Source: Nitrospirota bacterium (lineage in GTDB: Bacteria > Nitrospirota > UBA9217). From it: a stretch of DNA of 64,000 bases. Below the pieces are notes generated by a model. That model was not told where the DNA came from and searched no databases. It was given only the letters and a program-made list of their open reading frames with translations. The first letter of the stretch is position 1; each line of letters opens with the position of its first letter. Of the stretch, positions 1-64,000 are shown piece by piece. The DNA lies in assembly GCA_963754875.1 (NCBI GenBank), contig CAVWHO010000014.1:32001-96000 (forward strand), read 5' to 3'. Made by a program: the position numbers and the translations under genes.

Positions 1-1652
1 ATCACCAGGATCTGGTCGGCCGAACGGATGGTCGAAAGTCGGTGGGCGATGACAAACGTCGTGCGCCCGCGCATGAGAAAGCCCAGTCCGTGCTGGATCA
101 GCGCTTCCGATTCCGAATCGAGGCTGGAGGTGGCTTCATCCAGAATGAGGATCTGCGGATCGGCCAGGATGGCGCGCGCGATGGAGACACGCTGGCGTTG
201 CCCTCCGGAGAGTTTGACGCCGCGCTCGCCGACGATGGTGTCGTAACCCTGTTCCAAACGTTCGGCGAACTCATCCACGCGGGCGATGCGGCAGGCTTCG
301 AGGATCTCTTCCGGGCTGGCCTCCGGGCGCGGAAAGGCCACATTTTCCCGAATGCTTCCGTCAAACAGAAACGACTCCTGCAGCACCAGCCCGAGATGGC
401 GGCGATAGGAGTCGAGCCGGACCGAGGCGAGATCGACGCCATCCACCCGGATCTGTCCGCTGCCGGGGGTATAGAAGGCGGAGATCAGGCCGATGATGGT
501 CGATTTGCCGGATCCAGAGGAGCCCACCAGGGCGGTCACCGTGCCCGGTTCGGCGTCGAAGCAGACGTCGTGCAGCACTTCCTTGCCGGTTTCGTAGGCG
601 AACGAAACGTGGTCGAAGACGATTTCGCCGCGCACCGGGCCGAGGGCATGCGAACGGCGGGGATCGGCGTCTTCCGGCCGTTCCTGCAGCACCTCGTTGG
701 TGCGCTCCAGCCCGGCCACGGCCTCGGTCAACTGGGTGCCGATGTTGACGATGGCGGTCATGGGGGCCACCAGGTAGGCGAGGAAGAGGTTGTAGGTGAC
801 AAAGTCGCCCAGCGTCATCTGGCCGCTGAGAATGCGGTGCGTGCCCATCGCCATGACCAGCGCTGCCACCACGCCCAGCAGCACGGTGGAGGACAGGCTC
901 ATCAGCGAGGTCGCGGTGAGCGAGCTGAACACGTTTTCCAGCAGCCGCTGCACGCCGGCGGCGAAGACCTGATGCTCGCGCGCTTCGGCCTGGTAGCCCT
1001 TGACCACGCGGATGCCGCCCAGGGACTCGGTCAGCCGGCCGGTGACCTCGGCGTTGATCCGGCGGCGTTCGCGGAATACCGGACGGATGGTGGCGAAGGC
1101 CTTGCGGATGACCCCGGTGAAGGCCAGGATGCAGCCCAGCGCCAGCACCGTCATCACGACGCTGATGCGCATCAGCACGACCAGCGACAGCAGCGCGGTC
1201 AGCAGTCCGCCTACGAACTGGATCAATCCCGTGCCCACCAGGTTGCGCACACCCTCCACGTCGCTCATGATGCGTGCGGTCAGGGCTCCGGTGCGATTGG
1301 CGTCGTAGTACGACAACGGCAGGCGGCTGATGTGGGCCTGCACCTGCAGGCGCAACTGGGCGATCAGGCGCTGCGCTTCCTTGGAGAGAACCTGCGTCAG
1401 CGTGTAGGAGCTCACCGCCTGTACCGTGGTGGCGGCCAGGACGGCGAGCAGCAGCGGCGTCAACAGCGCGAGCTGATGATGGCCGATGACGTCGTCAATC
1501 AGGTACTTGGTGGACGCTGGCAGCACCAGCCCTGCGCTTCGATTGAGCAGCATCAGCAGAAAACCCCCGGAGAGCAGCAGGCGGCGGGGTTTCAGCAGCG
1601 CCCAGACCAGGGGCAGGCTGCGGTACAGCGGCGGTCGTGAACTCTCGGCCAT
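1..1652 (-). CDS. ABC exporter, fused permease/ATP-binding (MsbA/MdlB-like), runs off the window start
   Basis: Manual minus-strand translation from ATG 1652 gives MAESSRPPLYRSLPLVWALLKPRR...LVLPASTKYLIDDVIG, and near the window start LSGGQRQR, LILDEATSSLD and TTFVIAHRLSTIRSADQILV. The + strand 532-aa ORF is its shadow. Confidence 0.92.
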   Translation of the reverse strand, partial: MAESSRPPLYRSLPLVWALLKPRRLLLSGGFLLMLLNRSAGLVLPASTKYLIDDVIGHHQLALLTPLLLAVLAATTVQAVSSYTLTQVLSKEAQRLIAQLRLQVQAHISRLPLSYYDANRTGALTARIMSDVEGVRNLVGTGLIQFVGGLLTALLSLVVLMRISVVMTVLALGCILAFTGVIRKAFATIRPVFRERRRINAEVTGRLTESLGGIRVVKGYQAEAREHQVFAAGVQRLLENVFSSLTATSLMSLSSTVLLGVVAALVMAMGTHRILSGQMTLGDFVTYNLFLAYLVAPMTAIVNIGTQLTEAVAGLERTNEVLQERPEDADPRRSHALGPVRGEIVFDHVSFAYETGKEVLHDVCFDAEPGTVTALVGSSGSGKSTIIGLISAFYTPGSGQIRVDGVDLASVRLDSYRRHLGLVLQESFLFDGSIRENVAFPRPEASPEEILEACRIARVDEFAERLEQGYDTIVGERGVKLSGGQRQRVSIARAILADPQILILDEATSSLDSESEALIQHGLGFLMRGRTTFVIAHRLSTIRSADQILV

Positions 1653-1774
1653 GAGTTCAGTGTAACGGGTTGGGCCGCCGCCGTGAGTGGGCCGTACGGA
1701 GCGGGGCAGGGAACGCCGCTCCCCGGCGATGATCGAAGCCGAAGGCCAAGGCCCGCCTCTGGTAAACTTTGTCC

Positions 1775-2554
1775 ATGAGCGACGAACTTGTCATTGCCGG
1801 GAAACGCTTTGCGTCACGCCTGATCGTCGGTACGGGCAAGTACCGCAGCATGGAAGAGACGGCGCGTTGCCTGGAGCTATCCGGGGCGGATATGGTGACG
1901 GTGGCGGTCCGCCGGGTGAACATCACCGATCGCACCCAGGAAAACCTGCTGGATTATCTGGATCTGTCGCGGACGGCGATTCTGCCCAACACGGCTGGCT
2001 GCTACACCGCCGAGGAGGCCATCCGGACCGCCCGCCTGGCGCGGGAGGCGCTGGATAACCCGTGGGTCAAGCTGGAGGTGATCGGGGACCAGGCCACGCT
2101 GTTTCCGGACACCTTCGCTCTGCTGGAGGCGACGCGTGTTCTGGCCAAAGAGGGGTTCATCGTGCTGCCCTACACCAACGACGACATCATCACCGCCCGC
2201 CGGCTGGTGGATGCCGGCGCGGCCGCGGTGATGCCGCTGGCGGCTCCCATTGGCTCGGGGCTGGGCATCCAGAACATTCCGGCCATGAAGATTCTGCGTG
2301 AAATGATTCAAACCGTGCCGCTGATCATTGATGCCGGGGTGGGCTGTGCCTCCGACGCCGTGGTAGCCATGGAACTGGGCGCCGACGCAATCCTGATGAA
2401 TACGGCCATTGCCGCCGCCCGTGATCCCGAACAGATGGCGGTCGCCATGAAACTGGCGGTTCAGTCGGGCCGCCTGTCCTGGCTGGCCGGCCGCATGCCC
2501 CGGCGCCTGTACGCCAACGCCTCGTCGCCCCTGGAGGGCGTCATCTCCCGCTAG
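1775..2554 (+). CDS. thiG: thiazole synthase
   Basis: [55 protein letters not shown] motifs. Confidence 0.97.
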
Positions 2555-2668
2555 AGCGCGACCGCCGGATCTTTGCCGGAGCACTGGTGACGGCGCAACG
2601 GTGGAGAGTGAAGCGTGGAGCGAAAAAGCTTCCGGCATCTCGTCTCTTTCGCCATGCGACTGCAGGAT

Positions 2669-2735
2669 AGGCAGTCCTGCCTGTTCTTTTGGCTGCTGCC
2701 TTCCACCCATGCCAAAAGAACAGGCAAGACTGCCT
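2669..2735. repeat. 25-bp imperfect inverted repeat (REP-like)
   Basis: AGGCAGTCCTGCCTGTTCTTTTGGC ... GCCAAAAGAACAGGCAAGACTGCCT (1 mismatch), between convergent thiG and ftsB-like genes. Confidence 0.75.
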
Positions 2736-2972
2736 GCGCTACGATGTCCTTCCCGGCGTTCTGCCCGCGCCGGAGCAGGTGTGTCACAGACTAGCCAACG
2801 CTGCCATTTTCAATCGGTCGCGGTACCAGGGAGCGACCGCCGGATGGTTGCCGGGGTCGCTTCACCTGGGGCTACCAACCGTCGCCGCTCCGCGGCGAAA
2901 GACTGTGTTCAGATGGCGACAGGTTCAACCGGATCGGACTATGCACCAGCGCGGTTCCGGTCCGGGCTGACG

Positions 2973-3341
2973 TTATGGCGTTGGCTGGGCCTGGCTGTTC
3001 CGGATGTCGTCCACGCCGCGATGCTGGCCGCCGTAGGTGAAGACCACCTCTCCCGGTTTGGTCAGATGCAACTGTTCCCGGGCAATCCGTTCAATCGCAG
3101 TGGGGTCGGACTTCAACTGCTGAATGCTGTGGTGCAGGTCCCGGTTCTGGGCCTGCAGGTGCTGCAGGCTTTTGACCGCGTTGTCGTATTCCCGCTGCTT
3201 CTGCAGCAGAGCGAGATAGCCGTTCGGTCCAAAGACTTCGAATCGTCCCAGCAGGACGGTGAGCCCCAGCAGCAGGAACAGCGATAGCTTTTGCCCAATG
3301 AGACGGTGCCAGAAGCCGTCTTTTGAAGGTATCCCATTCAC
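2973..3341 (-). CDS. ftsB: septum formation initiator (FtsB/DivIC family)
   Basis: One TM helix, coiled coil, then LKSDPTAIERIAREQLHLTKPGEVVF. Confidence 0.85.
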   Translation of the reverse strand: MNGIPSKDGFWHRLIGQKLSLFLLLGLTVLLGRFEVFGPNGYLALLQKQREYDNAVKSLQHLQAQNRDLHHSIQQLKSDPTAIERIAREQLHLTKPGEVVFTYGGQHRGVDDIRNSQAQPTP

Positions 3342-3347
3342 GGTTGT

Positions 3348-3563
3348 CTACATCTCCTCAAGGAAGCGGACGGGCATTGCGAAGAACGTGTGTGCCGAAG
3401 CGGGAGGAGGGGGGCGCTTTCGGCGCATCGCGGCTTGGTCTTCAGGTTCAGGCAGCGCTGCCATCGGTTTGGGATTTCCCGGCGCGCTCGTGATTCCGGA
3501 CTGCCGTCGATTCAGCGGAGATCTCTGTTGAATCTCCTTCTTCCACTCTGCGGAGAAGTCCAT
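3348..3563 (-). CDS. hypothetical protein (71 aa)
   Basis: ATG ORF ending 6 nt before the ftsB-like start; no recognisable motif. Confidence 0.3.
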   Translation of the reverse strand: MDFSAEWKKEIQQRSPLNRRQSGITSAPGNPKPMAALPEPEDQAAMRRKRPPPPASAHTFFAMPVRFLEEM

Positions 3564-3726
3564 TCCCTGTCAAGATGAACAAGGCAAATGAACCACGAAA
3601 GACAGGTTTGCCTTTTGCGTGGAGGGAACTGGCGGGCCAGCCAGGACCAGGGACCGTTTCCGGCGCGCCGGGCGGACATCAGCCTGGGAAAACGGGAGCG
3701 CGGCGGATTGAGGAGATCCATGCGAC

Positions 3727-4059
3727 ATGGCGGAGAATGACGAGCGGAAAATTCTGGTCTACCTGACCTGTTCGAACCTGGTCGAGGCGGAAATGATCGT
3801 CAAGGAGTTGCTGCAGCGGCGTCTGATCGCCTGCGGCACGGTCGGTACCCACGCCCATTCCTACTTCCGATGGGAGGGACGGAACGCGGAGTCAACGGAA
3901 TATCAGGTGGTCCTCAAGTCGTCGATGCGATGCTTCACTGAACTGGAGCAGGAGGTGCGCCGGATGCATTCGTATGAGGTGCCCGAAATTCTGGCGGTGC
4001 CGGTGCTCGCCGGAAGCGAGCCGTATCTGCGCTGGATGGAAGAGAACCTGAAACCATAA
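3727..4059 (+). CDS. cutA: divalent-cation tolerance protein CutA
   Basis: LLQRRLIAC, SYFRWEG, HSYEVPEILAVPV..GSEPYLRW; GAGGAG RBS. Confidence 0.93.
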   Translation: MAENDERKILVYLTCSNLVEAEMIVKELLQRRLIACGTVGTHAHSYFRWEGRNAESTEYQVVLKSSMRCFTELEQEVRRMHSYEVPEILAVPVLAGSEPYLRWMEENLKP

Positions 4060-4091
4060 AGCGGCGCCCCGGTCTGCCGGGACGCCGCTTT
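4058..4091. terminator. bidirectional rho-independent terminator
   Basis: AAAGCGGCG-CCCCGG..CCGGGA-CGCCGCTTT between convergent cutA and gcvPB. Confidence 0.75.
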
Positions 4092-4115
4092 ATGCGTTTG
4101 TACTGCGAATCGAGA

Positions 4116-5614
4116 TCAGCGGTTCGGACGCTTCCAGCGCAGGATGGGTTTGCGCGCGGCGGTGGCCTCGTCGAGGCGCGAAATGCGGGTGGTGTGGGGC
4201 GCGCTCAGCACCAGTTCCGGCTGCGTCGCAGCCTCCTCCGCCACGGCTTTCATGGCATCGATGAACTCGTCGAGGTCTTCCTTGCTGGCGCTTTCGGTGG
4301 GCTCGATCATCAGCGCGCCGGGAACCACCAGCGGGAAGGAAACCGTGTAGGGATGGAAGCCGTAGTCGATCAGACGCTTGGCGATGTCGCCGGTGTGCAC
4401 GCCCTTTGCCGTCTGCTTTTTGTCGCTGAAGACGACCTCGTGCATGGAGGGCGTATCGTAGGGCAGCTCGAAGACGCCTTCGAGCTGCTTGCGGATGTAG
4501 TTGGCGTTGAGCACGGCGTCCTCGGTGGTCTGGCGCAGGCCATCGGATCCGTTGGCCTGAATGTAGGCCAGCGCGCGCGTGAACATGCCGAAGTTGCCGT
4601 AAAAGGCGCGAACGCGGCCGATGGAGTGGGGCCGGTCAAACTCGATGGCAGGGGCGCCATCGGCGCGGGTCACCAGCACCGGCACGGGCAGGAAGGGCTC
4701 CAGTTCGCGCTTGACCGCGACCGGGCCGGAGCCGGGACCGCCGCCTCCGTGCGGAGTGGAGAAGGTCTTGTGCAGGTTGAGATGCATCACATCCACGCCA
4801 AAGTCGCCGGGACGGGCGCGGCCCACCAGCGCGTTCATGTTGGCGCCATCCATGTAGAGCAGCCCGCCGCGTTCATGCACCAGGTCGGCGATGCGCGTGA
4901 ATGTCTTCCTCGAAGATGCCGAGCGTGTTGGGGTTGGTCAGCATCAGCGCGGCTACATCGCCGTTCATCTGCCGGTCGAGGGCGGACAGATCGACCGTGC
5001 CCTGGGCATTCGAGGAGAGTTTTTCGACCTGGTAGCCGGCGATGGCGGCGGTGGCGGGGTTGGTGCCATGCGCGGAATCGGGGATGAGCACCTTTTTGCG
5101 CGCGATCGCCGCGGGCTTCGAGGCAGGCGCGCACCATCAGGATGCCGGTCAGCTCGCCCTGGGCTCCGGCGGCGGGCTGCAGCGTGATGGCATCCATGCC
5201 GGTAATCTCCAGCAGCGCCTGGCTGAGCTCCTGCATGACGCGCAGGGCTCCGCCGGAGAGCGACTCGGGCTGCAGCGGGTGCCCGTCTCCCAGCCCTTCC
5301 AGCCGCGTGACGAACTCATTGATGCGCGCGTTGTACTTCATCGTGCAGGAACCCAGGGGATAGAGTCCGCTGTCGACGCCGTAGTTCCAGGTGCTCAGGC
5401 GCGTATAGTGGCGGATGACTTCCAGTTCACTGACTTCGGGGAAGTCCGGAATGTCTTCCCGAACCCGGGGCAGAACGGTGCTGGCGTCCACGGCGGGTAC
5501 GTCCAGCGGCGGCAACTGGTAGCCGTGCTTTCCCGGAGAGGAGATCTCGAAGATCAGGTTCTCGTTCTGAACCAGATGACGGGAGGCGCGGCGGTTGGCT
5601 TCAGAGGCTGACAT
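4116..5614 (-). CDS. gcvPB: glycine dehydrogenase (decarboxylating) subunit 2; two apparent frameshifts (~5100, ~4885)
   Basis: [56 protein letters not shown] spread over three ORFs. Confidence 0.95.
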
Positions 5615-5672
5615 GGCGTTTCCCTACTCAGGGCAAGGGGTGGAGCCGGCTCCACCCGAAAACAAAAATGGG

Positions 5673-7025
5673 TTAGCGCGCCGCCGCGGTGGATTGCGCG
5701 GCTCCGGCGCAGACCGCGGCGAAACGCTCGATGCGTTCGCGCGGAACCGTTTCGGTGACGCAGACCAGCAGGGCCTCGCCCAGTTCCGGATAGTCGCGTT
5801 GCAGCGGCAGTCCGCCGATGATCCTGACTTCGCTCAGGCGCTGCTGCAGTTCCTCGGCGGGAACCTGCGGGCGAATGACGAATTCATGGAAGCGGGCGCC
5901 GGGGAAGAGCACCTCGATGCCGGCATTGGCAAAGGCGCGGGCCGCGAAATGGGCTTTGGCCAGGTTGTGCGCAGCCAACTCGCGCAGGCCGGCGCGTCCC
6001 ATCGTGCTCATGAAAATACTGGCCATGAGCGCGCACAGGGCCTGGTTGGTGCAGATGTTTGACGTCGCCTTCTCGCGGCGGATGTGCTGCTCGCGGGTGG
6101 AAAGGGTGAGGACGAAGCCGCGCCGCCCCTGCCCGTCGCGGGCTTCACCCACCAGGCGGCCGGGCAGGCTGCGCACGTACTTTTCGCGCGTGGCCAGCAC
6201 TCCGGCGTAAGGTCCGCCGAAGCCCACCGGGATGCCAAAGCCCTGCAGTTCCATGGCCACGATATCGGCCGCGGCCGGAGGCGGCAGCAGTCCCAGCGTG
6301 ACCGGATCGGTGATCACCGCCACCAGCAGCGCGCCTCGCGCGTGGGCCATCTCCGCCGCCGCTTCCCAGTCCTCCACCGTTCCGAAAAAGTTGGGGCTCT
6401 GTACCACGACCGCGGCCGTGTTGTCGTCAATGGACGCTGCCAGCGCATCCGCATCGAAGCTTCCGTCCGGCCGGTAGCCAAACTCTGCGACGGTCAGTTC
6501 CCGGTAGCGGATATAAGTATCGAGAACTTCGCGATACTGCGGATGGACGGTGCGCGCGATGACGGAGTGGGTGCGGCCGGTGATGCGCGCCGCCATCATC
6601 ACCGCCTCGGCCATCGCGGTGGAGCCGTCATAGACCGAGGCGTTGGCCAGCTCCTGTCCGGTAAGCTGGCAGATCATGGTCTGGAACTCGAAGATCGACT
6701 GCAGGGTTCCCTGGCCGATCTCCGGCTGATAGGGCGTGTAGGCGCTGAACCATTCGCCACGCGAAATCAGCATGTCGATGTGGACCGGGCGCTCGTGATG
6801 ATAGGCGCCGGCGCCCAGAAACGAGGTGAATCCCGGCGCGTTGTCACCAGCCGCCGCGCGAAAAAAATCCAGAATCTCGCGTTCCGATTTCCCGGTGGGA
6901 AGGTTCAGCGGCCGGTTGAGGCGGCAGTACTCGGGGATGTGCGAAAACAGCTCATCCACCGACGCGATGCCAAGCGTCTCCAGCATCTGCCGGCGCAACT
7001 CCTCGGAGGTAGGCAGGTAACGCAT
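5673..7025 (-). CDS. gcvPA: glycine dehydrogenase subunit 1
   Basis: FLGAGAY, YTPYQPEIGQG, NASVYDG, TREQHIRREKATSNICTNQAL. Confidence 0.97.
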   Translation of the reverse strand: MRYLPTSEELRRQMLETLGIASVDELFSHIPEYCRLNRPLNLPTGKSEREILDFFRAAAGDNAPGFTSFLGAGAYHHERPVHIDMLISRGEWFSAYTPYQPEIGQGTLQSIFEFQTMICQLTGQELANASVYDGSTAMAEAVMMAARITGRTHSVIARTVHPQYREVLDTYIRYRELTVAEFGYRPDGSFDADALAASIDDNTAAVVVQSPNFFGTVEDWEAAAEMAHARGALLVAVITDPVTLGLLPPPAAADIVAMELQGFGIPVGFGGPYAGVLATREKYVRSLPGRLVGEARDGQGRRGFVLTLSTREQHIRREKATSNICTNQALCALMASIFMSTMGRAGLRELAAHNLAKAHFAARAFANAGIEVLFPGARFHEFVIRPQVPAEELQQRLSEVRIIGGLPLQRDYPELGEALLVCVTETVPRERIERFAAVCAGAAQSTAAAR

Positions 7026-7032
7026 GGGTCGG

Positions 7033-7422
7033 TTATTCCTTGTCCTCGCCGATGAAGGCGTCGTATTCCGCCGCAGTCATCAGACTCTGAATCTGGTCCG
7101 GATCGCTGAGTTGCACCTTGAGCAGCCAGGCGCCGGTGTACGGTTCGGTGTTGAGCAGTTCGGGGCTGGCGGAGAGGGTTTCGTTAAGTTCCAGCACCGT
7201 TCCGCTGACCGGAGCAAAGATCTCCGAGACGGCCTTGACCGATTCGACCGTTCCAAACGATTCACCGGCGGTGATGGTGGAGCCCACAGGGGGCATCTCG
7301 ACATAGACGATGTCGCCCAGGGAGTGCTGGGCGTAATCGGTGATACCGATCTCGGCCTGCTCGCCCAGGGGACGAACCCATTCGTGCTCTTTGGTGTAGC
7401 GGTAATCAGAAGGAGTAGCCAT
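7033..7422 (-). CDS. gcvH: glycine cleavage system H protein
   Basis: YTKEHEWV, GITDYAQ..LGDIVYVE, VESVKAVSE (lipoyl Lys); start taken at MATPSDY. Confidence 0.97.
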   Translation of the reverse strand: MATPSDYRYTKEHEWVRPLGEQAEIGITDYAQHSLGDIVYVEMPPVGSTITAGESFGTVESVKAVSEIFAPVSGTVLELNETLSASPELLNTEPYTGAWLLKVQLSDPDQIQSLMTAAEYDAFIGEDKE

Positions 7423-7503
7423 GCGGATTCCTTGTCTGCACACTGCCGCGCACCGGGTGCGGACCCGGACGGCAATCCTAGCTTTGTTCAATCGAATCGC
7501 TCT

Positions 7504-8616
7504 CTAGCGGGAGCGCTTGTAAAACGGCGTTGGCACCACGCGGGCGCGGACGCCGCGGGTGCGAATCCGGATCTCCAGTTCCGTGCCGGCCTCCGCCAGG
7601 GCAACGGGAACGTAGGCCATCCCGATGTTCTTTCCCAGGCTGGGGGCGGGTGACCCGCTGGTGACGTGCCCGATCTGTCTCCCCTGGTCAACCACGGCAT
7701 AGCCATCCCGGGCGATGCCCGGTTCCAGCATCTCAAAGCCCACCAGCCGGCGTTCGAGGCCCTGCTGCCGCTGCCCTTCCAGTGCTGCCTTGCCGAGGAA
7801 GTCTGGTTTGGCGAACTTCACGATCCAGCCCAGGTTGGCTTCCAGCGCGGTGGTAGTGCCATCAATCTCGTGACCGTACAGCGCCATGCCCGCCTCCAGG
7901 CGCAGCGTGTTGCGCGCGCCCAGTCCGCAGGGCACAATGCCTTCCGGCTGACCCGCCTCCAACATCGCTTCCCACATCCGTTCCGCGTGCTCCGGAGCGA
8001 AATAGATCTCGAAGCCGTCTTCGCCGGTGTAGCCGGTGCGGGCGATGATGCTCTCCACGCCCGCTACGGTGCCCGTGGTGAACCAGTAGTAACGAATGGG
8101 GGCGAGGGGAGTCCCGGTCAGCTTCTGCAGTACTTCCAGCGCGCGTGGCCCCTGGAGGGCAAGCTGAGCGAAGCGCTCGCCCACATCTTCCACCGTGGCT
8201 TCGAAACGGTTGTGCTGGCAGATGTACTGGTAGTCCTGCTCACGGTTGCCGGCGTTGACCACCAGCCAGTAGTGGTCATCCGAAAATTTGTGGACCAGCA
8301 GGTCATCCACAAACGTGCCGCGGTCGGTCATCAGGCCGGAGTAGTGTGCCTGGCCCACGGCCAGCCGCGAGGCATCATTGGAGGTCACCGACTGTACCAG
8401 AGCCAGCGCCTGCGGTCCGCGCACGTCGATTTCGCCCATGTGACTGACGTCAAACAGGCCGGCGGCGGTGCGGACGGCGCGATGTTCCGGGATGATGCCG
8501 GTGTACTCGACGGGCATGTCCCATCCGCCGAAAGGCACCATTTTGGCCTTCATGCGGCGGTGGACAGCGTTGAGAGCGGTGCGCCGAAGCTCGGCAGCGG
8601 TGGCGGCGTCGGTCAA
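7504..8616 (-). CDS. gcvT: aminomethyltransferase (T protein)
   Basis: [47 protein letters not shown] start with GGAGG RBS. Confidence 0.97.
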
Positions 8617-8929
8617 ATGTCCCTCCGAAGCAACTTGTAAGTTAACACGCGGCAGGGAAGGGGCTCAAGCGACGAGTCTGTGACTCACCCGCGGCGGCGC
8701 CGGGCACACACATTCCACTGTTTGCGGGGCTGACCCGTGCCGCCCTTCCCCTTCAGTGTACTCCTCCTGAAAGCCCCGTTTGTCCAGTTCGCGTCCTGGA
8801 AATGGTATGGACAATCCGGTCGAAGTATCCCGGCTTCATGGCCGGCGATGCGTTCCCACTCCGCGTGGGGTATTCTGCATGCGGGAGAATTTTCCATTTG
8901 GCTCGTGGGCTCGTGTTTTCCTGCAGCGG

Positions 8930-11900
8930 GCTGGTGATGACGACTGCTTCAGCCGTGGATTCTACGGCTGAGGCAAGGCGAACCTGCTGTTCTTCTAGTG
9001 CTGCCAACCGGTAGAGAGCCTCCCCGATGATGAGTGCCATCCCCTCCAGGGACTCGACGGTCTTCAGGGGGAACATCCCCTCCCGTTCGTCGGCGAGATG
9101 GAGGGCGCCGAGCGTCTTGTCCCGGTAGCGGATGGGGACCACGACGATCGAGTTGAACCCCCTTTCGCTGACAGGTGCCCCTAAACCGCTTTTTTTGCGC
9201 ACTGGGAAGATTGTCCAGGAACGTCACGGCATTGTTGTAGAAGAGTGAACCCTGCGCCGTCATCGCACTGGCGTCTTCCGGGGCCAGTATTCCCGACACG
9301 ACCCGCGTGCACGCGCATTGGTCGACGGCAAGGGACAGCGTGCTCTCTGATTCTATGAAGGAGTTGTCGAATCCGGCGCAGGTCACAAAGGGAACGCGCT
9401 CATCCTGGTCCGTTACCCGTATGCCCACATTGCGACAGCCGCACCAGGAGCGAATGATCTCAGCGGCCTCATCCAGATAGTTCTTGCGGGAGTAGGTTCG
9501 CGTGTACAGCTGCAGCAGGCTGTTCGTGGCCGAGGTGCGGCGTTCGGCGTCTTTGAGTGCGGTGATGTCGCGGGCCGCGGCAAAGATGCCGATCATCTTT
9601 CCGGCATCGTCGCGATAGGCGGAGGCGTTGTACAGGACCGGCGTCACCCGGCCGGTGCGGTGGCGCATTTCGAGCGCATAATCCATGACCTTGCCCTCGC
9701 GGAACACCTGCTGATAGACGGCGCGTGCCTTGGCGGGCTCGGTGAAATATTCGGAGAAATCGGTGCCGATGAGCCGCTCCCCGCAGATGGCCGGTCGCCA
9801 TTTCGGCAGCGGCGTTCGCGTCGGTGATCTGTCCGTTGGGGCCGATGGTGACCAACGGGTCGAGGCTGGCCTCGATCAGGCTCCGGTTGTAGGCGAGGGA
9901 TTGCCGCAGTTCGTCCTCTGCGCGTTTGCGTGCGGTGACATTGATGAGGGTGAAGATGAGCCCGCTTACCCGGCCGTCGGCTTCCTTGACCGGCAACACG
10001 TTCCAGTCCCAGTAGGCAACCTCCAGCTCGGGCCGGGAGGTGAACATGAACGGCTTCTCATAGGCCAGGTAGGGCTCGCCCGTTTCCACGATCTTTCGGA
10101 ATAGCGCCTCGTACTCCTCATTGGGATAGAGGTTAAAATGGTTTTTCCCGACGTAAAAATCCGGCGCGCTGTAACCCGCCTCAGCATAGGCCCGGTTCAC
10201 GCGAATGAAGTTGAAATCCTGGTCTATGTATGCGACGAGCATATGGGTCGTGGAGAAAAACCGTTCAAGAAGTTCCGACGTCCTCTGCAGGGCATCGAAG
10301 TTTCTGCGCAAATCGTCCTCCATGCCGAACCGGAAGACCGCCTCGCCGATGATGTATGCCAGCTGCTCGAGGAACACGACGGTATTTTTTTGTAACATGC
10401 CGTCCCGTTCATCGGCAAGATGGATTGCGCCGATGGGTTTTTCACGGAAGCGTATGGGGATGACGGCGAGCGATTTGTAACCGTAACGCATGCAAACGCC
10501 CCGGTACCGCGCCCGTTCTTCATCAGTAAGATCATCGATGAACCTCGTCGTGTTGCCGGAGAAGAACGAACCGTTCGGCGTCATAGCGGCGAGGTCCGGA
10601 GGTTCCGGCGTCCCCGCAATGATCCGCGTACAGATACAATGGTCCTTCACGACGGATAGATTGTTTTCTTCATTCAGGAACGCGCTATCGTATCCTTTGC
10701 AGGACTCGAACGGGATCTGCTTGTCCGGGTTGGCAATCCGGATGCCCACATGGTGAATGCCGCTCCACTCGCGGATAAGCCCGCAAACAGCATCGAGGTA
10801 TTCCTTGCGCGAGTATTTCTGCGTAAAAAGCTTGAGCAGCGCATTGGTGACCTCTGTTCTCTTTTCAGACTCTTTCCGCAGCTTTTCATTAGACAGGGAG
10901 TCGACTGCATAGGAAACATCGTCGGCGAGGGAGGAGAGAAGTTCAATTTCCTCGTTCGTGAAGGTCCGGGGCTTATCACCGTACACGGTGAAGGCGCCGA
11001 TGACCTGGGAGCCGGAGCGGAGGGGGAAGGCCGCCGAGGTGCAAAAACCGCTGCACAGCGCCTTGTCGCGCCAGGGACGCATGAAGGGGTCGTGCTCGAT
11101 GTCGCTGCTGATCTGGTATTTCCCCTCGATAACGGCCCAACCCGTGGGCCCCCCGCCTTCCTGGACATCGGCCGCAACGATATTAATATTTCTCAGGTAT
11201 CCGCCATCGTCCCCGCAGCTTTCGGCGGGGACGATCCGTTTCGATACGGGGTCGGTCAGGCCGATCCAGGCCATTTTAAAGCCTCCGTCTTCGATGGCTA
11301 TGCGGCATACCTCTTGGTACAGTTTTTCGGTGTCATTGGTCCTGACGATCGCCTCGTTGACCTTGCTGAGGACGGAGTACAGCCGGTTCAGGCGGGAGAT
11401 GTCCTCTTCTGCCTTTTTGCGGGCCGTGATATCGTGGAAATAGACGGCGAGGCCGTCCTCGTTCGGGTGGGCGCGCACCTCGACCCAGACGCCGAGCATG
11501 GGCAAGATCGCCTCGAATTGGACGGGGACCCGTTCTTTCATGACTTTGCGGTACTGGGCATCGAAAATGGAGCCAACTGCTTTTGGCATGGTGTCCCACA
11601 GGTCAGTGCCGATCAAATCCCCCTTGTCTTTCCCCCATATCTCGGACGCTTTGGAGTTCACATAGGTGAACCGCCAGTCGTTGCCGATCGTGAAAAAACC
11701 TTCGTTGATAGTTTCGAGTGTCTCCACCAGACGTCGGCGCGATTGATCGAGCTGTTCTTCCGTCCGTTTGCGGTCACGCCGCGCCTCCGCCTCGCGCAGT
11801 TCCCGTTCCACGGCAGGGATGAGCCGCGCAAGGCTGCCCTTGATGATGTAATCGTGGGCGCCTGCCCTCATGGCTTCCACCGCGATGTCCTCGCCGATGT

Positions 11901-12159
11901 TGCCTGAGACGATGATGAACGGCAGGTCAAGTCCGCTGTTTTTAAGGAGCTCCAGGGCCGCAAAGCCGCTGAAATGCGGCATGAGATAGTCGGAAACAAC
12001 AATGTCCCACTGCTTTTGCGCCAGCGCGTCCTGCATGGTATCCGGCGTTTCGACGCGTTCGTACACAGGTTCGTAGCCGCCGCGTCGCAGCTCCCGGAGG
12101 AGCAGGAGGGAGTCGTCCTCTGAATCCTCGACGATCAATATGTGGAGAGGTTTGGACAT
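8930..12159 (-). CDS. REC-PAS-GAF-GAF-PAS-PAS-GAF-(PAS) signalling protein; frameshifts ~9780 and ~9180; truncated at ~8930
   Basis: ILIVEDSEDD receiver, PAS and GAF motifs across ORFs 9469-12180, 8949-9707 and 8753-9202; homology stops after ASAVESTAEAVVIT, so no output domain is present. Confidence 0.85.
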
Positions 12160-12258
12160 GACAAAGCTCGATAAGTTCAACGTTCAGAGCAGAATGGGTT
12201 GAATGAGTTCCCGGTTTTATCGCGAACTAAGAACTGTGAACCTTGAACTATTTTCAGA

Positions 12259-12690
12259 TCACGGCGTTTCGTTCAATACCAGCCAGTACAGCCCCAGCTG
12301 GTTCACTGCTTCCGCGAACTGGTTGAAGTCCACCGGCTTTCTGACGTAGCTGTTCGCGCCCAGCTTGTAGCTTTCGACGCGGTCCTTGTCCTCGCTCGAC
12401 GTCGTAAGAACCACGACCGGGAGCAATTTAGTCCTCGCATCGCTTCGGATGCGCTGAAGCGCCTCCAGCCCGTCCATCCTGGGCATCTTGAGGTCCAGCA
12501 GGACCACCTGGGGCAGGATTTTTGTGTCCCGTCCTTCGTACTTACCGGTGCCGAAGAGGTAGTCCAGGGCCTCGACACCATCCTGGGCCACGACTACTTC
12601 GTTCATGATCTTGCTTTTTTTAAGCGCCCGCAGCGTAAGTTGCACGTCATCGGGATTGTCTTCGGCTAAAAGTATGACTTTGTTTTTCAT
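12259..12690 (-). CDS. single-domain response regulator (Rcp1/CheY-like)
   Basis: ILLAEDNPDD, LLDLKMPRMDG, LTTS, GANSYVRKPVDF. Confidence 0.95.
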   Translation of the reverse strand: MKNKVILLAEDNPDDVQLTLRALKKSKIMNEVVVAQDGVEALDYLFGTGKYEGRDTKILPQVVLLDLKMPRMDGLEALQRIRSDARTKLLPVVVLTTSSEDKDRVESYKLGANSYVRKPVDFNQFAEAVNQLGLYWLVLNETP

Positions 12691-12819
12691 TATATATTTT
12701 CCTCCCTGGAGTAACAGTTCCGAGTTGCGAATCCCAGTCTCTGGCTTTTCCCCTCAGATGTTATTCCGCACAAGCCGGAGTAACGAAAAAAAGGATATTA
12801 AGGGTTACACGAAGCCGTT

Positions 12820-15120
12820 TTATAACGTGAAATACACCGTCGTCCCTTTGTTCACTTCGCTTTCGATCCACACCTTTCCACCGTGGCGGCTGATAATGCG
12901 CCTGACCGTGGCCAGGCCGATCCCGGTGCCGGGAAATTCCTCAACCCTGTGCAGCCGCTGGAAGGGGCTGAACAGCTTGCCCGCATAGGCCATGTCGAAT
13001 CCGGCCCCGTTGTCCCGTACGAAGTACGTGCGGTTGCCGTCCTTCCGGGTAACGCCGAATTCTATCACACTCGGGGAGGCTTTTTCACTAAATTTCCACG
13101 CGTTCGATAGCAAGTTATCGAGGGCCACGATGAGGAGACGCTCATCGCCGTATACCGTGAGACTGTCTGCTATGATGAATTGCGCGTTCCGATCCGGATG
13201 GTTGTGGGTCAATCTTTCCGCAATGCTCTTCACAATGGCGCTCAGTTCGACACGTTCGCGGTTCATTTCGCTGCGAGTGACGCGGGACAACTTCAGAAGG
13301 TCGTCGATGAGTTGCCCCATCCGCACGGTTGCGTTCCGGACGCGGCCAAGGTAGCTCTTGCCCGTGTCGTCCAGCTTGTCGGCGTAATCTTCGAGAAGCG
13401 CAAGGCTGAAACCTTCGATGCTCCGGAGTGGCGTTCGCAGATCGTGCGACACGGAATAGGCGAAGGCCTCCAGCTCCTTGTTGGAATTCTCGAGTTCGGC
13501 TGTGCGTTCGACAACGCGCGCCTCCAGCTCCCTGTTCAGCTTCCTGATCTCTTCTTCCGCCTTCTTGCGCTCGGTGATGTCGCGCGTGACCTTCGAGAAA
13601 CCCTTCAGATTCCCGGCGTCGTCCTTTAATGCCGTAATTACCACATTGGCAAAAAATCGTGATCCGTCCTTTCGGACCCTGACACCCTCATCTTCAAAGC
13701 TCCCCTTGGCGGCTGCCTCGTTAAGTTCGCGGGCGGGTTTTCCGCTGAGGTTATCTTCCTCGGTGTAGAAGCACGAAAAATGCTTACCGATTATTTCTTC
13801 CGGTGCATAGCCCTTTATTCGTACCGCTCCCTCGTTCCAGTTGACTACATTCCCTTCTGCGTCGAGCATGACAATCGCGTAGTCTTGCACGCTCTTTACC
13901 ATGAGGCGGAACCGCGCCTCGCTTTCCCGCAGGCCTTCCTCCGCCTCTTTTCGCTCGGCAATCTCTTCGTTCAGCTCATCCCGTGACGCCGTCACCTTTT
14001 TTAAATTTTCCGTCATGGAATCGATGAGTCTCGAGAGTTGTCCCACTTCATCCTTTGCGACTGTCCCCACTTTGTAATCAAAATTGCCGCTGCCGATTAT
14101 TTCCGTTCCCCGCTGCAAGGATTGGATCGGTTTCGTGAGACTTCTGGCAATGGCCGCTGCCGCCAAAACGCCGGCAAGTATCATGAAGGCCCCTACAGCG
14201 ATGACGATCACTTTTAATCTCCGGACCGGCGCAAAGGCCTCCACGGCGTCGATCTTTGTCACCAGCCCCCACCGCAGGGACGGGATATATCGCCAGGCGG
14301 CCAGCACTTCCGTCTCCCCGTAATCAGAGGTAATGCCCGATCCAGTCTCTCCCAGGGCGGCCTTTTGCGCGGCCAGTGCAATCTTTGCGTTGAAGGACAC
14401 TGTCTTTTTTAATGCGGCCTCCGGATCATGGCGAAGGGGGCTTAAGAATAATACCTCGTTTCCTTCCTTCCGATCGATCAATGCCTCTCCGGTTTCGCCG
14501 AGACCGGTGCTGTCCTGGATGAACTTGTAGATGGGATCCATATCGATCTCGATCGCGACCTCTCCGATGAAATTACCGTTTAAATCTTTGATCGGGGCTA
14601 TGCCGAACATTTCGAAGGCGTTCCCCATCCCCTTGTTGAGAAAAACATCGGAAAAATAAATGTCCTTCTTGCCTTCTTCTACGACGTGCCTGTCCGGGAG
14701 CAGTTGGGTCATGTATTCCGCTCGATGCGCATCGTTACTGGCATAGACGATGCGGCCCTGTCGGTCTGTGAGCATGACGTCCAGGTACCCATGATCCGTC
14801 TGAAAAAATTTCAACTGGCCGTCCAATTCCTTCACAGCCTTAATATATTCCGAATCGTTGCCTTGCCGTAAATGGCTGATGAGTAGGGGGAGGTTGCGCT
14901 TGATGTTCAAAAAATATTGGGTTGCTTTAAGATCCCCGTTACGTTCATGGAAGAACGTCTCGATCTTGTCTTTCTTCAGGTCCGCGATATTGTTCAACTG
15001 GGAGAACCGGACGGCCTCTAACGTTTTGCCTGCCTGGGAAAAGACGATGGTGCCGAACAGCACGAGCGAGATGAGCGTGAATACGGCGAAGAGAATGGTC
15101 AGTTTTGTTTTAAGTGACAT
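12820..15120 (-). CDS. sensor histidine kinase (Cache-HAMP-PAS-HisKA-HATPase)
   Basis: Two TM helices, [18 protein letters not shown]-box, [22 protein letters not shown]. Confidence 0.95.
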
Positions 15121-15380
15121 AGTTCAGGAAATTTCCTATTACCCCTTGGTAATTGCCGTCTCGGCGTGGTCAGTGACCATGAGACTGCGCCATCCGTTGA
15201 CCTGTTCTCAAATAATTTTTGTCCCTGCAGACCGGTTGAGAAGAATGTGACCTTGAATCAAAAGGCATGTAACCATTTTACCCTCATGGCAACATCGGGT
15301 CAAGGCTCATGCCTGGGTAGTTGGAAAGGAGGAACAGAATGCTGATGAAGGGGTAACGCCTAAGTCGGGGCGATGGACCA

Positions 15381-16103
15381 TCAGGAAGGCTGGAACACAA
15401 GATCGAGCCTTAATTGAAATCCTAGCCGAAAAGCCTGCTTGATCTCTTCAAGCGGGATATTGCTGTTGAGTTCCTGTTGAATGCAGGTGATGCCGCACGA
15501 GGTTCCCCCTCCGGGAATGACCGCTGCTTCAAGAAGGGGATCGTAATCGATCAGGATCGATCCGTGTTGCAAAAAAGCGTGAGATAACCTGCGCTGGGCG
15601 CTGCCGACGATCTTTTTCCCGTTCACCACAATCTCGTACCATGAGGGAGAGGAAAAACAGGCGGGATCTTTTGCGTGTGTTTCCACGAGATGAGCGTGGC
15701 GGCTCGCCCGGGAAACGATTTCCGCGGAAATATCGAGGTTCCTGAGGCCCGCCAGGAGCCCTTCCGCGATGACTTTATACGTGCCGTGGATATTCGGCGG
15801 GAAAAGGGGATTGTCAATCCTGCTGATAACGCTGTAGGTGAGCTCATGGCGATGGAGTACGGCCCTGCCGCCCGTGATGCGCCTTACGATGTCGAAGCCG
15901 CGTTGCCCGCAGGCCTCGATGTTGACCGCCTCCCTGACCTTCTGAAACCTGCCGAGGGAAACGGCGGGAGGGTCCCAGCCGTAGAAACGGAGTACAGGGA
16001 TCTTTTCGCCCGCCTGCGCCTTCGCAAGGAGTTCTTCGTCAACTGCCATATTATATGCGCCGAGATGGGGTCCGGTGTCGAGAAAAGACCAGAGTTGGTT
16101 CAT
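15381..16103 (-). CDS. lipoate-protein ligase/octanoyltransferase (LplA/LipM family)
   Basis: NMAVDEELL, RRITGGRAVLH, GKKIVGSAQRR, LQHGSI. Confidence 0.92.
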   Translation of the reverse strand: MNQLWSFLDTGPHLGAYNMAVDEELLAKAQAGEKIPVLRFYGWDPPAVSLGRFQKVREAVNIEACGQRGFDIVRRITGGRAVLHRHELTYSVISRIDNPLFPPNIHGTYKVIAEGLLAGLRNLDISAEIVSRASRHAHLVETHAKDPACFSSPSWYEIVVNGKKIVGSAQRRLSHAFLQHGSILIDYDPLLEAAVIPGGGTSCGITCIQQELNSNIPLEEIKQAFRLGFQLRLDLVFQPS

Positions 16104-16132
16104 AGTAAAAAGTCGGGGCCTACGCCTTTGAC

Positions 16133-16210
16133 GTCATTCCGGCTTGTCCGGAATCTTTCCTTAATTTAATGCGTTATGTAGCAATACCATTCCCGACAAG
16201 CGGGAATGAC
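16133..16210. repeat. REP-like palindromic element with 22-bp inverted arms
   Basis: GTCATTCCGGCTTGTCCGGAAT ... ATTCCCGACAAGCGGGAATGAC (20/22 complementary; each arm is itself a small hairpin). Confidence 0.7.
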
Positions 16211-16233
16211 GACTTTTTACGAATGCATTATGT

Positions 16234-17148
16234 TTATTCGTATAAGGAAGGTTCATTATTGGGCCGGGTCTTGAACCTCCGGCAGGACCACATGTACTGG
16301 GCGGGCATTTCGCGGACCCATTTTTCTATTTCTTCATTCATGCGGCGGGCGTCGGCAACGGGGTCTTGGGTGGGGAACGCATCGAGGGGGGGGTGCAGCC
16401 GCACTTCATACCCCTGTCCTCCGGGCAGGATGCGGGTGATGCAGGGGATGACGACCGCGTTCGTGGTCTCCGCGATGCGGCTCAAGGCGGTCACCGTTGC
16501 CGCAGGAATGCCGAAGAAGGGGATAAACACACTCGAGCGCTCGCCCATGTCCTGGTCCGGCAGATAATAGAAGGGCCGTCCTTCCCGGATATGGCGAATG
16601 AGTGATTTCAAGCTGGCCAGGCGGTCCACGAGAATGGCGCCGAACCGGGTCCGTCTTTGGAAACAATATTCAAGGAGAGGGTCGCGGGCTTTGCGGTACA
16701 TGCTGACATAGTTCTGTTCCGCGGACAAGCGCACGCCCCCCATGTCCAGGCCGATGAAGTGCGGGGCGAGGAGGATGACGTTCTTGCCGCTCCCGTAGGC
16801 ATTGTCGATATTGTGCCGGTCACGAATGGTTATGAACCGCTCGACCCGCCAGCGGGGCGCAAACCAGGTGACGCCGAGGCTCAGCATGGAATAGCCGCAC
16901 ATGCGGAAGTGTTTGCTGACCAGCTTGCGGCGTTGTGCAGCGGTCATGTCCGGAAAGCACAATTCGACGTTTCTCTCGGCAATACGCCGGGCGGGAGAGG
17001 GGAACCACGAGAAGAACGAGCCCAGGCCGCTGCCCAGGACCCAGAGTACGCGGCCCGGCAGGCAGCATGCGACAAGCATGAGCGAGAGGACCGGCCATGC
17101 ATACCAGTACCGGGGATGGAGGAATGTTTTGAGGGAGACGGAAGTCAT
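16234..17148 (-). CDS. lipid A late acyltransferase (LpxL/HtrB family)
   Basis: RRIAERNVELCFP, HFIGLD (Hx4D), YLPDQD, FIPFFG, MPAQYMW..RRFKTRP. Confidence 0.92.
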   Translation of the reverse strand: MTSVSLKTFLHPRYWYAWPVLSLMLVACCLPGRVLWVLGSGLGSFFSWFPSPARRIAERNVELCFPDMTAAQRRKLVSKHFRMCGYSMLSLGVTWFAPRWRVERFITIRDRHNIDNAYGSGKNVILLAPHFIGLDMGGVRLSAEQNYVSMYRKARDPLLEYCFQRRTRFGAILVDRLASLKSLIRHIREGRPFYYLPDQDMGERSSVFIPFFGIPAATVTALSRIAETTNAVVIPCITRILPGGQGYEVRLHPPLDAFPTQDPVADARRMNEEIEKWVREMPAQYMWSCRRFKTRPNNEPSLYE

Positions 17149-17274
17149 AATAAATTTTTTGCCTTCAAGGAACCGAGAGAGGGATCGAAACACAGGAGGC
17201 CATGCATAAATAGAGCCGAAGGTCTTTCCCCCGTTTCTCCGGCGCTCACCCGCGGGCCGCTTTTCATTTGAGAC

Positions 17275-17308
17275 AAAAAAGCCTGAGAATCAACTGATCC
17301 TCAGGCTC
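17275..17308 (-). terminator. rho-independent terminator of the rhodanese/RND operon
   Basis: Minus strand GAGCCTGAGGATC-AGTT-GATTCTCAGGC followed by TTTTTT. Confidence 0.85.
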
Positions 17309-17320
17309 TTCGCTGTTTTT

Positions 17321-17337
17321 GTCCGCTCACGGCGGAC
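17321..17337 (-). promoter_or_regulatory. candidate SECIS hairpin
   Basis: GUCCGC-CGUGA-GCGGAC; loop starts 18 nt after the UGA at 17352-17350; separate from the terminator. Confidence 0.55.
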
Positions 17338-17340
17338 CGT

Positions 17341-17544
17341 TTATGAGCCTCAACCGCCTCCCCAGGAATGGCCGCCGGTGCTGCAGACGGAGCCTTCACC
17401 GTACGACGAAAACTTGGACAGGAGTTTCTTGGCTTTTCTTTCGTTGCAGTAGGGACAGACTGTGTCTTCAGCCTTGGTGTTCATCGACTGCAGGAGCACG
17501 AAATCCTTCCCGCAGGCCTCACAGGTATATTCATAAAACGGCAT
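17341..17544 (-). CDS. FmdB-family zinc-ribbon protein, probably a selenoprotein (C-terminal GGG-U-GS)
   Basis: MPFYEYTCEACG...CPYC...; ORF track stops at TGA 17350, followed in frame by GGC TCA TAA and a SECIS-like hairpin. The family call is firm, the Sec call is inferred. Confidence 0.85.
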
Positions 17545-17577
17545 GCTTACAGTTCCTCCAAAATGATTGTGATGGGC

Positions 17578-17802
17578 CTAGCACTTACACCGCTCGCGGG
17601 CGCCTAACGTGTAAAGTATAATACTCATGGGGCAGAAACCTGTCAAGGCAAAAATCGTGAGCATGGCGCCCACGAAACCCGTGAAAAGGAACCAGTCCGG
17701 GTGAACGAAAAAACCCAGGAACGTGCTCCCCAGCACGAAGATGCCCGCGAAAAGTCTGATGAATCGTTCAAGATACCACGTTTTAGTGCTTGCAAGGTAC
17801 AT
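17578..17802 (-). CDS. DUF2892/YgaP-like membrane protein
   Basis: ERFIRLFAG, two TM helices, FVGA..ALTGFCPM; GGAGGGAG RBS. Confidence 0.88.
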   Translation of the reverse strand: MYLASTKTWYLERFIRLFAGIFVLGSTFLGFFVHPDWFLFTGFVGAMLTIFALTGFCPMSIILYTLGARERCKC

Positions 17803-17889
17803 ATACTCCCTCCGTTTAGAATTTAGGGTCAAGGGCCAAGTAGCAAGTAGTTCCATGACCCATGCCCCTTGGCTGCATGCACTGATGTG

Positions 17890-18318
17890 CTACTTGCAGG
17901 CAAACGGCGCCTTCCGGTCCTTTGCCGCGAATCGCGCATAGTGGGGGGACGTAAAGATGTCCATCAGCATGTGCCTGCTTATGACCCCCACGTATTTTTT
18001 GTCCTTCACGACCGTGACGACGGAGCAGCAGCTTTTCAGCAGCAGACTGATGAGTTCCTTCGGCGGCGTGTCGGCATCGGCGATGAGAGGAGCAGGCACC
18101 ATGATCGTCGACGCCGGGATGCGATCCAGGTCCTTTTCTTCCCGGATTGCGTCCAGGATAGTATTTTCTGAAACTACGCCCAGGAGTTCCCGGTCGTCAT
18201 TCACAACCGGCATTGCGGCAAGTCCCGATGAAATGATCTTCATCGCCACCTCCCGGGCCGTTGTGTCGGATCCGACACTGATTTTTTCCCGCATGATATG
18301 CCACGCACTGATCCCCAT
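17890..18318 (-). CDS. tandem CBS-domain protein
   Basis: AMPVVNDDRELLGVVSE and VVKDKKYVGVISR; AGAGG RBS. Confidence 0.85.
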   Translation of the reverse strand: MGISAWHIMREKISVGSDTTAREVAMKIISSGLAAMPVVNDDRELLGVVSENTILDAIREEKDLDRIPASTIMVPAPLIADADTPPKELISLLLKSCCSVVTVVKDKKYVGVISRHMLMDIFTSPHYARFAAKDRKAPFACK

Positions 18319-18435
18319 TTTTCCTCTCCTTTTTACGTGCGCCATGTTGATTTGAGAGTGCATAATCGTCTCTCTTCCAGCCGCACGACGAACGTGTTGT
18401 TCCGCAGTTCACACTCCGCAATCGCTATTGCATTT

Positions 18436-19176
18436 TTACCGTCTTTCCCACTGGTCCGTATCCGGATTGAATGCCTCGCTGAAGGCCGTGACTTCTTCCT
18501 TCAGCCCCGTTTCGTAGCCCTCGTTCAAACCGAAGTTCACGAGCATCTTGATCGAACGGAGCGAGCTCAAGCTGTTGCCGCCGATCTTGATAGCGAGGCG
18601 GTCCGCCTCTTCGTCGAGTTGGTCAATCGGGACAATTTTGTTTACCAGCCCTATCCTCAGCGCCTCTTCCGCATATACGGTCCGTCCGGTAAAGAGAAGC
18701 TCTTTTGCCCTGCCAATGCCCACGGTCTTATACAACCTTTGCGATGATCCAAAGATTGGAGGCACGCCGAACTGAGCTTCCGGGAACGAAAAAGCCGTAT
18801 CTGCCCCGGCGATCCTGATGTCCGCGGCGAGCGCCAAGCCCAGACCAGCGCCCGTTGTCTCGCCCTTGACCGCCGCGATCACGGGAACCGGGAGGCTCTC
18901 GATGTTTCTTAGAAGATGATAGCCGACGTCTGCAAAGTGACCGGCCTCGTCTTTCGACATTTTCCTGAATCCGGCGTAATCGATACCGGCCGAAAAGTTT
19001 TTTCCCTTCGCCGTTAGCAGGACCACCCGGAGCTCTACTTTAGATGATATCACATCGCTCACGGTTTTGTTCAACTGCGACAGCACGTCCTTGCTCAGAT
19101 AATTATCGGGCGGATTATCGATCGTTACCGTGCTGATCCAGTCCTTGCAATCGATGCTGATGCTTGAGTTTGACAT
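18436..19176 (-). CDS. enoyl-CoA hydratase/isomerase (crotonase) family protein
   Basis: FSAGID, PVPVIAAVKG, ALAADIRIA, FPEAQFG, AEEALRIGLVN. Confidence 0.92.
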   Translation of the reverse strand: MSNSSISIDCKDWISTVTIDNPPDNYLSKDVLSQLNKTVSDVISSKVELRVVLLTAKGKNFSAGIDYAGFRKMSKDEAGHFADVGYHLLRNIESLPVPVIAAVKGETTGAGLGLALAADIRIAGADTAFSFPEAQFGVPPIFGSSQRLYKTVGIGRAKELLFTGRTVYAEEALRIGLVNKIVPIDQLDEEADRLAIKIGGNSLSSLRSIKMLVNFGLNEGYETGLKEEVTAFSEAFNPDTDQWERR

Positions 19177-19201
19177 GATTGGCTCCTTGACTTTAAATCA
19201 T

Positions 19202-19268
19202 CGCCACGAAGACACGAAGGCTCGAAGAAATTCAAATCATCTTCTGAGTGTCTTTGTGCCTTTATGGC
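19202..19268. repeat. 9-mer-periodic inverted repeat (CACGAAGAC-type)
   Basis: CCACGAAGACACGAAGGCTCGAAG ... CTGAGTGTCTTTGTGCCTTTATGG; a related element lies at 51844-51984. Confidence 0.55.
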
Positions 19269-19274
19269 AATGGC

Positions 19275-22200
19275 TTACGCTGTCTCCCAGTTCTTCTTTT
19301 CTACTATATAATAGAAGACCGGGATGACCACCAGGGTGAGTGCCGTGGACGCCAGCATCCCGAAGATGAGCGCCAGGGCCAGACCTGACCAGACCGGGTC
19401 AGTCACAATCACGGCTGAGCCGAGGATGGCGGCCGCGGCCGTGAGCACGATCGGACGGGTCCGGATGGCTCCGGCCTCGATGAGCGCCTGTTCGAGCGGC
19501 AAGCCTTCCTGTTTCTTGTCCAGGATGAATTCGAGCAGGACGATCGAGTTCCTTACCACGATGCCGGCCAATGCGATCACGCCGATCATCGACGTTGCGC
19601 TGAAATACACGTTGGTCATGGCAAAGCCGGGCATGATGCCGATCATCGAGAGCGGGATCGACGCCATGATGACGAGCGGGATCGTAAAGGACCGGAAACG
19701 GCCGACCAGCAGAAGGTAGATCGCGATCAGGGCCACGCCCATGGCCGCACCGAGGTCTCGGAACACATCAAGCGTCAGCTTCATCTCTCCGTCCCATTTG
19801 ATCCTGTACCCCCCGGGCAGCGGATGCTTCCAGAGATACTGCATCATATCGATGACGGCATAGACCTGGCTCCTGTTGCCCATTTCGCCGTACACATAGG
19901 TCACGGGCTGCAGGTCTTTGTGATAGATCGCCTTGTCCATTTCCGACGGCACGATCTTCACGAGCGACGAGAGCGGGACCTGGTTTCCCTGCTGCCCGGT
20001 GAGATAGACCTTGTCCATGTCCGAGAGGCCGCTGCGGTCGCCCTTGGGCAGGCGCAGCATGATCGCGACGGGGGTCTTTGCCGAAGGAACATGCAGGGTC
20101 GAGATTGCCATGCCGGCCACGGACAGTTGCAGGGTCTTGGTGATCAGCTCCGTCGATACGCCGGCAAGGGCGGCCTTTTCCTTGTCCACGAGCAGCTGGT
20201 ATTTGTCCTGCTTTTCCTTGACGCTGTCGTCGATGTCCACGACCTGGTCTGTCTTCGCAAAGAGCGTTTTGACGTCCTGAGCTATCTCGCGCTGCTTGTT
20301 GTAGTCCGGTCCGTAGATCTCGGCCACGACCGTGGCGCGGACCGGCGGCCCGGGCGGATCCTCCACGAGCTTGATGTTCGCGCCGTACTCCTCTGCGAGC
20401 CTGACGATGCCGGGCCTGATGTTAAGCACGAGCTTCTCGCTCGACAGTTTCCGGTCTTCCTTGTCGACCAGGTTCACGCGGATGTCGGCGAAATGGCTCG
20501 CTTCGCGGAACGCGCCGCCGCGCAAAAGGCCGTTGAAGTCCATGACCGAGCCCGTTCCCACGAAGGTCTCGTAATCTTTCACCTCGGGGATACGGCGGAT
20601 ATAATCGCCTACGGCCCGTGCAACGCGGTCGGTGTTCTCGATCACCGTGCCCGGCGGCATATCGATGGACACGAGGAAGGTGTTCTTGTTCGCTTTCGGC
20701 AGCATGCGGAATTTCACCCACTGGAACAGGGGAAAACTCATGGTGATCACGAAGACGGTCAGGATGACGGCAAGAAAGATCCTGCGCTTGGCCGGATTTT
20801 GCAAGAGCGGCGCGAGGACCTTTCTGTACATCCGGTAAATTTTAGTTTCCTCGAGAGAGGGCGGGTTCCCGTGATGGTCCGCCTTCATCAACCGGTAGCT
20901 CGCCCAGGGAGTCACGACGAAGGCGACAAAGAGCGAGGTGATCATGGCCACCGGCACATTGAAGGGGATCGGCATCATGTAGGGACCCATCATGCCCGTG
21001 ACGAAGGCCATGGGAATGAAAGCGAGCACGACGGTCAGGGTCGCCAGGATCGTGGGCATGCCGATTTCGTTCACCGCGAGGATTGCGCCCTGGAGCCTGG
21101 AATGCTGCTGCAACTTGTAATGCCGGTGAATGTTCTCGACTACAACGATCGCATCATCCACGAGCAGACCCAACGAAAGAATCAAGGCAAACAGCGTGAT
21201 CCGGTTGATGGTCTGGCCCGCCACCATGCCCACAGCGAGCGTAATAAAGAGGGTGAGCGGTATGGCCAGCGCAACGATGGCAGCCTCGCGCCACCCGAGG
21301 GTAAAGAACAGCAGGATGATGACGACGATGATCGATACCACGAGGTGGAACACGAGCTCATTCACCGCGTCGTTCGCGGTCTTGCCGTCGTTCCGGGTGA
21401 CCGTAACGGTGATTCCTGAAGGAATCTGGGTCTTTTTCAATTCGTCGAGTTTCGCAAGGATCTCGTTCGATATCTTGACTGCGTTCAGTTTTTGGCGCTT
21501 GGCCAGGGCCACGGTCACGGCAGGGAGCTCGCCGGCAGCGGACCCGTTCAATTTGACATCAGCGTGTTCGCCGTGGTTGCCGGTGAAGGCGATGCGCGTG
21601 AGCTTCACTGTTTCTTCGAAACCGTCCGTCACGTCGGCCACGTCGCCGAGATACACGGGCTTGTTGTTCGCTATGCCCACGACGGCGTTTTTTACGTCAT
21701 TTGATTTTTCAAAGAACCCCCCGGTTTCGAGAACGAGTTTCTTGCTGCCTTGTTCGAGATCGCCGGACAGGAGGTTGGCGTTCGACATGCTGATGGCCCC
21801 CGCAATCTGGAGCGGTGAGAGGCCGTAGCCTGCGATGCGGAGCGGGTCGAGGGTCACGCGCACCTGCCGGCTTCTGCCGCCGATGATCGCCGTGTTGCCC
21901 ACACCGGGCACTTTCCGCAGTTCGTCGAGCACGTGGTCGGCGACAAGCCTGAGCTGAGCGTCATCGTAGTTCGTGCCCAGCTGCCCCCGAGAGCGTGATC
22001 GCCACGATGGGCACGTCGTCCACGTCGATGGGTTTCACCAGCGGCTGGGACGCTCCGGGAGGCGACACGTCCATGTTGGACATGAGCTTGTCGTAGAGCT
22101 TGACGAGCGAGCGCTCCTTGTCCTGGCCCACGTAGAACTTTATTGTCACGACGGACATCGAGTTCATGGAGACCGAGTACACGTCCTCCACGCCCGGGAT

Positions 22201-22434
22201 CTCCCAGAGCTTGGCCTCGAGCGGCTTGGAGACGAGTTCCTCGACTTCCTTTGCCGAAGCGCCGGGCATCATGACCATGACGTTCGCTGCGGGCACGGTG
22301 ATCTGCGGGTTTTCTTCCCTCGGCGTGAACCAGAGGGCAAAGAGCCCCAGGATCGCCGTGGCAGCCATGAGCAGCACGGTGAGCTGGGAGTTGATGAAGT
22401 ATTGCGTTATCTTGCCGCTGATGTTGAGTTTCAT
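19275..22434 (-). CDS. RND efflux transporter permease (AcrB/CusA family); frameshift ~21970
   Basis: TPREENPQI, PIDVDDVPI, LGLLVDDAIVVVENI, IALAGIVVRNSI, RTRPIVLT. Confidence 0.95.
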
Positions 22435-22511
22435 GAATTATCCTAAAATAATGATGCAAGATCCACGATTCTGGATTCGTGCAGTAGATTTTATTTTTGC
22501 ATCCTTCGCGC

Positions 22512-22536
22512 TGGTTCAGGCTTGCAGCCTGAACCA
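22512..22536. repeat. REP-like palindrome
   Basis: TGGTTCAGGC-TTGCA-GCCTGAACCA in the MFP-RND spacer. Confidence 0.6.
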
Positions 22537-22634
22537 TTCGTTAAGGTTTTGGTTCAATCTGAAAGATTGAACTAGCTTCAGGCGGTCAAAACCCTGCTGC
22601 ATGTTACTTGACCTTGTCTTCGAAATTCCGTGTT

Positions 22635-23725
22635 TTACTTTTGTGCCACAACGACTTTCTTGCCGTCGATGCTCGCGGTCTGCTTGCTCACGATCACCGT
22701 ATCGCCCGGTTTCAAGCCCGTTACCGCCTCGACAGCATCGCCCTGCTCCTCGCCGAGTTGGACCATCTGGAAGACGGCGTTGCCGTCATTCGAGACGATG
22801 TAGACGCCCGAGAGTCCGGACATGGTTACCACGGCAGAGCGGGGTATCAGGATCGCGTCGCGTTTGCCGGTGCTGAAATAGGCCTTGCCGTACATGCCGG
22901 TGATCAGGCCTTTATCGGCCGGGACATCGATTTTGACCACGAACGAGTGGGTCCGCATGTCGGCCGCCGGGACCACCTGTGCTACCCGTGCATTGATGTC
23001 TTTGCCGGGCATGGCGTCAATCCGGACCGTCACGTGCTTTCCCGGTTCTATGAAACGGAGGTCCTGTTCTCTTACCGTTACTTCGAGCCGGAGGTTTTTA
23101 TTGTCTTCGATCTTCAAGACCGGCTGGCCCGGCAGCGCCATCTCGCCGAGGTTGATTCTTTTCTCGACGACCTGCCCGGCGATCGGCGCAGTGATGATCG
23201 TGTAGCTTTCCATGGCCTTGGCCGCGTTCAGGCCCGCCTTGGCTGATTCCAGTCCGAGCGTCGCCTGGTCCATCTCCATCCGGGTGGCAGCCTGCTCGTC
23301 GAAGAGGCTCTTGATGCGGTCATACTGGAGCTTCGCGTTGTTGTATGCGGCCTGGGCCTGGTAGGCCTGGGCGCTGATCTCGCCGCTTTCTATCTTGAGC
23401 AGCAGCTTGCCCTGGTTCACAAAATCTCCCTCGTTCACCGTGAGCGCCACGACCTTGCCCATGATCTTGCTGGACAGGACGGAAGTGTTCTTAGAGTTGA
23501 GCGCTCCCGGCGGCAGACATGAACGGCATCAATGGTCCTGTTTTCGACCGTAAAAGCCGAGACCGGGATCGGGATTTCAGTCTTCGGTACAGCGGCGTAG
23601 CTGTTCTCTTTGCCGAAGGAAATGTATCCTATGCCGAGTACTACCAGTGCAGCGACAAAGGACGCAGTGTAGACGATTTTTTTGTTCATGTTCTTCATTT
23701 TTTCTTTTAAGATTTTGATGTCCAT
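22635..23725 (-). CDS. RND periplasmic adaptor (membrane fusion protein); frameshift ~23500
   Basis: N-terminal TM, SSKIMGKV, VNEGDFV, ITAPIAGQV, GMYG, V..GLKPGD. Confidence 0.93.
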
Positions 23726-23741
23726 GATGTTCTCCCTGGTA

Positions 23742-23808
23742 TTTACTCTGAACTCTGTACTCTGAACTGTGGACTCTTTTGTACCCTGAACCCTGAACTG
23801 TGTACTTC
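23742..23808. repeat. heptamer tandem repeat (CTGAACT-type)
   Basis: ACTCTGA ACTCTGT ACTCTGA ACTGTGG ... CCTGAAC CCTGAAC TGTG. Confidence 0.7.
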
Positions 23809-23814
23809 GTACTG

Positions 23815-25174
23815 TTACAACGTTCCCGTCGCCAGCTTCAGTTCCGCATGGGCGATATTGTTGTCGTAGAGAGCCTGGAGTGCGTTCGTGCGCGCACGAA
23901 TGAGCGAGTTCTCCGCGCCGAGCACGTCAACAAACGTCGTCATGCCCGTCTCGTACCGCTTCTGCACGATCCGAAGTCCTTCCTCGGCTTCCTGCTCCGA
24001 AGACGCTGATGCCGCGATCCGGTCGAGGGACGCAGTCACATTGTAGTATGCTTGCCTGACCTGGAGCTGTACGGCTGACCGGGTCTGCTCTTCCAATGAT
24101 CTCATTTTGCTGCTTGTTGCCAGAGACTCCTTTACTTTCGATCGGGTAACCAGGCCGTCAAAGAGGTTCCACTGGAGCACTGCCATGACTGCCCAGCTTT
24201 TTGCATCGTCTCCGGCAAACTTATCGCTGTTCCAGTCCATTTGACCCATCACGTTCAGGCTCGGAACATAATCGGTGCGCGCCATGGTCACCGACTTTTC
24301 GGCGTTCCTCCGGTTCAAGTCCATGGACTTAAGGTCCGGCCGGTTGGTCGAGGCCTCGTCGATCATGGCGTTCAATTCTGCTTTCAGCTCCTGGACCGTG
24401 AGCGCTCCGGATACTTCATACTCGGCGCCCTGCGAAACACCCATGGCAAAATTGAGCGCTGCTGACGCAAGCTTGACGCCGTTCTCTGCACGTGTGAGCA
24501 TTTCCTTTACTTCAGCCAGCTGCACTTTGGCCCGGAGGAGGTCCGACTGGAGCACTGCGCCTGCTTTGTACCGCGCCTGTGCGAGTTTCACGTTCGCCTC
24601 GCTCGTATCAGGGACTGGAGCGCGACGCGCTGGTACTCCTTGGCAAGCAGCAGACCATAGTAGGCTTTGATCACGTTGTAGATCTGTTTCCTGCTTCGTC
24701 CGTTCGCGGTCCTGGATCGATGCTTCTTTCGCGAGCCTGGCCTGGTTCCTGCCGATGTATTCCTTGCCGCCGTTGAAGACCGGCTGCATGACCGAGATCC
24801 TCGTGTTGTAGTTCGATATCGCTTCGGGATTGTTTATGACCGCGGGATTGAAATCCGCCGGAGTAATGATCTCCTGGTTCAGCTTCGTCCCGAGTGCCAT
24901 GAGCGGGTTGTCTGTCCTGCTCCAGGTTTCGGAGAGGGTGACCTTCGGCAGAAAACCTGACGTTGACCGGAGTACGCCTGCATCGGCTGCTTCGATCTGC
25001 GAGTCTGCCGCCTTGAGCCCCGGATTATGGCCGAGCGCTGTACTGATCGCCTGATCAAGGGTGAGCGTCTCTGCAGCGTAGCTGTAAGCGGCCACGACAA
25101 AGGTCAGCAGAAGGACGAGCAGAAGGAAAAAACTGAATGATCGCGATCCGGCATTTCCCTGATTTTGTTTTCAT
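23815..25174 (-). CDS. TolC-family outer membrane efflux protein; N-terminal frameshift plus a compensated pair ~24610-24690
   Basis: Signal-peptide-like N-terminus, LTLDQAI..AL..NP, FLPKVTL, QPVFNGG, RYKAG, LQWNLFDG, RYETG. Confidence 0.92.
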
Positions 25175-25179
25175 TTTTG

Positions 25180-25516
25180 CTAAGCTTTCGCCAGAGAAAC
25201 ACTGTTGGCCATGTTCCATAGCATGATCCCGCCTTCAAGATTGTTGACTTTGTATCCCATGCGCGAAAGATAGGAACACGCATAGGCGCTCCGGTTTCCT
25301 ACCCTGCAGTAGACGACGATCTCCTTGTTCTTGGGGAGTTCATCCACACGGTACCCGAGTTCCTGGAGCGGGAGCAGGTAAGATCCTTTTATGGATTCGG
25401 CTGCATGCTCCTGCGGTGTTCTAACGTCGAGCAGGAGAAAGTTTTCCCCTGATTTAATTTTTGTCGTTTAATTCCTCAGGGCCTATGTTCTTGCACCCAT
25501 TGCTGTTGAAAAACAT
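25180..25516 (-). CDS. single-domain rhodanese (PspE/GlpE-like), 1-nt frameshift near 25465; absent from the ORF track
   Basis: Manual translation MFFNSNGCKNIGPEEL../..LLLDVRTPQEH...IVVYCRVGNRS...NLEGGIMLW; AAGGAGG RBS. Confidence 0.9.
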
Positions 25517-25560
25517 AATGTCCTCCTTACGTAATGTCCTTCTTTAAAGAGAAGGTAAAG

Positions 25561-25638
25561 AAGCCCGAACAATGGACACTATCAGGGGCTTTCCTCCGGG
25601 GTAGGAAGGAGAGGGGGGAGTGACAGTGCCCATTGTTC
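25561..25638 (-). ncRNA. candidate structured 5' leader or small RNA
   Basis: 18-bp helix GAACAAUGGGCACUGUCA / UGAUAGUGUCCAUUGUUC, fully paired only on the minus strand (2 G-U), with a C/U-rich loop. Confidence 0.55.
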
Positions 25639-25657
25639 ATGCTTTGCTGTAATCTAT

Positions 25658-25674
25658 TACAATGATTGTGCCAA
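25658..25674 (-). promoter_or_regulatory. putative sigma54 -24/-12 promoter
   Basis: TTGGCAC-AATCA-TTGTA versus consensus TTGGCAC-N5-TTGCW; the -12 has T in place of C. Confidence 0.6.
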
Positions 25675-25969
25675 ACTGAATCATATTGTTTTTAAAGGAT
25701 TTTATGACCAATGATGGATGTATGCGAATTTATAGGAGGAAAATATTGTCGAATGCAGAAAGCAATTATTTCTGTAAACCTCTTGATTTGTCGTGGTTTA
25801 AAGTATTCGACATTTTTGTCACTCATGTTCTTTTTTTCGACGAATCGTCGTAAAATAAATCCCGAACCTGACTTGAGCGGAGTGATGCCAATAATGCCTG
25901 AAAAGATTTTATTCTTGAACCAGTCTGTGCTTTGTGTTAAATTTGACACAGTCTTTGGTGGAGAATTGG

Positions 25970-26539
25970 ATGAGAATAACTCTACTGCCGGTTGTCATGA
26001 TATTTTTGCTTTTCGGGCCATCGAACGCTAAGGCAGAGCAGACGGTGTCCCGTGAGTTTGCGAATGCAAACAAATTGTTCTCTGAGGCGAGGTATAGTGA
26101 CGCCCTGACTGTGTATCAGCGCCTGTTCGGTTCCCGAACCGGCAGTGTTTCTTCAGGAGCCCTCTGTACACGGATCGGCGACTGCTATTTCCGCCTCGCG
26201 GATTATAAAAACGCTATACAATCTTATCGATCTGCATTGCAGTACCAGAAAAATCCCGAACGTGCTGCTACGCAGTATTGGATTGGGGTCAGCACCTTTC
26301 TGCGCGGCAATGATGCTGATGCTGTTGCTGAATTTTTGAAAATACCGGAGCTCTATCCAACATCGGGTATGTGGGTCAGTACGGCATACTATTGGGCAGG
26401 TAAAGTATGCGAACGCATGGGGAAAAAGGACCAGGCCGCGGCATATTATCGCAAGGCCGGTGGAACGGGCGCATCGACCCATGAACGCTTTGCGCTCAAG
26501 AAGGCGGAGACCGTAAAAAAAGGGGCGAGTAGCAAGTAG
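25970..26539 (+). CDS. exported TPR protein (CpoB/YbgF/BamD-like)
   Basis: Signal peptide ending AKA, TPR helices (IGDCYF, AQYWIG-like TQYWIG, AYYWAG). Confidence 0.8.
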   Translation: MRITLLPVVMIFLLFGPSNAKAEQTVSREFANANKLFSEARYSDALTVYQRLFGSRTGSVSSGALCTRIGDCYFRLADYKNAIQSYRSALQYQKNPERAATQYWIGVSTFLRGNDADAVAEFLKIPELYPTSGMWVSTAYYWAGKVCERMGKKDQAAAYYRKAGGTGASTHERFALKKAETVKKGASSK

Positions 26540-26597
26540 CAAGTGGATCCACTGTTTTTCTTGCCTCCTGCGGCATGACCCTTGACCCTATCTTTTT

Positions 26598-28304
26598 ATG
26601 TTAAAAGAACTGAACATAAAAAACTTCGCCATCATCGACCAGCTGCGCGTTGAGTTCAGGCCGGGGCTGAACGTTTTTACCGGCGAAACCGGAGCGGGCA
26701 AGTCCATCGTTGTCGACGCGCTCAACCTCGCGCTGGGTGAACGGGCGAACGCGGACCTTATCCGCACGGGCTGCCAGGAGGCGGTAGTCGAGGCAGCCTT
26801 CGAATTGAACCACGCCGGCACGAAGGAGGTTGCTCTTCTGCTCGCGGAGCAGGGCATCGAAGTAAATCCCGATGAAGACCTGATCGTGCGCAGGGTGCTC
26901 TCATCGTCGGGCAAGAACAAAGTCTATATCAACGGGAGTCTCGCAAATCTCACGACTCTTTCCGCGCTCGGTACGAACCTTGCGGACATCCACGGGCAGC
27001 ATGAACACCAGTCACTTCTGTCCCTCGACCGCCAGTTGGACATGCTTGATGCCTTCGGCGGGCTCGACAGCCTCCGCGAAGGCTTCGCCGGCGCTTATGG
27101 CCGTTTGCAGGGCGTACGAAAGGAACTGGCGGAGCTCGAAACAGGGGAACGCGACAGGGCGCAGCGAGAAGACATGCTGCGGTTCCAGAAAAATGAGATC
27201 GAAGCGGCCATGCTCAAGCCCGCAGAGGACGCAGATCTTACGGGCGAGCAGCACGTTCTGGCCAATTCGGAGAAGCTGGCCGGACTCGCAGCCATGGTGG
27301 ATGAGACGTTGTATGCGGCCGATAATTCGGTGCTTGCCAACCTGAAAAAGGCGGTCAACGGGCTGAAAGAAATCGCCGAAATCGACGCCCGGCTTGCGGG
27401 CGCCGCCCAGCTGTGCGAGTCGGGCAGGGCACAGATTGAAGAGGCCGCCCGCGAAATGTCTTCCTACCGGGAGAGCGTCGAGTTTGATCCGAAACGCCTT
27501 GAGCAGATCGGCGACCGGCTTGATGTGATCCAGAAATTGAAGAAAAAATACGGCGGCACGATAGAAGAAATACTGGAATTCGGCGCAAAGGCTGCTGCTG
27601 AACTCGGGCGCATGGAGCGGAGCACCGAGGAGATCGAGCGTCTGAAGTCGGAAATTCAGGCGATCAAGTTCGGGTTGACCGATAAAGCGGCGGAACTCAC
27701 CAAGAAGCGAGGTGCCTCGGCGAAGGACCTTGAAAAAAAAATCGAGGCGGAGCTTGGCCACCTCGGCATGAAGAAGACGACCTTCTCCGTGAAGATCACC
27801 CAGGAATCCGGAGGCGATACGCTCGACGGCCGCAAGCTGGGGCCGCGCGGCGGGGACCGCGTGGAATTCCTCATCTCGCCGAACCCCGGAGAAGAGCCGA
27901 AACCGCTCGCGAAGATCGCCTCGGGCGGCGAGCTCTCCCGCATCATGCTGGCCCTCAAGACCATTCTTGTGGAGGGTGACGAAATCCCCACACTCGTGTT
28001 CGACGAAGTCGATGCCGGCATCGGGGGAGCGGTCGCAGAGGAAGTCGGGAAGAAACTCAAGCGAATTGCGGCAAAACACCAGGTCTTCTGCATCACCCAC
28101 TTGGCGCAGATCGCGAGCATGGCCGCGAGCCACTACGGGGTGGCCAAATCGGTCAAGAAGGACCGGACGAGTACCGAAGTGCGGCTTCTCGATGCCAAAG
28201 AGCGCGTGGACGAGATCGCCCGTATGCTCGGGGGAAAGACGATAACGGACGCGACGATCAAGCATGCCGAGGAAATGATTACGCGCGGAAGCGCGGCATC
28301 ATAA
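26598..28304 (+). CDS. recN: DNA repair protein RecN
   Basis: TGETGAGKS, DIHGQHEHQ, KIASGGELSR, FDEVDAGIGG, CITHLAQIA. Confidence 0.98.
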   Translation: MLKELNIKNFAIIDQLRVEFRPGLNVFTGETGAGKSIVVDALNLALGERANADLIRTGCQEAVVEAAFELNHAGTKEVALLLAEQGIEVNPDEDLIVRRVLSSSGKNKVYINGSLANLTTLSALGTNLADIHGQHEHQSLLSLDRQLDMLDAFGGLDSLREGFAGAYGRLQGVRKELAELETGERDRAQREDMLRFQKNEIEAAMLKPAEDADLTGEQHVLANSEKLAGLAAMVDETLYAADNSVLANLKKAVNGLKEIAEIDARLAGAAQLCESGRAQIEEAAREMSSYRESVEFDPKRLEQIGDRLDVIQKLKKKYGGTIEEILEFGAKAAAELGRMERSTEEIERLKSEIQAIKFGLTDKAAELTKKRGASAKDLEKKIEAELGHLGMKKTTFSVKITQESGGDTLDGRKLGPRGGDRVEFLISPNPGEEPKPLAKIASGGELSRIMLALKTILVEGDEIPTLVFDEVDAGIGGAVAEEVGKKLKRIAAKHQVFCITHLAQIASMAASHYGVAKSVKKDRTSTEVRLLDAKERVDEIARMLGGKTITDATIKHAEEMITRGSAAS

Positions 28305-28414
28305 GTTCAGAGTGCATAGTTCAGAGTGCATAGTTCAGAGTTCAGAGTTCAGAGTTTAAGGAAAGAGTTTCGACCGATTTCATACGCTGAACTGTGAACT
28401 CTGAACTTTGAACT
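28304..28414. repeat. inverted arrays of heptamer tandem repeats
   Basis: AGTTCAG/AGTGCAT-type units x8, then CTGAACT-type units x4 in inverted orientation. Confidence 0.85.
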
Positions 28415-28433
28415 TTTTTTGGAGAAAATTATT

Positions 28434-28640
28434 ATGGGCAAGGTTGTCATCAATTTAGACTATTGCAAAGGCTGTGAGCTTTGCACGACGGCGTGTGCAA
28501 AAAAACTTTTGAAGATCGGCACGCAATTCAATAAAAGCGGGTACTACGCCGTGGAGTACTGCGGTGAAGAAGGCGAATGTACGGGCTGCGCGCTCTGCGC
28601 CGAGATGTGCCCCGACGTTGCGATCGAAGTATGGAAGTAA
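28434..28640 (+). CDS. 2x[4Fe-4S] ferredoxin (OFOR delta subunit-like)
   Basis: CKGCELCTTAC and CTGCALCAEMCPD. Confidence 0.92.
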   Translation: MGKVVINLDYCKGCELCTTACAKKLLKIGTQFNKSGYYAVEYCGEEGECTGCALCAEMCPDVAIEVWK

Positions 28641-28745
28641 GACAGGCCGATACGTGATTCTTGGTGCGTGACAGCGGCAACCTGTATCATGAACCATGCA
28701 CCATATTCCGGATGCAGAACCGCGTCCGTTGGAGAAGGGGAAGAA

Positions 28746-29837
28746 ATGCCCAAGGTACTAATCACTGGTAACGAGGCCCTTGCCGAAGCCGCAGTAAGGG
28801 CCGGGTGCAAGCGCTACTTCGGATATCCCATTACTCCCCAGAACGAGATCCCGGAATTCATGGCGAAACGTTTGCCGGAAATCGGCGGCACGTTCATCCA
28901 GGCCGAAAGCGAGATCGCGTCGATCAATATGGTATACGGCGCCGCTGCTGTCGGAGAGCGCGCCATGACCTCGTCATCGAGCCCGGGCATCAGCCTCATG
29001 CAGGAGGCGCTCTCCTTTATGGCGGCGTCGGAGCTGCCGGCAGTGGTCGTGAACATGCAGCGCGGCGGACCGGGGCTCGGGAACATTTCTCCGTCCCAGG
29101 CGGATTACTTCCAGGCAGTCAAAGGTGGAGGCCACGGCGACTACAAGCTGCTCGTCTACGCACCCTCGACGATCCAGGAAATCGTGGATTTGACGGTCCG
29201 GGCCTTCGACAAGGCAGATGAGTACCGTAATCCCGTCATGATTCTGGGAGACGGTGTGCTCGGCCAGATGATGGAACCCGTTGAATTGCCGGACATCAAA
29301 CCCCTGCAGGTGGACAAACCCTGGGCATTGACCGGGGCCAAAGGCAGGCCGGGAAAGGTGATCCGTTCGCTCTTCATGCTTCCCGGCGAGGACGGGATGC
29401 TGGAGCGCCACAACTATAAGCTGAAGGCCAAGTACGACCGCATGTGCGAACAGGAAGTGATGTGCGAGACGGTGCTGACCGACGATGCCGATATTGTGCT
29501 CGTGGCCTTCGGTACCTCTGCGCGTATTGCCAAGACCGCCGTTCACCTTGCACGGGCCGAAGGAATCAAGGCCGGCCTCATCCGGCCGATCACGCTCTTC
29601 CCGTTCCCGGAAAAGATCATTGCCAAAATCGCCGAACATGCAGAGCGCTTTCTTGTAGTCGAGATGAACCTGGGCCAGATGGTCGAAGACGTGCGTTTGT
29701 CGGTGAACGGCAGGGCGCCGGTCGCCTTTTACGGCAGGCCGGGCGGGGCCGTGCTCGCGGTTGAAGACATCCTGATCGAGATCCAGAACCTGGTACCCGG
29801 CAGGAAAAGAGAAAAATTGCACGCTGTTGCCGAATGA
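28746..29837 (+). CDS. 2-oxoacid:ferredoxin oxidoreductase alpha subunit (VorB-like)
   Basis: GNEALAEAA, FGYPITPQ, QAESEIA, TSSSSPGISLMQE, RGGPGLG, VEMNLGQM. Confidence 0.93.
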   Translation: MPKVLITGNEALAEAAVRAGCKRYFGYPITPQNEIPEFMAKRLPEIGGTFIQAESEIASINMVYGAAAVGERAMTSSSSPGISLMQEALSFMAASELPAVVVNMQRGGPGLGNISPSQADYFQAVKGGGHGDYKLLVYAPSTIQEIVDLTVRAFDKADEYRNPVMILGDGVLGQMMEPVELPDIKPLQVDKPWALTGAKGRPGKVIRSLFMLPGEDGMLERHNYKLKAKYDRMCEQEVMCETVLTDDADIVLVAFGTSARIAKTAVHLARAEGIKAGLIRPITLFPFPEKIIAKIAEHAERFLVVEMNLGQMVEDVRLSVNGRAPVAFYGRPGGAVLAVEDILIEIQNLVPGRKREKLHAVAE

Positions 29838-29862
29838 AGTATTGCTCGAGAGGGGATCTTTC

Positions 29863-30795
29863 ATGGCGAGGATAAAAACCGTACTGGATTTGATCGGTAA
29901 TACGCCGCTGCTGAAACTCAACAGGCTGGCGTCCGAAGGCAGCGCCGAAGTCTGGGTAAAGCTTGAAGGCTTCAATCCCGGCGGGAGCGTGAAGGACCGG
30001 CCGGCCCTTGCCATGATCGAGGACGCCGAGAAAAAAGGAAAGCTCAAAAAAGGCATGACGATCGTTGAACCCACGAGCGGCAATACCGGCATCGGGCTCG
30101 CCATGGTCGCAGCGATCAAAGGCTATCGTCTCATCCTGACCATGCCCGAATCGATGTCTCTTGAGCGGCGCAAACTGCTCCAGGCCTACGGGGCCGAGCT
30201 GGTGCTGACGCCTGCGGCACAGGGAATGAAAGGCGCCACGACAAAAGCGGATGAGATTCTTGCCTCGGGCAGGGAATATTTCAAACCTGACCAGTTCGGG
30301 AATCCCGCGAACCCCCAAGTGCACCGCAGGACCACTGCCAAGGAGATCCTCGGGCAAATGGGCGCGAAAAAGATCGATGCCTTCGTGGCCGGTGTCGGTA
30401 CCGGAGGCACGATCACCGGTGTGGGCGAGGCGTTCCGAAAAAAATTCAAAAACATTACCATCGTTGCCGTCGAGCCGGCTGCCTCGCCGCTTCTTTCCGG
30501 CGGGCAGCCCGGTCCCCACACGATCCAGGGCATCGGCGCGAATTTTGTGCCGGTGATTTTGAACACCAAGATTTACGACGAGGTCATCACGGTCTCGAAC
30601 GAAGATGCAGCGGACACGACGCGGCGGCTTGCCCGGGAAGAGGGACTGCTCGTGGGCGTTTCTTCAGGCGCGGCGTGCTGGGCAGCGCTCCGGGTTGCGG
30701 CGCGGCTCGGCAAAGGCAAGCGGGTCGTGACGATTTTCCCCGATGTCGGTGAGCGCTATCTGACTACGGGGCTGTTCGAATTGAAGAACCCATGA
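29863..30795 (+). CDS. cysK: cysteine synthase A
   Basis: NPGGSVKDR, EPTSGNTGIG, GVGTGGT, GPHTIQGIG, GERYL. Confidence 0.96.
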   Translation: MARIKTVLDLIGNTPLLKLNRLASEGSAEVWVKLEGFNPGGSVKDRPALAMIEDAEKKGKLKKGMTIVEPTSGNTGIGLAMVAAIKGYRLILTMPESMSLERRKLLQAYGAELVLTPAAQGMKGATTKADEILASGREYFKPDQFGNPANPQVHRRTTAKEILGQMGAKKIDAFVAGVGTGGTITGVGEAFRKKFKNITIVAVEPAASPLLSGGQPGPHTIQGIGANFVPVILNTKIYDEVITVSNEDAADTTRRLAREEGLLVGVSSGAACWAALRVAARLGKGKRVVTIFPDVGERYLTTGLFELKNP

Positions 30796-31385
30796 AGGCT
30801 CTAGCGAACCGCGTCGGCAATATGCTGCGTCATCCCATAACCGAGTGGAAGTCGATCAAAGACGAACCGGCTACGTACCAGGACATTCTCTTTCGCTATG
30901 TCGCTGTCCTCTCAGTGCTCCCGCCTGCAGCAGCAATCGCGGGCCGATACCTTCTTGACCGAAAGATATCGGACAGCGCCATCCAGTCGTCCTTCGGGTA
31001 TATCGCATTCACTAACCTGCTCTGGTACTGCATGTATGTGCTTAATGTGGTCATCGCCGGTGCAGTCATTACGTCGATTATCACGACCTCTGAATCCCGC
31101 TGGAGCGGCCTCAAAGGATTCAAGATTGCGGCATACTCGTTCACTCCGTTTTTTATAGGGGGTTTGATCGCCGTTTTCCCAAAAATGGGCTGGATTGTTT
31201 ATGTTGCGATTTTCTACAGCATCTGCCTTCTGTATCAAGGTATCATCAGCCTCTCGAGTGTGGGACGCACGCGGGCTGTGGGGTATGCCATTGCTTCATT
31301 TCTTTCCGCCGCCGTCATCGTCAGCGTCATGAACATGTTTGAATATGTGCTGGAAACCTTTGTGACATCCAGGATGTCCCTATGA
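30792..31385 (+). CDS. Yip1/DUF1282-family membrane protein
   Basis: P..EW..I..E motif, ~5 TM helices, AAYSFTP; ATGA overlaps on both sides. Confidence 0.75.
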   Translation: MKALANRVGNMLRHPITEWKSIKDEPATYQDILFRYVAVLSVLPPAAAIAGRYLLDRKISDSAIQSSFGYIAFTNLLWYCMYVLNVVIAGAVITSIITTSESRWSGLKGFKIAAYSFTPFFIGGLIAVFPKMGWIVYVAIFYSICLLYQGIISLSSVGRTRAVGYAIASFLSAAVIVSVMNMFEYVLETFVTSRMSL

Positions 31386-32521
31386 ATCAGATGAACCCCA
31401 TCTATCTCGACTATAACGCCAGTACGCCTGTGGCCCCTCCGGTGCTTGAGGAGATGCTGCCGTATTTGAAGAACAAATTCGGCAATCCGTCGAGCAGCCA
31501 CAGCTTCGGCGTCGCTTGCAGGGCAGGTATCGAACAGGCGCGGGAGACGGCTTGCTCTCCTGCTCGGGTGCGAGGCGTCGGAGATCATTTTTACGAGCGG
31601 CGCCACGGAATCGAACAACATGGTGATCAAAGGAATCGCCAAGGCCGCGGGGAAAGGGAAGCACTTCATTACTTCTCGGATCGAGCATCCGGCAGTCCTG
31701 GAGCCCTGTCGCCACATCGAACGCTATGGATACCGCGTCACCTATCTCCCGGTTGACCGGCTTGGCATGGTGGACCCCAAGGACCTCGAAAAGGCGATCG
31801 CCCAGGACACCGTGCTTGTCACGATCATGCATTCGAACAATGAGGTCGGCACCATCCAGGACATTAAAGAACTTGCCCGGATCGCGTCGTCACGGGGCGT
31901 TTTGTTCCATACCGATGCAGCCCAGAGCGTCGGCAAGGTTCCCGCTGTCAATCGAGGACCTGGGCGTGGATTTTCTGACCGTGGCGGGCCATAAGTTCTA
32001 TGCGCCGAAAGGGATCGGCGCCCTGTACATCAAAAACGGACGCTACGCTTCTCGCCGATGCTGCACGGGGCAGGACATGAGCGCGGTTTGCGGCCGGGGA
32101 CCGAAAATGCAGCCTTCATCGTCGGCCTCGGCGCTGCGAGTCTGGTTGCTGCGCCCATCCTAGAAACCGAAGGCCCGCGCCAGACGGCGCTCGGGCAGCG
32201 CTTGTTCGACGGGTTTAAAGCAAGGGGGCGTACACGTGCATCTGAACGGCCATCCCGAGAAGAAGCTTCCGAATACCTGGAACATCAGCTTCGAAGGGTT
32301 CACCGCCATGGATGTGATGGACGCCCTCGGCAAGGAAGATCGCCGTCTCTCCGGGGGCAGCCTGCCACGGCGATCTTGTCGAACCGTCGCATGTGCTTGC
32401 TGCCATGGGCATTGATCCTGCACTCGCCCGGGGCGCGATACGGTTCAGCCTCGGCAGGGAGACTACGGAAGCGGAGATCGATAGGGTGATTGAGAAACTC
32501 GGAAAAGATCTGAAGCGATAA
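31382..32521 (+). CDS. cysteine desulfurase/selenocysteine lyase-like PLP enzyme (class V aminotransferase); several frameshifts
   Basis: YLDYNASTP, FGNPSS, FTSGATESNN, MHSNNEVG, HTDAAQ, AGHKFY, RPGTEN, SPGAACH, IRFSLG pieced from several frames. Confidence 0.9.
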
Positions 32522-32554
32522 CGGATCAGGAACTGCGGAACCAAGGGGAAAAAC

Positions 32555-33940
32555 GTGTCCAATGAACTCATCCTCATAGTCGATGACGAAGAAAGCGTGC
32601 GCAAGAGTCTTGCCGACGTGATGCGCGACGAAGGTTATGAGGTTATGACCGCGTCCTCCGGCAAAGAAGGCATCGACGCTCTGGCCGAAACACAGCCGGC
32701 GCTCGCGCTGCTCGATATCGCCATGCCGGAAATGGACGGGATCGAAACGCTCCGGCGGTTCAAGGAGATCAGGCCCGACCTGCCGGTCATCATGGTCACC
32801 GGCCACGGGACTATTGAGATCGCGGTCAAGACCACGAAGATGGGCGCCTACGATTTCCTCGTGAAGCCTCCGGAACTGCAGCACCTTACGCTCGTCGTGA
32901 AGCACGGGATCGAAGAATCCCGGCTGCGCGAGGAGAACGCCTCCCTCAAGCAGAGCATCGAGCGGCGGTACGAAATTGTGGGGGAAAGCGCTGACGATCA
33001 GACGCTCAAGCAGCAGATCGCACGTGCAGGGCCGACGAACGGCTGGGTGTTGATCCACGGAGAGAGCGGGACGGGCAAGGAGCTGGTTGCCCGCGCCATC
33101 CACCGGGCAAGCAAGCGCGCGAACGGTCCCTTCGTCGAGGTGAACTGCGCCGCCATTCCGCAGGAACTCATCGAGAGCGAACTTTTCGGCCACGAGAGAG
33201 GGTCCTTCACCGGGGCAACGGGCATGAAGCGGGGGAAGTTCGAGCTGGCTGACGGCGGGACCATCTTCCTCGATGAGATCGCCGATATGAGCATGGCCAC
33301 TCAGGCCAAAGTGCTGCGGGTGCTGGAAGGCCAGGAGTTCCAGCGCGTGGGCGGCACGAAAACGCTCAAGGCCGACGTGCGCGTGATCGCGGCGTCGAAC
33401 AAGAAGCTTGCTGAGGAAATAAAAAGAGGCTCCTTCCGCGAAGACCTCTATTATCGTCTGAACGTGATCCCGCTCGAAGTGCCTCCTCTCCGCGAACGAC
33501 AGGATGATATCCCGCGCCTCGTGCGCCACTTTCTGAAGGAGTTCTCCGTCGAATACGGCCAGAAGACCAAAGTCATCGATGAGGACGCCCTTGCGCTCTT
33601 TGTCCGATACCCCTGGCCGGGAAACGTGCGCGAACTCAGGAACAGTATCGAACGGCTGATGATCATGGTTCCCCGTACGTCGCTCTCGGTCAGTGACGTT
33701 CCACCGCCGATCAACGCATCGGTCGCGGGGCGGATCCCCCAGGAGTGCCCGGCCGGCATGCGGACGCGGCCCCACGATGCAACACTGAAGGATGCCCGCG
33801 CAGAGTTTGAGCGCGAGTTCATTTCGCAGAAGCTCAAAGAACACGGCGGGAACGTGAGCAAGACCGCCGATGCCATCGGCGTGGAGCGCAGCAACCTGCA
33901 CCGCAAGATCAAGGCGCTGGGGATCGAGGCGGAAGATTGA
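32555..33940 (+). CDS. sigma54-dependent response regulator (NtrX/NtrC family)
   Basis: REC, GESGTGKE, ESELFGHERGSFTGA, WPGNVREL, HTH ERSNLHRK. Confidence 0.95.
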   Translation: MSNELILIVDDEESVRKSLADVMRDEGYEVMTASSGKEGIDALAETQPALALLDIAMPEMDGIETLRRFKEIRPDLPVIMVTGHGTIEIAVKTTKMGAYDFLVKPPELQHLTLVVKHGIEESRLREENASLKQSIERRYEIVGESADDQTLKQQIARAGPTNGWVLIHGESGTGKELVARAIHRASKRANGPFVEVNCAAIPQELIESELFGHERGSFTGATGMKRGKFELADGGTIFLDEIADMSMATQAKVLRVLEGQEFQRVGGTKTLKADVRVIAASNKKLAEEIKRGSFREDLYYRLNVIPLEVPPLRERQDDIPRLVRHFLKEFSVEYGQKTKVIDEDALALFVRYPWPGNVRELRNSIERLMIMVPRTSLSVSDVPPPINASVAGRIPQECPAGMRTRPHDATLKDARAEFEREFISQKLKEHGGNVSKTADAIGVERSNLHRKIKALGIEAED

Positions 33941-34031
33941 TGCCGGATGAACGATGCATGATGCACGATGAGGCATTGTTTGCCTATGGCATATCCCGTT
34001 TTTTCTGTCCTGAATCGTGCATCCTGCATCA
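33938..34031. repeat. inverted heptamer repeats (GATGCAN/GCATCNT type)
   Basis: GATGCCG GATGAAC GATGCAT GATGCAC GATGAGG ... GAATCGT GCATCCT GCATCAT. Confidence 0.7.
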
Positions 34032-34039
34032 TCAACACT

Positions 34040-34880
34040 ATGATCGAAACTCATAACCTCACGAAATACTTCGGCGCTCTCGGCGCCGTGCAGTCTGTCA
34101 ACTTCAGCGTCGGCAAAGGCGAGGTCTTCGGTCTCCTCGGCCCGAACGGGGCGGGCAAGACCACGACGATCCGCATGCTGACGACGCTCCTTGCTCCTTC
34201 ATCAGGCTCAGCATCTGGTGGCGGGTCACGATGTGGTCGTGGACCCGCTGGGCGTCAGGCGTTCGATCGGCGTCGTGCCGCAGATGCTGAACCTCGATAT
34301 CGAACTCACCTGCATTGAAAACCTTGAATATCACGGCAGACTCCACAAGATGACCACCGCGGACCGGACAGCCCGGACCACGGAACTTCTTCACTTTGTC
34401 GGTCTCTGGGACAAGCGGGATACTCCCGTCGAACACGTTTCCGGCGGCATGCGCAGGAGGTTGTTGATAGCCCGGGGGCTCATGCACCGCCCCGGCGTCG
34501 TGTTCATGGACGAGCCTACGGTGGGTTTGGATCCCCAGGCGCGGCGGATGATCTGGGGGCTCATACAAGACCTGAAGCAAAGCGGCATCACGATCCTTTT
34601 GACTACGCACTATATTGAGGAAGCGGATTTTCTCTGTGACCGGGTAGCAATCATGCGTGCAGGAAAGATGATGGCCCTTGGCGCGCCTGCCGACCTCAAG
34701 GCAGTTGTGGGAAGATATGTACTCGAATGTCTCAACAGACACGATGTGCCGCGACGTTTCTTGTGGAGCCGGGAGGAAGCGCTCGAAGCGGGCAAGGGCA
34801 TGGGCTGTGATGTCGTGGCCCGCGATGTTACGCTTGAAGACGTATTTATCAGCCTGACCGGAGAGCGGATCGAAGGGTGA
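34040..34880 (+). CDS. ABC-2 type ATP-binding protein (DrrA/NodI-like); frameshift ~34215
   Basis: [31 protein letters not shown]. Confidence 0.93.
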
Positions 34881-34971
34881 GTAAAAACATGAGGCGGAAG
34901 CCAGAAGACAGAAACCAAAATGAAATCGATATCTTTCTCCGGATTTCTGGCTCCCGTCTCCTGACTTCTCG

Positions 34972-35709
34972 ATGCATACTATGAATTTCTACCCCATTTT
35001 CTGGAAAGAAATGATGCTCATTCGCAAGAAACCCTGGAGGTTCCTTGCGTCGAGCATGGTCATGCCCGTCCTCTACCTCGTTACGTTCGGCTGGGGCCTC
35101 GGCAGGGGCATGAACGTGGGCGGTAAGTACCTCGATTTCGTGCTGCCCGGGATTCTGGCACTGTCGGCCATGAATAACAGTTTTGGTCCGGTATCTACGT
35201 CACTCAATATCAGCAAGCTCTACACCAAAACGATCGAAGAGGTGCTCGTTTCTCCGGTGAGTCACTGGGACATAGCACTTGGCAGGACGCTCACCGGGTT
35301 TGTGCGCGGTTTGTTTTCCGCGCTCATGCTCCTGCTTGTCGGATTTGCTTCAGGCGTGCACCTGGAGGTGTCAGTCCTTTTTTTTGCCGTCCTCGGGTTG
35401 ACGGCGTTCTGCTTTGGCGCCGCAGGCGTGGCCGCGGCCATGATAGCCCGTTCTCACGAGGACATGGCCAACTTCAACAGTTTTTTCATTATTCCCATGT
35501 CATTCCTGGCAGGAACGTTCTTTTCTCCCGACAGGATGCCTGAACCTTTTCACAGCCTTATTCTGGCTTATCCGCTCACTCACGCAAACCTCGTGCTTCG
35601 TGCTCTTGCCTCGGGAAATAATCCGTCCGTGGGCTCGGCGCTCGTTCTCGGTGCATATGCCTTGTTTTTTTTCTATCTCGCAGGAATGATGGTCAAGAAA
35701 ACGGCGTAA
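34972..35709 (+). CDS. ABC-2 type permease (NodJ/DrrB-like)
   Basis: YLDFVLPGILA, EEVLVSP, PMSFLAGTFF, PLTH. Confidence 0.92.
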   Translation: MHTMNFYPIFWKEMMLIRKKPWRFLASSMVMPVLYLVTFGWGLGRGMNVGGKYLDFVLPGILALSAMNNSFGPVSTSLNISKLYTKTIEEVLVSPVSHWDIALGRTLTGFVRGLFSALMLLLVGFASGVHLEVSVLFFAVLGLTAFCFGAAGVAAAMIARSHEDMANFNSFFIIPMSFLAGTFFSPDRMPEPFHSLILAYPLTHANLVLRALASGNNPSVGSALVLGAYALFFFYLAGMMVKKTA

Positions 35710-35760
35710 GGGCCTCATCCGCGGTAACCGTCACGCATCGCTATCGATGTCTCATCCCAG

Positions 35761-35790
35761 AAGGCCATCGGCAGATGGCTTTCGCTTTTT
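35761..35790 (+). terminator. rho-independent terminator
   Basis: AAGGCCATC-GGCA-GATGGCTTT then CGCTTTTT. Confidence 0.6.
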
Positions 35791-35996
35791 GTGTTTTACC
35801 GCGGTCGTGAATATGTCCCAAAAAAAACTTTCCACCCCGGCAAGTCCGCTGACAGCGGCGTGGCCTGTTGTTTTGCAATGCAGGAGTGCCTCATTCCCTG
35901 TTTTTCATTGACTTTTCGGGACTATAAGGCTAATATTTAAATCTGTCCGTATTATCAACATTATCAGCGAAAAGTCGGGGAAACAGGTTTCACTTG

Positions 35997-38176
35997 ATGC
36001 CGAAAGTTCAATTTATTTTTGCTATCCATAATCACCAGCCGGTGGGAAATTTCGAGTTCGTTGCCGAGGACGCTTACCAGAAGTCCTACCTGCCGTTTAT
36101 GAAGACGCTCGAACGCCACCGGTCGATCAAGATCACCTTGCATTATACCGGCATACTCTATCACTTCTTTGAACAGAAACATCCGGAATTCATCGATCTG
36201 CTGAAGCAACTGGTGCATGACGGCAGGGCGGAAATTCTGTCGGGCGGATTTTACGAGCCGGTCCTGGCCGTTCTTCCTGACGAGGACAAGGTAGGACAGA
36301 TCCGGACGCTCACGGACCATATCCGCCGCAAGCTCGGTTACGATGCACAGGGCATGTGGCTGGCGGAGCGGGTGTGGGAGCCGCACCTTCCGAAATTCAT
36401 CGCCGCAGCAGGCATCAACCATGTCGTGGTTGACGACTTCCATTTCAAGATGGCTGGCCTCCACGACGACGAGTTGGACGGCTATTACCTCACCGAGGAG
36501 CAGGACAGCCTGATCCGCATCTTTCCGGGAAGCGAAAAACTCAGGTACCTGATACCCTTTGAGCGGCCCGAACAGGCAATTGAGCTTCTTTCCTGCTCTC
36601 CGCTCAACGGAACGGAACCGGCTTGCAGTCATGGCGGACGACGGCGAAAAGTTCGGCGTCTGGCCCGAGACCTATCGTACGGTGTACGAGGAAGGATGGC
36701 TCGAACGGTTCTTCACGCTGATCGAGCAGAACGGCGAGTGGCTCGAAGACAACGACCTTCTCGGAATATCTCGAAAAAGAACAGCCGCGTGGGAAGATCT
36801 ATCTGCCGACCGCTTCCTATATGGAAATGGGAGAGTGGGCGCTCCCGACGCGCGCGATGAAAGAGTATGACGATGCCCTGGCAAAGGTCAAACATTCACC
36901 CGATTTCACGGACCTCAGGCCTTTCATCAAGGGCGGGATATGGAGAAATTTTCTTGCCAAGTACTCCGAGAGCAACCACATGCACAAGCGCATGATGATG
37001 GCGAGCAGGAAGGTACGCGCCGCTCTCGATGCGTTGAACGGGCAGGGCGTGAAGAAGAATGCCGAGGCAGCGAGGATGCTCGATCATCTCTACCAGTCGC
37101 AGTGCAACGATGCGTACTGGCATGGCGTCTTCGGAGGACTCTATCTGCCGCATTTGAGATCAGCGGTCTACGAACAGGTGATCCAGGCGGAGTTTCTTGC
37201 GGACAAGGTCTTGAAGCGAGGCAAGGGTCAGGGAAAGCGGAAGAACAATTCTGAACCGTCGTGGCTGGAGATCGAGCAAGGGGATTTCGACCAGGACGGG
37301 CGTGACGAGGTAATGCTGAATTCTGAACTGCTGAACCTCTTCATCGACCCGGCTGAAGGCGGAAGGATAGCGGAGCTCGACTGGAAGCCCCGTCCCTTCA
37401 ACCTTATGAACACGCTTACCCGCAGGCGTGAGGGCTACCACGACAAGATCCTGCACGCGGCCGCGGCGGCCGCGGGGCCGCAGGACGGCGGCGTGAAGAC
37501 CATTCACGAACGAGTGGCCATGAAAGAGGACGGGCTCCAGTATCATCTGCTTTACGACTGGTATACCCGCGGTTCTCTGCTCGACCATTTCCTGGGGTCC
37601 GGCGTGGACCTCATCAGCTTCATGCGGTCCGAATATTACGAGGCCGGGGATTTCGTTCTCGGCCATTACGGCGTCAAACACCAAAAGCAGGGGAATGCCG
37701 CCGTCATCCTCGAACGCACGGGGCAGGTGGAAGGACTGGGCGTACGGCTCAAGAAGGAAATATCTCTGGCGAAGGCCGCACCGGAGTTTACCGTGAAGTT
37801 CGGGATCACGAATCTGAGTACTGAGGAGTTGAATACGTCATTCGGCAGCGAGTTCAATTTTTCATTCCTTGCGGGCAATGCCCCTGACCGGTATTACGAT
37901 ATGCCCGGCCATACTCTGGATAAGCGGAACCTGGCGTCGATCGGGGAGATCAACAACGTGAGCAAGGTGAGCCTTGTCGACGAGTGGCTGAAACTCAGGC
38001 TCTCACTAGCGTTCACGCAGCCGGCAATACTCTGGCGGGCCCCGGTCGAGACGGTATCGCAGTCAGAAGGCGGGTTCGAGCGGGTGTACCAGAGTTCTCT
38101 GGTGATGCCGATCTGGCGGATTTCGCTTCAACCCCGTTCGTTATGGGAAACGGAAATCACCGTGAAGATTGAATGA
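35997..38176 (+). CDS. GH57 alpha-amylase/4-alpha-glucanotransferase with DUF1925/DUF1926 domains; frameshifts ~36585 and ~36750
   Basis: HNHQPVGN, GMWLAERVWEP, DDGEKFGVWP, SYMEMGEW, QCNDAYWHGVFGGLYLPHLR, TVSQSEGGFE. Confidence 0.94.
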
Positions 38177-38333
38177 CCCGGCTGGAACAGCAGGTTGAAT
38201 TGCCGATGTGCGATAACCGCTGAGGACTCTCTGAGACCGCCTTCGCATTGCGGACACCCGTGTAGAACAAAGGCTGCGTTAGGATGAAGACCCGTATTTT
38301 GAGAATGCCTTTAGAAAAGAGGACCCCAGAAGC

Positions 38334-40103
38334 ATGAAAAAAATATTCACTGGTTTCTTATTGCTGCTATCGATGGGTGTTGCCGTGCATGCGGCTGAAA
38401 AGCCCCTCGGCGTGGAAGAATATACTTCTATCGACCAACTCGCAACGGAGATCGTATCGTACTTTCCCAAAGTCCAGGGGGAGGTAAAAGCAGTGCAGGG
38501 CGACCGGCTCACTATCGCCCTCGGTACGAAAGACGGATTGACGCCGGGCGTCGAACTCGCGCTTTGGCGGGACGGCAAGGAAATCCTCCACCCCGTTACC
38601 GGTGCGGTGATCGGCCGTGCCGAAGTGCCGGTAGGCAGCGCCGAAGTACTCAGCCTGTCAGAAACGTCTTTAACGGCGGTGGTGAGGGACAGAGTGCTGG
38701 ACCCGAAACCCGGGGACAAGGCGAGGATCACGCCGAAAAAGATCAATCTCGCCATCCTTCCGGTCAGGGCCGATCGGCCGGAGATCATTCATCGCCTGAC
38801 CGAACGACTGAATGAACTCGGCAGATTTACGCTGCTCGATAGCGAAAAGGCCGCTGATTTCCTCAGAGGGAAAAAGCAGCGGGATGAATCGCTTATCCGG
38901 GAAATGAGCAAGGCCTTCAACCTGGACGTGATTGCGGCAGTGGGGATCTACCCGACGGAAGGTGGAAAAATCCTCGTAACCACACGGTTGTTTTACGCCG
39001 ACGAGGCAAGACCGCTTGATACGATTGTGGCCATGATAGATTTGAAGACGAAAAAAGACGCATTCGGCGAAGTGAAGCCTTACTTTGCGCCGACGAAAGT
39101 GGAAAAGAGCAACATTACCGAATTGCCCTTCGAAGCGCAGCTGTTCGCGGCCGCGAACCTCGACGGTACCGGCGGTCTGGAGTATGTATTTTCCGATGGC
39201 GCGAGACTCCATATCTACCGGCAGAGCGCCGCTGGCTGGCGGGAAGAATGGGCGGAGCCGGCAGGTCCCCGGGATATAGAAATACAGCACATCAACCTTG
39301 ATGTGGCGGACATCAATGGCGACGGCAGGCCGGAGATTTTTGTGACGGAAATGCGGAATGGGACCGTCGTTTCCCATGTCGTCGAATTTCGTAACGGCCT
39401 GTATCAGAGGATAGCCGACGTCCCCGGCTTTCTCCGCGTCGTCAACTACCCCGGCATGGGAAGGATACTCATCGGCCAGGATTACGATTCGAAGTCGTTT
39501 TATACCGGGCCGCCGAGGCAGTATGAATGGTCCAATGGCAAATACGTTCTCGGCCGGGAAATCTCGCTGCCGGAGGGGATAGGCATCTACGGATTCGTTT
39601 TCGCCAATGTCGGCGAATCCAGTCCTCTTCTCGTTGCGCTTACCGAGAAAGACCGCGTGGTCGTTTACTCGAAAGACACCCGTATCTGGAGGAGCGAAGA
39701 AGCGTATCCGTCGGTCGGGATAACCGTGACCAAGCCGGTAACGGACGCTGTCAGCATTATCTCTCAGTCTGTTGGCGAAGGGCAAAAGAGCCAGAAAGTC
39801 AGGATTTCGGGAAGGGTCCTTGCGCTTGACATGAACGGGGACGGCAAAGACGAGATCATTCTGGTGAAAAATATCGGCGACCCCTTCCTGGGGTATTATG
39901 CGAAATCCGAGATCGTCAGCCTGGGATGGACAGGGGCGCGACTCGAGCAGCAGTGGGCCGTGAAAGATGTGCCGGGCGCCGTTCCCGATTTTGAGATTGT
40001 CCGGCAGGAGAGTGCGGGAGTAAGTATCCTGGCCCTGGTGAAATCTCCGGGAGGGCTTTTTGCCAAGGACAAGTACAGCGTTTTAACGTTCATGGCCAAG
40101 TGA
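38334..40103 (+). CDS. exported FG-GAP/VCBS repeat protein with a FlgT-C-like N-terminal region
   Basis: Signal peptide, HPVTG.V.G motif, DVADINGDGRPEIFV, DMNGDGKDEII. Confidence 0.75.
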   Translation: MKKIFTGFLLLLSMGVAVHAAEKPLGVEEYTSIDQLATEIVSYFPKVQGEVKAVQGDRLTIALGTKDGLTPGVELALWRDGKEILHPVTGAVIGRAEVPVGSAEVLSLSETSLTAVVRDRVLDPKPGDKARITPKKINLAILPVRADRPEIIHRLTERLNELGRFTLLDSEKAADFLRGKKQRDESLIREMSKAFNLDVIAAVGIYPTEGGKILVTTRLFYADEARPLDTIVAMIDLKTKKDAFGEVKPYFAPTKVEKSNITELPFEAQLFAAANLDGTGGLEYVFSDGARLHIYRQSAAGWREEWAEPAGPRDIEIQHINLDVADINGDGRPEIFVTEMRNGTVVSHVVEFRNGLYQRIADVPGFLRVVNYPGMGRILIGQDYDSKSFYTGPPRQYEWSNGKYVLGREISLPEGIGIYGFVFANVGESSPLLVALTEKDRVVVYSKDTRIWRSEEAYPSVGITVTKPVTDAVSIISQSVGEGQKSQKVRISGRVLALDMNGDGKDEIILVKNIGDPFLGYYAKSEIVSLGWTGARLEQQWAVKDVPGAVPDFEIVRQESAGVSILALVKSPGGLFAKDKYSVLTFMAK

Positions 40104-40145
40104 TAGAAAATGCTTCTCCCTCGACGTGAATAGACGGAACGAGAC

Positions 40146-40926
40146 ATGCACGAAAAGAATAATAAGAAAGAAAAGGAAATGCAGACTATCGACGAACTGC
40201 GGGCACGGCTGGATCCGTCCGGCCTCCCGCGGCATATTGCAATCATCATGGACGGAAACGGCAGGTGGGCTCTGCGCAGGGGCCTTCCAAGGGTCGCGGG
40301 CCACAAACGGGGCGCCGAGACGGTGCGCCGCATTACTGAAGTTTGCCGTGGGTTGGGGGTTCCGGTCCTTACCCTGTACGCTTTTTCCGACGAAAACTGG
40401 GGCAGGCCCAAACAGGAAATAGGTTTTCTCATGGACATGCTCGGGGTATTCCTCAAGGCCGAGATCGCGACCATGAAAGCAAACGGCATCAAGTTCCGCA
40501 CCATCGGGAGAATTGAACGGCTCCCGTCATCGGCTGCAATCGTGGGTCGAAAAAGCCATGAACGAGACGGCAGCTAACACCGGTCTGGTCCTGAACCTTG
40601 CGCTGTCCTACGGAGGCCGCGGCGAAATTCTGGAAGCGATCAAACGGAGCATGGCCGCGGGTGGAACGGCTGGACCGTTGACCGAAGAGGTTTTTGCCTC
40701 GTACCTCGATACCGCCGGATTGCCGGACCCGGACCTGATCATCCGTACCAGCGGCGAAAAGAGGATCAGCAATTTCCTGCTCTGGCAGGCCGCTTATGCC
40801 GAGCTGTATTTTACCGACACGCTCTGGCCGGACTTCGAGGAACGAAGCCTGCTTGAAGCGCTCATCGACTACCAGGGCCGGCAACGCAGGTTCGGGCTTA
40901 CCCAGGACCAGCTCGTACAGAAATAG
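40146..40926 (+). CDS. uppS: undecaprenyl diphosphate synthase; frameshift ~40540; start may be 40179
   Basis: HIAIIMDGNGRWA, YAFSDENW.RP, ALSYGGR, DLIIRTSGEKRISNFLLWQ. Confidence 0.96.
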
Positions 40927-41068
40927 GGGTGCACAAGGGCCGCTTATGCTGACCAGACGTATAAGACGGAGGGGAAGGATGTTTTTTGCTGTCTGATTTT
41001 TACCTCCAGCTCCGTCATTTTTCCCAATCCGCTGCAGCGATGTAAAAATAAATCTCCGTGGAGAGTGC

Positions 41069-41869
41069 ATGCTGCGTAAGAGAGTGATCTCGGGGCTTCT
41101 TTTTCTTCCCATCTTTTATCTGGTCGCCTGGGAACTCCCGCCGGTGTATTTCACGGCTCTGGTCCTTGCTGCCGTGCTGGTGGGACAGTACGAATTCTAC
41201 CGTATGGCGAGGGCGCGCGGATATCAGCCTCTTTCGCTGCTGGGGATGGCGCTCGGCGTTCTCGTACTGTTGGGTTTTTATCGTCCCCTGCATCCCGACC
41301 TGGGAATGCTTTTCCCCGTTGCCTTAAGCATGCTCGTTATCATGATCGCTCGATTGTTTTCTGCCCGCCCCGTTGCTGGCGCGTTCGAAGACGTCGCGTC
41401 GACGTTCCTCGGTGTGTTTTATGTGGCCATGCTCTTTGCTTTTCAGGTCGTCATTCGAACCGGCCCTGACGGAAAGCAGTGGCTGGTGTTTTTGTATTTT
41501 ATCATTTGGGCGTCGGATATCGGCGCCTATTCGATCGGCATCCCTTTCGGCAAGCACCGGCTCTACGAAAAAGTGAGCCCCAAGAAAAGCATGGAAGGTT
41601 TTGCAGGCGCACTTGCCGCATCGGCGGGCATGGCCCTTCTGTGCCGGGTCTGGTTCATGCCGCCGATCAGCATGCCAGAAGCAGTGGCAATCGCTCTGGC
41701 GCTGGCGGTGATCGGCACCATCGGCGATCTCGTTGAGTCCCTGCTCAAGCGTTCGGCCGGCGTTAAGGACTCGGGCGGCATCATTCCCGGCCACGGCGGC
41801 ATCCTGGACCGTATGGACAGCATGCTCTTTGCCGCACCGGTGCTGTATTATTATCTCAGGATGCGATAG
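41069..41869 (+). CDS. cdsA: phosphatidate cytidylyltransferase
   Basis: SDIGAY, SPKKSMEG, GDLVESLLKR..GVKDSG..IPGHGGILDRMDS. Confidence 0.97.
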   Translation: MLRKRVISGLLFLPIFYLVAWELPPVYFTALVLAAVLVGQYEFYRMARARGYQPLSLLGMALGVLVLLGFYRPLHPDLGMLFPVALSMLVIMIARLFSARPVAGAFEDVASTFLGVFYVAMLFAFQVVIRTGPDGKQWLVFLYFIIWASDIGAYSIGIPFGKHRLYEKVSPKKSMEGFAGALAASAGMALLCRVWFMPPISMPEAVAIALALAVIGTIGDLVESLLKRSAGVKDSGGIIPGHGGILDRMDSMLFAAPVLYYYLRMR

Positions 41870-41904
41870 TGGAATGCGGAGAATTGAATGCGGAGAGTAA
41901 GCGC

Positions 41905-43065
41905 TTGAAGAAAATTTCCCTGCTGGGCTCCACGGGTTCGATCGGGCGGTCTACGCTCTCCGTAGTTGCACAATTTCCCGATCGCTTCAAGGTCGTCGCT
42001 CTTGCTGCGGGCAATAACGTTGTGCTCCTGGAGAAGCAGGTGCGGCAATTCAAACCGTCTGTTGCTGCTGTTGCCGGAGAAAAAGCCGCCGAGGACCTGA
42101 AGGCGCGTTGCAAGGACCTGAAGGTACGTATCTTCTCCGGCGTCGACGGTATGGTCCAGGTCGCTTCCGCCGATGATGCGGACATCACCGTTTCGGCCAT
42201 CGTGGGGACTGCCGGCCTCGTGCCGACGATGGCCGCGATCCGCTCAGGCAAGCATATTGCGCTGGCGAACAAGGAAGTCCTCGTTACGGCAGGAGAACTC
42301 GTCATGGCCGAGTCCCGTTCCCGCGGGATCAGCATCTTCCCGGTGGACAGCGAACACAGCGCCATCTTCCAGTGCCTGCAGGCAGGTGCGAACAATGATA
42401 TCCGAAAGCTGATCCTGACCGCGTCGGGCGGGCCCTTCCGGGCTTTTTCCAAAAAAGACCTTTTGCAGGTGACGCTGGCACAGGCGCTCAAGCACCCGAA
42501 CTGGAGTATGGGCAGGAAGATCACCATCGATTCGGCGACGCTCATGAACAAAGGGCTCGAGGTGATCGAAGCGCGGTGGCTTTTTAACATCCCCCAGGAC
42601 AGGATCAAAGTGCTGGTCCATCCGCAAAGCATTATTCATTCCATGGTTGAATATCGGGACGGCGCGGTCGTTGCGCAACTCGGTATGCCGGACATGAAGG
42701 GGCCGATCGCCTACGCGTTGTCGTATCCCGAGCGTCTGGCGGACGTTTCGCCGGCCCTCGATCTGGCAAGCATCGGTACTCTCACGTTTGAAGAGCCGGA
42801 CATGGACCGTTTCCCCTGTCTTGCCTATGCCTTCGAAGCGCTGAAAGCAGGAGGCACCATGCCGGCGGTCGTATCTGCAGCGAACGAGGTTGCGGTCAAA
42901 TATTTTCTTGATGAGAAGATCGGATACGGCGCTATCGCAAGCGTGATCAATGCCACGATGACAGCTCATACGCCATCCCCTATCAAGACCATTGAGGACG
43001 CGCTCACTGCGGACCTCTGGGCCCGGCAGGAAGCGGAGAAGGCGGTTTCGAAAATTAAGATGTAA
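41905..43065 (+). CDS. dxr: 1-deoxy-D-xylulose 5-phosphate reductoisomerase (TTG start inferred; alternative GTG 41869)
   Basis: LGSTGSIG, LANKE, PVDSEH, HPNWSMG.KITIDSATLMNKGLE. Confidence 0.97.
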   Translation: MKKISLLGSTGSIGRSTLSVVAQFPDRFKVVALAAGNNVVLLEKQVRQFKPSVAAVAGEKAAEDLKARCKDLKVRIFSGVDGMVQVASADDADITVSAIVGTAGLVPTMAAIRSGKHIALANKEVLVTAGELVMAESRSRGISIFPVDSEHSAIFQCLQAGANNDIRKLILTASGGPFRAFSKKDLLQVTLAQALKHPNWSMGRKITIDSATLMNKGLEVIEARWLFNIPQDRIKVLVHPQSIIHSMVEYRDGAVVAQLGMPDMKGPIAYALSYPERLADVSPALDLASIGTLTFEEPDMDRFPCLAYAFEALKAGGTMPAVVSAANEVAVKYFLDEKIGYGAIASVINATMTAHTPSPIKTIEDALTADLWARQEAEKAVSKIKM

Positions 43066-43207
43066 TGACAGATGACTAACCAGGGGTTCGCTTCGCGAAC
43101 TCACTGTAAGGCTTAAGCGTTTCAGCGACGCAAAGCGTTCGCTCCGTGCAGCCGATTACCGTGCGCGCCGCAGGCGCCCGTGTTCCGGTGTTTAAAAGGA
43201 GTAATAC

Positions 43208-44491
43208 ATGACATTAATTTATTTTCTCATCGTGATCGGTATCCTCGTGTTCGTGCACGAGTTCGGTCACTTTATCATGGCGAAGCGTGCAGGAGTCAGG
43301 GTCGAAAAATTCTCGCTCGGCATGGGCCCCAAGCTTTTCGGATACAAGAAAGGCGATACGGAGTACGTCATCTCCGCGTTGCCGCTCGGCGGGTACGTGA
43401 AGATGGCCGGTGAGAACCCCGACGAGGAGCCGACGGGCGCTGCAGACGAATTCCAGTCCAAGACCGTGTGGCAGCGCATGAAGATCGCGGCCACGGGACC
43501 GCTCACGAACATCGTCCTTGCATTCCTCATCATGCCGTTGGTGTTCATGGTCGGTACCTATTCGGAGGGACCGGCCAAGGTCGGCTACGTCGAGCCGGGT
43601 TCTCCGGCGGAGCGCTCCGGGTTCATGGCAGGCGATGTGATCGAGAAGATCAACGGCAGGAGCATCAGCGACTGGACCAAGGCGCTCTCGTTGATCGCCG
43701 TGAATCCCGATACGGACGTGGCGGTAGTGGTCGACCGGCAGGGGAAAAAAGAAACGCTGACGCTTCGGCCTGCGACGGCAACGGAACTCAAAATCGGCAT
43801 GTCGGGTCTGATACCGGACATGCCTGCGGAGATAGGCAAGTTGAAACCGGGGTTTCCGGCTGAAAAAGCGGGGATCGCCGTAAACGACAAGATCCTCGCC
43901 GTGGACGGCAAGACGATCTATCACTGGAACCAGTTCTCGGCCCTCGTACGGGACAGCAAGGGGAAAAAGCTGACGATCACCATCGAGCGGGGCGGCAAAC
44001 GAGTCGAAAAAGAGGTCACGCCCGTCGAGGACAGCGGCCGCTACGTGATCGGCGTCGAGCCGGTGTTCCGGCTGGTGTTTAAAAAGTACGGGTTCCTGGA
44101 ATCCATTCAACTCGGGTTTGACAAGACCCTCGAGTCGATCGACCTCACGTTCATCACCCTCAAGAAACTGGTGACCTTCGGCCTGTCTATCAAGACCCTC
44201 GGCGGTCCCGTGATGATCGCCCAAATGTCCGGCCAGGCTGCCGCAGCAGGACTGTCGGCGTTCCTCTCGCTCCTCGCTATGATCAGCATTTCGCTCGGCA
44301 TCCTGAACCTGCTGCCAATCCCGGTCCTCGACGGAGGGCTGATCCTGTTCCTCGTGATCGAGGCCATTCGTAAGAAGCCACTGAGCCGAAAGGTGATGGA
44401 AGTGTCGCAGAGCATCGGCGCCGGCCTCCTTATAACATTGATAGCAGTAGTGTCGTACAACGATGTGATGAGGATGTTTTTCAATAAGTAA
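43208..44491 (+). CDS. rseP: RIP metalloprotease RseP
   Basis: HEFGH, PLGGYVKM, two PDZ domains, NLLPIPVLDGG. Confidence 0.97.
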   Translation: MTLIYFLIVIGILVFVHEFGHFIMAKRAGVRVEKFSLGMGPKLFGYKKGDTEYVISALPLGGYVKMAGENPDEEPTGAADEFQSKTVWQRMKIAATGPLTNIVLAFLIMPLVFMVGTYSEGPAKVGYVEPGSPAERSGFMAGDVIEKINGRSISDWTKALSLIAVNPDTDVAVVVDRQGKKETLTLRPATATELKIGMSGLIPDMPAEIGKLKPGFPAEKAGIAVNDKILAVDGKTIYHWNQFSALVRDSKGKKLTITIERGGKRVEKEVTPVEDSGRYVIGVEPVFRLVFKKYGFLESIQLGFDKTLESIDLTFITLKKLVTFGLSIKTLGGPVMIAQMSGQAAAAGLSAFLSLLAMISISLGILNLLPIPVLDGGLILFLVIEAIRKKPLSRKVMEVSQSIGAGLLITLIAVVSYNDVMRMFFNK

Positions 44492-44499
44492 AAGTCATC

Positions 44500-44540
44500 A
44501 CCCCTCACCTCAATCCTCTCCCCGGAAGGGGAGAGGGAAG
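44500..44540. repeat. REP-like CCCCTCACC..CCTCTCCCC-GGAA-GGGGAGAGG element
   Basis: CCCCTCACCTCAATCCTCTCCCCGGAAGGGGAGAGGG hairpin in the rseP-ispG spacer. Confidence 0.6.
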
Positions 44541-44564
44541 GAGTCAGGGGGAACTCAGGCGAAC

Positions 44565-45645
44565 GTGGACAATCCTATCACCCGGAAAAAAACCAGACAA
44601 ATATCCCTCGGCTCTGTCAAGATCGGCGGCAACGCGCCTGTTGCGGTCCAGTCCATGTGCAATACCGACACCCGCGATCAGCAGGCGACGCTTGCCCAGA
44701 TCAAACAGCTCGAGCAGGCAGGGTGCGAGCTTGTCCGCCTCGCGGTCCCCGATGAAGCTGCAGCGAAGGCCATCAATAAAATCAAGAAAGGGACTGACCT
44801 TCCGCTGATCGCCGACATTCATTTCGACTACCGTTTGGCGCTCGAAGCAGTGAAACAGGGGATCGATGGACTCAGGATCAACCCCGGAAATATCGGCGGC
44901 AAGGATAAGGTCTGCCGAAGTGGTCCGGGCTTGCAGGGACAGGGGCATACCGGTCCGCATCGGCGTGAACGCGGGCTCGCTCGAAAAGCATCTCCTTGAA
45001 AAGTACGGGCACCCCACGCCCGAGGCCATTGTGGAGAGCGCCTTCGGCCACATCCGTATCCTCGAAGAGCTGAATTTTAAGGACATCAAAGTCTCGCTCA
45101 AGGCCTCCGACGTGATGACGACCGTCTCAGCCTATCGTTTGTTTTCGCAAAAGTCCGATTACCCGCTTCACATCGGCATCTCCGAAGCAGGCACGCTCTT
45201 CTCCGGAACGATCAAGTCGAGCGTGGGCCTCGGCATTCTCCTTGCCGAAGGCATCGGCGATACGATGCGCGTGTCGCTGACTGCGGACCCGGTCGAGGAA
45301 GTGCGGGTCGCTTACGAAATACTGAAATCACTGAAAATCAGGCAACGGGGCGTGAACATCATTTCCTGTCCCACTTGCGGCAGGACCGAGATCGATATCA
45401 TCGGTCTTGCCCGGGAAGTGGAGAAGCGCCTCGCTCATATCAAAGAGCCGATCACGGTCGCTGTTATGGGCTGCGTCGTGAACGGGCCCGGCGAGGCGCG
45501 CGAGGCGGACGTGGGCATCGCGGGCGGCAAAGGCGTTGGTCTCTTGTTCAAGCACGGTGACATCCTCAAAAAGTTCGATGAGAAGGAATTGGCAGATGTG
45601 CTGGTCCATGAAGTAGAAAAAATAATTGATGAGAAGAAGTCATGA
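44565..45645 (+). CDS. ispG: HMBPP synthase; frameshift ~44915
   Basis: [46 protein letters not shown]. Confidence 0.97.
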
Positions 45646-45722
45646 GCCGGTAGCCAGAGAGAGACTGTGCCGTTCTCCTGACTCCCGGATTCTGACTCCT
45701 GTCTTCTGCATAGGGAGGTTTC

Positions 45723-47414
45723 ATGCGCTTTTCCCGTTTGTTTATCCCCACCTTGAAAGAAGCGCCGGCCGAGGCCGAGGCCGTATCGCACAAGCTCATG
45801 GTGCGCGCCGGCTTCGTGCGGCAGCTCGCGGCAGGGCTCTATATTTACCTGCCGCTCGGCATCAGGGTGATGCAGAAGATCAACGAGATCATCCGAGAGG
45901 AGATGAACGCCATCGGCGGCCAGGAAGTGACCATGCCGGTCTTGAACCCGGCCGAAGTCTGGCAGCAAACGGGCAGGTGGGACGCCATCGGCGACGAGAT
46001 GTTCCGCCTGAAGGACCGTGGCGGCCGCGACATGTGCCTCGCCATGACCCATGAAGAGACGATGACCTGGCTTGCTGCCCACGATCTCCGCTCCTACCGC
46101 GACCTGCCGCAGGTCTGGTACCAGGTTCAGACGAAGCTTCGCGATGAAGCGCGGCCCAAGAGCGGCATCTTGCGCACGCGCGAGTTCACGATGAAGGATT
46201 CCTATAGTTTTGATCGTGACGACGAAGGACTCGATAAGTCTTACCAGCTCCATCTCGAAGCATACAAAAAGATCTACGCCCGGTGCGGCATCAGGTTCTA
46301 CGTTGTCCAGAGCGACACCGGCATGATGGGCGGCTCCATGGCCCACGAGTACATGGCCCCTTCCGCTGCAGGCGAAGACGATGTGGCGCTCTGCGACGGC
46401 TGCGGATATGCAGCGAATACGGAGCTGGCGCTGTCCGTGCCAAAAGCAGCTCAATTGCCAGATTGGGGTTTTGAAGAGGTGGCCACGCCGGAACGGCGGA
46501 CCATCGAAGAGGTGACCCGTTTTCTGAAGGTCGCGCCCGACCTTCTGCTGAAATCCATTCTCGTAATGAGCGACAAAGGCCCCGTCCTTGCCCTGGTGCG
46601 CGGGGACCAGACGCTGCATGAAAAGAAACTGGCAAAGCTCATCGGCCCGCACCGTCCGGCTCAGAAGGACGAGCTCAAGGCGGCCCTCGGTGTAGCTGCG
46701 GGCTTCATCGGCCCCATGGGCCACAAAATCAGGAAAATTGCAGACCGCGTTCTTCAGCAGGGGACGTACATCGCCGGAGCCAATAAAGAAGGATACCACG
46801 TGAAGGGTGTAAGCGCTGAAAAGCACTTTGCCGATGCCGAGTTCGCAGACATCCATACGGCAGCAGCGGGCGACGCCTGCGCTCAATGCGGCAAGGAGCT
46901 TCGGATCGAGCGGGTCATCGAGGTGGGGAATATCTTCAAGCTGGGGACCAAATACTCGGTACCGCTCAAGGCAAACTATCTCGACGAACAAGGCAATGAG
47001 AAGCCGATCATCATGGGCAGTTACGGCATCGGCCCGGCGCGCATCGCCGCCGCCGCCGTTGAACAGGGGAATGACGAGAACGGGATCATCTGGCCGCTCG
47101 CAATCGCGCCGTTCCAGATACTCCTCGTGCCGGTCAATGTGAAAGACGTGAAATCCATGGACGTCGCCGAAGAGATGTATACAGCCCTGGAAGAGAAGGG
47201 GTTCGAGGTGTTGATGGACGACCGGGACGAACGGGCCGGCGTCAAGTTCAAAGACGCCGACCTCATCGGGATTCCCTGGCGTATTATTATCGGCGAAAAA
47301 AATCTCAAAGAGAATAGGGTGGAGATCAAAGAACGCAAGACCGGCGCCGTGGAAAAGGTGAAGGTTGAAGAAGCAGTGGAGCAAATCGCGAAGAGGCTGG
47401 TTTTGGAAATATAA
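45723..47414 (+). CDS. proS: proline--tRNA ligase (with editing insertion)
   Basis: AVSHKLMVRAG, THEE, RDEARP, EVGNIFKLGTKYS, MGSYGIG, DADLIGIP. Confidence 0.98.
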   Translation: MRFSRLFIPTLKEAPAEAEAVSHKLMVRAGFVRQLAAGLYIYLPLGIRVMQKINEIIREEMNAIGGQEVTMPVLNPAEVWQQTGRWDAIGDEMFRLKDRGGRDMCLAMTHEETMTWLAAHDLRSYRDLPQVWYQVQTKLRDEARPKSGILRTREFTMKDSYSFDRDDEGLDKSYQLHLEAYKKIYARCGIRFYVVQSDTGMMGGSMAHEYMAPSAAGEDDVALCDGCGYAANTELALSVPKAAQLPDWGFEEVATPERRTIEEVTRFLKVAPDLLLKSILVMSDKGPVLALVRGDQTLHEKKLAKLIGPHRPAQKDELKAALGVAAGFIGPMGHKIRKIADRVLQQGTYIAGANKEGYHVKGVSAEKHFADAEFADIHTAAAGDACAQCGKELRIERVIEVGNIFKLGTKYSVPLKANYLDEQGNEKPIIMGSYGIGPARIAAAAVEQGNDENGIIWPLAIAPFQILLVPVNVKDVKSMDVAEEMYTALEEKGFEVLMDDRDERAGVKFKDADLIGIPWRIIIGEKNLKENRVEIKERKTGAVEKVKVEEAVEQIAKRLVLEI

Positions 47415-47610
47415 TGACAATGAATCCCGCGACTTGCAATCCCCCGGCTCCCGCCGGGGGTTCGCGCCGTAGGCCGCCGGGAGGTCGCGTTATTCAGGGG
47501 AGCCTCCGGCTCCTGCCGGAGGGGGCTCCACTAGTTCAGGGCCTGCGTTTTGGGAACCTGGACCTTTTTTCTTCACATCGTTACACTTTCCGTTGACGGG
47601 AGGCTCCTGA

Positions 47611-47850
47611 TTGGAAATGGAAATAGAGCAGATCAAGACGATCGTCGCCGAGATGAGCCGGCAATACCGGGCAAAGGACGGTCAAGTGACTTTTGCAGGA
47701 GTCGATGGAGGCACGGTCAAGATCGCTCCTGCAGGTTTCTGCTGGCGTTGACATATTACACGAATGGCCCTGGTCCGGGGCTTGCAAAGCAAACTTAAAG
47801 CGGAATTTCCCTGGGTTGAACAGGTCATTGTAATCAAGCCGCAGCAGTGA
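47611..47850 (+). CDS. Nfu/NifU-C-like selenoprotein with CxxU motif (absent from the ORF track)
   Basis: GGGAGG RBS, TTG 47611/ATG 47617; MEIEQIKTIVAEMSRQYRAKDGQVTFAGVDGGTVKIAPAGFCWR-U(47749)-HITRMALVRGLQSKLKAEFPWVEQVIVIKPQQ; Nfu pattern continues after the TGA. Confidence 0.8.
47767..47781 (+). promoter_or_regulatory. candidate SECIS hairpin
   Basis: GCCCUG-GUC-CGGGGC; G-U-starting loop 21 nt after the UGA. Confidence 0.65.
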
Positions 47851-47934
47851 ATATGTGGCCAAAAATAAGCTTGAATTCCGCCGCTGATGAGCCTATAATC
47901 GCGGCTTATAAGGATTTCCGGGAGGTATCGTTCT

Positions 47935-48162
47935 GTGGAAGAAATCGTAAAGCTTGAGCTGACGCCGCAGCAGATGGCGGAAATAAAAAAACAGATCGGT
48001 TTTGAGCTTCGCGAAATTTACCTGACGAAGCGGTCGTTGAACAAACTGCGTGTTTTCCGGCTTCGTCTCAGCGAGGAGCAACAACTGGTCCTTGAGGAGA
48101 AGCTCGGCCAAAAAGTACGGGAACTTACCGTAACGCGCTCGGTCGCAACAAGGATCTTGTGA
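47935..48162 (+). CDS. hypothetical 75-aa protein with an internal duplication
   Basis: GGAGGT RBS, GTG start; LELTPQQMAEIKKQIGFELREIYLT / LRLSEEQQLVLEEKLGQKVRELTVT. Confidence 0.7.
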   Translation: MEEIVKLELTPQQMAEIKKQIGFELREIYLTKRSLNKLRVFRLRLSEEQQLVLEEKLGQKVRELTVTRSVATRIL

Positions 48163-48279
48163 TGTCCTATTTTCTTCAAGGAGTTTTAATCAACGGCATT
48201 GAAAGCAGGGTGTTTTTCCCCCAGGGGCACGTCCCCGTATTTTATTAATTGACGTCTATCCGAAAGGAGGTGAACCTTC

Positions 48280-48468
48280 TTGAAAAAAATTTTTGCACTC
48301 ATATTGGCCCTCGTATTCGTTGTGGCCGTTGCTCTGGTCGGCTGCGAGAAGAAACAGCAGCCTGCACCGCCGCCTGCTCAGCCTGCCGTAACTCAGCCGC
48401 CTGCTCCCCCAGCGCCGGCCCCGGCCCCGGCACCGGCTCCTGAACCGGCGAAGCCGGCAAAAAAGTAG
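48280..48468 (+). CDS. small Pro/Ala-rich lipoprotein
   Basis: AAGGAGGTGA RBS, TTG start, lipobox LVGC, PAPAPA tail ending KPAKK. Confidence 0.85.
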   Translation: MKKIFALILALVFVVAVALVGCEKKQQPAPPPAQPAVTQPPAPPAPAPAPAPAPEPAKPAKK

Positions 48469-48501
48469 TTTCGAATGTCATGAATTCTAGAAATGGAAGA
48501 T

Positions 48502-48528
48502 CGGCCCCCCATCTGCGGGGGCCTTTTA
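48502..48528 (+). terminator. rho-independent terminator
   Basis: GGCCCCC..GGGGGCC followed by TTTT. Confidence 0.75.
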
Positions 48529-48698
48529 TATTTAACTGGGCATACAGAAGAGTATGGCCACGCGCATTTATTTCCGTGTATAATAGCTAAAGTCTAAGAT
48601 TTTTTGTGACGAGCTTTTCGAAGGATGAATGGTCCAAACCGCGGATCCTCCGCGTCAACGGGTCAGATTGTGAGACAGCAAACTCGAACGGGTCCCTT

Positions 48699-50495
48699 AT
48701 GACGAAATTGACGGCCGATCTTCTCTGCGATATCCTGATCAAAGCGGAAAAACTGAACCCCGAACAGGCCAGAGAGATCAAAGTAAAACAGGACGTTCAG
48801 CGAATGAAACTGCTCAAGGCCAGGGGAGAGACCTTGAACCGGGGGAGGATGCACCTTGAGGACGAAGTATCAGCCATCGAGGTCGCTGCATCACTGAACC
48901 TGGAAATTCCCGGCGCGCCCGGGCAGATACTGACCGAGGACCTCATTACCGAACTCGTCGCGCACCACGCCGGCCTGCCGTTTAAAAAGATAGACCCCCT
49001 TAAGCTCAATCCCGAGGTCATCACGCAAATCCTGTCGCGGGCCTTTGCACGCAGAAGCATTTCCGTGCCGATCGAGCGCGAAGACGACAGCCTAACGCTT
49101 GCCGTGGCGGACCCGTATAATATCGAAGTCATCGAGAACATTGAACGCATGGGCTACAAGGTCAAGCGCATCGTTTCCCCCAAAACCGATATTCTCAAGA
49201 TCATCACCGAGTTCTACGGGTTCCGGTCATCGGTCGCCGCTGCAGCGAAGGAAATGTCCTCCTCCGTCGATCTGGGCAACCTGGAACAGTTCGTCAAAAT
49301 GAAGTCCGTGTCCGAAATCGAAGCCACGGACAAACATGTCGTCAACGCCGTAGAGTTCCTGTTCCGATATGCCTTTGATCAGCGCGCCAGCGACATTCAC
49401 ATCGAGCCAAAACGCGATGCAAGCGAAGTCCGCCTCAGGATCGACGGCATGCTCACTACGATCAACAGGATCCCCAAGGTGGTCCACCCTGCCTTCGTTG
49501 CCCGCATCAAGATGCTCTCGCGCATGGATATCGCCGAAAAACGGCGGCCCCAGGACGGCAGGATCAAGACCGAATACAAGTCGCGGGAAGTCGAGCTCCG
49601 GGTCTCCTCGATGCCGACCGCCTTTGGCGAGAAAATCGTGCTCAGGATTTTCGATCCCGATATCCTTCTCCAGGACCTGGAAGAAATCGGCTTCGCACCG
49701 CGTGAGTACGAGCTGTTCCGTTCGTTTATCGCCCGGCCCCACGGCATCATCCTCGTGACTGGCCCGACGGGCAGCGGGAAAACGACGACGCTCTACTCTG
49801 CGCTCAAGACCGTCGCCACGCCCGAGGTGAACGTGGTGACGATCGAAGACCCCATCGAAATGGTGCACGACAAATTCAACCAGGTGAGCGTCCAGCCGCA
49901 GATCGGCGTCACCTTCGGCAGCACGCTCCGCACGATCCTGCGTCAGGACCCGGACATCATCATGGTCGGCGAGATCCGCGACCTCGAGACCGCCGAGAAC
50001 GCCGTCCAGGCTGCACTTACTGGCCATCTGGTGTTTTCGACGCTCCATACAAACGATGCGGCGAGCACGATCACGCGGCTCCTCGACCTCGGTATCCCGT
50101 CGTATCTTATTTCATCCACCATCATCGGCGTGATGGCCCAGCGGCTGGTCAGAAAGATCTGCAGGCATTGTGAAAAGTCCTATGAACTGCTCCCCGAGGA
50201 AGCGCAGGCCGTGGGACTCGCATCGGACAAGGACGAAAAAATCATCGTGAAGTACGGAGAGGGATGTCCCCAATGCAGGGGCACGGGATACCTCGGCCGC
50301 ACGGGCATCTTTGAGGTCATGGAATTGAACGACAGGATCAGGGCAATTATCCGCGATAAAGCAGATGTCGAGCTCATCAGAAAAGCGGCGGTTGCCGACG
50401 GCATGGTCGTGCTCCGCGAAGCCGCGGTGCAGAAAATGCTAAAAGGCGAGACGACCCTGGATGAGGTCATCCGGGTAACGGGGGAGAAGATTTGA
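48699..50495 (+). CDS. GspE/PulE/PilB-family secretion ATPase
   Basis: ASDIHIEP, RRPQDGR, TGPTGSGKTTT, TIEDPIE, LRQDPD, STLHTND, CRHC/CPQC. Confidence 0.95.
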   Translation: MTKLTADLLCDILIKAEKLNPEQAREIKVKQDVQRMKLLKARGETLNRGRMHLEDEVSAIEVAASLNLEIPGAPGQILTEDLITELVAHHAGLPFKKIDPLKLNPEVITQILSRAFARRSISVPIEREDDSLTLAVADPYNIEVIENIERMGYKVKRIVSPKTDILKIITEFYGFRSSVAAAAKEMSSSVDLGNLEQFVKMKSVSEIEATDKHVVNAVEFLFRYAFDQRASDIHIEPKRDASEVRLRIDGMLTTINRIPKVVHPAFVARIKMLSRMDIAEKRRPQDGRIKTEYKSREVELRVSSMPTAFGEKIVLRIFDPDILLQDLEEIGFAPREYELFRSFIARPHGIILVTGPTGSGKTTTLYSALKTVATPEVNVVTIEDPIEMVHDKFNQVSVQPQIGVTFGSTLRTILRQDPDIIMVGEIRDLETAENAVQAALTGHLVFSTLHTNDAASTITRLLDLGIPSYLISSTIIGVMAQRLVRKICRHCEKSYELLPEEAQAVGLASDKDEKIIVKYGEGCPQCRGTGYLGRTGIFEVMELNDRIRAIIRDKADVELIRKAAVADGMVVLREAAVQKMLKGETTLDEVIRVTGEKI

Positions 50496-50550
50496 TTTTG
50501 GATTTTGGGACTGCGGGGGGAGCATCTGCAATCGTAAATTCGCGATCACC

Positions 50551-51840
50551 ATGCTAAATATGACTTCGATCATCGCTTTTATATCCGTTTTCTGGGCGCC
50601 TGCTACTGGCTGTGGGCGCAAGCATCCTCGTTGCCGCTTTTTTTGCCGCAGCCGAAACAGCCATCGTGTATTCGAACAAGGGGCATCTTCACGAACTGGC
50701 CGAAGCAGGAAACAAGCAGGCGAAGGTTGCCCTCATACTGGTGCAGGAGCGCGATCGCCTGCATTCCGCGCTGCTCTTGGCGGAAAATTTTCTGATCGTT
50801 CTTGCCGCAGTCATCACGATGGTCATTATCGGCAAGCCTGTTCACGGAGGTCCTTCTTGCTGCGGCATTCACGGTGCTTATCGTGACCGTTCTCGTCGTG
50901 TTCTTTGCAAAGCTGGCCCCGAAGGGAATCGCCTGCAGAAACCCCGACCGGATTCGCTCTGTCCGTCGCTTCTCCTCTGCACATGATCATGAACGTCCTG
51001 ACGCCTGTCTCCCGGCTGCTGACGGGCACGGCCGACCTGGTCGTCGGCCCGGGGCCGGAAGGCGCGTCCTGCTCCACGGTGGTCACCGAGGAAGACATCA
51101 AGGCCATGATCAACCTGGGTGAAGAGCGCGGCTCGCTGAAAGAGGAAGAAAAGGAATTGCTCCACAAAGTGTTCGAATTCGGCGATACGCTGGCATCGGA
51201 AGCAATGAGGCCCCGGACCGAGATCGTCAGCGTGCCCTCGAATGCGGCGCTACGGGAAGTGTTCGCCCTCGTATCGGAGTTCGGATATTCACGCTATCCC
51301 GTTATCGAAGATACGGTGGACACGGTCATCGGCATCCTGTATATCAAGGACATTCTCGTTGCCATGGCGTCGGGAGATGTGAAGCGCGAGGCGAGCATCC
51401 AGCAGTTCATCAGGCCGGCTTACTTTATTCCTGAAAACAAGCGGGTGAGCGAGCTCCTGTCCGAAATGCAGCGGGAGCGGTTCCAACTCGCCATTGTCAT
51501 CGATGAATACGGCGGCACGGCGGGACTGGTGACCCTCGAAGACCTGATCGAGGAGATCGTCGGCAGCATTCACGACGAATTGGAATCCGAGGAAAAGGAC
51601 GTCCAGATCGTTGACGAGAAGAACTTCGTGGTCTCGGGCCAGTCCCCGCTCGACGAGGTGAACGAGCTGCTCGACTCGAACCTCCAGTCAACGGACTTCA
51701 ATACGCTCGGCGGCTTTGTGTTCGGACTCTTTGGCAGGATGCCGAAAGTCGGCGAACAATTACGGTACCGGCACCTGAAGCTGGAGGTCCTGGAGCTCGA
51801 CGGGAGAAAGATCAGTAAGGTGAAGATAACGAAACTTTAG
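50551..51840 (+). CDS. CNNM/hemolysin-family (DUF21-CBS-CorC) protein; frameshifts ~50600, ~50840, ~50950
   Basis: FFAAAETA, LAPK, MRPRTEI, YSRYPV, IDEYGGTAGLVTLEDLIEEIVG, TLGGFV. Confidence 0.92.
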
Positions 51841-52019
51841 GATGGCCACGGAAACACTTAGTCACGGAGAAAGTCGAAGAAGAGTTATGAGACCCCAGCA
51901 GGGCGGCGTGTTTGCATTGCTTTACTTGAAGTTGTGTTTCTCCGATCTCATGAGAAGTTTTCTGTGTCCCCGTGCATCCGTGGTTAAGATCGCTGGAATA
52001 TAATAGTGGAGGTGTTATT

Positions 52020-52943
52020 GTGCGGAAGAAAGTGACGGTTGTTGGTGCGGGCAATGTGGGGGCGACATTGGTGCAGCGTATCGCCGAGGCCCAGCTCGCG
52101 GACGTGGTGATGGTCGACGTTGTCGAAGGCGTGCCGCAAGGCAAGGGTCTCGATCTTCTGGAGGCGGGTCCAGTCCTCGGCTATGATTCGATGATCACCG
52201 GGGCAAATAGCTATGACGAAACTGCGGGATCGGACATCATCGTGATTACGGCCGGTCTGGCGCGAAAACCAGGCATGAGCCGCGATGACCTCCTTGCTAT
52301 GAACGGGAAAATAGTAAAGACTGTCGCTGAAGAGACTTCGCGCAGGTCACCGAAGGCGGTCATGATCGTGGTCACGAACCCCATGGACGTGATGGCCTTC
52401 GTGGCAATGAAAGCGAGCGGGTTCCCCAGGGAACGGGTCATCGGCATGGGAGGCGTGCTCGATTCCGCGCGGTTCCGGACATTCATCGCCAGGGAACTCA
52501 ACGTGTCGGTGGAAAATACCCATGCTTTCGTGCTCGGCGGTCATGGCGATTCCATGGTCCCTCTGCCGCGCTACTCGACCGTGGCCGGCATCCCGATCAC
52601 CGAACTGATGAGCAAGGCGACCATTGATAAACTGGTGGACCGCACAAAGAACGGGGGCGCCGAGATTGTTGCACTCCTCAAAACCGGCAGCGCCTATTAC
52701 GCTCCGTCGGCGTCCACCCTCGAAATGGTCGAAGCCGTCCTGCGGGACAAAAAGAAGATCCTTCCCTGCTCCGTGTATCTCGACGGCGAGTACGGCGTCA
52801 AAGGAGCGTATGCGGGAGTGCCGGTGAAGCTCGGAGCGAAGGGCGTGGAGCAGGTCGTCGAAATCAAACTGAGCGCCGATGAAAATACGGCCTTCATGAA
52901 GTCAGTTGAGGCGGTGAGATCGGGATGCGCGAAATTCACGTAG
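52020..52943 (+). CDS. mdh: malate dehydrogenase (LDH-like)
   Basis: [42 protein letters not shown] start with GGAGG RBS. Confidence 0.96.
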
Positions 52944-53764
52944 ACGAAATCAGAGACAATGTAGCCCAGATCTGTGTCGATGCAGCATACAACCTGAGCG
53001 AGGACGTGCTCACGGCCTTTGACCGCGCCGCGGAGACCGAGACGGCACCCGGGGCGAAAGAGATCATCGGGCTCCTGAAGGAGAACGCGCGCGTCGCGCG
53101 GGAAGAGCATATTCCTCTCTGCCAGGACACGGGCATTGCAATTTTTTTCGTGGAGCTGGGCCAGGACCTCAGGATCAAGAACGGTTTCATCATCGATGCC
53201 ATCAATGACGGCGTGCGCAAAGGATACAAAGAGGGATATCTCCGGAAGTCCGTCGTTGACCCGCTTACTCGAAAAAATACCGGGGATAATACGCCGGCAA
53301 TCATCTATACTGAGCTTGTGCCCGGCGATAAACTCAAGATCTCGTTCATGCCCAAGGGTGCTGGGAGCGAGAACATGAGCGTGATCCGGATGTTGAGGCC
53401 GACCGAAGGCATCGAAGGCATCAAAAACTTCGTGCTCGAATGCGTACAGAGGGCCGGCGCTAACCCTTGTCCGCCGATGGTCATCGGCGTGGGTATCGGC
53501 GGCGATTTCGAGAAGGCGGCGCTCCTCGCAAAAAAAGCGCTCTTGCGGCCGGTGGGCAGCCCGCATGCCAAGCTGGAACTGGCCTCTCTCGAAGAGACCC
53601 TTCTCAAGGCCGTGAACAAAACCGGCATCGGGCCGGAAGGGCTCGGCGGCAAGGTCACGGCATTGGCCGTTCACGTGGAAAACTTTCCCTGTCATATTGC
53701 GAGCCTGCCGGTGGCGGTCAACATCAATTGCCACGCGGCAAGGCATAAGACGATCATTCTCTAA
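52925..53764 (+). CDS. class I fumarate hydratase, alpha subunit
   Basis: [30 protein letters not shown]. Confidence 0.94.
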
Positions 53765-53850
53765 ATTGCGGATTGCGGAATTCGGATTGCGGAAAAAGAC
53801 CGCCGAAACATTTTCTGTGATGATCCAAGGTTCCCGCTCAAGGGCGAAAC

Positions 53851-54432
53851 ATGAATGAGCCGATAAGAATAACCCCTCCCATGACTGAAAAAGTCGTTAC
53901 TAAGCTCAAGGCCGGCGACCGCGTTCTGATCACAGGCGTGATCTATACTGCGAGAGACATGGCGCACAAATATATCGTAGACGGCCACAACAAGGGTGAG
54001 AAACCGCCGTTTGATCTGACGGGCCAGATTCTTTACTATACCGGTCCCACTCCTGCGCCTCCGGGAAAACCTATCGGCTCCGCAGGCCCGACCACCAGTT
54101 ACCGTATGGACAAGTACACGCCGACCCTGCTTGAGCTCGGTCTGAAGGGCATGATCGGCAAAGGGCCGCGTGGACAGACAGTAAAAGACGCGATCAAACA
54201 CTACAGGGCGGTCTATTTTGCAGCCATCGGCGGCGCAGGCGCACTCATGTCCAAGGCAATCAGAAAGGCCGAGGTGATTGCCTACCCCGAACTCGGAACC
54301 GAAGCCGTTATGCGGCTCGACGTCGAGGATTTTCCCGCGGTTGTCGTGAACGACGTGTATGGCAGCGATCTCTACCAGATCGGCGTGGAAAAATACGGTG
54401 AGATCGAAGGTGCCGAGGGAGAGACCTGCTGA
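53851..54432 (+). CDS. class I fumarate hydratase, beta subunit
   Basis: YTARDMAH, SAGPTTSYRMD, GMIGKG, GGAGAL. Confidence 0.94.
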   Translation: MNEPIRITPPMTEKVVTKLKAGDRVLITGVIYTARDMAHKYIVDGHNKGEKPPFDLTGQILYYTGPTPAPPGKPIGSAGPTTSYRMDKYTPTLLELGLKGMIGKGPRGQTVKDAIKHYRAVYFAAIGGAGALMSKAIRKAEVIAYPELGTEAVMRLDVEDFPAVVVNDVYGSDLYQIGVEKYGEIEGAEGETC

Positions 54433-54490
54433 TGCAAAAAAATGAGAAACCGCGAATCCGTGAACGATACTCAATTCTTGAGGAGAAGCA

Positions 54491-55024
54491 ATGACGATTA
54501 AATCAAAAATCAGGACCATTCCAAACTATCCCAAAAAGGGGATCATGTTCCGCGACATCACGACGCTCATCAAGGACCCCGTCGGCTTCCGGCTCGTGAT
54601 CGACACGCTGACCCAGCGATACCTGCATGCGGATTTTAAATTCGATACGATCGTCGGTATCGAGTCGCGCGGTTTCATTATCGGCTCGGTTTTGGCATAT
54701 ACGCTTGGCAAAGGGTTTATCCCCATCCGGAAGAAGGGCAAGCTCCCTGCCGAAGTAGTGTCCCAAGAGTACGAACTCGAGTACGGCACGGACAGGATCG
54801 AAATCCACAAGGATGCTTTGAAAAAAGGCGAGCGGGTCCTGCTTATCGATGACCTCCTCGCGACCGGCGGTACAGCACTGGCCGCTGCCGCACTTGTTGA
54901 AAAGCTCGGTGCAAATGTGGTGGAGATGGCGTTTATCGTCGATCTTCCGGAGGTGGGTGGAAAAAAGAAGCTGAAGGAAAAAGGGTATAAGGTCTTTGCC
55001 CTTACGGAGTTTGAGGGGGAATAG
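54491..55024 (+). CDS. apt: adenine phosphoribosyltransferase
   Basis: GIMFRDITT, ESRGF, RKKGKLP, YELEYG, IDDLLATGGT. Confidence 0.97.
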   Translation: MTIKSKIRTIPNYPKKGIMFRDITTLIKDPVGFRLVIDTLTQRYLHADFKFDTIVGIESRGFIIGSVLAYTLGKGFIPIRKKGKLPAEVVSQEYELEYGTDRIEIHKDALKKGERVLLIDDLLATGGTALAAAALVEKLGANVVEMAFIVDLPEVGGKKKLKEKGYKVFALTEFEGE

Positions 55025-55100
55025 GGTTCCCGAATGAAGCGCGGGATAAAAGAGGCGTTGTCGATCATCTAAAGGGGTGTCCCCACCAATGAAAACATCG

Positions 55101-55142
55101 AAAAATATGGCCTTCCACTTTACAGGGAGGCCATATTTTTTT
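55101..55142. terminator. rho-independent terminator
   Basis: AAAAATATGGCCTTCC..GGGAGGCCATATTTTTTT. Confidence 0.8.
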
Positions 55143-55404
55143 GTGGCGAAGAATTGTGATCGATACATGCAGTGCGTACTCATGTACTTGTTATAGTGGC
55201 CGCTTTATGAAATATAAGGTAAGCTGTAGTTTTTCCCGATGGTGTCTCTTCGACAGTCAAGGATGCGCTTGAGCGTTCTTTAAAAAATCTCGACAAGATA
55301 GTTGTTGTGAAGAATTCAGTTGAAATATTGCGAGTACAGCGCGATAATTTTTCATTGAAAACGTCTTTCCTGAATCACGGCGTACGTCCTGACAGGAGGT
55401 TTCC

Positions 55405-57318
55405 ATGCGCATCCTACTCGCCCTTTTCTTCATCCTGCTTTTTTCGACCTCGGCCGTGGCAGGCGGCATCCAAGCTGGGGGGCAATCGGACCGCCAGGCC
55501 CCCGATAAATCACAGATCCTTCTGAGACAGGCTCGCGCAGTCTTCGGATTGCTGCCGCAGCGGATGCCCGGCAGCGACCGAGATACGCCGGACCTGATCG
55601 CGCTTGGGAAAATGCTGTACTATGAGCCCAACCTTTCTATCAACAGGACTCAGAGCTGTAACTCTTGCCACCCGTTAGATGGAAAGCTGGCGGGCGCGGA
55701 CAACCTCGTCCATTCACCCGGCGCCCTCGGGACTATAGGCACACGGAACGCGCCTACGACGCTCAATGCCGGGTTCCAGATCTCGCAGTTCTGGGACGGC
55801 CGCGCTGACGATCTCGCGGAGCAGTCGAAGGGGCCTATCCTGAATGTGATGGAAATGGGCATGCCCCATATCGATGTCTGTCTCAAGCGGATGAAACAGT
55901 CCGATCGGATCCGGGAGGCCTTCCATGCGGCGTTTCCGGACCAGACAGAGTCTGTCACATATGACAACCTTGCCTTGTCCATCGCGGCATTCGAGCGCAC
56001 ACTCGTTTCTCGGGGACGTTTTGACCAGTTCCTTGAGGGCGATTCGGGCGCTCTCAGTGAGCGTGAAAAGGAAGGGCTCGGTATTTTCATAAACAAGGGG
56101 TGCATCCGCTGCCACAACGGACCGCTCCTCGGCGGCATGCTGTACCAGCGGGTGGGCATCTACCATGAGTACAAGAATACCTCAGATGTGGGTCGCTTTA
56201 GCGTCACGGGGAACGAGAACGACCGTTTTGTCTTCAAAGTGCCGTCGCTTCGTAATGTCACACTCACCGCGCCGTACTTCCACGACGGGGGGGTCGCGAC
56301 GCTAGCAGAAGCAATAGATGACATGGCCTGGTTCGAACTGGACGAGAAGCTTTCAAGCGCGGAGATCGACTTGATCCTCCGGTTTTTCACCTCGCTTGCC
56401 GACCTCGATCGCACCACCGCTCCCATGAAAAAGTCGAAGGAGACGGTGAGCTGGAACCCTCCGAAGATGGAAACAATCCCTGCGGGTGCGCGGGGTGATC
56501 TAATCAGGTACGGGCATCAGCTCGTGAGCAGGTCGCAGGCGCTTCTTGGCAGCCGGGCAAAATCGCCGGCCATGGTCTATCTGCATAGCACGCTTGCGTG
56601 CGTCAACTGCCACCAGGAGGACGGCACCAAGATATACGGCATTCCCTGGATGGGAGTGACCCTTCGTTACCCGCAGTATAGCTCTCGGTCGAACTTGGAG
56701 GTGACACTTGAGGACCGCGTCAATGACTGCATGGAACGGAGCATGAACGGCCGTGCCCTTCCCAAGGATAGCCATGAGATGCGGGCCATTATCGCATACC
56801 TATCCTGGCTCGGCACTGACCTGCCTGGGGAACTTGCGGGCCTGCTCAAGGTAAGCTTGTCCGTTCCGGACCGCCGTGCGAATCTGGATAAAGGTGCAGG
56901 GATTTACCGCGAATTCTGCCAGGCCTGTCATGGAGCGGATGGGTCAGGCTACCAGGCCCGATCAGCTTTGGACGAGGGAATCTTCGTCACGCCGCCGATT
57001 GCCGGCCCAAACAGCTTCAATACCGGAGCAGGCATGCACCGGCTTCTTCTGGCCGCGGCTTTTGTGAGGGGCAATATGCCGCTCGGCACGCCTTGGGACC
57101 GGCCTGTGCTGACCGATGATGAGGCATACGACGTCGCGGCGTATATCAATTCCCTGGACCGACCCGATATGCCAGGCACAGATAAGGACTGGCTTGATTT
57201 ATCTAAAAAACCCGTAGATTGCCCGTATCCGCCCTATGCCGACGGCTTCAGCCTCGAGCAGCATAGATACGGGCCTTTTAAACAGATAAGCGAAGCAAAG
57301 AAAAAGAAAGGCAAATGA
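55405..57318 (+). CDS. tetraheme fusion: di-heme cytochrome c peroxidase + TsdA-type thiosulfate dehydrogenase
   Basis: One signal peptide and four CXXCH; N-half RNAPT..NA, QFWDGRA, FKVPSLRNV..TAPYFHDG; C-half RVNDCMERSMNG, SFNTGAGM, NMPLG, AYDVAAYINS. Confidence 0.9.
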   Translation: MRILLALFFILLFSTSAVAGGIQAGGQSDRQAPDKSQILLRQARAVFGLLPQRMPGSDRDTPDLIALGKMLYYEPNLSINRTQSCNSCHPLDGKLAGADNLVHSPGALGTIGTRNAPTTLNAGFQISQFWDGRADDLAEQSKGPILNVMEMGMPHIDVCLKRMKQSDRIREAFHAAFPDQTESVTYDNLALSIAAFERTLVSRGRFDQFLEGDSGALSEREKEGLGIFINKGCIRCHNGPLLGGMLYQRVGIYHEYKNTSDVGRFSVTGNENDRFVFKVPSLRNVTLTAPYFHDGGVATLAEAIDDMAWFELDEKLSSAEIDLILRFFTSLADLDRTTAPMKKSKETVSWNPPKMETIPAGARGDLIRYGHQLVSRSQALLGSRAKSPAMVYLHSTLACVNCHQEDGTKIYGIPWMGVTLRYPQYSSRSNLEVTLEDRVNDCMERSMNGRALPKDSHEMRAIIAYLSWLGTDLPGELAGLLKVSLSVPDRRANLDKGAGIYREFCQACHGADGSGYQARSALDEGIFVTPPIAGPNSFNTGAGMHRLLLAAAFVRGNMPLGTPWDRPVLTDDEAYDVAAYINSLDRPDMPGTDKDWLDLSKKPVDCPYPPYADGFSLEQHRYGPFKQISEAKKKKGK

Positions 57319-57457
57319 TCGGAGACAGTCGATGACCGGTCATCCCCGCCGGTCTGCCGCTGGAACCTATAGTAGACACCAATAACGAATTCAGGTGCCT
57401 TCCTGCAATTCTGAGCCGAACATGCCGCGTTGGGAAAGAATTTAAGGTTTAAAACTG

Positions 57458-57498
57458 ATTGAAAAGCCTGGAGGATGCATTCCTCCAGGCTTTTCAAT
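57458..57498. terminator. strong bidirectional terminator (18-bp perfect stem)
   Basis: ATTGAAAAGCCTGGAGGA-TGCAT-TCCTCCAGGCTTTTCAAT then a T-run. Confidence 0.85.
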
Positions 57499-57582
57499 TT
57501 TTTATCTGTGCAGCCAATAATACTGAATCCGTTTCGTGCTGCTCGCTCACGCATGCCCTGCATTGTGCCCATTTTTTTTGTT

Positions 57583-57640
57583 ATACCCTAAAAATACCCC
57601 ATTTATTTTCTTGACAAATGACCAAGGGGGGAAATATAAT
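57583..57640 (+). promoter_or_regulatory. sigma70 promoter with upstream operator (copy 1)
   Basis: ATACCCTAAAAATACCCCAT-N8-TTGACA-N18-TATAAT. Confidence 0.75.
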
Positions 57641-57765
57641 GATTTACCATAAGTTTTATTTTAGACATGTAATATTGGTAAGTTATCGTATCAGCCATGC
57701 TCCTACTCCAGATCAGGAATCGTAATCACGAGGATAATGATGTCTCAATTAAGAAAGGGGAAAGA

Positions 57766-58110
57766 ATGAGAATTAAATTTATGCTACTTGCAGTCATGGT
57801 AACAGGAGTTCTAATCGGTTGCAGTTCAACAACGAAATTCACGAGAGACCTGCTTATAACATCAGAGCCGGCAGGGGCAGTAGTTTATATGGACGGTGAC
57901 AAAATTGGGGAGACGCCATTGAAAATCCAGACCTTCTTTACGTGGAACAAGGATGCACCCTATGATTCCTTGTTGCGAAGGGTTATCCAGGTCAAAAAGG
58001 ATGGTTATGTGCCCCAGATCCGCGACCTCTATCCGATTGATATGCCAAATATTACGTTTTTCCTGAGCCCAGATAAAGCTCAAGGCAATGAAAAAGGCGG
58101 GATAAAATGA
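57766..58110 (+). CDS. PEGA-domain lipoprotein
   Basis: Lipobox LIGC; ITSEPAGAVVYMDGDKIGETP; VKKDGY. Confidence 0.88.
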   Translation: MRIKFMLLAVMVTGVLIGCSSTTKFTRDLLITSEPAGAVVYMDGDKIGETPLKIQTFFTWNKDAPYDSLLRRVIQVKKDGYVPQIRDLYPIDMPNITFFLSPDKAQGNEKGGIK

Positions 58111-58490
58111 AGAATATTTTCAGTGGCATCCTCTTCTGTTTTATTTTTTTGGCCGGCTGCGCCGCCACTTCGACCTTCACCGTAAAAACAAACCCCGCGG
58201 GCGCTGATATTTATGTCGATGGGGAACGCATCGGGCAGACGCCCGCAACTATAAAGGTGAAGTTTTCTGAAAATGCGCAAATGGTCACTGAAAAAAAGAT
58301 ACTTGCTGTGAAACTGCGCGGGTACCGGGAAAAGAAGGAAGTAATTTCCCCGGAAGACATAACGCAAAAGACGCTGGAATTCGCGCTTGTGCCTGAGTTG
58401 AATGAAAAATCGGCTGCCCCGGTTGTCAGCAAAGCGACGGCGACAACGACAGCGCAAACATCGCAGGAAACCAAACCAGTGCGGCGTTAG
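58107..58490 (+). CDS. PEGA-domain lipoprotein
   Basis: Lipobox LAGC; KTNPAGADIYVDGERIGQTP; KLRGY; ATGA overlap. Confidence 0.88.
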   Translation: MKNIFSGILFCFIFLAGCAATSTFTVKTNPAGADIYVDGERIGQTPATIKVKFSENAQMVTEKKILAVKLRGYREKKEVISPEDITQKTLEFALVPELNEKSAAPVVSKATATTTAQTSQETKPVRR

Positions 58491-58896
58491 TGAGCTCTGG
58501 GACTACAACACAAAGGCAGGAGATTAACCTATTGAGCGGTTCCAGCAATGAGATCATGACGACGACAGGTCAGGAATCATCCTGCCCTGTCGTCGAGGCA
58601 ACTGCCCCGGTTCAGGGCTGAGAAGTTGAACCGAGTGGCAGGTCTCTTGCGGAAACTTGAGAACCACGTCTGTGGATGTTGGCAATATTGCAGGCAAAAT
58701 TTTTTGGAAATAAATAAAGGAACAGCCTTTTCCCCCTTCTCCGGTAAGCACGGAGTAAGCACGTCGTCCGGTGTTTATTCGACTCAATAGTGTTCTGCTT
58801 CTTTAAAATTGCAGAACATCACTTGGAAAGTTCAATGCCTGTGGAGCAGTATCTATCAGTTTGCAACGAGCATATTACAATGCATGGGAGATAGCT

Positions 58897-59115
58897 ATGG
58901 ACTATAAAGATAGCCATACAGATATAATTATAACTGCCGATTATAGCCGCTCTGCTCTTTGGCTGCTTTTCCTCTTCTCTATTTTTTTTGTATTTGCAGG
59001 ACTATGGATCGTATTAGATGCAGCGAGCTCATATGATATGCTGATGGGTGGTTTGTCAGCCTTCTGTTTCGGTGCGGCTTCTATTGCATTGGGGATCAAG
59101 TTAAAGACTAAGTAG
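58897..59115 (+). CDS. small two-TM protein, low GC, possibly a truncated remnant
   Basis: GGGAG RBS, two hydrophobic helices. Confidence 0.45.
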   Translation: MDYKDSHTDIIITADYSRSALWLLFLFSIFFVFAGLWIVLDAASSYDMLMGGLSAFCFGAASIALGIKLKTK

Positions 59116-59248
59116 GTACTGATAGTTGGATAATGAGCCTGATTTGGCTGGGCTGAAAAATAACTGTTATAACTTGTGGCGTGATGTACCTGAACCAGGT
59201 GCAATTGTCATTCTTTTAAACTTATCAGGTTACATCTATATTAATCGC

Positions 59249-59304
59249 ATACCCTAAAAATACTCCATCACATTGCTTGACAAAAAGTAACACTTTCTTA
59301 TAAT
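59249..59304 (+). promoter_or_regulatory. sigma70 promoter with upstream operator (copy 2)
   Basis: ATACCCTAAAAATACTCCAT-N8-TTGACA-N16-TATAAT. Confidence 0.75.
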
Positions 59305-59378
59305 CAAAACATCCATCTATTGAAATGCACCATATAAGCAAGATATGTAGCGATCTAAACATTACGAGGAGTCAATTC

Positions 59379-60230
59379 ATGCAGAGATTGCTGAGCGCAA
59401 CAGTGGTAGTTCTATTATCGGCGGCATTACTGGCTGCCTGCAGCAGCGGCGGGTCCGGATCCGGTACAGTCAAAACAAGCACCGCCGATGTAAGCCTTAG
59501 CGGTATCACCTCAGTGGACTACCAGCCCGGCAGCGCAATACAGACATCCTTGAGCACGACCGCCAGCACTACGGTGCTCGATTTTTATTTTCCGCCGGAC
59601 ACAGCCGGTCAAGCGGGAGTGATCACGATTTCCGCAATTCCTGAGAGCGATCTACCCGCGGGACTGCACAGCAGCAAACTCAGATTTCAGGCCGATCCAG
59701 CCAACGTTTTCATTTATGCATTCTCCCTGGCATCGCAGGACGGCAATATAACGAGTTTCAATGCCCCCGTCACACTGAGCGGGACGCTATCGACGTCCGT
59801 TCCAGCGGGTACCACGCTGAACCTAGCATCTTTCACCAGCAACACATGGGTGGAGGTAGCGACACTCAATGTAGGAGCAAACGGCTCCCTCATTCAGAAT
59901 CTTACCTCGACGGCTTTGCCGGGCATTGTGACCCTGGGAACCTATGTATTATATCAGCCTGCCTATCCCTGGGTCGGGACCTGGGTTGGGTCGGACGTCT
60001 CAACGTGCGGCTTCTACTCGGGACCGATCACCATGACGATTACTTCGCCAGGCGGAAACGCCTTGAACCTCTCATATGTCGGAACCGGCATCACAGGCGC
60101 CTATCCCCTGACCTACTCCGGGAACACGGCCACTGATGCGGCTGGAACTGTTACGTACACTCTAAACGGCAATTCGATGACCGCTTCGGAACCGAATTCC
60201 TGTCAGACCGGGACGTTTACCAGACAATAA
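59379..60230 (+). CDS. Ser/Thr/Gly-rich surface lipoprotein
   Basis: GAGGAG RBS, lipobox LAAC-SSGGSG, beta-rich body, C-terminal WVGTW domain with 2 Cys. Confidence 0.85.
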   Translation: MQRLLSATVVVLLSAALLAACSSGGSGSGTVKTSTADVSLSGITSVDYQPGSAIQTSLSTTASTTVLDFYFPPDTAGQAGVITISAIPESDLPAGLHSSKLRFQADPANVFIYAFSLASQDGNITSFNAPVTLSGTLSTSVPAGTTLNLASFTSNTWVEVATLNVGANGSLIQNLTSTALPGIVTLGTYVLYQPAYPWVGTWVGSDVSTCGFYSGPITMTITSPGGNALNLSYVGTGITGAYPLTYSGNTATDAAGTVTYTLNGNSMTASEPNSCQTGTFTRQ

Positions 60231-60342
60231 TCATATTTCGTTCAATCCCAGGCTACCCGGCTTGATCAATGTCGGCGATCAAAGTCGCGGCTCGAAGAGA
60301 GCGACAATCGTTCCGCCTTAGGTACCGCAGAATTTTGCGTTC

Positions 60343-61362
60343 TTATCCTATCCGGTCGGCGCAGGCAAGGAATGTCTTCGCGTTCATTACCGGCGTCTCA
60401 AGAGGCAGATCGCAGGAAGGCATGAGGATGAATTTCCGGAAAGGATAGGCAATTCCGGAAACGCATTCGGAAACAGCCTGGCACACCATGGCGGGGTCAC
60501 CGCCGAACACGGTTTTGATCACGTCCACGTTTCCGGCAAGAACAACCTTTTCACGATAGAGCTCGTACACCTCGCCGAGGCGAACGCCCGCGTCCAGGGA
60601 TATGCAATCAGCACCGGTATCAGGATAGAGGGCCAACTGGGAGCGAATATTGCCGCATTGGTGAAAGAAGCGTGCAACGCCGCACCCCTTGACCTCATCG
60701 AAGAGTTTCCGCTCACAGGGGAGAACCACGTCTTGGTACAGATCAAGGGGGATCAGCGTGGCCGCCCCGTCGGAAATGACGACGCCATCGATCAAGCCTT
60801 GCTCGATGAGCGGACGGAAAAATGCCGAAGAGAGTCGGACGCCAAGCTCGCACGCCTCCCGGATGAACTCCCTGTCCGTCATCGTTTTTTCCTGAAGGAG
60901 GTTCCAGTCGCACAGGATCATTGCCCAGGTAAACGGGCCCCAGGAAGTGGCGCAGAGAAAGCGGTCAGGAAGACGCGCTCTCAAACGGGCAATCATCTCC
61001 ACCAGCGCAAGAGAACGGGGGGAGTCCGCGATATTCACGATTTCAAGATAACGCGCGTCTTCTGTTTGTTGGATCAGGGGTGTCGAGAGGAGCGGGGCCT
61101 GTTCCTCTCGAAAGGCGAGCTCTCCTCCGATTGCCTCCGCGGGAAAGGTGTTCAGGCCTGAACCAACGAATACAATGTCGGTGTCAAGTCCGGCAAAAAA
61201 TTCGGCAAGGCTCTCGGCAAATCCGGCAGGATCACTGTCCAGTTTTTCGGTCCTGAGTCCCGTCTGATGGTATGCCCAGCGGCCTCCGCCAAATAGGGCG
61301 CGCGGCAGGCGTTCGCTGCGCTCCCCCTGCAAAACCCGCTTTATGATTTCCCGCCTGTCCAT
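60343..61362 (-). CDS. uroporphyrinogen decarboxylase-superfamily protein (MtaA/CmuA methyltransferase-like)
   Basis: AEAIG, GPFT, HQCG (HxC), LAGNVD, ILMPSCD. Confidence 0.85.
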   Translation of the reverse strand: MDRREIIKRVLQGERSERLPRALFGGGRWAYHQTGLRTEKLDSDPAGFAESLAEFFAGLDTDIVFVGSGLNTFPAEAIGGELAFREEQAPLLSTPLIQQTEDARYLEIVNIADSPRSLALVEMIARLRARLPDRFLCATSWGPFTWAMILCDWNLLQEKTMTDREFIREACELGVRLSSAFFRPLIEQGLIDGVVISDGAATLIPLDLYQDVVLPCERKLFDEVKGCGVARFFHQCGNIRSQLALYPDTGADCISLDAGVRLGEVYELYREKVVLAGNVDVIKTVFGGDPAMVCQAVSECVSGIAYPFRKFILMPSCDLPLETPVMNAKTFLACADRIG

Positions 61363-61408
61363 CGAAATTTAATGTGACCTTGCTTCGGAATACGCGTCCG
61401 CGATCGTT

Positions 61409-61996
61409 CTAATGAAAAAAAGGTATCCTGAACAATAACAGATAACCATTCAGCATCGTAATGAAGCCGAGTGAAGCGGAACCCATTGCAAAATAGAAGA
61501 CCGGTCGCGATACTGCGAGGATGGAGATCGATGCAAGGACAATGGATATCTGCAATAAAACTTCGGCGTAGTCGAAGTAGGGATCCTTGACGAGGTTTTT
61601 GTCCCGATGGCGTTCAAGATTTTTGGCTTCCGTCTCGATTTCTTTTTTCTCATCCCGGTACCGTGCTTCTTCCGCCCGCAACTCGCTGATCAGGGACTGG
61701 TACTGCTTTTTTGCAGCAGGCTTCATGGTTGCGCCGCGTTCCAGAAGATCCAATTCCAGCCGCAAACTGCTCGTTCTGTAGAGATGCTCCCGAAAAACCT
61801 TGGACTGGTAAAAGGCCCATTGATCGGAAGCCTGCTGCTGCGAGAGCAGCATTTCCTTCATGGCATTGTTTCCGCCGAGTGAAGTAATGGCGAGCAGCAC
61901 CGCGAAGATCGCCGTGGTAAGGGCGACCTTGCGGGTAAAGCCTTTTGTGCGGATCTCTTCAAGCTCCTCGGGATTGGGAAGTTCCATTTCCGCCAT
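61409..61996 (-). CDS. DUF4337-family membrane protein
   Basis: VALTTAIFAV, ASDQWAFYQSK, FDYAEVLLQISIVLASI; AAGGAGG RBS. Confidence 0.85.
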   Translation of the reverse strand: MAEMELPNPEELEEIRTKGFTRKVALTTAIFAVLLAITSLGGNNAMKEMLLSQQQASDQWAFYQSKVFREHLYRTSSLRLELDLLERGATMKPAAKKQYQSLISELRAEEARYRDEKKEIETEAKNLERHRDKNLVKDPYFDYAEVLLQISIVLASISILAVSRPVFYFAMGSASLGFITMLNGYLLLFRIPFFH

Positions 61997-62277
61997 ACAG
62001 CCATCCTCCTTCATTGATTACTTGGTGGTTCATCATTCCCTTACAAATGGAGATCATGCATGAGCGGGCAAAGACGGAACGGCATCCGTTCAGGTGCTCA
62101 GGCTGGCACGCGTTCAACTATCATACCCAAGGGAACCCTCATAATGACACGTTCTGGCATCCGAACGGTATCATGTATAATTTATAAAATCAAGCGTTGA
62201 TGCGTCGTGATGACGCAATCCAAATGCCGTGTTGTTTTCGTTCATGTGTGAATTTGCTGGTAGTAAGCGCTAAAATT

Positions 62278-62302
62278 ATACTTGACAGAATTGGTCAAGT
62301 TT
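62278..62302 (+). promoter_or_regulatory. IscR type-1-like operator overlapping a TTGACA -35
   Basis: ATACTTGAC-AGAATTG-GTCAAGTTT resembles ATASYYGACTRwwwYAGTCRRSTAT. Confidence 0.7.
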
Positions 62303-62382
62303 GTTATCGTTATGGTAACGATTGACGGGAGTTAAAGAGTCCTGTTTATGTGAGTCGCGGGGCCTCAGGGCCGGATGAAAGA

Positions 62383-62862
62383 ATGAAGCTCTCTACAAAA
62401 GGGAAATACGGTGTGCGGGCGGTTTTTGAAATCGCCCGGCACTATGGCAATGGGCCGATTACCATCAAGGAGATCGCGGACCGTCAGGGGATTTCTTTTT
62501 CCTACTTGGAGCAGATATTGCACAGACTGGGGAAAGCCGGTGTTATCGACAGCGTCCGGGGGCCCGCAGGCGGATACCTGCTGGCGCGCAAGCCGGCTGA
62601 GCTGACCATCGGAGACATCGTCCGCACTCTGGAAGGGCCCATCGCCCTGTCCCATTGCCTGGAGCCTGGTGAGACCGGTGAATGCAACCAGACTGAGGAT
62701 TGCGTTGCACGGATGGTTTGGGCAAAAGTCGGGGCTAAAATAGAAGAGGCCCTTGACAGCATCAGCTTTAGCGATCTCCTGCATCAGCAGCATGACCAGA
62801 AAGCTCCTGTTCTGCTGAGACCCAGGAAAAAGGCAACCTTGACGGGAAAGGGGGCATGTTAA
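62383..62862 (+). CDS. iscR: Rrf2-family regulator, IscR-like with 3 Cys
   Basis: MKLSTKGKYG, SYLEQI, SVRGPAGGY, C..C..C cluster, directly upstream of iscS. Confidence 0.88.
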   Translation: MKLSTKGKYGVRAVFEIARHYGNGPITIKEIADRQGISFSYLEQILHRLGKAGVIDSVRGPAGGYLLARKPAELTIGDIVRTLEGPIALSHCLEPGETGECNQTEDCVARMVWAKVGAKIEEALDSISFSDLLHQQHDQKAPVLLRPRKKATLTGKGAC

Positions 62863-64000
62863 ATGAGAACTGTTTACCTTGATCACGCGGCAACTACACC
62901 GGTGCATCCGAAAGTGCTGGAAGCCATGCTGCCGTACTTTTCCAATAAGTTTGGGAACCCTTCTAACCTGCACGATATCGGCAGGGAAGCAAAGAACGCT
63001 GTCGAAGAAGCCCGGGAAAAAACCGCAGCGCTCATCGGCGCCAAGGCCGGGGAAATCTATTTTACTTCGAGCGGCGCCGAGTCGAACAACTTCGCACTCA
63101 AGGGGCTCGCCCAGGCGAACAGCCAGAAGGGCAAACACATCATCCTCTCGCAGATCGAGCATTTTTCCCTTCTCCATCCGGCGAAGACGCTCGAAAAGTC
63201 TGGCTTTACGGTCACCTATCTTCCCACGGACAACAAGGGGCTGGTGAACCCTGACGACGTTGCCAAGGCGATCACCAAGGACACGATTCTCGTGTCGATC
63301 ATGCACGCGAACAACGAGATCGGCACGATTGAGCCGATCGAAGCGATAGCAAAGATCACCAAGGAAAAAGGGGTACTGTTCCACACCGATGCGGTCGCAA
63401 CGACCGGTTGGGTCCCGGTCAACGTCGAAGCGCTGGGCGTTGACGCGCTCTCGCTCTCGGGACACCAGTTCTACGGACCCAAGGGCGCTGCAGCACTCTA
63501 TGTGCGCAAGGGCGTCAGGATCAAGCCGCTGATCGAGGGCGGCATCCAGGAAGACGACAGGCGCGCGGGAACGGAAAATGTCCCGGCTTTGGTTGGTCTG
63601 GGCAAGGCTGCCGAGCTTGCGGCTGCGGAGGTCCAAAACCGCATGATGTATACTTCACAGCTCCGGGACAAGTTGCAGAAAGGGCTCCTGGAGCGAATCG
63701 ACGATATGGTCATCAATGGGCACCCGGAACGCAGGTTGCCGCACAATCTCAACGTTTCCTTCTGGTATGTGGAAGGGGAATCGATGCTCCTTTTCCTGAA
63801 TATGGAGGGAATTTCCGTATCAAGCGGGTCGGCCTGCACCTCGCGGTCGCTGAAATCGTCCCACGTCCTCACGTGCATCGGGACCGATGCCGCAGTTGCA
63901 AATGGAACGCTGCTCATGACGCTCGGGACGGGCACGAGCGCCGAGGACATCGACTACGTGCTCGAGAAGCTGCCGCCCATCGTCCAGCGCCTGCGGGAGA
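62863..64000 (+). CDS. iscS: cysteine desulfurase IscS/NifS, runs off the window end
   Basis: Manual translation MRTVYLDHAATTP, FGNPS, MHANNEIG, RAGTEN, SSGSACTS. Confidence 0.93.
   Translation, partial: MRTVYLDHAATTPVHPKVLEAMLPYFSNKFGNPSNLHDIGREAKNAVEEAREKTAALIGAKAGEIYFTSSGAESNNFALKGLAQANSQKGKHIILSQIEHFSLLHPAKTLEKSGFTVTYLPTDNKGLVNPDDVAKAITKDTILVSIMHANNEIGTIEPIEAIAKITKEKGVLFHTDAVATTGWVPVNVEALGVDALSLSGHQFYGPKGAAALYVRKGVRIKPLIEGGIQEDDRRAGTENVPALVGLGKAAELAAAEVQNRMMYTSQLRDKLQKGLLERIDDMVINGHPERRLPHNLNVSFWYVEGESMLLFLNMEGISVSSGSACTSRSLKSSHVLTCIGTDAAVANGTLLMTLGTGTSAEDIDYVLEKLPPIVQRLRE

Follow-up and report, generated by a model that had tools for sequence, protein, structure and literature searches.

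A four-haem protein combining dihaem cytochrome c peroxidase and TsdA modules: a predicted thiosulfate:hydrogen-peroxide oxidoreductase

The locus considered here lies in a window of 64,000 nucleotides of Nitrospirota DNA (the whole stretch analysed, to which plain coordinates refer) and raises the question whether one polypeptide bearing the marks of both a bacterial cytochrome c peroxidase (CCP) and the thiosulfate dehydrogenase TsdA is a genuine fusion and, if so, what chemistry the joining of the two could permit. The initial annotation had proposed that such a protein could wire thiosulfate oxidation directly to H2O2 reduction. The gene and its accompanying signals are as follows:

55320..55348, + strand: match to a sigma-70-like promoter, TTGAAA-17-GATAAT, 10/12; weak, with 4 sites against 2.2 expected in shuffles
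55394..55399, + strand: Shine-Dalgarno AGGAGG, 5 nt upstream of the ATG (sequence)
55405..57318, + strand: ccp-tsdA fusion gene, 637 aa, four c-type haem motifs (ORF, Pfam, PDB matches)
55405..55461, + strand: likely Sec signal peptide, residues 1-19, with an AVA end (sequence and Kyte-Doolittle hydrophobicity scan)
56410..56451, + strand: linker of about 14 residues, without a stop and without a second hydrophobic leader (sequence, contigs, hydrophobicity scan)
57457..57499, + strand: intrinsic-terminator-like hairpin with 18-nt perfect arms and a T run

The coding region is a single ORF running without interruption from an ATG start, with CXXCH motifs at residues 85, 233, 399 and 505, in agreement with the 637-aa frame and the four motifs originally described. 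A Kyte-Doolittle scan detects a hydrophobic stretch at the N-terminus and no later one, as expected from the accompanying claim of one signal peptide and none after the linker. Judging by the flanking sequence signals, the gene looks monocistronic. The continuity of the linker, for which a check against spanning reads had been proposed, was examined in the contigs X1-X4, which derive from related strains and are not raw reads of the host genome: those from two other runs cross it gap-free (X1, 56104-56646, and X4, 56195-56729, each with 23 substitutions and no gaps), overlapping pieces of X2 span it and X3 lacks coverage there.

Broken frames elsewhere in the host assembly, e.g., a narG in three pieces, make it reasonable to ask whether an assembly or frameshift artefact has fused two genes. 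Such an artefact is exceedingly improbable: besides the gap-free contigs and the absence of a second leader, at least 118 further full-length relatives with the same domain order were recovered from NCBI, ENA, JGI and Logan, so that the modules are not always encoded by two separate genes, and the existence of these homologues refutes the artefact reading. Of the best 120 matches listed, which include the query, 119 carry four CXXCH motifs, with 91-100% query coverage and 50-87% identity; the partial P0012 (490 aa) was left out of alignment A1. Since the last listed match still scores 722 bits, the family should have more than 120 members; indeed, the ESM Atlas holds a 176-member cluster, commonest in Thermodesulfobacteriota. 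The source names span Desulfobacter, Desulfobulbus, Desulfuromonadaceae, Syntrophales, Smithella, Kiritimatiellae, Betaproteobacteria, Parasphingorhabdus and Bacteroidota, and the nearest named relative, with 69% identity, comes from a Nitrospirota MAG, which by itself makes a host of this phylum likely. Full-length members, including the RefSeq entries WP_319492349.1 and WP_306547723.1, are annotated just as cytochrome c peroxidase or c-type cytochrome. Two fusion clusters, P0032 and P0119, likely represent two copies in one Desulfobacter genome. Additionally, three-haem relatives exist: P0133 combines a decayed peroxidase pocket with the TsdA haem 2 domain only, and P0125 an intact CCP with one additional haem domain.

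The N-terminal half comprises the following features:

55510..56409, + strand: bacterial dihaem cytochrome c peroxidase module, residues 36-335 (Pfam, PDB, structure comparison)
55657..55671, + strand: peroxidatic (P) haem motif CNSCH (alignment to 1iqc/6qkn, conservation)
56101..56115, + strand: electron-entry (E) haem motif CIRCH; sixth ligand Met307 at 56323-56325

Here the Pfam CCP_MauG profile matches residues 63-214 (E 1.5e-47), the best PDB match is 1iqc (E 3.5e-72), and the AlphaFold model of this half superimposes on MacA (4aam) with a VIA Z of 30.1 (rmsd 2.6, 289 aligned). These matches, together with every CCP motif quoted in the initial annotation, namely QFWDGRA (W130), the Gln and Glu residues (Q140/E150), TAPYFHDG, the downstream Met (M307) and SPGALG (with A107 where solved CCPs have His), uphold its assignment of a dihaem CCP. 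Alignment to 1iqc/6qkn places Q140 and E150 in the P-haem pocket, W130 as the bridge between the haems and Ala107 in the place of the blocking His. Among the listed relatives W130 is found in 115/119, and Q140 and E150 in 119/119 each; the calcium-site residues N115, T288 (T or S) and P290 are likewise present. The roles of W130, Q140, E150, M307, N115 and P290 are taken from the accessible part of PMC10094543. At the level of the module the classical trait of two CXXCH motifs within a CCP_MauG fold is present, and the His/Met ligation of the E haem (Met280 in N. gonorrhoeae) has, in sequence terms only, its counterpart in Met307 (119/119 listed). The distal His on the activation loop, and with it the bis-His resting state, is absent from this module, and the four haems with a fused TsdA depart from the classical arrangement of two haems and a separate donor. 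MauG, MbnH and BthA were rejected as identities: the MauG and MbnH models score below their cut-offs (129.5 bits vs 443.85 and 160.7 bits vs 362.85, respectively), and the ligand position has Met307, not Tyr.

The missing histidine bears directly on whether the peroxidase half could be active. In classical CCPs the His blocks the oxidised P haem and departs on reductive activation (PMC10094543, in part), while YhjA, in which the distal ligand is absent, requires no activation (PMC10301912, in part). By this comparison, the absent residue is a blocking ligand of the resting state and not a catalytic residue, and its loss likely leaves a P site that is permanently open rather than dead, with no reductive activation required. 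Position 107 is Ala in 117/119 and Thr in 2/119 listed fusion sequences; however, in 112 stand-alone CCPs of the sister group the same position is often occupied by residues other than His (His 34, Ala 25, Val 21). Hence, the replacement that was originally pointed out in SPGALG stands, but it does not set the fusion apart, and the idea that His loss is an adaptation to fusion was rejected. The modelled CCP half fits open (mixed-valence) structures better than closed ones, both for MacA (Z 30.1 vs 24.5) and for the P. aeruginosa protein (Z 29.5 vs 24.3), as well as in a further open and closed pair of one protein (Z 29.5 vs 23.5), a comparison weakened as evidence by the pLDDT below 50 of loop 96-116.

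The C-terminal half comprises:

56452..57294, + strand: TsdA thiosulfate dehydrogenase module, residues 350-630 (Pfam, alignment, structure comparison)
56599..56613, + strand: TsdA active-site haem 1 motif CVNCH; catalytic Cys442 at 56728-56730
56917..56931, + strand: TsdA electron-exit haem 2 motif CQACH; Asn557-Met558 at 57073-57078

The Pfam profile SoxA-TsdA (PF21342) matches residues 397-468 above its cut-off (E 2.8e-12), residues 347-596 have 4wqc as the best PDB match (E 1.1e-42), a sequence match to 5lo9 (E 5.3e-34) is confined to residues 340-594, and the modelled half superimposes on 4v2k with a VIA Z of 28.0 (rmsd 2.1, 229 aligned). The TsdA motifs first quoted for this half, i.e., RVNDCMERSMNG (C442), SFNTGAGM and GNMPLG (N557-M558), were all found, and together with the Pfam and 4wqc matches they sustain the TsdA assignment; the domain search that had been suggested thus matches both the CCP_MauG and the SoxA-TsdA profiles. 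C442, R428, R438 and R546 align with Cys96, Arg82, Arg92 and Arg197 of A. vinosum TsdA, of which we take the three arginines to be those of the substrate pocket. C442 and M558 are present in 119/119 and N557 in 119/120 of the listed relatives, as are the pocket arginines R428 (118/119), R438 (119/119) and R546 (119/119). Two related identities were rejected, SoxA because of the TIGR04484 score (44 vs 110 bits) and the absence of sox neighbours, and TsdBA because the N-terminal half is a CCP and not a TsdB dihaem cytochrome.

All 23 tested haem-binding and catalytic residues are kept in 114/119 listed relatives, and on this conservation both active sites are under selection. Further, pairwise distances in the two halves correlate closely (Mantel r 0.96, against at most 0.19 in 500 shuffles), a pattern indicating that the halves are co-inherited. 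The spacing between haem motifs 2 and 3 is held at 164-169 residues in 118/119 listed relatives. An internal membrane helix is found in 0/119 of them and a lipobox-like motif in 1/119, and a quinol site of the YhjA type is not apparent from the fusion sequences. In the forward-family alignment, which amounts to about 28 effective sequences, 22 positions are conserved in 85% or more of the fusions and in no more than 25% of the stand-alone relatives. Eight of these 22 lie near the electron-transfer haems in sequence, i.e., D305, I321, L325, R326 and T329 near the E-haem ligand and the last helix, and Y516, V528 and W564 near haem 2; such fusion-specific positions may mark the interface of the modules, or merely the clade.

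Evidence for repeated joining comes from proteins with the opposite domain order. A profile search over 1.84 billion representatives gave two TsdA-first, CCP-second proteins, P0126 and P0128, whose families comprise 5 (P0126, P0328-P0331) and 7 (P0128, P0477-P0482) full-length clusters. The CCP part of P0126 keeps the His as well as the Trp on its loop. The CCP parts of the two families group with different stand-alone CCPs, at 78-80% identity for P0126 and 63-68% for P0128. The TsdA part of P0126 has a Lys-Met pair as in A. vinosum, and the position of Arg197 is Gln in the P0126 family and Lys in most of the P0128 family. In a CCP tree of 55 chosen rows, built by a quick method, the three fusion families fall apart, and the AU test rejects a single CCP clade uniting the forward family with that of P0126 (p-AU 8e-60) or that of P0128 (p-AU 1e-6), the groups in this test having been defined by domain order, though with the tree seen beforehand. 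In the TsdA tree with five added relatives the families likewise separate, with 16/17 forward rows in one clade and P0122 outside it with weak support. A grouping of the P0128-type TsdA with the forward family was lost once those five relatives were added. A single TsdA clade of the forward and P0126-type proteins is not rejected (p-AU 0.23); hence, the case for independent origins is carried by the CCP half and by the order of the domains. These sequence comparisons point to at least two CCP-TsdA joining events, with a third being likely. Neighbouring separate ccp and tsdA genes were found in none of the fetched loci with a stand-alone module, many of these loci being short. The predicted fold of P0126 reaches a pTM of 0.55, its TsdA half being poorly folded from only 10 aligned rows, which makes it an unsuitable control for the forward fusion. 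Other joined forms also surfaced: P0170, P0203, P0206, P0484 and P0485 carry two or three tandem CCP modules per chain, and a TsdA-like domain lies inside a 733-aa open frame in two genomes (G019:C1:2375049-2375804 and G078:C67:41365-42129), so that this frame would be a further TsdA fusion with another partner.

Taken as a single chain with two intact modules, the protein is probably a soluble periplasmic thiosulfate:hydrogen-peroxide oxidoreductase, a prediction that draws on sequence, model and analogy. The net reaction would be 2 thiosulfate + H2O2 + 2 H+ -> tetrathionate + 2 H2O, the thiosulfate and H2O2 half-reactions being of two electrons each. Thiosulfate would be oxidized at Cys442 and haem 1, from where the two electrons would pass via haem 2 (His/Met558) to the E haem (His/Met307) and through Trp130 to the P haem; H2O2 would be split there with the aid of Glu150 and Gln140, and a P haem without the blocking His would render reductive activation unnecessary. 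The likely role of such an enzyme would be the removal of peroxide at oxic-anoxic boundaries with no shuttle cytochrome. The reduction potential of H2O2 is about +1.3 V. For the remaining steps, the accessible parts of the literature give +198 mV for thiosulfate/tetrathionate and +172 mV for a His/Met haem 2 (PMC6879331), and for the E haem +210 mV in YhjA (PMC10301912) and +320 to +450 mV in classical CCPs (PMC10582990). By analogy with these parts, the potentials would run downhill from thiosulfate to the E haem. Additionally, completion of the TsdA cycle needs an acceptor that re-oxidizes both haems (PMC9562282, in part). The AlphaFold model of the full-length protein has a pLDDT of 83.1 and a pTM of 0.85, the latter being far above the TMq of single-module matches (0.43 and 0.33), which implies that in the model the two halves pack in a defined way. 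The conservation of both active sites, the co-inheritance of the halves, the repetition of the fusion in both orders and the downhill potentials together strengthen the originally proposed wiring.

The main doubt concerning the oxidoreductase reading pertains to direction and donor, given the Asn-Met at haem 2. This pattern is that of C. jejuni TsdA, which acts as a tetrathionate reductase in vivo and still oxidizes thiosulfate rapidly in vitro, at 1265 units/mg (PMC5146829, in part). Also counted against this reading are the changes of Arg197 in the reverse families, the lack of side-by-side ccp and tsdA genes, the variable neighbourhoods and the presence of two further CCP-family genes in the host. 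The same Asn-Met, the largely anaerobic lifestyle of the named hosts and the 41 host frames with at least two CXXCH motifs as possible donors would suit a chain of two tethered terminal reductases, in which an outside low-potential cytochrome feeds both and tetrathionate and H2O2 are reduced separately. We consider this unlikely, since by analogy a higher-potential E haem beside haem 2 would drain electrons from tetrathionate reduction, the P0126 family has the Lys-Met of the oxidizing A. vinosum enzyme, the host already has a ttrBCA-like operon, and repeated fusion would be poorly explained without coupling.

If coupling is granted, the CCP could yet be mainly a substitute for TsdB that passes the electrons from TsdA on to a respiratory oxidase or some different acceptor and reduces peroxide as a secondary activity. 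TsdBA (5lo9) provides a precedent for an acceptor fused ahead of TsdA, and the host has genes of the haem-copper oxidase family; however, the peroxidatic pocket residues Q140 and E150 are kept in 119/119 listed relatives, and a docked TsdA would probably hide the surface around the E haem needed by an outside partner, making this improbable. Equally improbable, in our judgement, is a variant in which the internal wiring holds and the electrons come, in vivo, from a sulfur species other than thiosulfate, for example sulfite or a persulfide/polysulfide. Sulfite does react at the catalytic Cys of C. jejuni TsdA, and two electrons are taken up by the enzyme, but this reaction is reported to be slower than that with thiosulfate (PMC9562282, in part). 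Likewise, the change of Arg197 in the reverse-order families and the sulfur-related genes downstream of the fusion at two loci (a sulfite-reductase-like/TusA gene, and a SoxB-like and DsrE pair) would fit a different donor, while in the forward family the Cys and all three pocket arginines match A. vinosum TsdA.

Comparison with characterized systems helps to place the predicted thiosulfate:hydrogen-peroxide oxidoreductase. Classical CCPs (N. europaea 1IQC, N. gonorrhoeae 6FU3 and G. sulfurreducens MacA 4AAM) share its fold, two haems and bridge Trp, as well as the Gln/Glu pocket, the Met ligand and the calcium-site residues, at about 36-43% identity; they have two haems, a blocking His and separate small cytochrome or copper donors, whereas the fusion has Ala107 and a two-haem dehydrogenase behind the peroxidase. 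The non-classical trihaem peroxidases (E. coli YhjA 9QDT, QPO and PerC) also have a built-in donor haem domain and an open P haem, with no activation (PMC10301912, in part). YhjA has one extra N-terminal haem, a membrane helix and a quinol donor; in contrast, the fusion has two extra C-terminal haems, those of TsdA, no membrane helix and no CXXCH before residue 85. The TsdA enzymes of A. vinosum (4WQ7, 4V2K) and C. jejuni share the fold (Z 28.0), the His/Cys haem 1, the His/Met haem 2 and the arginines, and the Asn before the Met is common to the fusion and the C. jejuni protein; both of these stand alone and exchange electrons with separate cytochromes. The fusion has an extra C-terminal segment of about 45 residues that is common to environmental stand-alone TsdAs. 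The TsdBA of Marichromatium purpuratum (5LO9) is likewise a four-haem chain with an acceptor ahead of TsdA; however, TsdB is a passive cytochrome relay, whereas the acceptor in the fusion is an enzyme in its own right, so that the chain would amount to a complete oxidoreductase.

A search of the openly accessible literature found no description of a CCP-TsdA fusion, in line with the initial annotation, which knew of none; the accessible part of the superfamily network paper PMC6405878 does not mention 'fusion' or 'tetraheme', and the combination of CCP and TsdA domains is visible in automatic Pfam annotation. The sequence record argues that the four-haem enzyme is real, conserved and convergently formed from two known parts. 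Described bacterial peroxidases are two-haem enzymes with small redox donors or three-haem enzymes fed by quinol (PMC10301912, in part). If the predicted function is true, a four-haem peroxidase that carries a dehydrogenase of its own would constitute a third type and, within the scope of that literature search, the first to draw on inorganic sulfur as donor. Peroxide defence would then be linked to sulfur cycling in anaerobes exposed to oxygen, where the enzyme would also be a biological source of tetrathionate. The annotation of these proteins as cytochrome c peroxidase only means that their TsdA capacity has likely been missed in genome surveys. A bolder extension, which we offer as speculative and rather doubtful, is that a third bacterial peroxidase class, invented three times, burns H2O2 with thiosulfate; in hosts with a Ttr-like reductase a periplasmic thiosulfate/tetrathionate shuttle would link the quinol pool to peroxide, providing sulfate reducers with a sulfur-based defence or a form of peroxide respiration, and sediments with a hidden source of tetrathionate.

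In the host genome the gene lies in an accessory stretch:

55068..60334: accessory stretch with the fusion, between apt and a URO-D family gene; absent there in the near relative G087

The fusion occurs in 2/301 genomes of the phylum, the host (G000) and G197, where it sits at another genomic place; given this and the absence of the stretch in G087, it behaves as an accessory gene. Its GC of 0.578 is like that of its neighbours and gives no hint of origin, and no insertion-sequence ends or flanking repeats are evident around the accessory stretch. The flanks of the five fusion loci seen have no conserved gene neighbourhood: downstream of the fusion, one has a sulfite-reductase-like protein fused to TusA (L062:13186-14406) and another a SoxB-like metallophosphoesterase (below cut-off) with a DsrE-family gene (L064:2133-4247). 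A contig search with the single fusion protein gave 1 full-length case among 23 loci, and a metagenome search (3/64 parts) gave 3 fusions among 80 loci, so that neighbourhoods are thinly sampled. No full-length match was found in 301 Bacteroidia or in 301 genomes of the order of G301, both searches being without a positive control.

The host has genes for DsrAB, DsrC, DsrMK-O, a haem-copper oxidase family and cytochrome c assembly, in addition to the two more CCP-family genes noted above, which are full-length. A search for SoxB was negative in the host genome, which is 90% complete, and positive in G197. A ttrB-ttrC-ttrA-like operon (L167:4976-10185, on G000:C4) lies behind a sigma-54 regulator and encodes a TtrA-like molybdoenzyme of 1069 aa, for which TtrA is the best model (516 bits vs a cut-off of 1750). 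The TtrA-like gene is found in 5/64 genomes of the family and, among the 15 of the genus, in the fusion carriers only; two nearer relatives lack both it and the fusion. Going by this co-occurrence, a lead from two related carrier genomes, the operon could recycle tetrathionate.

Several further observations pertain to the host genome. The narG gene lies in three frames (L171:3336-6884), a CCP/MauG-like gene in two (G000:C4:42933-43753), and a formate dehydrogenase is split by an in-frame stop, possibly selenocysteine (L166:5091-8330); frames of this kind point to possible indel errors in the assembly. In a CCP-like group that is frequent in the host's family, represented by L054 (G000:C7:9547-10464) and 16 more loci among L030-L053, Ser/Ala replaces the catalytic Glu and is followed by Phe/Tyr, and the loop reads Asn-x-Cys; going by these residues its members may not be peroxidases. 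Finally, a 36-nt repeat ending in TTGACA occurs in the window at 57583-57618 and 59249-59284, upstream of a tandem pair of PEGA-domain genes and of a gene for a 301-aa protein without a Pfam match; all of these, with the region 57697-58490, lie within the accessory stretch.
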